Assembly: GCA_003670475.1 (NCBI GenBank)
Contig: QWRJ01000005.1
Coordinates: 5,216-46,002, forward strand
Length of the DNA stretch: 40,787 nt
Reading direction: 5' to 3'
From: Candidatus Limnocylindrus sp. ZSMar2m-chloro-G89
GTDB taxonomy: Bacteria > Chloroflexota > Limnocylindria > Limnocylindrales > Limnocylindraceae
The notes under the pieces: generated by a model
Databases searched by the model: none
Told to the model about the DNA's origin: nothing
What the model saw: only the letters and a program-made list of their open reading frames with translations
Translations under genes and position numbers: made by a program
Shown here: one piece after another, positions 1 through 40,787 of the stretch
Numbering within the stretch: the first letter of the stretch is position 1
Layout of the letters: each line of letters begins with the position of its first letter

Positions 1-474
1 GCGAGGCTCGGACTCGGCGCAACCCTCGCCGCCTTCATTGAAGTTCCCTTCATGATCGCCTCGGCCCGCATGCTTAAAGGGATTGGGCTACGACGTGGCT
101 TCGCTGCCGCAACCGCAATCATGGGAGTGATCACCGCTTCGGTCGCACTGTTTGACAGCGCGCTTTCGCTCACGCTCCTGCGACTCGCTGAGGGGGCAGT
201 CTTTGCGATTGCGTTGATGTGCGCCGTCGAAGTGGTTGATCGCCTGGTGCCACGCCGCCTTCACGCAACAGGGCAGTCGCTCTATCACTCTGCCGGGACG
301 CTGGGCGCCGCGCTCGGCGGCATCGTCGCAGGTGTGCTCTATGACATGTCAGGCTCGACCGTAGTGTTCGTTGCAAGTGGAGCGGGGCTGTTGATCACCG
401 CACTCTTTGCGCTCCGCACCATTCCACGGGGACGCGTGCTGCTCGAGTCCGACGCCACCCACGGTGCCAGATAG
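1..474 (+). CDS. MFS transporter, C-terminal part (5'-truncated by window edge)
   Basis: Frame is open from base 1 (ARLGLGATLAAFIEVPFM...). Several TM helices and MFS_1-like motifs (EVPFM, LRLAEG, ATGQSLY, GGIVAGVLYD). Confidence 0.8.
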   Translation, partial: ARLGLGATLAAFIEVPFMIASARMLKGIGLRRGFAAATAIMGVITASVALFDSALSLTLLRLAEGAVFAIALMCAVEVVDRLVPRRLHATGQSLYHSAGTLGAALGGIVAGVLYDMSGSTVVFVASGAGLLITALFALRTIPRGRVLLESDATHGAR

Positions 475-475
475 C

Positions 476-511
476 AAAACGCTCCGCTGCAGCGTCAGCT
501 GCAACGGAGCG
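476..511 (-). terminator. Intrinsic terminator, best formed on the minus strand
   Basis: 14-bp stem, arms 480-493 and 498-511, 4-nt loop. The single mismatch is a G-U pair only in the minus transcript, which continues into UUUU (476-479). It lies between convergent genes. Confidence 0.75.
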
Positions 512-528
512 CTATGAGATCAACTTCG

Positions 529-612
529 TTAGCTCTGGAGGTCTTTGTAGACCGCAAAAAGCACGGGGATCATGACGATCACACCGAGGACGAAGACGAT
601 CGGATCGCTCAC
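529..612 (-). CDS. 27-aa single-TM small protein (MSDPIVFVLGVIVMIPVLFAVYKDLQS); not in ORF track
   Basis: GTG start overlaps the upstream TGA (GTGA coupling), hydrophobic helix, TAA at 529-531, followed by the terminator. Confidence 0.6.
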   Translation of the reverse strand: MSDPIVFVLGVIVMIPVLFAVYKDLQS

Positions 613-779
613 TTGCCCTTCTTGGCCAGCAGGTTGCCGAGCGAAAGGATCGCTGGGACCCAGAGGCCGATGTAGATGCCGTGCATCTGGTTCGCCTCAA
701 CGCCGATCCCGAAGTAGAAGGCGATGGAGATTGCGAGGCTGGCGCCGCCAGCGACGATGTACAGGTTCTTCGAATCCAT
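609..779 (-). CDS. 56-aa two-TM small membrane protein (MDSKNLYIVAGGASLAISIAFYFGIGVEANQMHGIYIGLWVPAILSLGNLLAKKGK); not in ORF track
   Basis: GGAGG Shine-Dalgarno 5 nt before ATG, C/G-rich third codon positions, two hydrophobic segments and a basic C-terminus. Confidence 0.8.
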   Translation of the reverse strand: MDSKNLYIVAGGASLAISIAFYFGIGVEANQMHGIYIGLWVPAILSLGNLLAKKGK

Positions 780-824
780 GTTGACCTCCCTTTACGTGGC
801 CCGAGTTTCGAGCCTGACCATACT

Positions 825-1742
825 TTAACGCAGGGCAGGGGGGGCGTCACCTTCGCCCAAGTCGACGTTGGCGATCCGTTCGCCCTTCTGCACGATCCGC
901 TTCACGGAGGTTTGGGCACCGTTAATGTCCTCGCCTACCTGGCGGAAGTGGGTGGCGAGCTTCTCAATGCGCTCCGCGAGCAGTTCAACGTCTCGCGTCA
1001 GGCCGCCCACCTCTTGCTGGATCAGGATCGCCTGTTCACCGATCTTTGACTCAACGTGGAACATGCTCACCGTGGCAAGTAGCGCATGCAGCGTGTTCGG
1101 CGAGGCGAAGACCACACGCTTCCCGTTGGCGTACTGCTCAAGGTCGGGGAAGCTGGTGAAGAGTTCGGCGTAGATCGCCTCCGATGGGATGAACATCACG
1201 GCGAGGCGACTCGTCTCACCCGGAATCACATACTTGGAGCCGATCGCGTCAATGTGCGCCTTAAGCGCCGTGCGGAACTGTGTTGCGGCGGTGGGGTCGC
1301 CAGCGACAAACTTTTGATACGCCTCAAGTGGGAACTTGGAGTCAACGCAGACACGGTTTGACGCAGCGCCGCGGCCCACAATGCAGTCCGCAATCTTCCC
1401 GTTGGAGAGCGTCTCCTGAAAGCTGTAGAGATCGTTCGGGAGGGCGTCGCGCACGATCTCTTCCAGGCGCGCCTCGCCGTACTGGCCGCGCGCCTGCTTG
1501 TTCTGGAAGACGGAGAGGAGCTCGTCCATCGGCTCACGAAGGCGTTCGATCCCCTGTTGCGCCGCGTCAATGCGGGCCAGACGTTCTACGACCGACTGAA
1601 GCTGGTCCTCCACGCGCTGGGCTTGCAGCGTGCTCGTTGGATCCGCCGGTGCGGTGCGGCCAGAGCGAAGGGCGGCGACCAGCGCGGCGAGTGCCGCGAA
1701 GACGGCAACCAGGAGTGCAGCGAGCGCGATCGGATCACTCAT
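825..1742 (-). CDS. rmuC: DNA recombination protein RmuC
   Basis: N-terminal TM anchor, coiled coil, RGQYGE..LE, VDSKFPLEAY, MFIPSEAIYAE, SPNTL. Confidence 0.92.
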   Translation of the reverse strand: MSDPIALAALLVAVFAALAALVAALRSGRTAPADPTSTLQAQRVEDQLQSVVERLARIDAAQQGIERLREPMDELLSVFQNKQARGQYGEARLEEIVRDALPNDLYSFQETLSNGKIADCIVGRGAASNRVCVDSKFPLEAYQKFVAGDPTAATQFRTALKAHIDAIGSKYVIPGETSRLAVMFIPSEAIYAELFTSFPDLEQYANGKRVVFASPNTLHALLATVSMFHVESKIGEQAILIQQEVGGLTRDVELLAERIEKLATHFRQVGEDINGAQTSVKRIVQKGERIANVDLGEGDAPPALR

Positions 1743-1762
1743 GCGGTCAGTCTGCCTGATGC

Positions 1763-1784
1763 CCGTGCCGACTGCGTGGCACGG
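1763..1784. terminator. GC hairpin downstream of the 1804-2025 gene, possible terminator
   Basis: CCGTGCC-N8-GGCACGG; no U-tract. Confidence 0.35.
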
Positions 1785-1803
1785 CGGTTGTCAGCGCGAA
1801 AAG

Positions 1804-2025
1804 TTAGAACCAGCCGAAGAGGCCCGACTTCTTCTTCAGGATCGGGAGGCCGGTTCGACCCGACTCCTTCACCTTGTAGCCCTCGGGAATCTCCGCGACT
1901 GGCCCCTTCCCCACCTTCTTGGCAAAGAAGTAGAGCGTCACCGTCTTCCCACTCGCCACCTTGCGCGAGCGGCCATGCAAAAAGTAGGTCGTCCCCTTGG
2001 AGTTCTCAAACGAAAATGCTGCCAT
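1804..2025 (-). CDS. Small basic hypothetical protein (73 aa, MAAFSFENSKGTTYFLH...)
   Basis: Strong GGAGGGAG SD before ATG at 2025, own promoter, Lys-rich (YFLH, LYFFAK, GLPILKK). Confidence 0.8.
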   Translation of the reverse strand: MAAFSFENSKGTTYFLHGRSRKVASGKTVTLYFFAKKVGKGPVAEIPEGYKVKESGRTGLPILKKKSGLFGWF

Positions 2026-2064
2026 GCTCCCTCCCCCTCGCGACACAACGGTCACGTTGCTGTA

Positions 2065-2093
2065 AGACTACGCTTCACTCAGCCCCACGGCAA
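2065..2093 (-). promoter_or_regulatory. Sigma70-type promoter for the 73-aa gene
   Basis: -35 TTGCCG (2088-2093), 17-nt spacer, -10 TAGTCT (2065-2070). Confidence 0.6.
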
Positions 2094-2111
2094 TGGTCTT
2101 CTTTGGTTTGG

Positions 2112-3194
2112 TTACGCCCCTGGAATCGGCTTCGCCTGGTCGAGAAACTCTGGCATGCGGGTGAGATCCACGTTTCCACCACTCAGGATCACCACGACGC
2201 GATCACCCTGTGAAACGGGCACGCGACCGAAGAGAAGGGCGGCGAGCGCGGCGGCGCCAGCGGGTTCCACCACCTGCTTGCAACGCTCGGCGAGGAAGCG
2301 GAGACCGCCGAGGATCTCTTCGTCAGGGAGGGTGATGCAGGCGTCTAGCAGTGAAGCGGCGAGTGGAAGCGTCCATGAGCCGGCGTACGGCGCGCCGAGT
2401 CCATCAGCGATTGATTTCGGCTGAACTGGCACGATGCTCCCCGCCTCTACGGCAAGCTTCACCGCCGCTGAGCCCTCTGGCTCAACACCGTAGATGCGAA
2501 TCCCTGGCTTCAGTGCGCGCAGCGCAACAGCGGTGCCACAGAGCATGCCGCCACCACCGAGTCCGCCAATCACCACGTCCGCTTCAGGGAGCTGATCAAG
2601 GATCTCCAGACCGAGTGTCCCGTGTCCGGAGATAACGTACGGATCGTCAAACGGGTGTGCGTCAAAAAGTCCAAGTTCTTTGATGAGCTGGTCTTTCAGG
2701 ACGCCCGCTTCACCCATGAGTCCATCAACAAGGTGAACTGTTGCGCCATATGACTCACAGGCGGAAATTTTTGCGGGGACGGCGCTCCGTGGCATCACCA
2801 CATGTACAGGGATCCCGAACTGTCGTCCCGCCCATGCATATGCGGCGGCGGCGTTGCCGGCGCTGAAGGTGATCAGACCGCGACGCCGTACTTCATCCTC
2901 GCCGAAGTGCTCCACCATATGTGTCACGCGGCTCAACATCCCGCGCACCTTGTACGAACCGGTGCGCTGCAGGTGTTCCGACTTCAGACGCACGCGACCA
3001 TCACCAAGAAGCGGCCCGCCACTCCGACGCAGCGCCTCTGCGGCACCGATCGATGAGAGGAGTGGTGTGACGTGGAGGCGTCCGGCGGTGCGCGCGGCGG
3101 CGGACTTTACCGCCTTCAAATCCATCGTGAAGACGCCTCCTGTTAGCGCGTCGCGCGTGGGGAGCGGCGGGGGGGCGGGTCGTAGTTCAGGCAT
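2112..3194 (-). CDS. PLP-dependent threonine/serine dehydratase (serine racemase-like), no regulatory domain
   Basis: KSEHLQRTGSYKVRG (PLP Lys), SAGNA, GGGGM, SIADGL, VEPAGAAALAA, ILSGGNVD. Confidence 0.88.
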   Translation of the reverse strand: MPELRPAPPPLPTRDALTGGVFTMDLKAVKSAAARTAGRLHVTPLLSSIGAAEALRRSGGPLLGDGRVRLKSEHLQRTGSYKVRGMLSRVTHMVEHFGEDEVRRRGLITFSAGNAAAAYAWAGRQFGIPVHVVMPRSAVPAKISACESYGATVHLVDGLMGEAGVLKDQLIKELGLFDAHPFDDPYVISGHGTLGLEILDQLPEADVVIGGLGGGGMLCGTAVALRALKPGIRIYGVEPEGSAAVKLAVEAGSIVPVQPKSIADGLGAPYAGSWTLPLAASLLDACITLPDEEILGGLRFLAERCKQVVEPAGAAALAALLFGRVPVSQGDRVVVILSGGNVDLTRMPEFLDQAKPIPGA

Positions 3195-3246
3195 ATACGA
3201 ACGGTAGCCGACGACCGAATGACGTGCGAACAGGTACCGTGCCGAT

Positions 3247-3699
3247 ATGAGCCAGCCTGAGATTCGCCACGCAACCGTTGACGAGATCCTCCCGCTTCGC
3301 AGTGAAGTCCTGCGTGGCGGCGGGCCGCTTGAGCGCGCCCTTCTCCCAGGTGATCGTGAAGGGCTCGGCGTCCACTGGGGCGCCTGGGTTGATGGGAGGC
3401 TCGCCGCCTGTGGATCGCTCTACGAGGTCACCGACGAGGAGGGTCACCGCAGCACGCAGCTTCGTGGCATGGCAACGGCGCCAGATCTCCGCAACGGCGG
3501 CATTGGTGGGGCGCTCCTCGAGGCGGCGATCGCCGAATGGGAGGCGACTCCGAATCCAGTAGCGCCGCTCTGGTGCAACGCACGGATTCGCGCCGTCCCC
3601 TTCTACACGCGTCACCGCTTCAATAAAATCGGCGAGCCGTTTGACTTTCCAGGGGTCGGCGAGCATCTCAAGATGATCTACATCGGGGAGCCAGCATGA
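3247..3699 (+). CDS. GNAT N-acetyltransferase (ElaA/YitI-like)
   Basis: QLRGMAT...RNGGIG acetyl-CoA motif, WCNAR..AVPFY. Confidence 0.88.
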   Translation: MSQPEIRHATVDEILPLRSEVLRGGGPLERALLPGDREGLGVHWGAWVDGRLAACGSLYEVTDEEGHRSTQLRGMATAPDLRNGGIGGALLEAAIAEWEATPNPVAPLWCNARIRAVPFYTRHRFNKIGEPFDFPGVGEHLKMIYIGEPA

Positions 3700-4640
3700 T
3701 CGGAGCGCTCTTTGGCGTGCTCGCCGCATTCGCATGGGGTGGCGGCGATTTTGTTGGCGGCATCATCAGCCGACGCCTCCCCACCTTCTTTGTTGTTGCG
3801 GCGAGCCAGGCAGTAGCACTGTTGATCTTGATCCCCGTTGCGGCGCTAAGCGGCCAACCGATCCCTGACAGCGACACGGCGCTCACCACGGCACTCGCGG
3901 GTGTCACGGGAGGAACTGGTGTCCTTGCCCTCTATCACGGCTTTGCACACGGCCGAATCTCTATTGTTGCAAGCATCGCCGGATCACTGGCGGCGCTCAT
4001 CCCTGTTGCTGTTGCGGCGGCTGGTGGAGAGGCACTCTCACCACTTCGCATCGTTGGATTTTTGTTTGCGATCATCGCCATCGTCATCGTTTCAACCAGC
4101 GCCGACACGAGCGCTGCACATGCGGGTGAGCCAGGAGCGCATAAGGATGCCTCCAGTGGAGCAGCACCACTTGGCGGCGCGCTCTACGGGTTGCTTGCCG
4201 GTGTCTGCTTCGCCGGATTCAGCCTGATCTTTTCTGGGATTGAAGCGCCAGGAACACTCTGGCTGCTCACTGGACTTCGTGTCGCAAGCGTCAGCGCACT
4301 CGTTGCGGTCTTCCTTATCTCACGACTTATTGGCAAGCAGCCACCAGGCGCGGAACCAATTCCTGCCGGCGCAATCCCAACGAACCTGCGTGGACATCTT
4401 CTCCTCTTTGGAATACTCGCCGCGGCGGGGAGTGGAGATACGCTCGGAAATCTCTTCTTCCTCTTGTCGGCGCAAGAGAGTGGTGTAGCGGTTGCCGCCG
4501 TCTTCACCTCTATCGCTCCAGTAACCACGGTCCTCTTCGCCGCGCTGATCTTGCGCGAACGGATTGGCCGCCGACAGGGGATCGGCATCGGGCTGGCCGC
4601 CCTGGCAACGGTCGCCATTGCGCTTGGCGGGCTCTCGTAG
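3696..4640 (+). CDS. EamA/DMT family transporter
   Basis: About 10 TM helices in two repeats, WGGGDFVGG, LILRERI; ATGA overlap with the GNAT gene. Confidence 0.88.
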   Translation: MIGALFGVLAAFAWGGGDFVGGIISRRLPTFFVVAASQAVALLILIPVAALSGQPIPDSDTALTTALAGVTGGTGVLALYHGFAHGRISIVASIAGSLAALIPVAVAAAGGEALSPLRIVGFLFAIIAIVIVSTSADTSAAHAGEPGAHKDASSGAAPLGGALYGLLAGVCFAGFSLIFSGIEAPGTLWLLTGLRVASVSALVAVFLISRLIGKQPPGAEPIPAGAIPTNLRGHLLLFGILAAAGSGDTLGNLFFLLSAQESGVAVAAVFTSIAPVTTVLFAALILRERIGRRQGIGIGLAALATVAIALGGLS

Positions 4641-4695
4641 AAGGCGCGCACCGCTCGACTCACACTTTGTAACAAGAGGGTAGAATCCCTCTCCC

Positions 4696-5007
4696 ATGAC
4701 AGTTGCCCCCCACGCCATCCGATTCGAGACAGCGACTGGAACGCTGCACGTTGACGGACGAAACATTCAGCTCACTGGCATGGAGAAGCGCATGATCGCG
4801 CTCTTTGTTGAGCGGCTCGGTGAGGCGATCGCCCATCAAGAGATCAGGACGAAGGTTTGGGGTGAGAGCTGGACGGGCGGCGACGAGGCACTCCGCGTCA
4901 CCGTGAATCGACTCCGCCGAAAGTTTGAAGGGAATCAGCGCAAGCCAGAGATTCTCGTGAGCGTCCGTGGCATTGGCTACCGAATGATGGGATACCGCGC
5001 CACCTGA
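4696..5007 (+). CDS. Stand-alone OmpR/PhoB-type winged-helix DNA-binding protein
   Basis: LTGME, VWG, LRVTVNRLRRKFE, SVRGIGYR; no receiver domain. Confidence 0.85.
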   Translation: MTVAPHAIRFETATGTLHVDGRNIQLTGMEKRMIALFVERLGEAIAHQEIRTKVWGESWTGGDEALRVTVNRLRRKFEGNQRKPEILVSVRGIGYRMMGYRAT

Positions 5008-5037
5008 TTTTCACCGCACCACGCGCGCGAGAGCCTT

Positions 5038-5460
5038 CTAGAGTCCGAGCAGCAGCGGCTTGAGGAACTGGCTCTCAACCACCAACGCAAGGTAGGCAAT
5101 CGGTAGGCTTGCAAAGAGGCCGAGTGCGGCAGACCATCCTGAACGCTGCACTCCGCGTCCATCTGCTGCTGGCTGCGGAACAATCAGAAAGGTCATCACG
5201 CTGCCAGAGACCACCGTAAAGAGGACGAGCAGCGCCGCCGCCTCTGCACGAAGATCCGCGCCACCGAGAATGTTCAGCAGTGACGTGCCGTCGCGAAGTG
5301 CACGTTCCACTTGAAGGTCATACGCCAAGTAGATCAACGTATAGATGAGCGCGCTTCCACCGCTTGCAAGCACAGCACGGAATACTGGACGTGGCGCATG
5401 TTGCAGCTGATAGAGACGCTTCCCGAAGAAACCGCGCGGCTCTCTCCCCTGCTTCATCAC
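5038..5460 (-). CDS. Hypothetical membrane protein (3 TM)
   Basis: Three hydrophobic segments; starts 8 nt after the upstream stop on the same strand. Confidence 0.7.
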   Translation of the reverse strand: MMKQGREPRGFFGKRLYQLQHAPRPVFRAVLASGGSALIYTLIYLAYDLQVERALRDGTSLLNILGGADLRAEAAALLVLFTVVSGSVMTFLIVPQPAADGRGVQRSGWSAALGLFASLPIAYLALVVESQFLKPLLLGL

Positions 5461-5468
5461 CGCAACAC

Positions 5469-6782
5469 TCAGCTATGGATGATGTCGATCACTGGGCGCT
5501 TCGGCAGGCTCTCAGGCGTGTGCGCCGCGATCAGGGTGATCAGCTCCAGAATGCGCGTGACCTCTTCGTCCGTGTTCCAGAAACCCCATGAGGTGCGGAG
5601 TGCGGGGGCAGAAGCGGGACGCTCGGCGGTGGCGGAGATCCCTGGGACGCGGCGGGTGATGGCGAAGACGCGACGCCCGAGCTCTTCAACCACCTGATCC
5701 GCCTCCCAGCCAGCGATGCGCAGGGCGACGATCGTGGCGTGTCCGCCAGGGTGAGCGAGCAGCTCCACGCCTGGGATTGCGGCGGCGCCTGCGTAGAAGT
5801 CACGGGCGAGTCGGCCCGCTCGAGCCACCGCCCATGGAAGGCCGACCTGCATGGAGAGCCAGCCAGCCGCTCGTGCTGCGCCGATCAGTGCGGGTCGCGC
5901 GAAGCCAGAGGTTTCAAATCGACGTGCGTCGCTCTGCATCACACCAACACCGTCGAGCGCCGGTCCACTGAAGGCGAGGAATCCGCCGATCACTGGTCTG
6001 ATCACTTCTGACTGCAGGGTGCGTCGTGAGATGCGAATCCCCGCAAGGCCTTCAATGCCGAGCAGCCACTTCTGTGACGGGAAGGCGATCACGTCAGGAT
6101 CGAGCGCGTCCGCAGCATCAAGGAGCGCGCCGACCGACTGCGCACCATCAACGATCGTGATGATCTTCGCGGCGCGCGCGCGCGGCAGGAGCGTCTCAAG
6201 TGGGAGGATGCGCCCGCTCAACCAACTGACGCGCGAGATCAGAAGAAGACGCGTCGGTGCTTCGAGCAGTTGTGAGACCTGCTGAATGATCTCTTCATCA
6301 GTTCGTGGTGTGTTTCGCTCGGTGCGCAGGCTCACCGTCTCAATCGTCAGGCCAGTCCGCGCGGCGAGTGCGGCCAAGCTGCCACGAATCGCTGGATACT
6401 CCTCATCAAGCGTCACGATGCGATCGTCAGGCTTCCACTCAATGCCGAGGACCGTGCGCATCACCGCCTCCGTGGTGCTGTGCGACACAGCAACCAGATC
6501 AAGGTCTGTTGCCAACACGGATGCGAAGACGCCGCGCAACTCATCAGCGCGCGTCTCAACATCATCCATCACGTGCTCTGAGCCACGCCCCGTGGCGAGC
6601 TCCTGCTCTTGAACCTGGCGCATCGCCGCATCTACTTCTCGTGGTAGCGGGCCGTTGCTGCCAGCGTTGAGGTAGATCCCCGCCGTCGTCGCAGGGATGG
6701 CGGCGCGAAGCTCGGCAACCTTGGCCGCCTCGTCTGTTGAGGTGGCAGCAGCCTTCAGTAGCTCTTCAGCGCTCTTCTCCAT
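5469..6782 (-). CDS. Aminotransferase class V PLP enzyme (cystine lyase/EgtE/CefD-like)
   Basis: IYLNAGSNGP, HSTTEA, VDGAQSVG, SQKWLLG, RRFE; GGAGG SD. Confidence 0.82.
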   Translation of the reverse strand: MEKSAEELLKAAATSTDEAAKVAELRAAIPATTAGIYLNAGSNGPLPREVDAAMRQVQEQELATGRGSEHVMDDVETRADELRGVFASVLATDLDLVAVSHSTTEAVMRTVLGIEWKPDDRIVTLDEEYPAIRGSLAALAARTGLTIETVSLRTERNTPRTDEEIIQQVSQLLEAPTRLLLISRVSWLSGRILPLETLLPRARAAKIITIVDGAQSVGALLDAADALDPDVIAFPSQKWLLGIEGLAGIRISRRTLQSEVIRPVIGGFLAFSGPALDGVGVMQSDARRFETSGFARPALIGAARAAGWLSMQVGLPWAVARAGRLARDFYAGAAAIPGVELLAHPGGHATIVALRIAGWEADQVVEELGRRVFAITRRVPGISATAERPASAPALRTSWGFWNTDEEVTRILELITLIAAHTPESLPKRPVIDIIHS

Positions 6783-6792
6783 ACGTCCTCCG

Positions 6793-8541
6793 CTACTCCG
6801 TTGCCGCGCCGCTAGTCTGGCAGCGACTCTCGAGTGAGGAGAGTGTCGCCGCTTGATCTGGCCCTAAGTCTGGACGAAGGCGCACGATGCGTGGTGCGCG
6901 CAACGCAAAGCCAGAGGCGGCACGCGCACTGCGACGCACCTCATCAAACGCAACCTCCACCACGATGCGCGGCTCCACGCTGCGATACGCGCCGAGCTGC
7001 GCAAGCGTGTGTGCCTCAAGCCAAATGCTCAGCTCTGAAATTTCTGTGTCCGGCAGTGCCACCGATGCGCGGCCGATCGTAGCGAGGCGACCAGAGAGAT
7101 CATCGCGCACGGCAAAGGTGCAGTCGGAGAGGAGAGCGCGACGGCGGCCGAGTCCTGGTTCGGCGCCAACGATGACGCAGTCAAGTGTGTCGAGTGAGCG
7201 CTTCACTTTGAGCCAGCCGGATCCGCGACGACCTGGTGCATACGGCGCATGTGGCGCCTTCACCACCAAGCCTTCAGATCCACGCTGTCGCGACGTGATG
7301 AAGGCGGCTTCAATTCCCTCAACACCACACACCGTCTCCTGTGTTGCCGCGCGCAAGACACCACCACTCTTTACATCGAGCTGCAGTGACTCCAGTGCTG
7401 CGCGGCGCTCTAGATATGAACGCTGCATTAGTGGCTCTTCGCCAAGCGCCAGAAGATCAAAGGCAATAAAGATGACGTGGATGCGCTGCTGCTCGGCGAG
7501 TGTCTGAGCGGCACCTGATAGTCGTGGAGTGAGCGTGCTTGATGGGAGCGGTCGGCCATCCGCCCAGGCAACGATCTCGCCGTCAAGGATCCCGCTGACC
7601 CCAGTTGCAGCTGCGGCGGCGGCGATTTCTGGGAAGGAGACGGTGACGTCGTGAAGGTCGCGCCCGTAGAGTGCGGCGCGATCGCCCTGTACATGAAGCT
7701 GCGCGCGAACCCCGTCGTACTTATCTTCCACTGGAATCTCTGCCGTGGTGATGTCCTCAATCTCTGGCCGATCGCTGAGACGCTCTGCAACCTCTGAGGC
7801 GCCAGAGGTCATCGCGGCGAGCATCGGTGGAATTGGATGGAAGAGATGGAGGCGAGCCTCGTGCAGCCGCCCCTGTCGCGCCAAGAGCGCCACGCTGCCA
7901 GGGTCCCCTTCAAGGAGCATCGCCCAGCGCACCTCAGTTGGGTCGGCGTCAAAGGCGCTGGCGATCGCCGCCTCAAGGAGCCCGTCGCGCAGGCCGATGC
8001 GTAGATCGCCTGCGAGCGCGCGAACCACAAACTTCCCCGCCGCTGGCGAGCAACCGTAGAGCAGCTGAACGAGGAGATCATGCCGACGCTGCCCGCTCGC
8101 GGCACCGATCGCCGCGAAGATATCCGGAAGGGTGCGCAACTTTGGCGCAGTGTCCACATGTGCCGTCTCTCCAGATCCGGTCGCCTCTGCGAGCGCCGCG
8201 CGCTGAATCTGGGCGCTCCGCTCCACCTCCTCAAGCGCTGGCCCAGCGAGTGGCCGCTCTGACTCCATCAGGTCCTCAACGGCGCGACCGAGATCGCCGC
8301 GTTCATCCAACAGCTTCGCGAGCGACCCTGCTGGCGCCCCCGCAACCTCCTCTACCGCCTTTGCAATCGTCCCCCAGGAGATCTCGCTGCCGCTCAGCAC
8401 ACCGCGACTCGCCATTAACCGACAGGCGATCTGGAGGTCAATGTCATCTGCGCTCTTGAGCGCACTGGCAAGAAGATGCGACTTCTCTGAGGTACGTGTT
8501 GCAACCTCAATCCGCTGCGCAAGGTTCGACCAGCGTTTCAT
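6793..8541 (-). CDS. ATP-dependent DNA ligase (LigB-like)
   Basis: EDKYDGVRAQLH (motif I), LDGEIV, AFDLL, EGLVVK, GWLKVK, C-terminal OB fold. Start moved to ATG 8541, just after the upstream stop at 8550. Confidence 0.9.
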   Translation of the reverse strand: MKRWSNLAQRIEVATRTSEKSHLLASALKSADDIDLQIACRLMASRGVLSGSEISWGTIAKAVEEVAGAPAGSLAKLLDERGDLGRAVEDLMESERPLAGPALEEVERSAQIQRAALAEATGSGETAHVDTAPKLRTLPDIFAAIGAASGQRRHDLLVQLLYGCSPAAGKFVVRALAGDLRIGLRDGLLEAAIASAFDADPTEVRWAMLLEGDPGSVALLARQGRLHEARLHLFHPIPPMLAAMTSGASEVAERLSDRPEIEDITTAEIPVEDKYDGVRAQLHVQGDRAALYGRDLHDVTVSFPEIAAAAAATGVSGILDGEIVAWADGRPLPSSTLTPRLSGAAQTLAEQQRIHVIFIAFDLLALGEEPLMQRSYLERRAALESLQLDVKSGGVLRAATQETVCGVEGIEAAFITSRQRGSEGLVVKAPHAPYAPGRRGSGWLKVKRSLDTLDCVIVGAEPGLGRRRALLSDCTFAVRDDLSGRLATIGRASVALPDTEISELSIWLEAHTLAQLGAYRSVEPRIVVEVAFDEVRRSARAASGFALRAPRIVRLRPDLGPDQAATLSSLESRCQTSGAATE

Positions 8542-8549
8542 TGCGTTAC

Positions 8550-9548
8550 CTAGTTGCGACGGTTGCGAATCGCGCGCGGATCCGCGGTCCACGGTCGAAC
8601 CCCCTCTGAGAGGAGGAGCTGCTCACGTTGAAGGTGCTGATCAAGGATGCGCAGCCGCGTCAGTGCATCAGGCGCCTCAAGGAGCTCTTGTCGTTGCGCG
8701 CTGGAGAGTTGGACCACGCCGCCAACAATATGCGAGAGGCCAACAGGATCATCGGTACCAGAGAGGCGGGTGATTGCGGTGGCGAGCAGTTCGCCATCTT
8801 CATCAAGCTCTTCGTCGTCATCAGACTCGTCGTCGTCCATCTGGACGACTTCAACTTGCTCAAACTCAGTGTCACGGAGTGAGGCGCTGGCGGCGCTCGA
8901 AGCGAGCATCAGTCGCTCAATCTCGATTACTACCTCTTGCGAGAGTCGTAGCCCCTCCTCTTCGGCGAGCGCTTCGTCGATCGCCTCAACTGTGACTTCG
9001 TCGCTCAGCATCTCTTCGTCTTCTTCTTCGTCGTCGCCTTCTTCGCCGGCATCGTCGTCGCCGTGGTCGCGCTCATCAGCGCCGCGGAGGAGCTCAAGGT
9101 AGCCAACAAAGCCGGCGGAGACACGTTCAGCGGCGTTGAGTAGATCACTTGATGGTCCACCCTCTGGCTCATCAAGCAGTGCGATCTCCGCGCGAAGGTA
9201 TGGCGCGTCGCGATCAAGGCGTATGACGCGGAAGCGCGTCGTGCCGAGCGTGACGAGATCCCAGCGACCGTCTACGTATCGCGTTGCTTCGCGAATGTCG
9301 GCGATGGTGCCGATGGTGGCGAGCTGGCCGGCACTGATGTTGATCACGCCGAACGGGGTGCGTGACTCCATGCAGCGCTTCACCATCAGCCGATAGCGCG
9401 GCTCAAAGATGTGCAGCGGCAGTGCAACGCCAGGGAAGAGGACGAGATCGAGCGGAAAGAGTGGGACGAGTGCCGCGCGCGGCGGCGTGGGGAGTGTCTC
9501 TGCTTGACCCTCGGGCTCGCGCCCGTCGCTTGCTGCGTCCCCGTTCAG
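8550..9548 (-). CDS. LON peptidase substrate-binding (N) domain protein with acidic insertion; start codon uncertain (CTG at 9548 proposed)
   Basis: VPLFPLDLVLFPGVALPLHIFEPRYRLM lies in frame upstream of the track's ATG (9386). Also GTIADI, DGRWDLVTLGTTRFRV, RQELLE..RL. Confidence 0.8.
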   Translation of the reverse strand: MNGDAASDGREPEGQAETLPTPPRAALVPLFPLDLVLFPGVALPLHIFEPRYRLMVKRCMESRTPFGVINISAGQLATIGTIADIREATRYVDGRWDLVTLGTTRFRVIRLDRDAPYLRAEIALLDEPEGGPSSDLLNAAERVSAGFVGYLELLRGADERDHGDDDAGEEGDDEEEDEEMLSDEVTVEAIDEALAEEEGLRLSQEVVIEIERLMLASSAASASLRDTEFEQVEVVQMDDDESDDDEELDEDGELLATAITRLSGTDDPVGLSHIVGGVVQLSSAQRQELLEAPDALTRLRILDQHLQREQLLLSEGVRPWTADPRAIRNRRN

Positions 9549-9555
9549 GGGAGGC

Positions 9556-9981
9556 TCAGTGGCTGCAGGCGGAGGGTGCGCCGGCCGACTCCGCAGTGCG
9601 GAAGCTCGAACCGCAGCCGCAGCCGCCGACCGAGTTTGGATTCTCCACGGTGAAGCCAGCTCCCATCAGTGAGTCAACGTAGTCAACAGAGGATCCGTTC
9701 ACGAGCGGCACCGACTTCTCGTCGAGGTAGACCTTCACGCCGTTCGTTTCAAAGACCTGATCATCTGGGTTTGATGTCTCTTCCACCATCATGCCGTAGC
9801 GGTAGCCGCTGCAGCCGCCTGAGATGATGTAGACGCGTAGGCCAATGGCGGGATTCGTCTCACCCTTGGTGAGGTCGCGGAACTTTGCGGCGGCGGCATC
9901 GGTAAGGACAAGCGTTGTTGCTGGCGTCTCTGTTGCCGGCTTCTCTACTGGAGTGCTGGCTGCCGTCTCTTGGTTCAACAT
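9556..9981 (-). CDS. A-type Fe-S carrier (IscA/ErpA/HesB family)
   Basis: GGCSG, VDYVDSLMGAGF, NPN...CGCGSSF; GGAGG SD. Confidence 0.95.
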   Translation of the reverse strand: MLNQETAASTPVEKPATETPATTLVLTDAAAAKFRDLTKGETNPAIGLRVYIISGGCSGYRYGMMVEETSNPDDQVFETNGVKVYLDEKSVPLVNGSSVDYVDSLMGAGFTVENPNSVGGCGCGSSFRTAESAGAPSACSH

Positions 9982-10035
9982 TCGCTGCCTCCTACCTCGT
10001 CTGCGATCCGCCTCTTGGCGCCCCGCGTTGCTAGA

Positions 10036-11286
10036 TCAGGATTCTACCCGCTCCACGAGCATTGCGATTCCTTGCCCCACCCCCACGCACATAGAGGCAA
10101 CCCCGTAGCGGCCCCCGCTGCGGCGAAGCTCCCTGGTGAGCGTGACGAGCATGCGCGCCCCTGAGGCGCCGAGTGGGTGGCCGAGGGCGATCGCCCCGCC
10201 ATGGATGTTGGTAGTGGCTGGATTGAGGCCGAGTTCACGGATGCAGGCGACCGCCTGGCTGGCGAAGGCCTCGTTCAACTCCACGCGGTCGATCTGCTTC
10301 GCGCTGAGCCCCGTGCGCGTCAGCAACTTCGTGATCGCTGGGATCGGGCCGATCCCCATGACAGACGGGTCAACGCCAGCAACAGAGGTTGCAACGATCC
10401 GCGCAAGTGGCTTCAGGCCGAGTGCCCGCGCGCGGCCCGCCTCCATGATGAGCAGCGCCGCGGCACCGTCGTTGATGCCGGATGCGTTTCCTGCGGTGAC
10501 ACTTCCACCTTCGGTAAATGCTGGCCGCAACTTTGCAAGGCTCGCCGCATCCGTCTCTGGTCGTGGGTGCTCGTCCTTGTCAACAAGTAGTGCATCACCC
10601 TTCCGTTGCGCAATGCGCACAGGGACGATCTCTTCTGCATGCACGCCACTCTTCGCTGCGGCGGCGGCGCGGCGCTGCGACTCAAGTGCAAACGCGTCCT
10701 GCTCTTCGCGTGAAACCTTCCATGTGGACGCAACGCGCTCTGCCGTTTCGCCAAGCGAGATTGTTGGGTACTTCGCGTCAAGCTTTGGATTGACGAAGCG
10801 CCAGCCAATTGTGGTGTCAACAAGTTCGTGGTTGCCACGCTCGTAGCCAGTCTCTGGCTTCAGTGTCACGAGCGGCGCGCGGCTCATGCTCTCCACTCCA
10901 CCAGCGATGATCACATCGGCGTCGCCCACAGCAATCGCCTGCGCCGCACTTGCAACCGCCTGCAACCCTGATCCGCAGAGTCGATTCACCGTCTGGCCGG
11001 CAACCTCAACGGGAAACCCAGCAAGAAGGAGGGCCATGCGCGCAACGTTGCGATTATCTTCGCCCGCCTGATTGGCGCAACCAAGGATCACATCGTCAAC
11101 GATCGCAGCGTCAATGCCGCTTCGCGCCACGACCGCCTCGAGCACCGTTGCGGCGAGATCATCTGGGCGCACGCCAGCGAGTGCGCCGCCGTAGCGACCG
11201 ACGGGGGTGCGGACCGCCTCAACAATCCACGCCTCGCGGAGGGGGCGGCCAGGGGCTACCGAGGGGGTGGTGCTGCTCTCTGTCAT
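10036..11286 (-). CDS. Acetyl-CoA C-acyltransferase (thiolase, PcaF/PaaJ-like)
   Basis: [43 protein letters not shown]. Confidence 0.93.
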
Positions 11287-11325
11287 GCGGAGAGTCTACG
11301 CCCAGCGCTCCGCTACGATGGGGGC

Positions 11326-12078
11326 ATGAGCTCCTCTAGTAGCCCCGCACCCCTCACCACGAACAAGGCGACGCTCGCGGCGGCCATCAGCGCGCTCCCT
11401 GGCGGGATCCCTTCCGTTGCACAACTCTTCGCCTATGCGGCGGAGGCCGAACGCCGCGTCCAGACGCTGCGCCTCCGTGCTGAAGAGCGCAGTGTCACTG
11501 CCGCGGGAGGGAGCGTGACGCAGACCGAACTTCTCGTTGATCGACCGCGCGCCCGCGTCACCACCATCCACGGTGACTCCTACGACGTCTGGGCAACCGA
11601 TGGCAGCCTGATAGAGCAGTACAGCGCCGCGAGCAACACCTTCACGCGCCGACCGCACCGCGCCGCGCCAGCAGGACTTGATGGTGAGGGACTTCCGTCA
11701 ACTGTCGCAGTAGGAGCGACGCTCGGGCCACTCCCATTAAAGGGCTGGGCGACAACGCTTCTTCGACCCGGTCACTTCTGCAGCAACGTGCTCTCAAGTG
11801 CCGTCCTTGGCGCCGTCCACGAGACAACGCATCTCGGCCGCGCAGCGCTTGCCGTTGACGCAGCAGCGCCACGAACGATCGATCGGATCGGTGACCACGC
11901 CGCCTTCCGCTATGAGGTGACATTCGACCGGCAGACGGGTCTTCTCCTAGCGGTTAACGAACTCCACAACGACCAGCTGGTGCGAAGCACCACAGTGACC
12001 GCACTTGCGATTGACGCAGCGATACCGGCGAGCGAGTTCGTTATTGAAATCCCAGGCAACGCGCGCAAGATCTACTAG
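11326..12078 (+). CDS. LolA/RseB-like fold hypothetical protein, no clear signal peptide
   Basis: Pattern WATDG...QYSAASNTFT and D.QTGLLL...AIPASEF.IEIPG resembles LolA-family proteins. Confidence 0.55.
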   Translation: MSSSSSPAPLTTNKATLAAAISALPGGIPSVAQLFAYAAEAERRVQTLRLRAEERSVTAAGGSVTQTELLVDRPRARVTTIHGDSYDVWATDGSLIEQYSAASNTFTRRPHRAAPAGLDGEGLPSTVAVGATLGPLPLKGWATTLLRPGHFCSNVLSSAVLGAVHETTHLGRAALAVDAAAPRTIDRIGDHAAFRYEVTFDRQTGLLLAVNELHNDQLVRSTTVTALAIDAAIPASEFVIEIPGNARKIY

Positions 12079-12123
12079 CAGACGCAAAGGAGTTAGCGGC
12101 AGGCGAAGCGGTTGGAGGTCACG

Positions 12124-12573
12124 ATGGCCGAATTCACAGGTTCAGCGCAACTAGGGAAGAGCGTTGCGCAGCTACTTGCAGCGAGTGAAGACCCAGCAGT
12201 AATTGCCGCACTCCTCCCAGGATGCGAGGCGCTTCACCGCATTGACCCAGAACATATTGAGGGTCGCCTCGCCACGGAGGTTGCTGGCATTCCGGTCACC
12301 GCCGCCGTCTCCGTGCGACGAACGGTTGAAGCGCTTCCCGGCGGTGTGACACGGTTGCACCTTCGACTGAAAGTTCGTCCAGATATTGGCGGTCAGGCGG
12401 TCGTCGCGGCGCTCGTTGACCTCACACCTGTTTCAGGAGACGCGGCGTCAACTACCGCAACGTGGCGCAGTTCAAGCGAACTTGATCCAATGCTCGCCGT
12501 GATGGCGGGTCAGCGCGTGGAAGAGTTCCTCCGCGTCTCAATCGAACGACTGATCGCCGGCCTCGGCGCGTAA
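12124..12573 (+). CDS. SRPBCC/CoxG-family protein
   Basis: DPAVIAALLPGCE motif, beta-rich core, C-terminal helix; GGAGG SD before ATG 12124. Confidence 0.7.
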   Translation: MAEFTGSAQLGKSVAQLLAASEDPAVIAALLPGCEALHRIDPEHIEGRLATEVAGIPVTAAVSVRRTVEALPGGVTRLHLRLKVRPDIGGQAVVAALVDLTPVSGDAASTTATWRSSSELDPMLAVMAGQRVEEFLRVSIERLIAGLGA

Positions 12574-12580
12574 CGCGCCT

Positions 12581-13069
12581 CTAAGCGAGAAGTGCGGCGC
12601 GCACGGCAAGCGCAAGGATCGCGGCGATCGTCAAGATCGTCAACACCCAGAGTGCGCGAAAGAGTGCGCGGCCACGGTTGATTGGCCACCAGGCCGGTAC
12701 AGAGCGCGCAACACGCAGCGCAGCCTCTGACATTGCAATAAAGAGTGGCACGGCGCCAATCAGCACAGGGATCTTGACGATCGGATCGGACCATCGCGCG
12801 CCAAGGTTCAGCGCGCTGATCACAATCGTGCCGCAGAAGAATCCGATGACGCTGAGATAGATGTAGGCGCCGCGGAGTGGCGTTGGCGCTTCCTCTTTGA
12901 CATACGCTGGAAGTCCGTCGTCGGCGAGTGGCACCTCTTGTCGATCAAGGACGATCATCCCTGGTTCGAAGCGCTCATCGTGCAGCACGCCGCGCAGTAG
13001 CTCAGCGGCGTCGGGCGCCTCTTCCTCTACCGGCTCGGCGAGTGGTCGCTTCGTCTCTGCTTCGCTCAT
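12581..13069 (-). CDS. Hypothetical membrane protein (acidic N-terminus, 3 TM)
   Basis: ATGA overlap with the upstream gene; three hydrophobic segments. Confidence 0.7.
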   Translation of the reverse strand: MSEAETKRPLAEPVEEEAPDAAELLRGVLHDERFEPGMIVLDRQEVPLADDGLPAYVKEEAPTPLRGAYIYLSVIGFFCGTIVISALNLGARWSDPIVKIPVLIGAVPLFIAMSEAALRVARSVPAWWPINRGRALFRALWVLTILTIAAILALAVRAALLA

Positions 13070-13527
13070 CGCCGCGCGAGGAGAAAGCCGAGCACGGCGA
13101 GGGCAATGCCAGCAACGCGTGAGAGCGTGATCGGGATGAGCGGCGAGCCAAGCAGCCCAAACGCATCAATGGCGAGAGCGGCGGCGAGGGAGCCGAGGAT
13201 GTAGATCAGCGTCGCCTCGGTGACGCCGAGCACTGGCACAACGGTGGCGAAGCCGGTCACGATCAACACGCCGAAGAGTCCGCCGGTGAGCAGGAGCGGC
13301 GGAAGTTGCGCCGCTTCGGCGAGTTGCATCTTGCCGCTGATTGCGCCAACAGCCAAGAGGACGGCGAGTCCGCCGATGAAGGAGACGGTTGCAGCAGTGA
13401 TCGGATCGGTGCGGCGACCGACTTCGGAGTTGACGATCGCTTGCACGGAGGAAGCGACGCCAGCGGCGAGGATAAAGAAGCCGAGCGCGATCAGTTGCAT
13501 GCGTGACCTCTGCACCAGTCCTGCCAC
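13066..13527 (-). CDS. DMT family transporter (YdcZ/DUF606-like)
   Basis: VQAIVN, VSFIGG, GGLFG, AIDAFGLLG; 5 TM. Confidence 0.82.
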   Translation of the reverse strand: MAGLVQRSRMQLIALGFFILAAGVASSVQAIVNSEVGRRTDPITAATVSFIGGLAVLLAVGAISGKMQLAEAAQLPPLLLTGGLFGVLIVTGFATVVPVLGVTEATLIYILGSLAAALAIDAFGLLGSPLIPITLSRVAGIALAVLGFLLARR

Positions 13528-13551
13528 ATCAACCCTGCCGTAGGTGGTGGG

Positions 13552-15045
13552 CTACTCGCCCTGGGCGCGGGTGAAACCCTCTTCGCCGTTCCAGGAGCGG
13601 AGCTTCTCAAGGTGGAACCATGTGGCAACGCCTGCAACACGCGCAATGAGCGCAAAGAGTGCCTCGTCTGTGACGACCTTTGACTTATCCCGGGCCACGA
13701 AGCGCGAACGGAAGAAGCCAGGGTGATCAAATGCTGGCGACATCTTTGGCCAGACAACGGTGCCTCGTGCCGAGACGATGCGCAGTTCAAACTCTGGACC
13801 AGCGAGTGCAGCGAGCTTCGTTCCAAACTCCGCCGGCGGCATCAGCGTCTCGGCGAAGATATCAACGCCAATCACCGTTGCGGGCCCAACCTCAGCGCGG
13901 CGTGCCTCACCATCGGGCCAGCGCTTGTGTGGGTTTGGCGCCGCAGGGCGCGGCCGGCTTGCGGCGGTTGGCACACTTGTCGGCTTGCGTCCAAGGTTCT
14001 CAATAACGGCATCGGTAAATCCTGTGGTGCTGGCCGCGGCCTCAATGTCGCCACCCTGCTGGCGCACCACATCTTGCGGAATCGACTTCCCATCTTCCAG
14101 TGTCACAAGGACCGCATCCTCCACCTGGTCGGCAAGGTCAAGTTCACCGATGTGGCGGAGCATCATCGCAGCGGAGAGGACGAGCGCCGTTGGATTGATG
14201 ACGTTCTTGCCGGCGTACTTCGGTGCGGAGCCGTGTACCGCCTCAAAGATCGCCACGCCGTCGCCGTAGTTTGCACTGGAGGCGAAGCCGAGTCCGCCAA
14301 TAAGCCCGGATGCGAGGTCGCTAATAATGTCGCCGTGCAGGTTAGTGGCAACAATCACGTCAAACTGCGCTGGATCTTTCACCATCTGGTGCGCAACGTT
14401 GTCAATGATCAGGTGGTTCGCCTGGATCGGCGCGTACTCTGGGGCGAGCTGCTCACCAATGCTCTTGAACAACCCTTCCGTGAGCTTCAAGATATTGGCC
14501 TTGCTCGCGGTGGTGACCTTCTTCCTGCCTTCGCGAAGTGCCATCTCATAGGCGAAACGAATCACCTTCTCTGAGCCCTTCCGCGTGATGATCTTCAGCG
14601 CCTGCGCAACGTCGTGCGCCTGAAGGTGCTCAATCCCGCCGTAAAGATCTTCAATGTTTTCACGGACGATGATCATGTCGACGCCTTCACCCTTGTAGCG
14701 AGATGGAATGCCAGGGAGTTCGCGCGCTGGGCGCACGTTCGCGTACGTCTCAAAGAGCTTGCGCAACGTGACGTTGGCGCTCTTCTCCCCGAAACCAACG
14801 GGTGTCTCAAGCGGGCCCTTCAGCGCAACGCGGGTTCGGTCAATGCTGTCGCGCGTTGCCTGTGGGACGCCGGTCTGGTCTCCCTTCAAGAAGACGGATG
14901 CGCCGGCTTCAGCCTCTTCCCAGTCAAAGGCCACACCAGCACGCGCCGCTGCGGCATCAAGGATGCGCTGTGTGGCGAGGGCGACCTCGGGGCCAACGCC
15001 GTCGCCAGGGATCAGGGTGATCGCGTGGCGTCGAATGCTGCTCAT
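13552..15045 (-). CDS. icd: NADP-dependent isocitrate dehydrogenase with C-terminal extra domain (Thermus/Rickettsia type)
   Basis: GDGVGPEV, KGPLETPVGFGEKSANVTLRK, RENIEDLY, NLHGDIISD, EAVHGSAPKYAG, C-terminal GFTRAQGE. Confidence 0.92.
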   Translation of the reverse strand: MSSIRRHAITLIPGDGVGPEVALATQRILDAAAARAGVAFDWEEAEAGASVFLKGDQTGVPQATRDSIDRTRVALKGPLETPVGFGEKSANVTLRKLFETYANVRPARELPGIPSRYKGEGVDMIIVRENIEDLYGGIEHLQAHDVAQALKIITRKGSEKVIRFAYEMALREGRKKVTTASKANILKLTEGLFKSIGEQLAPEYAPIQANHLIIDNVAHQMVKDPAQFDVIVATNLHGDIISDLASGLIGGLGFASSANYGDGVAIFEAVHGSAPKYAGKNVINPTALVLSAAMMLRHIGELDLADQVEDAVLVTLEDGKSIPQDVVRQQGGDIEAAASTTGFTDAVIENLGRKPTSVPTAASRPRPAAPNPHKRWPDGEARRAEVGPATVIGVDIFAETLMPPAEFGTKLAALAGPEFELRIVSARGTVVWPKMSPAFDHPGFFRSRFVARDKSKVVTDEALFALIARVAGVATWFHLEKLRSWNGEEGFTRAQGE

Positions 15046-15061
15046 AACTTTAGGATAGCGA

Positions 15062-15853
15062 TCAGCGGGAAAGTCGCCCGCTGGCGCGATCCGCTGCGAT
15101 CAGCCGACGAAGGCCGCCCACGCCTGCATCGATCACGCGATTGACGTCACACGCAACCTCTTCCGCTTCTGTCATGGGGCGCTGCTCAGGATTGCCAAGG
15201 ATCAGCATGGTGCCACCAGCACGAGCGCCGAGCGTTGCCGCAACGATGAAGAGCGTTGCCGCCTCCATCTCTGAGCAGATCGCGCCTCCCGCCATCCATG
15301 CCTTCCAACGTCGCCTCAGGTCATCCGCAATCGGCATGCGCTCTGGCGCGTGCTGCCCGTAGAACGAATCCTTCGATTGCGCCACGCCAACATACGAAGG
15401 GAAGCCGCTCGCCTGCGCAGCCTCGCGCAGCGCGATCGTCACATCAAGATCTGCAACAGCAGGGAATTCAATCGGAAGATAGTGGCGGCTCGTCCCTTCG
15501 TCGCGGATCGCGCCACTGATGACGCCGAGTGAACCGGGCTTGATCTGTGGTTGCATAGAGCCAGAGGTGCCGACGCGAATGAAGGTATCAACGCCAATGT
15601 CGTGCAGCTCCTCAACGGCGATCGCCGTAGATGGGCAGCCGATCCCCGTTGATGTGCAGGCGACAGGTACGCCGTCGAGTTCACCAGCCCAGGTGGTGTA
15701 TTCGCGTCGCTGCATCACAAAACGCGGGTTGTCGAAGCGGCTCGCGATCGCCTCTACGCGACCAGGGTCGCCAGGGAGGAGCACGTAGCGACCGACATCG
15801 CCCTGCTTCAGGCCGATGTGATGCTTCCGACCGTCCTTCTCAGTTGCTGCCAT
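15062..15853 (-). CDS. udp: Uridine phosphorylase
   Basis: LLPGDPGRV, STGIGCPS, IRVGTSG, RDEGTS, SFYGQ, EMEAA. Confidence 0.9.
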   Translation of the reverse strand: MAATEKDGRKHHIGLKQGDVGRYVLLPGDPGRVEAIASRFDNPRFVMQRREYTTWAGELDGVPVACTSTGIGCPSTAIAVEELHDIGVDTFIRVGTSGSMQPQIKPGSLGVISGAIRDEGTSRHYLPIEFPAVADLDVTIALREAAQASGFPSYVGVAQSKDSFYGQHAPERMPIADDLRRRWKAWMAGGAICSEMEAATLFIVAATLGARAGGTMLILGNPEQRPMTEAEEVACDVNRVIDAGVGGLRRLIAADRASGRLSR

Positions 15854-16788
15854 CAGGCACCCCCTTTCGCCAAGTATGGCGCGGCGAGTGCCGCCGCATC
15901 CTCTCGACTCAGGTAACTGCTCTGCGTCCCGAGGCGCTCCACGCTCTTTGACGCGCAGGCAACGGAGAGTTTTGCCGCCTCAACCGGGTTGAGCCCGCTC
16001 GCCAGACCGAAGGCGAAAGCGCCAAGGAAGGCATCTCCGGCTCCCGTGGTGTCTACAACTTTTGCCTCAGGCGCTGGGATGGTGATCAACTCTTCACCTG
16101 GGATGGCGATCACTGCTCCGGCGGAGCCGAGTGTGACGATGAGCTTCGCTCCAGACTTTGCCGCCGCCGCCTTAATCCGCGTGTTTGCGCCATCGCCACG
16201 TGGCTCACCACCGAAGATCGTGGCGAACTCCGTCTCATTCGGTGCAAGCCAATCAGTTGCGGCGAGAAGTTCAGGCTTAAGGACCGCGGCAGGGGCCGGG
16301 TTGAGGAGTGTGGTGATTCCAGCAGCGCGCGCGGCACGGAACGCGGCAAGTGTCACGTGCTGAGGGATCTCAAGCTCGCCAACCACAATGAGTGGCTTAA
16401 ACTCGCGGACGGCCGCCTCTGCGATCGCTGGGTCGGTGCTGTTGTTCGCACCAGGGATGATGATGATCCGATTCTTCCCCTTGGCGTCAACCCAGATTGG
16501 TGCGACGCCGCTGCTCTCTTCAACGGTGCGCATCCAGGTGGTATCAATCTTCTCCTTGACGAAGTTCTCCATGTGCGCGGCACCATACGCGTCGTTCCCA
16601 ACTGCGTTGACCATGGCGACCGGCGCGCCGAATCGCGCCGCCATCACCGCCTGGTTTGCACCCTTTCCACCGAAGCCCATCTGGAATCGATCGCCAACGA
16701 GCGTCTCGCCGACTTCAGGGAGGCGCTGCGCGTAGGCGATGAGATCCATCATCGTGCTCCCGACCACAAGAATGCGTGCTTCGCTCAT
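15853..16788 (-). CDS. rbsK: Ribokinase (PfkB family)
   Basis: GGKGANQAV, NPAPA, PNETE, DTTGAGDAF. Confidence 0.9.
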   Translation of the reverse strand: MSEARILVVGSTMMDLIAYAQRLPEVGETLVGDRFQMGFGGKGANQAVMAARFGAPVAMVNAVGNDAYGAAHMENFVKEKIDTTWMRTVEESSGVAPIWVDAKGKNRIIIIPGANNSTDPAIAEAAVREFKPLIVVGELEIPQHVTLAAFRAARAAGITTLLNPAPAAVLKPELLAATDWLAPNETEFATIFGGEPRGDGANTRIKAAAAKSGAKLIVTLGSAGAVIAIPGEELITIPAPEAKVVDTTGAGDAFLGAFAFGLASGLNPVEAAKLSVACASKSVERLGTQSSYLSREDAAALAAPYLAKGGA

Positions 16789-16906
16789 CTTTCGCCTTTC
16801 ACTCCTCTGCGGGATGCACGCCGCATCGGCGACGGGTCTGCGATGATGATGCCGCCTCCGCGCCCTCTCTGCACGGCGCGTCGCGGTACATGTTGGAGGA
16901 GAGTCA

Positions 16907-17908
16907 ATGCACGAGAGCCAGCTCTGGGAGAGCCCGGTCCTTCAGTCGGTCCTGCCTGTGGTCGAAGCGGGCCAGCACGTCCGAATCTCTGAGGAGGCGA
17001 TCCGGCGCGTGGCCGGCTGGATGGCATACGAGGAGTTCGCGCCGATCGGCGGCGGCTCGTCTGGCCCGTTCGATGTTGGCCCCGATCCCGACCGCATCAC
17101 GGACCTCACCATGCTCGTGAATACGCTGAACTTCGCCTTCACCGACTTCACCACCTCCGTGAAGTTTGAGACGGAGTACCGCGGCGTGACCTACGTAGAT
17201 AGTGAAGCGATGGTCGCCTGCATGCACCGTGCCGTTAGCGCTGGTGAGCCGCTCCTCACTGGCGAGTGGGCGGCACGCGCAACACACGACGATCTTGCAC
17301 GCATCTTCAAGGGAAACATCCAGATGCCAATGCTCGCAGAGCGTGCGCAGATCTTGAACCAGGTTGGCGCAGTACTCGTGGATCGCTACCAGGGCGCCTG
17401 GCACAACTGGGTCGCATCGTGCACGCCCGCGCTCTATGCGGATGGCGATGGCCTCTTAGAGCGACTCCCCGTTGAGTTTTCGCGATTCAGCGACGTCAGC
17501 CTCTGGCGCGGACACGAGGTGAAGATCGCGAAGTTGGCGCAGCTGGGACTCTGGTCGCTCCACCTCTCCCTCGCGCGCGTTAGGAAGAAGACGCTGCGCG
17601 ATCCGTGGCGCGCAACGGCCTTCGCCGACTACATCGTCCCTGTTGCGCTGCGCGTGATGGGGATCGCTACCTTTACCCCTGTACTAGCCGAGGCGATTGA
17701 TCACGGCGTAGAGATTCCGCGCGATTCAGAAGAAGAGATTGAGTTGCGGGCGCTCTCCATCTACGCCGTTGCGCGGCTGACCGATGAGATCAACGCGCTG
17801 CGGCCAGATGCGCTGCAACTGATCAGCCCGCAGGTGGACTACCGACTCTGGAAGAGCTACCACGCAACGCACCATCCGCATCACCTGACGCGCACGGTGA
17901 TGTACTAG
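16907..17908 (+). CDS. Queuosine salvage protein (DUF2419/QNG1 queuosine-nucleotide N-glycosylase family)
   Basis: NTLNFAF, MPMLAER, KLAQL, TAFADYIVPVALR, EIELRA, VDYRLW, HHLTRTVMY; next to a VUT transporter. Confidence 0.88.
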   Translation: MHESQLWESPVLQSVLPVVEAGQHVRISEEAIRRVAGWMAYEEFAPIGGGSSGPFDVGPDPDRITDLTMLVNTLNFAFTDFTTSVKFETEYRGVTYVDSEAMVACMHRAVSAGEPLLTGEWAARATHDDLARIFKGNIQMPMLAERAQILNQVGAVLVDRYQGAWHNWVASCTPALYADGDGLLERLPVEFSRFSDVSLWRGHEVKIAKLAQLGLWSLHLSLARVRKKTLRDPWRATAFADYIVPVALRVMGIATFTPVLAEAIDHGVEIPRDSEEEIELRALSIYAVARLTDEINALRPDALQLISPQVDYRLWKSYHATHHPHHLTRTVMY

Positions 17909-17917
17909 GGTGAGACG

Positions 17918-18493
17918 ATGAAAGGGCACTATATCTTCTGGCTCAGCATGACCGCAGCGCTTTATACGGTTGCTGTAGCGGTGAGTAATCTCCTCATTCC
18001 GATCTTTATCAACCTTGGGCCACTCGGCATGCTCTCCGCTGGCACGCTCACCTTCGGCCTCACCTTCACGCTGCGCGATATCGCCCATCAGACCAGCGCC
18101 CGGGCTGGGCTTGGCCGCACGCCAATCTTCCTGATGATCGCCGTCGCCGCTGTGGTGAACGTGATCGTGGCGGCGATGATCGGAACGCCGAGCCGCTTCT
18201 TGATCGCCTCGTTCGGTGCCATCCTCCTCTCCGAAGGTGTGGATACGGAGATCTATCACCGACTTCGGCAGCGAACATGGCTGATGCGCGTCTTCTCCAG
18301 CAATGCGGTGAGTGTGCCGCTCGACTCCATCACCTTCACCGTGGTCGCCTTCGCCGGCGAGCCAGGCTACGACGCGGCGCTGATGCTCCAGATCATTGAG
18401 GCGGATCTCCTCTTCAAGTTCGGCATCGGTGCGCTGATCGCGCTCGGGAAGAGTTGGTGGGACCGAACCTTAAAACGAGAGGCGACCGAGTAG
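17918..18493 (+). CDS. VUT family (YhhQ-like) queuosine-precursor transporter
   Basis: SAGTLTF..TF.LRD, IASFGAILLSE..D..IY, RVFSSNAVSVPLDS..F..VAF. Confidence 0.88.
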   Translation: MKGHYIFWLSMTAALYTVAVAVSNLLIPIFINLGPLGMLSAGTLTFGLTFTLRDIAHQTSARAGLGRTPIFLMIAVAAVVNVIVAAMIGTPSRFLIASFGAILLSEGVDTEIYHRLRQRTWLMRVFSSNAVSVPLDSITFTVVAFAGEPGYDAALMLQIIEADLLFKFGIGALIALGKSWWDRTLKREATE

Positions 18494-19708
18494 CGCTCCT
18501 GTCGTTGGGTCCACTGCGCTGAGTCGCGCGGCGGCACCAACCGCAATACGTCCGAGTTCTGGTGTGCGCAGCAGATCTGCTGGCGTCTTCGTCCCCGCGG
18601 TTACAGCGGCCGCCAGCGGGATCCCAGCACCAATCAGATTCGCCACACCAACATCAATGAGTGAGACGGCTCCAGCGAGTGTCCCGTCACGCAGCGTTAC
18701 CTCTGCGCCACGCACACGTGCTGGCATGCTGCCAAGCATGAAGTCGCCGTCGCCCATCCCCGCAGCGGGGCAGGCATCGGAGACAACGATGAGCCGGTTT
18801 CCAAGGATCTCGGCGAAGAGTTTGACAACGCGTAGATTGACGTGCACACCGTCACAGATCATCTCGGCGCGCGCGCTTCGGTGCGCTAACACTGCGCCAA
18901 CGAGGCCAGGCGTTCGGTGATGGAACGGGTCCATCCCGTTACAGAGGTGTGTTGTGCTCGTTGCCCCCGCCGCCCACGCTGCGTCAGCCTGCTCATACGT
19001 TGCACTGCTGTGGCCAACAGATACAACGATCTTTCGCTTGGCAAGGTAGCGAATCAGCTCCTCTGCCCCCTTCAACTCAGGGGCAACGGTGACAAGACGC
19101 AGCGCCGACCAATCCTCTGGGCGATCCTCTAGCGCGCGAAGGAGCTCAACGCCGCTAATAAGCACCGTCCCATCATGCGCCCCTTTGCGCGAATGGTTGA
19201 TCGCTGGACCTTCGGAATTAGCGCCGAGAATGATCGCCTCGTCTCGCGCGCGGCCGCGCTGCAACTCTGCACTCTGCTCATCGCGTGCAACACGTACGGC
19301 GCGCGTCCAAATGCGCAGGCTGTCAACTGGGAGGCTCACCGATGCCGGGAGGATCGCCGCGTAGCCGTGCTTGCCCGCCTCAACGGCGAGTGCACGGAGT
19401 GAGGCGACAATGTCACGCTCCGGATTACGCACGCCACGCGACGACATCAGCAGCTCATGTGCGCCGCCAGGGCCAAGGACATCGTGCCCGCCCGCGCCGT
19501 GGAGGTGAATATCAACGTAGCCTGGGACGATCAGCCCAGTGACACGCCGAGCGCGTGCTGCGAGTGCTGTGCCGTTCCGTGCCCGTGCAACGGAGACAAT
19601 CTTGCCAACACCTGCGGGATCGATGCCGATAATCGCATCGTCAATAATCTTTCCGTTGATCAGCGCCGCGCCGCGAATGCCGCGCGCTGTAACCGAAGCG
19701 CTCGCCAT
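18470..19708 (-). CDS. nagA: N-acetylglucosamine-6-phosphate deacetylase
   Basis: PGYVDIHLHG, EGP...RKGAH, TVAPE, VGHS, THLCNGM, CDGVH, VSDA, LAG. Confidence 0.9.
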   Translation of the reverse strand: MASASVTARGIRGAALINGKIIDDAIIGIDPAGVGKIVSVARARNGTALAARARRVTGLIVPGYVDIHLHGAGGHDVLGPGGAHELLMSSRGVRNPERDIVASLRALAVEAGKHGYAAILPASVSLPVDSLRIWTRAVRVARDEQSAELQRGRARDEAIILGANSEGPAINHSRKGAHDGTVLISGVELLRALEDRPEDWSALRLVTVAPELKGAEELIRYLAKRKIVVSVGHSSATYEQADAAWAAGATSTTHLCNGMDPFHHRTPGLVGAVLAHRSARAEMICDGVHVNLRVVKLFAEILGNRLIVVSDACPAAGMGDGDFMLGSMPARVRGAEVTLRDGTLAGAVSLIDVGVANLIGAGIPLAAAVTAGTKTPADLLRTPELGRIAVGAAARLSAVDPTTGALLGRLSF

Positions 19709-20460
19709 CAGTCCTCTCCTCGTAGTCCAGCGATGCGGTCGGCGTAGCGCGCAAAGTAGCGCGCGTTCCAGTCGTCGCCACCCGGTGCGTTAGACGACTT
19801 CCAGATCGGCGTCTCCACGCCCGCTTCGTCGAGTCGTGCGAGGAGTCGTTCAAGGAAGAGGTACCAAGCGGCGGTGAAGAGCATCGTGCTCGCCGCAAGT
19901 GCGCTGCTCCCATCCGGGCGCGGCAGCAGTGCGTCGCCGCGCGGCACGCCCGTATCAATGACGATGCTCGCAACTTCGGCGAGCGTCTTCCCTGACGGGT
20001 GACGGCTTGTCAGTCCGCTGGAGTGCGGCAGGCTGACAAACGCGCCAACAACGGCGCCCGCCTCTGCGCCAGCAGTTGCCGTCTCCACTGGTGCGCCATT
20101 AATTCCAGACTGGCTCACCACAATGAGGAGTTCGCCTGGCTTGATCCCCGCCTCGTTCACTGCAGCGCGGCCGCGCGCAGGGTCGCGCTCAAGTTGCGTT
20201 GCCTGTGGTGCTCCAGTTGGCGGAAGGGTGGCGGGATCCCAGAGCGGGTTCATGGCGGCGAGTCCGCCAGCACGATGAAACGCCTCAAGCGGAATGATCG
20301 CCGAGTGACCGGTCCCGCCAACGTGAATGATGCCGCCCGAACTAATTGCGTCGCAGCCAGCGGTCGCGAGCGACTCAATCGCCGCCCCCTGGGTTGCCTC
20401 CAACTGATCGAGCAGGGTGCGGACCCCCGCTAGCCAGACGCTCGTGCCAGGTTCACTCAT
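19708..20460 (-). CDS. SIS-domain sugar-phosphate protein (UPF0309/SIS_2 type)
   Basis: GTGHS...RAGGL, SQSGIN, SRHPSGK, DTGVPRGDA, SSNAPGGD; TGATG overlap with nagA. Confidence 0.85.
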   Translation of the reverse strand: MSEPGTSVWLAGVRTLLDQLEATQGAAIESLATAGCDAISSGGIIHVGGTGHSAIIPLEAFHRAGGLAAMNPLWDPATLPPTGAPQATQLERDPARGRAAVNEAGIKPGELLIVVSQSGINGAPVETATAGAEAGAVVGAFVSLPHSSGLTSRHPSGKTLAEVASIVIDTGVPRGDALLPRPDGSSALAASTMLFTAAWYLFLERLLARLDEAGVETPIWKSSNAPGGDDWNARYFARYADRIAGLRGED

Positions 20461-20517
20461 GGGTGCAGCCTAGCGCGCAGGCCCCCCACGTGGCCGTCCT
20501 GTTCGCCTCGCTGGGAT

Positions 20518-23412
20518 TTAGCTCGTTGCGCCGAGGAGCGCCGTCTCGCCAGAAGCCGCCGCGTAGGCATCCACAGGGAGGCAGGCACAAACCACATTGC
20601 GATCGCCATGGACGTTGTCAATGCGGCGCACTGGCGGCCAGTACTTCCGCGCCTTCACCCATGGGAGCGGGAAGGCACCCTGCTCGCGGGAATACGGACG
20701 CGCCCAGTCGCTTCGCAACAGGTCGCTCGCCGTGTGCGGCGCGTTGCGTAACGCGCTCTGCTCTACTGGCGTCTTCCCCGCGGAGATGTCGCGGATCTCA
20801 GCGCGAATCTCACGGAGCGCATCAACATAGCGATCGAGCTCTGCTTTTGATTCTGATTCGGTTGGCTCAAGCATCAGCGTCCCAGGGACCGGCCAACTCA
20901 TGGTTGGCGCGTGGAATCCAAAATCCATCAGTCGCTTCGCAATATCTTCTACCGTGACGCCGCTCTCTTCAGTGATCCCGCGCACATCCAAGATGCACTC
21001 GTGCGCCACCGTTCCGGTGCGACCGGTGTAGAGAATTGGGAAGTCGCTGCGAAGTCTTGCCGCCATATAGTTCGCATTGAGGATGGCGATCTCCGTCGCC
21101 GAACGAATCCCCTCTGCGCCGAGTGCCGCAATGTACGCCCAGCTGATCGGCAGGATGCTCGCGCTTCCGTATGGTGCCGACGAGACGCGTCCCTCTTCGC
21201 CAAGTGCGAGACCTGGAAGGAACGGCGCGAGGTGCTGCACCACGCCGATTGGCCCCATCCCTGGTCCGCCACCACCATGGGGAATTGCGAACGTCTTGTG
21301 CAAATTGAGATGACAGACATCGGCGCCGAATGCGCCTGGCTGCGAGAGGCCGACCTGCGCATTCATGTTTGCGCCGTCCATATAGACCTGTCCGCCGGCC
21401 GCGTGCACCGCGTCGCAGATCTCGCGAATCGACTCTTCAAAGACGCCGTGCGTGCTCGGGTAGGTCACCATCAGCGCGCCGAGTGATGCGGCGTGTTCCG
21501 CAATCTTCGCCTTGAGGTCGCTCATGTCCACGTTGCCGTGATCGTCGCAACCAACAACCACCACGCGGAAGCCCGCCATTACGGCGCTCGCCGGATTCGT
21601 CCCGTGCGCGCTGCTCGGAATCAGGCAGACGGTTCGCTGTGTCTCGCCGCGCGAGCGGTGCCAGCGACGGATCGCGAGGAGTCCCGCGTACTCACCCTGC
21701 GATCCCGCGTTCGGCTGCAAGCTGACCGCCGCAAAGCCGGTGATCTCCGCAAGCCACGTCTCAAGATCGCGTGTGAGCTGCGCGTAGCCAGCGAGCCGCG
21801 CTGGATCGGAGAACGGATGCACGTTGACAAAGCCTCGATGACCGATCGCCTCCATCTCTGTGGTGGCGTTCAGCTTCATCGTGCAACTGCCGAGCGGGAT
21901 CATGGAGCGCGTCAGGCTCACATCCTTCTCCGCGAGTCGAAAGATGTAGCGAAGCATCTCACTCTCAGAGCGGTGTAGCGTGAAGACCGGGTGCGTCAGG
22001 ATCTCGTCGCTGCGTCGCAACGTAGCAGGGAGTGAATCGACCGCAGCGCCAGTCGACGACCCTGACGCGCCGAGCGCCTTCAGGAGCGCCGCAACATCCG
22101 CGTCCGAAGTCAACTCATCGCACGCAACGCCAACTCCCGTGCCGTCAATCCTGCGCAGCTCGTAGCCGGCGCTCGCAGCAGCAGCCAGGATCTGATCGGT
22201 GCGCGCGGCGCTGCCCGTCTCAACTGCGATCGCATCAAAGAAATGCTCGTGTCGCAGTGTCAGTCCAGACACGCTCCGCACACCCGTGGCGAGCGTTGCG
22301 GCGTGCGCGTGCACGCGTTCGGCGATTGCACGCAGCCCGTCTGGTCCGTGCCAGGCGGCGTACATGCTGGCGATCACGGCGAGGAGCACCTGCGCGGTGC
22401 AGATGTTTGAGGTCGCCTTCTCGCGACGAATGTGCTGTTCGCGCGTTTGCAGTGTGAGCCGATAGGCAGGGCTACCGTCTGCATCCACAGAGACGCCAAC
22501 AAGTCGACCGGGAAGGGAGCGCTTGAAGGCGTGACGTGTGGCCATGAAGGCGGCGTGCGGGCCGCCGTTCCCCATCGGCACGCCGAATCGCTGACTGCTC
22601 CCGATCACCACATCGGCACCTTGTGCGCCTGCGCTCTCCATGAGCACGGCGGCGAGAGGATCAGTGGCAACGATCACGAGCAGCTTCAAGGCATGCGCCG
22701 CCTCAACATCTGCGCGGATCGAACGCGCTGCACCGCTACTCCCTGGGTTTGAGATGAGCAGCACAAACGGTCGCTCGCCATCGCGCGGCGATGCGGCGCG
22801 CTGCAGCAACTCGGCAACCGGCGCAATCACGAGGATGATGTCAAGCGGCTCAGCGCGCGTCCTTAGCACGTCAATTGTTTGCGGGTGCGTATCTGCATCA
22901 ATGAGCACCAGGTTGCCGTCAGCAACGCTACTCACCGCATGCGCGAGCGTCACCGCCTCCGCGGCCGCAGTTCCTTCATCGAGTAGTGATGCATTCGCGA
23001 TCTCCATCCCAGTGAGGTCACAGATGGCGGTCTGGAAGTTGATCAGCGCCTCAAGTCGGCCCTGCGCAATCTCTGGTTGGTACGGCGTGTAGGCGGTGTA
23101 CCAGGCGGGATTCTCCAAGATGTTGCGCTTAATGACTGGTGGCGTAATCGTGTTGTGATAGCCCGCGCCGATGAAGCTCTTCAGTGGCGTGTTGCGCTGC
23201 GCCATCTCGCGCAGTGCGGTGGCAACCTCCGCCTCGGTTCGCGCGGCGGGAACGTTGAGTGGTGCGGCACGAAGGATGCTCTCCGGCACGGTGTCGTGGA
23301 TCAGCGCGCTGAGTGAGTCGCGTCCAATGACGCGCAGCATCTCGGCAGCCTCAGACGCGTCGGGGCCAATGTGGCGATCAGCAAAGTTGTGTGTTCGCTG
23401 TGATCCGGACAT
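20518..23412 (-). CDS. gcvP: Glycine dehydrogenase (decarboxylating), single-chain P protein
   Basis: FADRHIGP, YTAYTPYQPEIAQGRLE, TREQHIRREKATSNICTAQ, LGSCTMKLN, HLNLHKTF. The true start is ATG 23412; the track's extension runs through the riboswitch. Confidence 0.97.
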   Translation of the reverse strand: MSGSQRTHNFADRHIGPDASEAAEMLRVIGRDSLSALIHDTVPESILRAAPLNVPAARTEAEVATALREMAQRNTPLKSFIGAGYHNTITPPVIKRNILENPAWYTAYTPYQPEIAQGRLEALINFQTAICDLTGMEIANASLLDEGTAAAEAVTLAHAVSSVADGNLVLIDADTHPQTIDVLRTRAEPLDIILVIAPVAELLQRAASPRDGERPFVLLISNPGSSGAARSIRADVEAAHALKLLVIVATDPLAAVLMESAGAQGADVVIGSSQRFGVPMGNGGPHAAFMATRHAFKRSLPGRLVGVSVDADGSPAYRLTLQTREQHIRREKATSNICTAQVLLAVIASMYAAWHGPDGLRAIAERVHAHAATLATGVRSVSGLTLRHEHFFDAIAVETGSAARTDQILAAAASAGYELRRIDGTGVGVACDELTSDADVAALLKALGASGSSTGAAVDSLPATLRRSDEILTHPVFTLHRSESEMLRYIFRLAEKDVSLTRSMIPLGSCTMKLNATTEMEAIGHRGFVNVHPFSDPARLAGYAQLTRDLETWLAEITGFAAVSLQPNAGSQGEYAGLLAIRRWHRSRGETQRTVCLIPSSAHGTNPASAVMAGFRVVVVGCDDHGNVDMSDLKAKIAEHAASLGALMVTYPSTHGVFEESIREICDAVHAAGGQVYMDGANMNAQVGLSQPGAFGADVCHLNLHKTFAIPHGGGGPGMGPIGVVQHLAPFLPGLALGEEGRVSSAPYGSASILPISWAYIAALGAEGIRSATEIAILNANYMAARLRSDFPILYTGRTGTVAHECILDVRGITEESGVTVEDIAKRLMDFGFHAPTMSWPVPGTLMLEPTESESKAELDRYVDALREIRAEIRDISAGKTPVEQSALRNAPHTASDLLRSDWARPYSREQGAFPLPWVKARKYWPPVRRIDNVHGDRNVVCACLPVDAYAAASGETALLGATS

Positions 23413-23433
23413 GGCGGCACCCCCTCGGTGCCC

Positions 23434-23642
23434 CGCTGTCCTTCTGCCTGAGAGCATCCCTGCGACGCAACAAGCGTTCGCAAGTTCCTCCGTCGGCGCG
23501 CTGCGCGGATCACTCCACTCAACGCTCTCCAGCGTCCCCATCCCCGCGCGGTCCATCTGCCTGAGAGGTTCCGGACCGTTGCTCCGTCGGCGCCGCAGCT
23601 GCGATCAGTGTGACCCGATCACCCCACGAACTCTTCCGCGCG
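23434..23642 (-). ncRNA. Tandem glycine riboswitch (aptamer 1 about 23546-23642, aptamer 2 about 23434-23534)
   Basis: Two copies of the pattern GG(A)AGAG...CGCCGACGGAG.AA...CUCUCAGG.AGA.GGAC, each with a P1 stem, directly upstream of gcvP. Confidence 0.93.
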
Positions 23643-23683
23643 ATTCACTTGAGGGTTCTACGTGCATCTTACTACTGAACGGC

Positions 23684-24139
23684 TCACCCCTGGATGCGAA
23701 GTTCCACCTCGGTTGCCTCGCGGTTCACGATCCACCAGGCGCGAATCCCTGGCTCACCGTCTGGAGCCGACTGGCTCTGCGCGAGGGAGACGATCAGGTA
23801 GAGCGCGTCGGGGTAGCCGGCCACGCCAGTGTCCGTGACCGACGGCTTCGCCGGTGATGCAACGTGGGAGTGGACGATCCCCCAGATCACCTCGTCCGCG
23901 TCATCCGCGGCGATGCTGATGCGCAAGAGCTGTGCCGGATCAATCTCATAGAGCGTTGAGGAGGCGAGCACGTTCATGGTTGGCTCCCATCGCAACGGCG
24001 CGCCGCTTGATGCAGCCGACGCACCCCCAATGATGATTCCGCACGCTTCGCGCGGCGACTCGGCTCGCGCATGTGCGCGGATCGCATCAGCGATCTTTCG
24101 TGGCAGCGAGATCTGTGTTGGACGTTCAGCGAGGCTCAC
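23684..24139 (-). CDS. mec: JAB/MPN/Mov34 (M67) metallopeptidase, Mec-like sulfur-carrier peptidase
   Basis: PREACG and HSHVASPAKPSVTD (HxH-x7-S-x2-D); last gene of the cysO/cysM operon. Confidence 0.88.
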   Translation of the reverse strand: MSLAERPTQISLPRKIADAIRAHARAESPREACGIIIGGASAASSGAPLRWEPTMNVLASSTLYEIDPAQLLRISIAADDADEVIWGIVHSHVASPAKPSVTDTGVAGYPDALYLIVSLAQSQSAPDGEPGIRAWWIVNREATEVELRIQG

Positions 24140-24163
24140 TTCGCAGCGCTCATGAATTTTGCG

Positions 24164-25117
24164 CTACCACCAGAAGACATCGCCCTCGAGCGCGTCCTCC
24201 ATCTCGTCAAGGTTTCCATCACCGAGTCCAGCAGAGAAATACTTCCAGCCAGCATCACAGGCGATAAAGACGATGTTGCTGTTTGGTGCTGCGTCGCGCG
24301 CAACACGCAGCGCAACGGCGAGCGTTGCGCCAGTTGATGGTCCAGCAAGGATGCCGCTACTGCGCGCAAGTGCGCGCGCCGCCATAATGGAGTCACGGCT
24401 GTTCACCAGCACGCGTCCGGCGAGCAGCTCGGTCTCCATCACCTCGGGCGTGAAGCCGTCTTCAAGCGATCGGAGTCCGGTGACCTTCTCGCCCGGCATC
24501 GGCTCAGCGGCCCAAATCTTGACGCTCGGCTTCTCGCGCACGAAGTAGCGCGCAAGGCCCGTGGCGGTGCCGCCAGTGCCGAGACCGGCAACAACAACAT
24601 CCACCTCGGGGAGATCGGTGAGGATCTCTGGCGCGGTGGTCACCTCGTGCACCTTCGGGTTCGCCTGGTTGCTGTACTGATCTGGCATGACGTACTTGGT
24701 GTCTCCCTTTGCCATGGCGCGTGCGAGCAGAACGGCGCCGTTTGACCCTTGATCGGCTGGGGAGTCAATGATCGTGGCGCCGAGCGCGCGCACGAAGGCG
24801 CGGCGCTCTTCGGTCACGTTTGCTGGCATCACCAGCGTGAGCGGGATGCTGCGTGCCGCGGCGTGCACGGCAAGCGCGGCACCAGTGTTCCCACTCGTTG
24901 GCTCAAGGAGCTCCTTCCCAGGTGTGAGCAGCCCCTTGAAGAGGAGGTCGTCAATCAGCGCCTTGGCGGTGCGGTCCTTAATGGAGCCGGTTGGCCCAAG
25001 GAGTTCCACTTTGGCGAAGAGGTGGATCCCCTTCGCGCGCGCCGCTTCAGGGAGAAGCGCGTCAACGCGAATGAGCGGCGTGCCGCCGATCACCTCCCCG
25101 ATCTGTTCGTAGCGCAC
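24164..25117 (-). CDS. cysM: PLP-dependent cysteine synthase, sulfur-carrier-dependent CysM type
   Basis: PTGSIKDR, EPTSGNTG, DQYSN.AN, GLGTGGT, DAGWKY; adjacent to cysO and mec. Confidence 0.88.
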   Translation of the reverse strand: MRYEQIGEVIGGTPLIRVDALLPEAARAKGIHLFAKVELLGPTGSIKDRTAKALIDDLLFKGLLTPGKELLEPTSGNTGAALAVHAAARSIPLTLVMPANVTEERRAFVRALGATIIDSPADQGSNGAVLLARAMAKGDTKYVMPDQYSNQANPKVHEVTTAPEILTDLPEVDVVVAGLGTGGTATGLARYFVREKPSVKIWAAEPMPGEKVTGLRSLEDGFTPEVMETELLAGRVLVNSRDSIMAARALARSSGILAGPSTGATLAVALRVARDAAPNSNIVFIACDAGWKYFSAGLGDGNLDEMEDALEGDVFWW

Positions 25118-25410
25118 TAGCGCGCGCTACCGAGTGCGCCGCCCGCCATCGCTGGAAGGATCACCACTTCAATCCCGTCCTGAGTTGGCGTTTCAAGTCC
25201 TGCAAGATGGCGCACATCGGCGCCATCAACGTAGACGTTCACCCAGCGGCGCAGCGTGCCGTCCGCTTCGAAGATTTGCTCGCGCAGATCTGGGTGCGCC
25301 GCAGTCAGAGCGGTGAGCACCGCACTAAGCGACGCGCCATCAACGCTAACGAGCTTTGCGCCGCCGGTCTGAGTCCTGAGTACTGGTGGAATCCTGACGC
25401 TGATGCTCAT
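25117..25410 (-). CDS. cysO: MoaD/ThiS-family ubiquitin-like sulfur carrier (CysO-like) with a C-terminal extension after GG
   Basis: VRIPPVLR..TGG, LRRWVNVYV, ILPAMAGG followed by ALGSAR; ATGA overlap with moeZ. Confidence 0.88.
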   Translation of the reverse strand: MSISVRIPPVLRTQTGGAKLVSVDGASLSAVLTALTAAHPDLREQIFEADGTLRRWVNVYVDGADVRHLAGLETPTQDGIEVVILPAMAGGALGSAR

Positions 25411-26513
25411 GCTGCTCCCCCTTTCGCTGTGCCGTCGCCGCACGCAACGCAGTGCGGATCTCGTTTCACTGTGAGCTCCGTAAAGGTCCCCTCAAGTGCA
25501 TCCCAAAGAAGGAGGCGGCCGATCAGCGGCTCGCCAATCCTGAGCAGCATCTTGAGCGCCTCAGTTGCCTGCAGCACGCCGATCACGCCCGGAAGGACGC
25601 CAAGCACGCCAGCAACGCCACAGCTCGGCGCCATCTCCGCCGGCGGCGGTGTTGGATGAAGGCAGCGGTAGCAGGGGCCACGCCCTGGCGCGAGAACGGT
25701 GAGCTGCCCCTCAAAGCGGAAGACGCCTGCATGCACCACAGGGATGCCGAGCTTCACCGCCGCATCATTCAGCGCGTAGCGTGCCTCAAAGGTGTCGGTG
25801 CCGTCAATGACGAGATCCACGCCATTCAACAGAGATGCAACGTTCTCGGTGGTGAGCATGTCGTTGATCGGCTCAACCTCAACGTCTGGATTGAGTGCGC
25901 GAATCTGCACTGCAGCGGACTCCACCTTCAACATCCCAACGCGATCAGTGGTGTGGATCACCTGACGCTGCAGGTTAGATGCCTCTACAGAATCGAAGTC
26001 GATGATGCGCAACTTGCCAACGCCAGCCGCCGCAAGATAGAGCGCCGCCGGTGCGCCGAGTCCTCCTGCGCCAACCATCAGCACGCGTGAGTTCAGCAAC
26101 TTTGTCTGACCGTCAGCACCAACGCCAGGGAGAAGGAGGTGACGCGAGTAGCGTGACTTCTGCTCTGGCGTCAGCGTGGTCGTCTCAACAACAGGGAGGC
26201 CAGCGGCGCTCCAACCGTTGATGCCACCAGCCATTGACGTGAGATTGGTGTAACCGAGTCCAGCAAGCGTCTCTGCCGCTGCGGCAGAGCGCACACCACC
26301 CGCGCAGTAGAGCAAGATCGGCGCAGACTTCTCTGGTGCAATGTTTGGGATGGTGAAGCTGATCATCCCCTTCGGCGCGTGTGTTGCGCCGTGCAAGTAG
26401 CCCGCGTCCCACTCGTTCTGCTCACGGACATCAATCAGCAGTGGCGGCGTTGGTGATTCGAGCAGCTGCTGCGCCGCCTTCGCATCCACTTCGGTGAAAA
26501 GCTTCGTTGTCAT
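25407..26513 (-). CDS. moeB: Rhodanese-ThiF/MoeB fusion (MoeZ-like adenylyltransferase/sulfurtransferase, rhodanese N-terminal)
   Basis: DVRE...YCAGGVRS rhodanese; RYSRH, GAGGLG, SNLQRQ, CYRC, SCGVAGVLG, CVAC. Start ATG 26513 is coupled to the upstream stop (TGATG). Confidence 0.9.
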   Translation of the reverse strand: MTTKLFTEVDAKAAQQLLESPTPPLLIDVREQNEWDAGYLHGATHAPKGMISFTIPNIAPEKSAPILLYCAGGVRSAAAAETLAGLGYTNLTSMAGGINGWSAAGLPVVETTTLTPEQKSRYSRHLLLPGVGADGQTKLLNSRVLMVGAGGLGAPAALYLAAAGVGKLRIIDFDSVEASNLQRQVIHTTDRVGMLKVESAAVQIRALNPDVEVEPINDMLTTENVASLLNGVDLVIDGTDTFEARYALNDAAVKLGIPVVHAGVFRFEGQLTVLAPGRGPCYRCLHPTPPPAEMAPSCGVAGVLGVLPGVIGVLQATEALKMLLRIGEPLIGRLLLWDALEGTFTELTVKRDPHCVACGDGTAKGGAA

Positions 26514-27031
26514 CAGCGCCCACTCCCCTTTGTCATGCGAATCTTCTGCGGTGCAATCTTTGTTGCACCCTGCGGAAGACTGCGGTTCTGGAACCAAACC
26601 ACTACTCCGTAGAGCTTGCAAGCGACACAGATTCCCGTGATCGCCAGGAACGACTGCAGCGTAGCAACAGTCACCACGAGTGCAAGCGCAACGAGATCCG
26701 CTGCGAACGCAGTATCGGCAAGTACGCCGAGGAGAAGCATCGTGCCCCCCATCACCTGCGCGAGGCGAAGTCCTGGTACCGGCTGAAGGTCTTTCGGTGC
26801 AGGTGCGCCAATCACGCCGCGTTCGCGAAGGATGCGGAACGGTAGGCCGAGAAGGCTGACGCGCAGCCCGGTGGCCGCGCTAAGGAGCATTGCGGCGGCG
26901 ATCGCTGCGACAAGGAGCGCCGATGCGCTTCCTGTTGGCTGGTTGACGTGGAGCAGTGCCGCAACGCCAAGGAGCAGCACGCTGATCGCGGCGCCGGTGC
27001 GGAATCCTCGTGAGTCAGTCATCTGAGACAT
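26513..27031 (-). CDS. DUF4395-family membrane protein
   Basis: Four TM segments, RLAQVMG, GICVACKLY CxxC motif; GAGG SD before ATG 27031 (in-frame GTG at 27040 is an alternative). Confidence 0.75.
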   Translation of the reverse strand: MSQMTDSRGFRTGAAISVLLLGVAALLHVNQPTGSASALLVAAIAAAMLLSAATGLRVSLLGLPFRILRERGVIGAPAPKDLQPVPGLRLAQVMGGTMLLLGVLADTAFAADLVALALVVTVATLQSFLAITGICVACKLYGVVVWFQNRSLPQGATKIAPQKIRMTKGSGR

Positions 27032-27133
27032 CTGGTTCACCTCATCAGTTGAAGTTCGGGGTGGATGGCCGTAGGGGCCATGTGTTGGGACGCAGCCGGC
27101 GTCCCTTCCACCCGGGAGACTTCTGCGAGGTGC

Positions 27134-27226
27134 TTAGCGCGCGAGAAGTCGCGGGGCGGGAGACGACGGCCGTCGACAGATGGACGGCTCCCCGGCTACG
27201 GACGCGATTAGTTCTGCTGCACTCAT
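27134..27226 (-). CDS. Putative leaderless leader peptide, 30 aa (MSAAELIASVAGEPSICRRPSSPAPRLLAR)
   Basis: -10 TAGAGT (27233-27238) exactly 6 nt before ATG, as at other leaderless genes here; one Cys codon; followed by a structured spacer of about 100 nt. Confidence 0.5.
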   Translation of the reverse strand: MSAAELIASVAGEPSICRRPSSPAPRLLAR

Positions 27227-27252
27227 GCTGTAACTCTACCCGAGGAGCAGCA

Positions 27253-27642
27253 TCACGACTTGTTGCGCCACGTTGCAATTGCCTTCTGCGTGGTCTCCAG
27301 GCCAAGCAGGGCGCAGTGGATCCGAGCTGGGCCCACCTCAATCCCGAGCAGCTCCGTCACGTACGGGGTCCCCAGTTCGGTGATCTCATCGGCGCGCTTG
27401 CCGCGCAGTTCGTCCGTGAGGAGCGAAGCGGAAGCCTGCGAGATGGCGCAGCCGCGACCACTAAAGGCAACGTCCGTGATCACGCCAGCGTCGTCCAGCT
27501 TCAACTGCATCGTGACCAGGTCGCCGCAGCTCGGGTTGCGGCCATCAATGCTGACGCTCGGCTGCTCGAGTGCACCAAAGTTGTGCGGCGCACGGTGATG
27601 CTCAAGGATCTGCTCTCTATAAAGATCGTCAACACCGCCCAC
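27253..27642 (-). CDS. sufU: SUF system NifU-family protein SufU
   Basis: LYREQILEH, NPSCGD, GCAISQASAS, ARIHCALL. Confidence 0.93.
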   Translation of the reverse strand: MGGVDDLYREQILEHHRAPHNFGALEQPSVSIDGRNPSCGDLVTMQLKLDDAGVITDVAFSGRGCAISQASASLLTDELRGKRADEITELGTPYVTELLGIEVGPARIHCALLGLETTQKAIATWRNKS

Positions 27643-27653
27643 AGCAGCCGCTC

Positions 27654-28910
27654 CTATCGCTCGAAGATCTTCCGCGCATCGCGCAGCCCCTCAAAGAGGG
27701 CATCGAGGTCTTCGTCGGTGGTGTACGGCGCCACGCTCACCCGCGCCGTGGCCGAGAGTTCCAGCTGTTCGTGAAGCGGCATGGCGCAGTGGTGTCCAGC
27801 GCGAATCGCCACCCCGCGTCGATCCAGGATGGTGGCGAGGTCGTGGGCGTGCACCAGGTCGCTAGAGAAGCTCACTAAGCCCGCGCGATCCTTCGCGTTC
27901 TTTGGCCCAAGGATGCGCGCATCTGGAAGGGCCTCTGGAAGTTCGCGCAGCACGCGCTCAAGCATGCGCACCTCATGGTCATGAATCTGCTGGCGACCGA
28001 GTTCGTCAAGGAACTCGCAGGCGGCGGCGAGCGCCACCGTGCCAGATGCATCGGGCGTCCCCGCCTCAAAGCGTTGCGTCCCTTCCGCAAATGTTGCGTC
28101 GCGTAGGCGCACTTCGCGAATCATGTCGCCGCCCGTCTCAATCGGCGCCATTGCCTCAAGGAGGTTCGCGCGCGCCCAGAGTCCGCCGCCGGAGAAGAGT
28201 CCGCCCATCTTGTGTGCGCTAAACGCGTAGAAGTCTGCGCCAGTACCCAAGATGTTCACTGGCATATTCGCTACTGCTTGGCATCCATCAACAGCAAGGA
28301 GTCCACCAACTGAATGAATCTGTGGTGCGATCTGCGCGAGTGGGGCAATAGAACCGAGCACATTGGAGACGTGTCCAATTGCAACGATCTTCGGGCGCAG
28401 CTTCAGTAGTCCGTCTAAACGATCCCAAAGGATCTCGCCGGTCACATCATCAACGGGGATGAACTCAAGGTCTGCGTCCACTTCACGCGTCACCTGCTGC
28501 CACGGAATCAGATTCGCGTGATGCTCCGCCTCCGTCACCAACACCACATCGCCACGCGAAAGGTTGCCCTTACCCCATGAACGTGCAACAAGGTTCAGTG
28601 CCTCCGTGGCGCTGCCGAGCATCACGAGTTCAGTTGCGGGAACGCCGAGGAATGTTGCGGTGCGCGTGCGCGCCGCCTCATACGCATCCGTTGCCATGGA
28701 GCCGAGCGTGTACGCGCCGCGATGCGGATTCGCATTGCCAGTGAGCAGGAACTCGGAGACGGCATCAATTACAGGCTTCGGTCGTTGCGCCGTTGCGGCG
28801 GAGTCGAGGTAGTGCAGTGGGCGGCCGCCAGGCTTCGTTGCAAGGATCGGATATGCGGCGCGAACCTTTGCTGGATCAAGTTGCCCGGCTGGGGTGTGCC
28901 AGGCGGTCAT
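27654..28910 (-). CDS. sufS: SufS-type cysteine desulfurase
   Basis: [41 protein letters not shown] (type II motif). Confidence 0.93.
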
Positions 28911-29770
28911 GCTCCGGCTGGTGCCACCGGCGGTGCCGCCGCCTCATCTGCCGTTGGGTTGATCCCGTTCTCAGCGAGGATCGGCGCGTAGCCTTCCTTC
29001 TCAAGTCGGTGTGCAAGCTCTGGTCCGCCAGAGGTCACGATGCGACCGCGCGCCAGGACGTGCACAAACTGCGGCTTCAAGTAATCAAGGAGTCGCTGGT
29101 AGTGCGTGATCACCAGTACGCCGAGCTCTGGGGAGAGCATCGTGTTGACGCCCTCCGCAACGATGCGTAGTGCGTCAATGTCAAGGCCAGAGTCGGTCTC
29201 ATCGAGCACCGCCATCTCTGGCTTCATCAGCGCCATCTGCAACATTTCCAGGCGCTTCTTCTCACCGCCAGAGAATCCGTCATTGACGTAGCGCGTCATA
29301 AAGGCTTCATCCATCTTCAACTGCGTCAACTTCTCCTTGACCAGCTTGCGGAACTCGCCCATCGTCATGCCGCCCTTCACTGGATCTGACGGATCAAACT
29401 CTGGGTCGCGCACCAACCCCGAGCGACGCGCGTTCATTGCGGTGCGCAGGAAGCTCGCAACGGAGAGTCCAGGGATTGCCGTTGGATACTGGAAGGCCAA
29501 GAAGAGGCCGAAGCGCGAGCGCTGATCTGGCGAGAAGTCGAGGAGGTTTTGCCCCTTCCAGTGGACTTCGCCGCTGATGATCTCGTAGCCCGGGTGTCCC
29601 ATCAGCGCGTAGCTGAGGGTGGTCTTCCCTGAGCCGTTCGGCCCCATGATCGCGTGGACTTCGCCAGGCCTGATCGTGAGCGTGATCCCATCAAGGATGT
29701 GCTTCGTTAGTTCAGACTTTGGCGCAACGACCAGATCCTTAATCACTAGGTGCGCAGATGTGTCAGCCAT
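28907..29770 (-). CDS. sufC: Fe-S cluster assembly ATPase SufC
   Basis: [53 protein letters not shown]. Confidence 0.96.
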
Positions 29771-29783
29771 GGGACCCCCTTTA

Positions 29784-30266
29784 TTACTTCTGCTTCAGTG
29801 TAATCGGTGCGCCTGGAACCGCCAGATCGGCGAGGGTGAAGGAGTCGAGCGCCTCAGAGACCGAGTCACGCACGCGGGCCCAGAGCTGCACCACGGAGCA
29901 GTTCCCCGTCTTACTGCAGGAACTGCCGTCGCCCTCAAGACAGGTCATCGGGACGATCGGCCCTTCGAGCGCGCGGAGTACGTCACCCATTCGCACCTCA
30001 TTCGCCGGACGGGCGAGTCGATACCCACCGTGCGCACCGCGCGCGCTATCAATGATCCCTACGTCGCGCAGGCTGCCAACAATCTGTTCCAAATAGGCAC
30101 GCGGAAGATCTTCCGCCTCTGCAATGTCAGTTAGCGAGACCGGCTCGCCGTGGTCCATTCGCGCAAGCGCCACCATGAAGCGCACGCCATATTCACCGCG
30201 CGTGCTGAAGGCCACTGCACCCGTACCGTGCAGTCCGCGTGCGACTGGCTCCTGGTGCTCACTCAA
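29784..30266 (-). CDS. Rrf2 family regulator with three Cys (IscR-like)
   Basis: [26 protein letters not shown]-x7-C-x5-C. TTG start at 30266 follows GGAGG; the in-frame ATG at 30308 is an alternative. Confidence 0.9.
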
Positions 30267-30299
30267 TGCGCCTCCATACCGTGTACGCACCACGGATAT

Positions 30300-30317
30300 T
30301 CCGACCATCTGGTCAGA
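30300..30317. promoter_or_regulatory. Candidate Rrf2 operator palindrome
   Basis: TCCGACCA-TC-TGGTCAGA (7 of 8 symmetric), just downstream of a minus-strand -10 TACGCT (30322-30327). Confidence 0.6.
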
Positions 30318-30337
30318 TTTGAGCGTATCCTATTTAC

Positions 30338-31351
30338 ATGTCTGAAAACGAGACACTCCTAGAACAGATCCGCGCGGTGCTCCCAGCGGGGACCACACTC
30401 CGTCCAGTGCAACCAGCAGTTGACGCGGCCACGCTCGTAGAGCTTGTCAATGCAGATTCGGCGCATGTGGGGAATCCGATCCGTGACTCCGTCGACGACA
30501 TCATGGAAGAGCTCACTCACAGCGATGTTGATGCGGCGCGTGACACGTTGATCGCCGCTGCGCCAGACGGAACTGCGATTGGTTTCGCCTTTGCGAACCG
30601 CGTGACGAATCCCGAGAAGCCGCGCGTCTTCCTCTTCGGCAGAGTGCATCCAGCACACCAGGGGCGTGGGATTGGACGGGCGCTCCTTCGCTGGACCAAG
30701 GCGCGCGCCGAAGAGATTTTGGACGGACATCCGCGCGGCACGGTGCAGGTGCAGAACTTTGAGGGTGATGCGCGCGCACGCCGACTCTGTGAATCTGAAG
30801 GTGCGCGAGCGATTCGCTGGTTCGCTGAGATGGCGCACAAGTTCGCGGAGACAAGAGAAGAAGCTGCCGCTCCGCTATCAGCCGGCCTGCGAGTCGTGCC
30901 GTATGCAGAGGTGGATACGGAACAGTTGCGCCTGCTACACAACCACTGCTTCGCCGACCATTGGGGTTCAGCAGCGTTCACAGAAGTGACGTGGCGTGAA
31001 CGCATTGAAGCAAGTTCAGTGCGCATGGCGGCATCTGAGGCAGTGATTGATGAACACGGAGTGCCCGTTGCGTATCAGATCAGCGAGGAGTTCCCACAAG
31101 ACGTGGAGACGCTTGGCAACCTGCGTTGGCTCGGAACGCTCGGCGTGCACCGTGAGCATCGCGGCAAGGGACTTGCAACGCACCTCATCCAACGGCATCT
31201 CTCCCAAGCGCGACGCGAAGGGTTTGAGGGTTCCATGCTCGGCGTGGACGCTGATTCACTGACTGGCGCGAACGCGCTCTATGAGCGACTTGGTTACACG
31301 CGACTCCAAGGGAGCGTTCGCTACATCTTTGGTGACGCGGACTTCTCCTAG
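30338..31351 (+). CDS. Tandem-domain GNAT acetyltransferase (MshD-like architecture)
   Basis: VHPAHQGRGIG and VHREHRGKGLA motifs, GVDADS..GA..LYERLGY. Confidence 0.88.
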   Translation: MSENETLLEQIRAVLPAGTTLRPVQPAVDAATLVELVNADSAHVGNPIRDSVDDIMEELTHSDVDAARDTLIAAAPDGTAIGFAFANRVTNPEKPRVFLFGRVHPAHQGRGIGRALLRWTKARAEEILDGHPRGTVQVQNFEGDARARRLCESEGARAIRWFAEMAHKFAETREEAAAPLSAGLRVVPYAEVDTEQLRLLHNHCFADHWGSAAFTEVTWRERIEASSVRMAASEAVIDEHGVPVAYQISEEFPQDVETLGNLRWLGTLGVHREHRGKGLATHLIQRHLSQARREGFEGSMLGVDADSLTGANALYERLGYTRLQGSVRYIFGDADFS

Positions 31352-32307
31352 CGCGCTGCGCTAACCACTGCCTGCATCATGCGGATGTTCTCTGCGCCAC
31401 GCTGCGCAGAAGTGACGGGGGTCGTTCCGCTCAGCGCGCATGAGGAGAGGTGCGCAAACTGCGCGTCATACACGTTTGCCCGCTCTAGTGCGATCTGCTC
31501 CGTGACGCCGCTGCGCTCCAGCTCAAGATGACCGGCGAAGTCGCGACCCCACCACTCGTTACTCCGCAGTGCGCCGCCATCACCAGCGATCTCAAAGTAG
31601 TTCTCATCTGTGCTCCAGCGCGAAGAGAGATGCACACTCACGCCGCTTGCAAGTTCAAGCTCTGCAACGGCATCACCATCGCCTGAATCTGTGCGAACGC
31701 TCTGCACGCGTGCAACGGGACCGAGGAGACGCGTGATCGTGTCAATCGCATGCACGCCCATGTCGTACAGCGCACCAAAAGCTGCCGCATCACCCGTAGC
31801 TGGCGCAACGCCATCACGGCGGAGTGAACCAGGTTCAGCCAGGAACGATGCGTCAATTCGTGCGCTGCGCACGCTGCCGATCGCGCCACGCGTAAGGAGC
31901 TCGCGTGCCGCCACGACGGGAGGTGCCCACTCCATGCAGTGCGCCACGGCGAGCATCCTGCCGCTCGCATCGGCTGCGGTGATCATCTGCTCACACTCAG
32001 CAACCGAGTGTGCCATCGGCTTCTCCACGATCACGTGGAGGCCGCGACGTAGTGCTGCGATCGCGCCGGCCGCATGCGCACTGTTCGGCGTCACCAGCAC
32101 CACACCGTCAATCAGGCTCGTATCAATGGACTCAATGGAGTGAAAGGCGTGTGGTGCGCCAACGCGCGCGGCGGCCGCTGCGGCGCGCGATGGGTCGCGG
32201 CTGATTGCTGCGGCGAGTGTTGAACCTGTTGCACGTGCAAGTGCTGGCGCGATCCAATCGAGTGCGAAGTCGCTCGTCCCAACGAGTCCCCAGCGGATCG
32301 ACGACAC
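31348..32307 (-). CDS. Gfo/Idh/MocA family oxidoreductase
   Basis: RWGLVG, TPNSAH, HVIVEKPMA, GALYDMGVHAID. Confidence 0.9.
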   Translation of the reverse strand: MSSIRWGLVGTSDFALDWIAPALARATGSTLAAAISRDPSRAAAAAARVGAPHAFHSIESIDTSLIDGVVLVTPNSAHAAGAIAALRRGLHVIVEKPMAHSVAECEQMITAADASGRMLAVAHCMEWAPPVVAARELLTRGAIGSVRSARIDASFLAEPGSLRRDGVAPATGDAAAFGALYDMGVHAIDTITRLLGPVARVQSVRTDSGDGDAVAELELASGVSVHLSSRWSTDENYFEIAGDGGALRSNEWWGRDFAGHLELERSGVTEQIALERANVYDAQFAHLSSCALSGTTPVTSAQRGAENIRMMQAVVSAAR

Positions 32308-32325
32308 GACTGCCGCCTTCGCGCG

Positions 32326-32958
32326 CTATTCGCGGACGGGTGTCTGAGAGACGGAGCGGGTAGCGGAGGCCTCGAGCGTCTCCGCTTGGCGCGCCAGGAG
32401 CCAGAGGAGATCAGCAAGGCGATTCAGATAGGCGAGCAGATGCTCACCCGGTAGAAGCCCTTCTCGTCCGAGCGTGACGCACCAGCGCTCTGCACGACGA
32501 ATAATGGTGCGCGCAAGCTCAATCGCGGAAGAGGCCTTGCTTGAACCAGGGATGACGAAGTCCTTCGGGAAGACGATCGCCGCCTCCGTTGTGGCGAGCA
32601 GCGCATTGATGCGCGCGAGCATCTTTGGTGAGACCTTGGTGCGGCCATCTTCAAGCCTGCTCCATGCGTCTGGGTTTGTAGCAAGCTCTGCGCCAACAAC
32701 AAAGAGGTCACGCTGAATGGAGAGGATCGTTTCGTCGAGTGCGGCAATCCCAGCGCCGCCCAGCCCGATCAGTTCGGCGCGCGCCATACCGAGCGCCGCT
32801 GTTGCCTCATCCACCGTGCCGTACGCTTCGGTGCGCACGTCATCTTTGGAGATTCGGTTGCCGCCGAAAAGAAGTCCGGTCGTCCCTTCATCGCCCTTCC
32901 CTGTGGCGACCTTGCTCGGCGGAAGCTTCAGCTCTTCGTTTGCGCCGTCGCTGCTCAC
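32326..32958 (-). CDS. PduO-type ATP:cob(I)alamin adenosyltransferase
   Basis: TGKGDEGTT, EAYGTVDE, IQRDLF..GAELA, ARTIIRRAER, YLNRLADLLW. GTG start at 32958 overlaps the upstream TGA. Confidence 0.92.
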   Translation of the reverse strand: MSSDGANEELKLPPSKVATGKGDEGTTGLLFGGNRISKDDVRTEAYGTVDEATAALGMARAELIGLGGAGIAALDETILSIQRDLFVVGAELATNPDAWSRLEDGRTKVSPKMLARINALLATTEAAIVFPKDFVIPGSSKASSAIELARTIIRRAERWCVTLGREGLLPGEHLLAYLNRLADLLWLLARQAETLEASATRSVSQTPVRE

Positions 32959-33275
32959 CAGGCGAGGCCCGCGTCTTTTGGATCCCAACGCTCAGCAAGG
33001 AGTGTCACCTTCACCGAGTGTTCGAGCACCGACTCCGCCGCCTCTTTCACCTGCGCCAGCATCGAGCCAGCGTACGGGCAGAACGGCGTTGTCAGGATCA
33101 TCTTCACTTCGGACTCCGTCTCGCCAACGATCACCTGGCGAATCAGCGCAAGCTCCACCACGTTCATGCCGATCTCCGGATCAACAACGGAACGGAGTGC
33201 GTCCAGGATGGCGAGTTCGGTGGCGCGCTTCTGCGCGTCAAAGGCGCTCGGCGCTGCAAGAGTCTCTTCTGTCAT
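32955..33275 (-). CDS. DUF59/SufT (PaaD-like) metal-sulfur cluster assembly factor
   Basis: VVDPEIGMNVVELALI, LTTPFCP; GAGGAGG SD. Confidence 0.9.
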   Translation of the reverse strand: MTEETLAAPSAFDAQKRATELAILDALRSVVDPEIGMNVVELALIRQVIVGETESEVKMILTTPFCPYAGSMLAQVKEAAESVLEHSVKVTLLAERWDPKDAGLAW

Positions 33276-33297
33276 CGTGCCTCCTCTTTTCGCTCGC

Positions 33298-33573
33298 CTA
33301 CGCCAGCGCCGCTTCGGCAGGCGTTAAACCTGGACCCTGCAACTGACCGTTGGTATCAAAGAACTCTGCATAGTGTTCGCGATTCGCTGCGGCGAACTCA
33401 TAGGCCCGCGCAATGCCAACCACACGCAACTCTGGCATCTCACCCATCAAGCGCTGCGCGTCGTAGCCGCTTGCGCGCAACTCAAGCAACCTTCGCACCG
33501 TGAGCCGCGTGCCGTAGACGAACGGTTCGCCATTCATCACGAGCGGATCGCTCTTCACCCACTTGATGGTCAT
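33298..33573 (-). CDS. DUF433 domain protein
   Basis: DPLVMNGEPFVYGTRLTV, MPEL; GGGAG SD before ATG 33573. Confidence 0.8.
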   Translation of the reverse strand: MTIKWVKSDPLVMNGEPFVYGTRLTVRRLLELRASGYDAQRLMGEMPELRVVGIARAYEFAAANREHYAEFFDTNGQLQGPGLTPAEAALA

Positions 33574-33574
33574 C

Positions 33575-34057
33575 TCAGGCTCCCTTGTAGATAGCTTTAA
33601 GGATGCGGTTGCGCTTACGCTCATCGCCGCCAAGCCGACGATGCCACTTCAGCACAGCGATCCCCTCGGTGAGCGCGCTGTCCGCAAAGGCCGCCGCCTC
33701 GCCAGTAATCGTAGAAGCAACAGCAACACGTAGTCCTTCATAGAGATCGGTGACGTCATCCATAGAGATGCGCCTGCGGCGCCACGTTGCGGTGGCGTGC
33801 TCGGTGAAGTTCTTCAGCGGCGCAACGCTTCCAGCACCAACGCTTTCGCAGAGTTTCTGTAGCACCACTTCGGCGTCGCGCAGCAGGTGCCGCAAGCCAA
33901 GGTCGCCAACGCGGTCACGCAGCTCGGGGTTGAACTCAACAGCGGCAATAATGCCGCGATCTGCAACTTCACTCCAACGCGCGCTGATTTGCGCCGCGGC
34001 CTCAGGGAAGCCTGCGCTTGTGTCCAGCGGTCGTGTGCCGTGCAGTGGGTGACTCAT
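33575..34057 (-). CDS. Hypothetical all-helical protein, possibly globin/phycobiliprotein-like fold
   Basis: 160 aa; LRDAEVVLQKLCESVGAGSVAPL resembles the phycobiliprotein RD-helix pattern; leaderless -10 upstream. Confidence 0.65.
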   Translation of the reverse strand: MSHPLHGTRPLDTSAGFPEAAAQISARWSEVADRGIIAAVEFNPELRDRVGDLGLRHLLRDAEVVLQKLCESVGAGSVAPLKNFTEHATATWRRRRISMDDVTDLYEGLRVAVASTITGEAAAFADSALTEGIAVLKWHRRLGGDERKRNRILKAIYKGA

Positions 34058-34081
34058 GCGGTCAAGGGTAGCAGCGACGCC

Positions 34082-34594
34082 TCACCAGAGGTCCGTGCGG
34101 TCGCTCTTCTGCGGCGTGCTCTTCCGATTCAGCGCGTGCTCTTCATGTTCTGCCGCCTCCTTGCGAGCGGCGTTAATCGCCGCCTGAAGCGCGCTCGCGC
34201 CGCCAACTAAGCCATGTGGCGCCTCGTGCAGGTGATCGGGGAGGCCGGTCTTCTCGGCATCAGCGCGGGGACGTGTCTCGCCGAGGAAGGGCATCCCTTG
34301 GCGCTCTACCGCATCAAGTGAGGCACGCATCACGGCACCCTTGGCACTCACCACACTACGAATCTCCTGCGCCTCTTCGTTAGGACTGATCTCGCGACCA
34401 CGGAGCGGCTGCGCAATGCGGCCAACATCAAGCCAGGCCAGGTGATAGCGATCCATGGAGCCCCACGCATCTGCAAGGAGCGCGTCACTCGCGGCGAGCC
34501 AGGTGTTCAGCGCGGCACGAGATGGTGCACGGTCAATGCGCTCCCCCTCCTCAAGGAGGCGGCGAGTCTGCGAGATCAGATCCTCACGCTTCAT
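34082..34594 (-). CDS. Hypothetical protein (170 aa)
   Basis: Fills the gap in a same-strand gene run; protein-like composition (WGSMDRYHLAWL). Confidence 0.7.
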   Translation of the reverse strand: MKREDLISQTRRLLEEGERIDRAPSRAALNTWLAASDALLADAWGSMDRYHLAWLDVGRIAQPLRGREISPNEEAQEIRSVVSAKGAVMRASLDAVERQGMPFLGETRPRADAEKTGLPDHLHEAPHGLVGGASALQAAINAARKEAAEHEEHALNRKSTPQKSDRTDLW

Positions 34595-34603
34595 CGCAGC
34601 AGA

Positions 34604-35005
34604 TCAGCGGTCGCCCGCGACGCGGTCGGTGCGCGCAAAGTTGTCGAGCTCGGCGCGGCAGGCAACTTCCGCCTTCTCTACTTGGCGCTGCAGCCAGCCG
34701 GTCATGCGCGAAGAATCTTCAAGGTGGATCAGCGTCCCGTTTGGTGAATCGTTCAGCGCGAAGCCGGTGGTGGTGCGGAAGTCGGAGAACCAGTTCGACT
34801 GCAGCTGCAGTAGCTCATCCGCAACCACGCGCGTCTCAAAGAGCCAGTCGGTGTGCGCCGCATTCAGCGCATCTGCAACCGCCGCCACGCGCTCACCAAA
34901 GCCACGAGGACGCACAAGCAGCAGTGCAGCAACACGCACAGCGGTGAACGGCGATCGCGCTTCGGCGATCACTGGCGGCCACGGCAGGTGTGGGGCGTCA
35001 CTCAT
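34604..35005 (-). CDS. Hypothetical protein (133 aa, MSDAPHLPWPP...)
   Basis: Start moved to ATG 35005, 6 nt after GATACT; the track's 5' extension overlaps kamA. Confidence 0.7.
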   Translation of the reverse strand: MSDAPHLPWPPVIAEARSPFTAVRVAALLLVRPRGFGERVAAVADALNAAHTDWLFETRVVADELLQLQSNWFSDFRTTTGFALNDSPNGTLIHLEDSSRMTGWLQRQVEKAEVACRAELDNFARTDRVAGDR

Positions 35006-35033
35006 GAGCGAAGTATCCCACTCAAGCGAAGAG

Positions 35034-36587
35034 TTAGAGCAGCTCCCCGTGTGCGGCGGCGGTTGGCTCGCCCTCACGTGGGCGCTCCTCCGTGCCAGAT
35101 GGGAGATCCTGTGCGGCGGCGCTGGCGGTGAGCACCTTGAGTGGTGCGCCAACGCTCCCCTCAACGGCGCCGCCGATGCCGAGCGGCTGCCACTTGGATG
35201 GATCCTGCAGACGGTGCGCTTCAGTGTTACCGCGCGAGTGAATCTCGGCGTGGCCCTTTGGTTCGATCCACATCTCGTGACCGGCGAGCAGGCCGAAGAC
35301 GCCCTCTTGTCCTGGCTCTGGTCGTGCACCACGGCAGTCAACGCATTTCGATGCGTCGTGTCGCGTGTAGTACTCTGGCTCTTCGTATGTGCTGATGTAG
35401 CCCTCGTAGTTGCGCAGCACCACCTTGTGATCGCTGTATGAGATCAGGTAGTTCGGCATCACCGGGATCTTGCCGCCGCCGCCAGGCGAGTCGATCACAA
35501 ACGTAGGCACGGCATAACCGCTTGTATGTCCGCGCAGGCCTTCGATGATCTCTAGCCCCTTACCAACTGGCGTACGGAAGTGGCCAGAACCTTCAACAAG
35601 GTCGCACTGATAGATGTAGTACGGGCGGATGCGATTCTCTACGAGCTTATGCACCAGCTTGCGCATGATGTGCACGCAGTCGTTCACGCCAGCAAGAAGC
35701 ACCGACTGATTCCCAACAGGGATGCCAGCGCGCGTCAGCTTGTCAACGGCGCGTGAAACCTCTGGTGTGATCTCCTGCGCGTGATTGAAGTGCAGGTTCA
35801 TCCAGAGTGGGTGGTACTTCGCCATCATCTCGCAGAGTTCGTCGTCAATGCGCTGCGGCATGAAGACTGGAACACGCGAGCCGATACGGATGATCTCAAT
35901 GTGCGGAATGTCGCGCAGGCCGCGCAGGATCTTCTCAAAGAGTTTCGGCGCAAGGGTGAGCCCGTCGCCGCCGCTGATCAGTACGTCACGCACCTGCGGT
36001 GTGCGTCGCAGATAGTCGAGCTGCGCTTCGTGATCCTTTGAGTTGAAGTTCTGCGTTGGGTCGCCAACGATGCGCGAGCGTGTGCAGTAGCGGCAATACG
36101 ATGCGCACTGCGTGGTGACGAGCATCAGCACGCGATCTGGGTAGCGGTGCACAAGTCCCGGAACTGGCGAGTGGCGATCTTCGCCGAGTGAGTCTTCCAT
36201 CATCGCGGTGAACGCCTGCTGCTCAGAACCGACCGGAATCACCTGGCGGCGGATTGGATCGTTTGGATCCTTTGGATCAATGAGGCTGACGAAGTACGGC
36301 GTGATGTCAACGCGGAACTTCCCTTCGGCGGAGAGGCCTTCGCGCTCGTCGTCTGTTAGCTCAAGGATCTCGCCGATCTCTTCGAGCGTGTTGACGCGGT
36401 TGGAGAGCTGCCAGCGCCAGTCGTCCCACTGCTCGTTCGGGATGTCCTTCCACTTTGGGGCGCGACGGCTGCGGAGCGGGAGGCCGTCGGCGCCGAGCGC
36501 CTTTGCTGGATCGCGCGGATTTACCCATGCGGCATCGGCTGCGGCTACTGCTGCGGCGTTGCTCTTCAGGATCTCCGTTGCGTCCAT
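35034..36587 (-). CDS. kamA: Lysine 2,3-aminomutase (KamA family radical SAM/PLP enzyme)
   Basis: HRYPDRVL, CASYCRYCTR, SGGD, NQSVLL.GVND, PYYIYQCD, GGGGKIP, VLRNYEG; SD GAGGGGG before ATG 36587. Confidence 0.9.
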   Translation of the reverse strand: MDATEILKSNAAAVAAADAAWVNPRDPAKALGADGLPLRSRRAPKWKDIPNEQWDDWRWQLSNRVNTLEEIGEILELTDDEREGLSAEGKFRVDITPYFVSLIDPKDPNDPIRRQVIPVGSEQQAFTAMMEDSLGEDRHSPVPGLVHRYPDRVLMLVTTQCASYCRYCTRSRIVGDPTQNFNSKDHEAQLDYLRRTPQVRDVLISGGDGLTLAPKLFEKILRGLRDIPHIEIIRIGSRVPVFMPQRIDDELCEMMAKYHPLWMNLHFNHAQEITPEVSRAVDKLTRAGIPVGNQSVLLAGVNDCVHIMRKLVHKLVENRIRPYYIYQCDLVEGSGHFRTPVGKGLEIIEGLRGHTSGYAVPTFVIDSPGGGGKIPVMPNYLISYSDHKVVLRNYEGYISTYEEPEYYTRHDASKCVDCRGARPEPGQEGVFGLLAGHEMWIEPKGHAEIHSRGNTEAHRLQDPSKWQPLGIGGAVEGSVGAPLKVLTASAAAQDLPSGTEERPREGEPTAAAHGELL

Positions 36588-36702
36588 CTCGTCCCCCTCG
36601 CGGGTAGCCCAGGCCACGCCTGGTTGGATAGGGAGTATCCATCATGCATCAGGGTTTGGGTAGCCCCCGCCGCAAGGTTCGGGGGGCGCCGCCCTGGCGG
36701 GG

Positions 36703-37644
36703 TTAGGCGAGGAGCGAGAGCGCCGCAGGGAGCACGGAGAAGCGTGCGGGGAGGGCGCCGACCAGCTCGCCGTCGGCCTCAATTTCGATCTCGCGTGCAT
36801 CAGGGCCACCAAGGGGCGCCGCCTCAACCGCAGCGCCGCGCGCATGCGTCACCTGCGGGTGTGAATAGTGCGTTCCTCGATAGAGGCGCGGCAGGCTGAT
36901 CACAAAGTCGCGTCGGGCAAGGTTGCCGAATCGCACCACCTCAAGTAGCCCGTCATCAAGGCGCGCAGTAGGGGCAACGTGCATTCCGCCGCCGAACCAG
37001 CCGCCGTTGGCAATCGCAACCGCCGCCGTTGGCCCACGCTCCGCCGCAGCAAGATCCACGCGCAGCTCCATCTCGTCTGGCGCGTAGTGCAGGCCGGCAC
37101 GCACGGTGGCGAGCCCGAATGCAACAACACCTGCGCGGCGCTTCAGTTGCGGATACTCCTCCAGCGCATGCGCAATCTGCGCGCTAATCCCAAACGATGC
37201 AACGTTCAAAAAAAGCCGATCAACACCACCCGCAAGGTGCACCACGCCAACATCCACCCGACGCGCCGCGGCGCCAAGCGCGAGCACACGCGCAGCCTGC
37301 ACAGGATCGCGGGAGATACCAGCAGATCGCGCGTAATCGCGACCCGTTCCTGCTGGCAACAGCCCGAGCGCAACGCGCCCGAGCACCTCCACGCCACCCG
37401 CCGCATAGATGCCGTTCACCGCTTGACTTGACGAACCGTCGCCACCGAGCACCAAGATGCGCGTTGCGCCAGCACGAACCGCCTCAAACGCTGCGCGCTC
37501 CGCCGGACGCTCCAGGCCAGGCTGCGTGACAAAGACATCAAACGGACGAAGTGGCGCAAGCTCCTCAAGAACACGGTCGAGCGCACGCGCCGCGCGTCCG
37601 CCGCCTGCGGCGGGATTAACGATGAGTAGCGTCTGTGAAGACAC
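36703..37644 (-). CDS. Diacylglycerol/lipid kinase family (YegS/DagK-like)
   Basis: IVNPAAGGG, GGDGS, LPAGTGRDYAR, FLNVASFG, FGGGM, DDGLL, EADGE; GTG start at 37644. Confidence 0.88.
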   Translation of the reverse strand: MSSQTLLIVNPAAGGGRAARALDRVLEELAPLRPFDVFVTQPGLERPAERAAFEAVRAGATRILVLGGDGSSSQAVNGIYAAGGVEVLGRVALGLLPAGTGRDYARSAGISRDPVQAARVLALGAAARRVDVGVVHLAGGVDRLFLNVASFGISAQIAHALEEYPQLKRRAGVVAFGLATVRAGLHYAPDEMELRVDLAAAERGPTAAVAIANGGWFGGGMHVAPTARLDDGLLEVVRFGNLARRDFVISLPRLYRGTHYSHPQVTHARGAAVEAAPLGGPDAREIEIEADGELVGALPARFSVLPAALSLLA

Positions 37645-37654
37645 GCGAGCGCGG

Positions 37655-38779
37655 CTAGCGCGCCACGAGGAAGCCGCGGCCGATCGGATCGTTCTCGTCA
37701 AGGATGAAGCGGGCGCTGCCGGTCATGTGCGCGCTGCCGCGCACCTCGGGGATCACCGCATCGCGATTCGCCCAACGTTCGCTGCGCAGAACGCGGCCGT
37801 GGAAGAGTGAGTCGCGGCCAAGAATTGATTCAATCGCGATCTCTTCTCCAGTGGCAACAAGACCGCGCGTGTGTAAAACGGCGAGTCGCGCCGAGACGCC
37901 AGAACCGGTTGGTGAACGATCCACCTCACCTTCAGCGAAGAGGCAGAGGTTGCGCGAGTGGTGCGACGCATCTTCTGGCGGGCCGTCAATGATGGTGCCG
38001 TACAGGAAGGAGAGATCGTCTGACTCGGGGTGCTTCACGCCGAGCGCATCAGCGAGTGCGCCACCTGCACGAAGTGCGGCGCGACCGGCGCTAGTGATGG
38101 CGCGACCGGCGGCGGCGATCTGCGCCGCGTTTGCAGCGCTCATCTCTAGTCCGAGTGATGCAGCGCTGATCAGCGCATAAAATGCGCCGCCGTATCCAAC
38201 GTCTACCGTGACGCGACCGAGCCCTGGAACATCGAGCGGCACGTCAAGCGCAGCGGCGAACGACGGCACGTTCTCAAAGCGCACCTCGCGCACGCGCGGC
38301 GTTCGTCCAGCGGCGCGCGCCAAATTGAGTTCCGCTGCGTCAACGAGCGCCGTGGCGCGCACTAAGCCGCACGGCGCGTCAATGCCGATCGGCGTTTCGG
38401 TGCCCACGGCAGGAACGGCTCCCGTTTCAATAAGTGCGGTGGCGAGTGCAATGGTGCCGTGCCCACACATTGTGGAGTAGCCCTCGTTATGCATGAAGAG
38501 GACGCCAACCTGCGCCTCGGCGTGATCTGGCGGCACCAGGATGCCGCCGTACATGTCTGCATGGCCGCGCGGCTCCCACATCAGTAGTTTGCGCAGATCG
38601 TCGTGCTGTTCGAGTGCGGCTCGGCGCCGTTCAAGAATGTTGCGCCCAGGAAGCTCTGGATAGCCGGAGACCACGATGCGGAAGGGTTCCCCAGCGGTGT
38701 GATAGTCGAGCACCTCAATGGCGCGACCGCTCGCGGCGGGCGGCGCGCTCAGGTTCAGGCGGAGTGGCTGTGAACTCAT
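37655..38779 (-). CDS. Proline racemase family, Cys/Thr type: probable trans-3-hydroxy-L-proline dehydratase
   Basis: HTAGEPFRI, EPRGHADMYG, STMCGHG (Cys), DRSPTGSG (Thr in place of the second Cys). Confidence 0.88.
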   Translation of the reverse strand: MSSQPLRLNLSAPPAASGRAIEVLDYHTAGEPFRIVVSGYPELPGRNILERRRAALEQHDDLRKLLMWEPRGHADMYGGILVPPDHAEAQVGVLFMHNEGYSTMCGHGTIALATALIETGAVPAVGTETPIGIDAPCGLVRATALVDAAELNLARAAGRTPRVREVRFENVPSFAAALDVPLDVPGLGRVTVDVGYGGAFYALISAASLGLEMSAANAAQIAAAGRAITSAGRAALRAGGALADALGVKHPESDDLSFLYGTIIDGPPEDASHHSRNLCLFAEGEVDRSPTGSGVSARLAVLHTRGLVATGEEIAIESILGRDSLFHGRVLRSERWANRDAVIPEVRGSAHMTGSARFILDENDPIGRGFLVAR

Positions 38780-39762
38780 CGTGGCAGCAGCGTACCCACT
38801 CCGCGCTCCTCTGCGGCGGTGAGTATCGCGTCTGCCAGCACCAGGTCACAGGCGGAGATGCCGAGGTGATTCACGAGCGTCGTCACGGTACCAGACGGCG
38901 CGGCGCCACCAAGCAGCTCACCGATCTGCGCATCTGCGGCAGGCCAGGCGCCAGTCAACGCACTCCCCAACTTCCCCGCCGCGCGCGTGGAATCAAACTG
39001 CGCCGCGCTGTCGGTGATCACGCGCACTGCTCCGCGCGCACGAAGTGCCGCAACGAGTGCGCCGCTGATGGTTGCGGCGTAATCAATCACGAGCAGCGTT
39101 GCGCCAGGCGTGATGGAGTCCAGCGCAATCTCGCGTGGCGCAGTATCAAACGCCACCGCCGTCACGATGATGTCAGCGCCGCGCATTGCATCATCAATAG
39201 ATGAAGCAACACGATCGCCCGGCAGAAGCGGAAGTTCACTTGCCGCACGGCGTGAGTAGAAGGCGGCTTGCGCACCAGGGGCCAGCAGTTGCAGCACGGC
39301 ACGATGCGTCACCGCCTGCACCCCGCCACCGATGATTGCAGCCGAGAGCGCGCCACCTGCACGAGCGCGATCCGTTGTTGGCGGCGCCACACGGAGCCCA
39401 GCGCCAGAGACTGCCGCAGTACGCGCCGCGGTGAGCGCCGCTGCGGCAACGATCCCGCGCAGGCCGCTCGCCCCTGGTCGCTCCACCAGCACCACGCCGC
39501 CGATCGGCGCGCCACCGCCACCGCTGATCCACTTCGCGCCAGCAACACGTCCACCAGCATCGCCAAGATCAATCGCCGCGGGCATCGCATGCGCAAATGG
39601 TGCGCCGCCACCAAGATCGAGCGGCACCTTCGGCGGCTGATGCGCAACACCACGCACCACGTCGCGGAGCGCACGCTCCACGAGCGTGATCTGCTCTCCT
39701 ATAGAAGGAAGGAGTGACGCAACATCCGCTTCACTTAGATAGCGAATGCTTGTGGCGGTCAC
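38776..39762 (-). CDS. Ornithine cyclodeaminase/mu-crystallin family, probable delta1-pyrroline-2-carboxylate reductase
   Basis: HAMPA, AKWIS, LTAARTAAVS, IGGGVQA, ADIIVTA, GISACD; ATGA-coupled to the dehydratase. Confidence 0.75.
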   Translation of the reverse strand: MTATSIRYLSEADVASLLPSIGEQITLVERALRDVVRGVAHQPPKVPLDLGGGAPFAHAMPAAIDLGDAGGRVAGAKWISGGGGAPIGGVVLVERPGASGLRGIVAAAALTAARTAAVSGAGLRVAPPTTDRARAGGALSAAIIGGGVQAVTHRAVLQLLAPGAQAAFYSRRAASELPLLPGDRVASSIDDAMRGADIIVTAVAFDTAPREIALDSITPGATLLVIDYAATISGALVAALRARGAVRVITDSAAQFDSTRAAGKLGSALTGAWPAADAQIGELLGGAAPSGTVTTLVNHLGISACDLVLADAILTAAEERGVGTLLPR

Positions 39763-39837
39763 GAACTGGTCTTTTGGGCGAGCCCCCAGCAGTGGCCGCT
39801 CGGATTAGTGAAAAACCCGTTCGACAAGAGTGACGCG

Positions 39838-40296
39838 CTAGACACGCCGCTTTCCCCCACGTTCAACCAGTGAAAGGAGCAAGAGCAGAAGGACCACGAT
39901 AAACGCCGGTGTGTTGAGGGCGGCGCCTGGCGGCGTCCCAACGGCGGTGACGGGCGCGATCGTCCCTGCGACTTCTCGCATCACAGGATCGGCAAGGAGC
40001 GTCAGCAAGACAAGTGGTGTGAAGCCGGGATACCGGAAGAAGATGACAAGGAGCAGCACGGCAAGGATGAGCTGGATTGCACCCCACTGATGAAAGAGGG
40101 CAACGATGTTGCTGCCGCCAGCAACGCTGATGTCTATGCCAGCGATGCTCTGCGCCCCGCCATCGGCCGAAAAGAGATGAATGCAGCTCCGCACAACGAC
40201 CGGCAGCAAGACGAGCAGCGTAAGGGGGCGAACAAGGCGGATCCCAACATACGCGTGTGGGTTCTGAGGGAGGAGGCTGCGCAGGTTGAACTTCAT
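39838..40296 (-). CDS. Hypothetical membrane protein (4 TM)
   Basis: RSCIHLF..DGGAQSIAGI, LFHQWG, TPPG; ATGA overlap with ychF. Confidence 0.75.
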   Translation of the reverse strand: MKFNLRSLLPQNPHAYVGIRLVRPLTLLVLLPVVVRSCIHLFSADGGAQSIAGIDISVAGGSNIVALFHQWGAIQLILAVLLLVIFFRYPGFTPLVLLTLLADPVMREVAGTIAPVTAVGTPPGAALNTPAFIVVLLLLLLSLVERGGKRRV

Positions 40297-40787
40297 ACGT
40301 TGAAGCGGAACTCCACCACGTCGCCGTCGCGCATGATGTATTCCTTCCCCTCCATGCGCACCTTGCCGGCCGCCTTGGCGGCGTTCATGGAACCTGCACT
40401 AATTAAGTCGTCAAACGAAACGATCTCCGCCTTGATGAAGCCGCGCTGGAAGTCGGTGTGGATCACGCCCGCCGCCTGTGGTGCGGTCCAGCCCTTATGG
40501 ATAGTCCAGGCGCGCGCCTCTTTTGGTCCGGCGGTGAGATAGGTCTGCAGGCCGAGTGCGCCGAAGCCGATGCGCGCCAACTGGTGGAGACCTGATTCGT
40601 TCTGGCCCATGGAGGCGAGTAGCTCGGCCGCTTCGCTCTCGGACATGTCCACGAGTTCCGATTCAATCTTGGCGTCCAGGAAGACCGCCTCCGCCGGCGC
40701 CACGAGCGCGGCGAGTTCGGCGCGCTTCGCCGCGGATGTCAGCACCGCTTCGTCCACGTTGAAGACGTAGATGATCGGCTTCGCGGT
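40293..40787 (-). CDS. ychF: Redox-regulated ATPase YchF, C-terminal part (truncated by window edge)
   Basis: TAKPIIYVFNVDE, TYLTAGPKEARAWTI, AAGVIHTDFQRGFIKAE, EGKEYIMRDGDVVEFRFNV. Confidence 0.96.
   Translation of the reverse strand, partial: TAKPIIYVFNVDEAVLTSAAKRAELAALVAPAEAVFLDAKIESELVDMSESEAAELLASMGQNESGLHQLARIGFGALGLQTYLTAGPKEARAWTIHKGWTAPQAAGVIHTDFQRGFIKAEIVSFDDLISAGSMNAAKAAGKVRMEGKEYIMRDGDVVEFRFNV

Follow-up and report, generated by a model that had tools for sequence, protein, structure and literature searches.

The intergenic gap in front of a DUF4395 gene of Candidatus Limnocylindrus, an uncultured freshwater bacterium, probably harbors a translated and most likely leaderless leader ORF of 30 codons, through which the ribosome would sense cysteine and control, in cis, the DUF4395-moeZ-cysO-cysM-mec operon. 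This sORF appears to be one of three paralogous leaders that share the peptide motif GEPSIC and form a regulon with cysK-cysE and rhodanese-sufE, and it probably descends from a CxC leader (LEGEPCxCRRR) that precedes DUF4395 throughout the Limnocylindria. An initial annotation, made by reading the sequence, had proposed a single-Cys leader-peptide attenuator at this place in a non-actinobacterial host. The organism belongs to the Chloroflexota, and the proposed interpretation largely holds. All positions refer to the window, i.e. the whole stretch of 40,787 nt that was analyzed, and RNA nucleotides (nt) are counted from the A of the sORF start codon (Table 1).

Table 1. Features of the leader region and the operon behind it (window coordinates)
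Feature	Position	Strand	Remarks
-10-like box TAGAGT	27233-27238	-	6 nt before the sORF ATG
Leader sORF, 30 codons plus UAA, MSAAELIASVAGEPSICRRPSSPAPRLLAR	27134-27226	-	Conserved in relatives; coding signature
GEPSIC peptide motif, codons 12-17	27176-27193	-	Common to all three paralogue types
Single Cys codon UGU, codon 17, proposed sensing/pause site	27176-27178	-	TGT in 52/52 unique ORFs
Apex hairpin GCCGUC/GACGGC, nt 39-44 with 53-58, AUCUGU in loop, part of S1	27169-27188	-	
Segment S2, nt 62-89, 3' half of sORF; partner is 5' half of sORF or S3	27138-27165	-	
Segment S3, nt 95-129; starts with anti-SD CACCUC (27127-27132), contains AGAAGUC	27098-27132	-	
Three-way junction GGGUGGA/UCCACCC enclosing GGGACGC/GCGUCCC and UGGCC/GGCCA	27061-27113	-	Minimum-free-energy fold
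Segment S4, nt 172-189, ACUUCA to SD GAGGUG (27038-27043)	27038-27055	-	Folds
DUF4395 gene	26513-27031	-	172 aa from ATG at 27031; Pfam PF14340, E 8.3e-14; first behind leader
moeZ (ThiF+rhodanese), cysO (ThiS), cysM (PALP), mec (JAB)	23684-26621	-	Pfam; presumed co-regulated

The locus and its leader ORF

The gap, which had been estimated at about 220 nt, measures 221 nt (27032-27252) from the sufU stop codon (27253) to the DUF4395 ATG (27031). Pfam confirmed the gene names of the operon, with the domains DUF4395, ThiF plus rhodanese, ThiS, PALP and JAB. DUF4395 is a membrane protein with an invariant CxxC. The start codon of moeZ is uncertain, and its ORF overlaps DUF4395; the order DUF4395-moeZ-cysO-cysM is kept in those loci of the A1 subgroup that reach far enough. 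Comparison with Rfam had been suggested as a check. The gap matches none of the Rfam 15 families at gathering score, and with E up to 10 we obtained three chance-level matches only, all on the other strand. Our search of the literature on Limnocylindrus and cysteine, on DUF4395 and on leaderless leader peptides of Chloroflexi returned no paper on the element.

The sORF was found as first described, with 30 codons from the ATG at 27226, a single Cys encoded by UGU at codon 17 and TAGAGT 6 nt upstream. Its peptide opens with MSAAELIASVAGEPSICRR, the start codon lies 6 nt 3' of a TAnnnT box, and the stop codon UAA occupies 27136-27134. The gap DNA is present in 17 of the 24 other genomes of the genus and in none of 16 genomes of the neighbouring family, and its best-conserved stretch (query positions 34-127) coincides with the sORF. 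Conservation of the sORF had been set beforehand as a test, and the ORF, its length, the position of the Cys and the spacing to the -10 box turned out to be kept in relatives.

The pattern of substitutions has the signature of a coding region. In codons 2-17 of type A, the leaders in front of DUF4395, the ratio of extra synonymous codons to extra amino acids is 20:5 in frame, as against 5:22 and 1:23 in the other frames; the corresponding figures are 15:9, 3:20 and 2:19 for the paralogous type B and 7:2, 1:8 and 1:8 for type C. For codons 18-30 the in-frame ratio is 14:20 (type A) and 0:11 (type B). The peptide through the Cys is thus under purifying selection and the part after it is not. Within GEPSIC, the codons for Gly, Glu and Ser vary synonymously (Ser as TCC, TCG, TCA or AGC), while CCG, ATC and TGT are invariant in 52/52 unique ORFs. 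TGT is rare genome-wide, with 319 occurrences versus 1215 of TGC in 455 long ORFs. CGA is likewise invariant where a synonymous change would be possible, and UGU-nnn-CGG-CGA recurs across the class. These comparisons show that the sORF is conserved and coding. Its conservation goes far beyond chance, since 30 codons are kept at all 18 related places first examined and the synonymous pattern is specific to the frame.

A TAnnnT box is located 6 nt (42 leaders) or 7 nt (22 leaders) before the start codon in 64/64 unique leaders of the three types. The spacing of TAGAGT to the ATG suggests a transcript that starts at or next to 27226, so that the leader transcript is most likely leaderless, to judge from the sequence. 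A scan with the sigma-70 consensus gave no promoter-like sites and a terminator scan of 26700-27700 no terminator-like sites; a U run was seen only in some type C leaders. The RNA libraries consisted of four runs available as contigs, from which start site, strand and level are not readable. Contigs from two studies end at 27208 (X2) and 27220 (X5), although contigs cannot show starts, and a metatranscriptome contig from a third study (X4) spans the proposed start into sufU, to 27382.

Paralogous leaders and a class-wide family

Besides the DUF4395 leader, the same genomes carry two paralogous types of presumably leaderless sORFs with GEPSIC. Type B precedes cysK-cysE, and type C, which has only 16 codons and ends in GEPSIC-stop, precedes a rhodanese-sufE pair. 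Types A and C have one Cys codon each; type B has three non-adjacent ones (C17, C19 and C28), those other than codon 17 being TGC. The window's own genome contains two type C copies. Among six genomes of the genus that were scored, the three with DUF4395 all have a type A leader and the three without it have none. The leader family is linked to cysteine and sulfur operons, with several co-oriented loci per genome. The downstream RNA differs among the paralogues, and we found no common structure in the 3' UTRs of the types.

Related sORFs with the sequence LEGEPCxCRRR precede DUF4395 genes of the Limnocylindria. In other families, a CxC..R sORF was located 74-183 nt upstream of the DUF4395 match at 19 of 26 loci, one sORF overlaps the match, two more loci had an SxC form, and such sORFs also occurred at 26 of 53 further loci. 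With the DUF4395 protein of the window as query, tblastn overlooked distant homologues that Pfam later detected. A peptide-pattern scan of one genome per species (185,579 species) yielded 19 confirmed places, nearly all in Limnocylindria, with DUF4395 encoded by 12 of the 16 downstream ORFs tested. Since related CxC sORFs precede DUF4395 across the Limnocylindria, the single-Cys form is probably derived from the CxC form. Matches of the peptide profile outside the genus were weak (E 2.6e-4 to 0.009), one of them in an unpublished genome on which nothing here is based.

Alternative pairings in the leader RNA

The RNA segments that the initial annotation had picked out by eye are all located where it placed them: CGGGGAG (nt 33-39), GACUUCU (77-83), CACCUC (95-100), AGAAGUC (103-109), ACUUCA (172-177), UGAGGU (183-188) and GUCUCCCG, which occurs twice (63-70 and 107-114). 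The minimum-free-energy fold contains the proposed three-way junction together with the pairings CACCUC:GAGGUG and AGAAGU:ACUUC. RNAalifold gives the other suggested helix, a GACUUCU:AGAAGUC hairpin whose loop contains the UAA, as its consensus, and S2:S3 pairing is the consensus in both subgroups of type A (A1 and A2). The region of the three-way junction differs between the subgroups. As an anti-SD, CACCUC proved to be more than the second candidate it had been taken for, because CACCUC:GAGGUG is the main mask of the SD in the folds; the local ACUUCA/UGAGGU hairpin, which had been thought to bury the SD, does not have this role. In the free leader, the probability of the SD core being unpaired, P(unpaired), is 0.00. 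In all types, the Cys codon lies at the tip of a hairpin. The fold energy by itself is weak evidence (z -2.09), as 5 of 200 shuffled sequences fold as well.

The initial annotation had asked for a test of helix conservation and covariation. The pairings are kept across leaders: CACCUC:GAGGUG forms in 32/32 A1 leaders, where it is invariant, and each of the two alternative pairings can form in 98-99.5% of cells of these 32 leaders. Covariation is restricted to one S2:S3 pair (81:106, CG in 15/32 and UA in 15/32 A1 leaders) and two pairs of the apex hairpin, which are changed on both sides in 2/32 sequences (CCGUC/GACGG to CCGAG/CUCGG). It remained thin, and absent from A2, in alignments enlarged with metagenome contigs (32 A1 and 26 A2 leaders), as the helices are almost invariant.

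Shuffled leaders served as controls. The calculated cost of opening the RBS in A1 was 9.6 kcal/mol versus 8.3 for dinucleotide-shuffled leaders, with 36/128 shuffles at least as high; the values were 9.1 versus 8.5 for A2, 8.8 versus 9.3 for type B and 6.8 versus 6.9 for type C. By this measure, the leaders mask the SD no better than their shuffled counterparts do. The duplex energies of S2:S3 and S3:RBS were marginally better than those of shuffles, by about 1-2 sd. Within 30 nt after the stop codon, 16/16 A1 and 9/11 A2 leaders have, in differing sequences, a stretch of 6 nt or more that is perfectly complementary to the RBS; about 2% of shuffles do. Such an anti-SD is not beyond chance in type B (1/18), type C (0/19) and the class-level leaders (12/42).

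Ribosome position and the proposed switch

With a ribosome placed at the Cys codon of 27 type A leaders, the mean P(unpaired) of the SD was 0.16, compared with 0.14 in the free state. In A1 the SD core stays paired under equilibrium folding, and the predicted cost of opening the RBS is 8.1 kcal/mol instead of 9.6 (6.8 instead of 9.1 in A2). Type C leaders have a mean P(unpaired) of the SD of 0.32, which rises to 0.55 when the ribosome sits at the Cys codon or the stop codon (15/19 leaders); type B had no clear SD mask. When only the RNA 3' of the stalled ribosome was folded, effects were small or inconsistent. A further model, in which the footprint was masked but pairing between upstream and downstream RNA was allowed, left SD accessibility unchanged and was dropped as sterically unrealistic.

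Once S1, the 5' half of the sORF, was masked, S3 leaned more towards S2 as its partner in 16/16 A1 leaders (mean +3.5 to +0.6 kcal/mol); in A2 there was no consistent shift. The S2:S3 conformer is predicted to be the first to form during transcription and lies 0-3 kcal/mol off the optimum in four of the five A1 leaders tested. Where it is not itself the optimum (3/5), the direct path between the two has a barrier of 17-28 kcal/mol. We infer an RNA switch between the alternative pairings.

This switch might work as follows. When Cys-tRNA is scarce, the ribosome would pause with the rare UGU of codon 17 in the A site and a nascent chain ending in AGEPSI. It would then cover S1 and free S2 (nt 62-89) for pairing with S3 (nt 95-129), which holds the anti-SD CACCUC. 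This would leave the SD GAGGUG in S4 in weak pairing only and allow translation of DUF4395 and the genes behind it. With plentiful cysteine, the ribosome would reach the UAA and depart, S1 and S2 would fold within the sORF, and CACCUC/AGAAGU would pair with ACUUC/GAGGUG, leaving the RBS masked. It is a far more speculative idea, and one that we put forward only tentatively, that (L)EGEP(C/S)xC is a previously undescribed module by which a nascent peptide stalls the ribosome. While in the exit tunnel, the conserved chain might then make a single wobble-read UGU, followed by a rare CGA or CGG or by the stop codon, respond sensitively to Cys-tRNA, or even to free cysteine or reactive sulfur species.

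Other explanations of the leader

The stop codon provides a second position of interest. A ribosome placed there opens the A1 site at a cost of 5.0 kcal/mol, less than the 8.1 kcal/mol calculated for a ribosome at the Cys codon, and CACCUC begins 1 nt after the stop codon. Both observations would suit an arrest peptide of the TnaC or SpeFL kind, in which free cysteine or a related sulfur compound, and not a shortage of Cys-tRNA, makes the ribosome stall on (L)EGEP(C/S)xC, with the stall site at the Cys or immediately beyond it. The stop codon would then be unreached, the anti-SD:SD pairing unmelted and the operon repressed at high cysteine. TnaC, SpeFL and ErmCL are arrest or sensor leader ORFs whose amino-acid sequence is conserved up to the stall site, and the peptide resembles them in that selection acts on the sequence before the predicted stall site and not beyond, and in that the motif is common to paralogues with differing downstream RNA. 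In addition, the 16-codon type C has its stop directly after the Cys, much as the stop codon of TnaC follows a critical Pro. However, there is no sequence likeness to these leaders, we know of no arrest motif resembling GEPSIC, and both arrest and ligand would be hypothetical here. Starvation for Cys-tRNA would also stall the ribosome and shut off synthesis, and type C, whose SD opens when the ribosome sits at the Cys or the stop, would be induced at high ligand. Moreover, among the mycobacterial leaders that sense Cys-tRNA, some were likewise noted to have conserved residues other than Cys (Canestrari et al., 10.1101/834739). We therefore consider an arrest peptide unlikely.

The greater opening of the A1 site by a stop-codon ribosome also fits plain translational coupling of opposite polarity. 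Here the sORF would be translated constitutively, terminating ribosomes, within reach of CACCUC, would transiently unmask the DUF4395 SD, and the Cys codon would be incidental. We judge this improbable, because it leaves unexplained why a Cys-containing peptide motif is shared by three cysteine and sulfur operons, why CxC is found class-wide, and why the rare UGU and the first 17 residues are conserved. The A2 site, furthermore, is not opened by a ribosome at the stop codon (10.0 versus 9.1 kcal/mol in the free leader).

An independent small protein, perhaps a regulatory micropeptide or one that handles thiols or sulfur, that works with DUF4395 and the sulfur enzymes would account for purifying selection on residues 1-17 and for the constant linkage to a membrane protein with an invariant CxxC; the RNA pairings would be incidental. 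This seems very improbable given three paralogues that each lie at the extreme 5' end of a different operon, a C-terminus of 13 residues that varies freely and a paralogue of only 16 residues. What is conserved is ORF length and Cys position and not a fold, and the tested mycobacterial analogues act in cis. Least probable of all is an element that acts as RNA alone (a riboswitch, or a hairpin bound by a protein and presenting AUCUGU, with the ORF as a by-product), for although the invariant CCG, ATC, TGT and CGA codons, the class-wide UGU-nnn-CGG-CGA and the apical Cys codon of all types would suit it, the element has no Rfam match or structure common to the 3' UTRs, and it shows a frame-specific synonymous pattern, a Ser TCN/AGC switch and a conserved start, stop and length.

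Comparison with known cysteine leaders

A ribosome-mediated cysteine sensor has its closest parallel in the mycobacterial 'Cys ribulon', whose leaders include Ms5788A / Rv0815A, Rv2334A and others (Canestrari et al. 2020, bioRxiv 10.1101/834739). According to the preprint, Ms5788A is a leaderless sORF of 90 nt whose polycysteine tract pairs with the SD, and its attenuation was tested by reporters and proteomics. The precedent of leaderless poly-Cys sORFs named in the initial annotation is thus correct. The annotation had also tentatively placed a DUF4395-type gene at the start of that operon; the term DUF4395 is absent from the main text of the preprint. Our control genomes for DUF4395 were from Thermus, Corynebacterium and Lactococcus.

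In both systems, going by the preprint's description, the transcript begins with an unannotated sORF (a predicted position in our case), and the dimensions are similar, with 90 nt and a spacer of 97 nt in mycobacteria and 93 nt and 102 nt in Limnocylindrus. Separate leaders serve several cysteine or sulfur operons in both, among them cysK-cysE and a thiosulfate sulfurtransferase operon; leader RNA masks the SD (by prediction here), an intrinsic terminator is missing and the first gene encodes a small hydrophobic protein. There are also differences. The mycobacterial leaders, which were defined by at least two consecutive Cys codons, have 2-8 of them at the C-terminus, whereas here one invariant rare UGU (CxC in relatives) sits in the middle of the ORF, at codon 17 of 30. 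The length is fixed at 30 codons, the nascent peptide is under purifying selection with the 16 residues before the Cys conserved across paralogues, and the phylum is Chloroflexota. The predicted SD partner is the CACCUC segment after the stop codon and not the Cys tract, so that a relay (S2:S3) would be needed. The preprint also names the ErmCL and cat leaders.

Unlike the trp, his and leu attenuators, the leader has no intrinsic terminator hairpin with a U run that could compete with an antiterminator (26700-27700). Pairings of the 1:2, 2:3 and 3:4 type are possible, with energies not clearly beyond those of shuffles. The Cys-codon leaders of actinobacteria (2005, PMC1262725) are described as short ORFs upstream of cysteine genes without a conserved terminator hairpin and are likewise known from comparative genomics only, but they have Cys runs near the stop codon, and Rho-dependent termination was proposed for them. 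As reported by Brewer et al. (2021, PMC8632094), uORFC-8-2 upstream of cysS in Rhodobacterales also has its Cys codons (positions 14-15) inside a stem, and stalling of the ribosome on low Cys-tRNA was proposed. It differs in that its two Cys codons are adjacent and mostly UGC, in its intrinsic terminator, which includes a U run, and in controlling a tRNA synthetase in Alphaproteobacteria.

Implications

Control by cysteine leader peptides has been tested only in mycobacteria and predicted in a few other groups. Here, such control would appear in a phylum unrelated to that of the mycobacteria, among uncultured bacteria that are abundant in freshwater and have very small genomes, and the leader family is conserved class-wide. 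The regulatory link would tie the uncharacterized membrane protein DUF4395 to cysteine and sulfur metabolism. Gene callers miss these sORFs, so the motif can be used for annotating them. That only one Cys remains of CxC while the flanking peptide is retained raises the question whether a nascent peptide can make one codon enough for sensing an amino acid. If the stalling module were real, a streamlined bacterium of 1.1 Mb could run a sulfur regulon of three operons without a protein regulator.

The leader ORF

The 221-nt gap between sufU and DUF4395, among genes that all lie on the minus strand, holds a 30-codon sORF behind a -10-like box (see table). The box, the ATG and the single-Cys ORF are present as the initial annotation had described them, and every RNA segment that it had numbered from the A of the ATG was found in its place. 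Of 24 other genus genomes, 17 contain a match to the gap DNA, and none of 16 from the neighbouring family does; in the more distant ones, what aligns coincides with the sORF (query positions 34–127). Conservation in relatives had been chosen beforehand as a test, and the 30-codon ORF is kept at 18 of 18 places. The related loci belong to Candidatus Limnocylindrus or Aquidulcis, freshwater Chloroflexota, so the element is non-actinobacterial, as had been supposed.

Coordinates of the leader, its neighbours and related features
Feature	Position	Strand	Remarks
sufC, sufS	upstream of gap, before sufU	-	Pfam
-10-like box TAGAGT	27238-27233	-	6 nt before ATG
Leader sORF, 30 codons, MSAAELIASVAGEPSICRRPSSPAPRLLAR	ATG 27226; UAA 27136-27134	-	only Cys codon UGU, codon 17
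sufU	27253-27642	-	Pfam
DUF4395	26513-27031 (ATG 27031)	-	Pfam
moeZ (ThiF + rhodanese), cysO (ThiS-like), cysM (PALP), mec (JAB)	in this order after DUF4395	-	Pfam
moeZ/DUF4395 overlap	26513-26621	-	longest moeZ ORF, TTG at 26621
Tandem glycine riboswitch aptamers	23434-23648	-	Rfam RF00504, 57.1 and 39.9 bits
gcvP (glycine dehydrogenase)	20518-23556
Type A leader			the window's element; precedes DUF4395
Type B leader, M[TS]AA[DE]LIAQAAGEPSICRCPSLSFGPSCAR			30 codons; precedes PALP enzyme + hexapeptide acyltransferase (cysK-cysE)
Type C leader, MTS[TSM]QLRALEGEPSIC-stop			16 codons; precedes two-domain rhodanese + SufE
Type C copy in the window's genome	C51:7913-8088	+
Type C copy in the window's genome	C33:3879-4054	-
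Bacteriorhodopsin-family gene, another Limnocylindrus record	L047:2142-2882	+	Pfam
Metagenome leader with duplication	L280:451-632

Among 23 unique type A ORFs, codons 2–17 show 20 extra synonymous codons versus 5 extra amino acids, and the same columns read in the other two frames give 5:22 and 1:23. Ser15 is written TCC, TCG, TCA or AGC. Amino acids vary freely over codons 18–28 (14:20 over codons 18–30), and the last two codons and stop, GCG CGC UAA, are nearly constant, with UAG being rare. Each of the 64 unique leaders has a TAnnnT box ahead of its start codon, at 6 nt (42) or 7 nt (22), a spacing that matches the geometry of a leaderless mRNA; a scan for consensus sigma-70 promoters found no site. 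Judged from sequence comparison, the sORF is real and very probably translated.

The leader is present in four freshwater metatranscriptome runs from four studies, as assembled contigs only. Contigs end at 27208 (run X2) and 27220 (X5), and depth in X5 was 12.5–34 over the leader versus 4.95 upstream. Contigs of this kind give at most a weak hint of a transcript start near 27226. Since a contig of a relative in run X4 (17 differences) spans 26913–27382, across the proposed start, read-through from sufU is possible.

The DUF4395 proteins of the class (the window's own and those of loci L128–L154) share an invariant G-x-C-x-G-C near the C-terminus (C135 and C138 of the window's protein); the proteins are hydrophobic, and the CxxC hints at a role in thiol or sulfur chemistry. 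The longest moeZ ORF shares 109 nt with the end of DUF4395, and the protein matches in relatives overlap likewise, reflecting either a later real moeZ start or a genuine gene overlap. Elsewhere in the window, the glycine riboswitch pair lies directly 5' of gcvP; since the ORF start as listed overlaps its second aptamer, gcvP probably begins at a site further downstream.

Related leaders in the genus and the class

A peptide profile search of the same genomes located further leaders, giving three types with the -10 box at the same distance. In type A, sufU lies upstream in both subgroups, with DUF4395 followed by moeZ-cysO-cysM in subgroup A1, which includes the window, and alone in A2. The part common to all types is the peptide GEPSIC. 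Synonymous variation affects its Gly, Glu and Ser codons, whereas all 52 unique ORFs have the same CCG, ATC and TGT codons. Of the two Cys codons, TGT is the less used in this genome (319 versus 1215 TGC in 455 long ORFs); the remaining Cys codons of type B are TGC. Six genus genomes were scored for DUF4395: three have it together with a type A leader and three have neither. Type B was not found in the window's own assembly (0.98 Mb, 70% complete). This genome holds two type C copies, 93% identical including the rhodanese gene, and several other genus genomes also have two; these may be paralogues or a strain mixture in the bins. Of 41 other genus genomes, 26 gave a match to type C DNA, which in 19 extends beyond the 30-nt core shared with type A and in 7 covers this core alone. 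In single records, we also noticed a bacteriorhodopsin-family gene directly upstream of a cysK leader and a 9-nt tandem duplication around a DUF4395 start.

Of 151 class genomes, 31 have DUF4395 homologues. Among 26 loci outside the genus, one of which has only 63 nt of upstream sequence, 19 carry an sORF encoding C-x-C followed by Arg 74–183 nt upstream of the DUF4395 match; at one more it overlaps the match, and two more loci have an EGEPSTC form. Examples are MTRELLCLHEGEPCICRRRGLATVGHAFRY and MADLLRRLEGEPCTCPRRVPAGYGRAVGH, with shorter forms such as ...GRCSCLRRA. By the identical, crude rule, such an sORF is found in 26 of 53 further loci collected with a DUF4395 alignment; many of the start codons are uncertain. 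A reverse scan with the pattern [EQ]GE[PT]CxC[RTP]RR over one genome per species (185,579 species) matched 102 stretches, 19 of them confirmed, nearly all in Limnocylindria or Chloroflexota records. Downstream ORFs, assigned by Pfam at 16 of these 19 loci, were DUF4395 (12), of no family (3) or Fe-ADH (1). Matches at L251, L242, L247 and L210 stand in records titled Methylomirabilota, Verrucomicrobia and Planctomycetota, L251 with the full sORF-DUF4395 module; they may reflect mis-binning, transfer or chance.

Many class-level sORFs span 28–31 codons and carry the second Cys as codon 16. In 12 of 12 leaders compared, this codon is TGT; one further codon separates it from CGG CGA or CGG CGG. 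In the leaders of other Limnocylindria (L129–L154, L186–L213), the two Arg are nearly always written CGG CGA without synonymous change (10 of the 12), and a box, GCCUCGCG, recurs 10–30 nt after the stop and is complementary to the CGG CGA over 6 nt. The Limnocylindrus GEPSIC thus derives from a CxC peptide whose first Cys was replaced by Ser.

Leader folds and the modelled effect of a paused ribosome

The minimum-free-energy fold of the free leader has two domains. In the first, the sORF folds on itself, with nt 4–13 pairing with nt 82–91 at the base and an apex hairpin (GCCGUC/GACGGC) carrying AUCUGU in its loop. In the second, which comprises the 3' UTR, CACCUC (nt 95–100, beginning 1 nt past the stop) joins AGAAGU in a helix with ACUUC and the SD GAGGUG, and the three-way junction of the initial annotation is closed by this helix. 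Alternatively, S2 (nt 62–89, the 3' half of the sORF) pairs with the segment after the stop (S3, here nt 98–129), placing the stop codon in the loop. S2:S3 is the RNAalifold consensus in A1 and A2 despite differing 3' UTR sequences, and both states are possible in 98–99.5% of cells (32 A1 and 26 A2 leaders). Helix covariation, proposed as a check, proved thin: one S2:S3 pair covaries (81:106, CG in 15 and UA in 15 of 32 sequences), 2 sequences have both partners altered in two pairs of the apex hairpin, and A2 has none. Within 30 nt past the stop, 16 of 16 A1 and 9 of 11 A2 leaders carry a stretch of 6 nt or more that is perfectly complementary to the ribosome-binding site (shuffles, ~2%), against only 1 of 18 type B, 0 of 19 type C and 12 of 42 class-level leaders.

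The S2:S3 conformer would be the first to form during transcription. It lies 0–3 kcal/mol from the optimum in four of five A1 leaders examined, and in the three of the five where it is not the optimum, a direct-path barrier of 17–28 kcal/mol separates the two. The small ACUUCA/UGAGGU hairpin, also proposed initially, is the only SD pairing left in this conformer on folding.

A pause was modelled by folding only the RNA that begins more than 12 nt downstream of the Cys codon. The cost of opening the ribosome-binding site then fell from 9.6 to 8.1 kcal/mol in A1 (lowered by more than 1 in 12 of 16, raised in none), from 9.1 to 6.8 in A2 (9/11) and from 6.8 to 5.7 in type C; it was unchanged in type B, and among 42 class-level leaders it went down in 20 and up in 9. 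In all 16 A1 leaders, the partner preference of S3 shifted towards S2 (mean from +3.5 to +0.6 kcal/mol); in A2, the shift was inconsistent. In type C, sORF codons 4–11 pair with the 3' UTR and SD, an Ms5788A-like arrangement, and placing a ribosome at either the Cys or the stop codon increases SD accessibility in the model from 0.32 to 0.55 (15/19). Three results speak against the pause model: the A1 site is opened further by a ribosome at the stop codon (5.0 kcal/mol) than by one paused at the Cys codon, the masking energy of real leaders is not above that of shuffled leaders, and duplex energies are only marginally better than those of shuffles.

Comparison with known cysteine leaders

The mycobacterial precedent of attenuation by leaderless sORFs, invoked by the initial annotation, holds: Canestrari et al. 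(bioRxiv 10.1101/834739) showed that in M. smegmatis at least six cysteine loci are attenuated by leaderless polycysteine sORFs, Ms5788A among them. In Ms5788A, ribosome pausing within the Cys tract keeps the tract from pairing with the SD, and the Ms5788 protein is termed 'small (159 AA) and hydrophobic' (10.1101/834739). Cys leader peptides have been predicted in a few Actinobacteria (Seliverstov et al. 2005, PMC1262725), and a two-Cys uORF with a terminator has been described upstream of Rhodobacterales cysS (Brewer et al. 2021, PMC8632094). The Limnocylindrus element would, as far as can be inferred, work like these leaders. Two traits that define the mycobacterial leaders are absent from it, namely consecutive Cys codons and a Cys tract as partner of the SD, and it has a conserved nascent peptide in addition.

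A relay in which the paused ribosome alters leader pairing, acting as a cysteine sensor, is the best available reading, and we lean towards it with its RNA steps predicted from models. Low cysteine would switch the operon on, a polarity suggested by the gene functions and the mycobacterial precedent, not by the folds. We are fairly confident that the element is a real and conserved cis-regulatory leader ORF, linked to the metabolism of cysteine and sulfur and in all likelihood translated.
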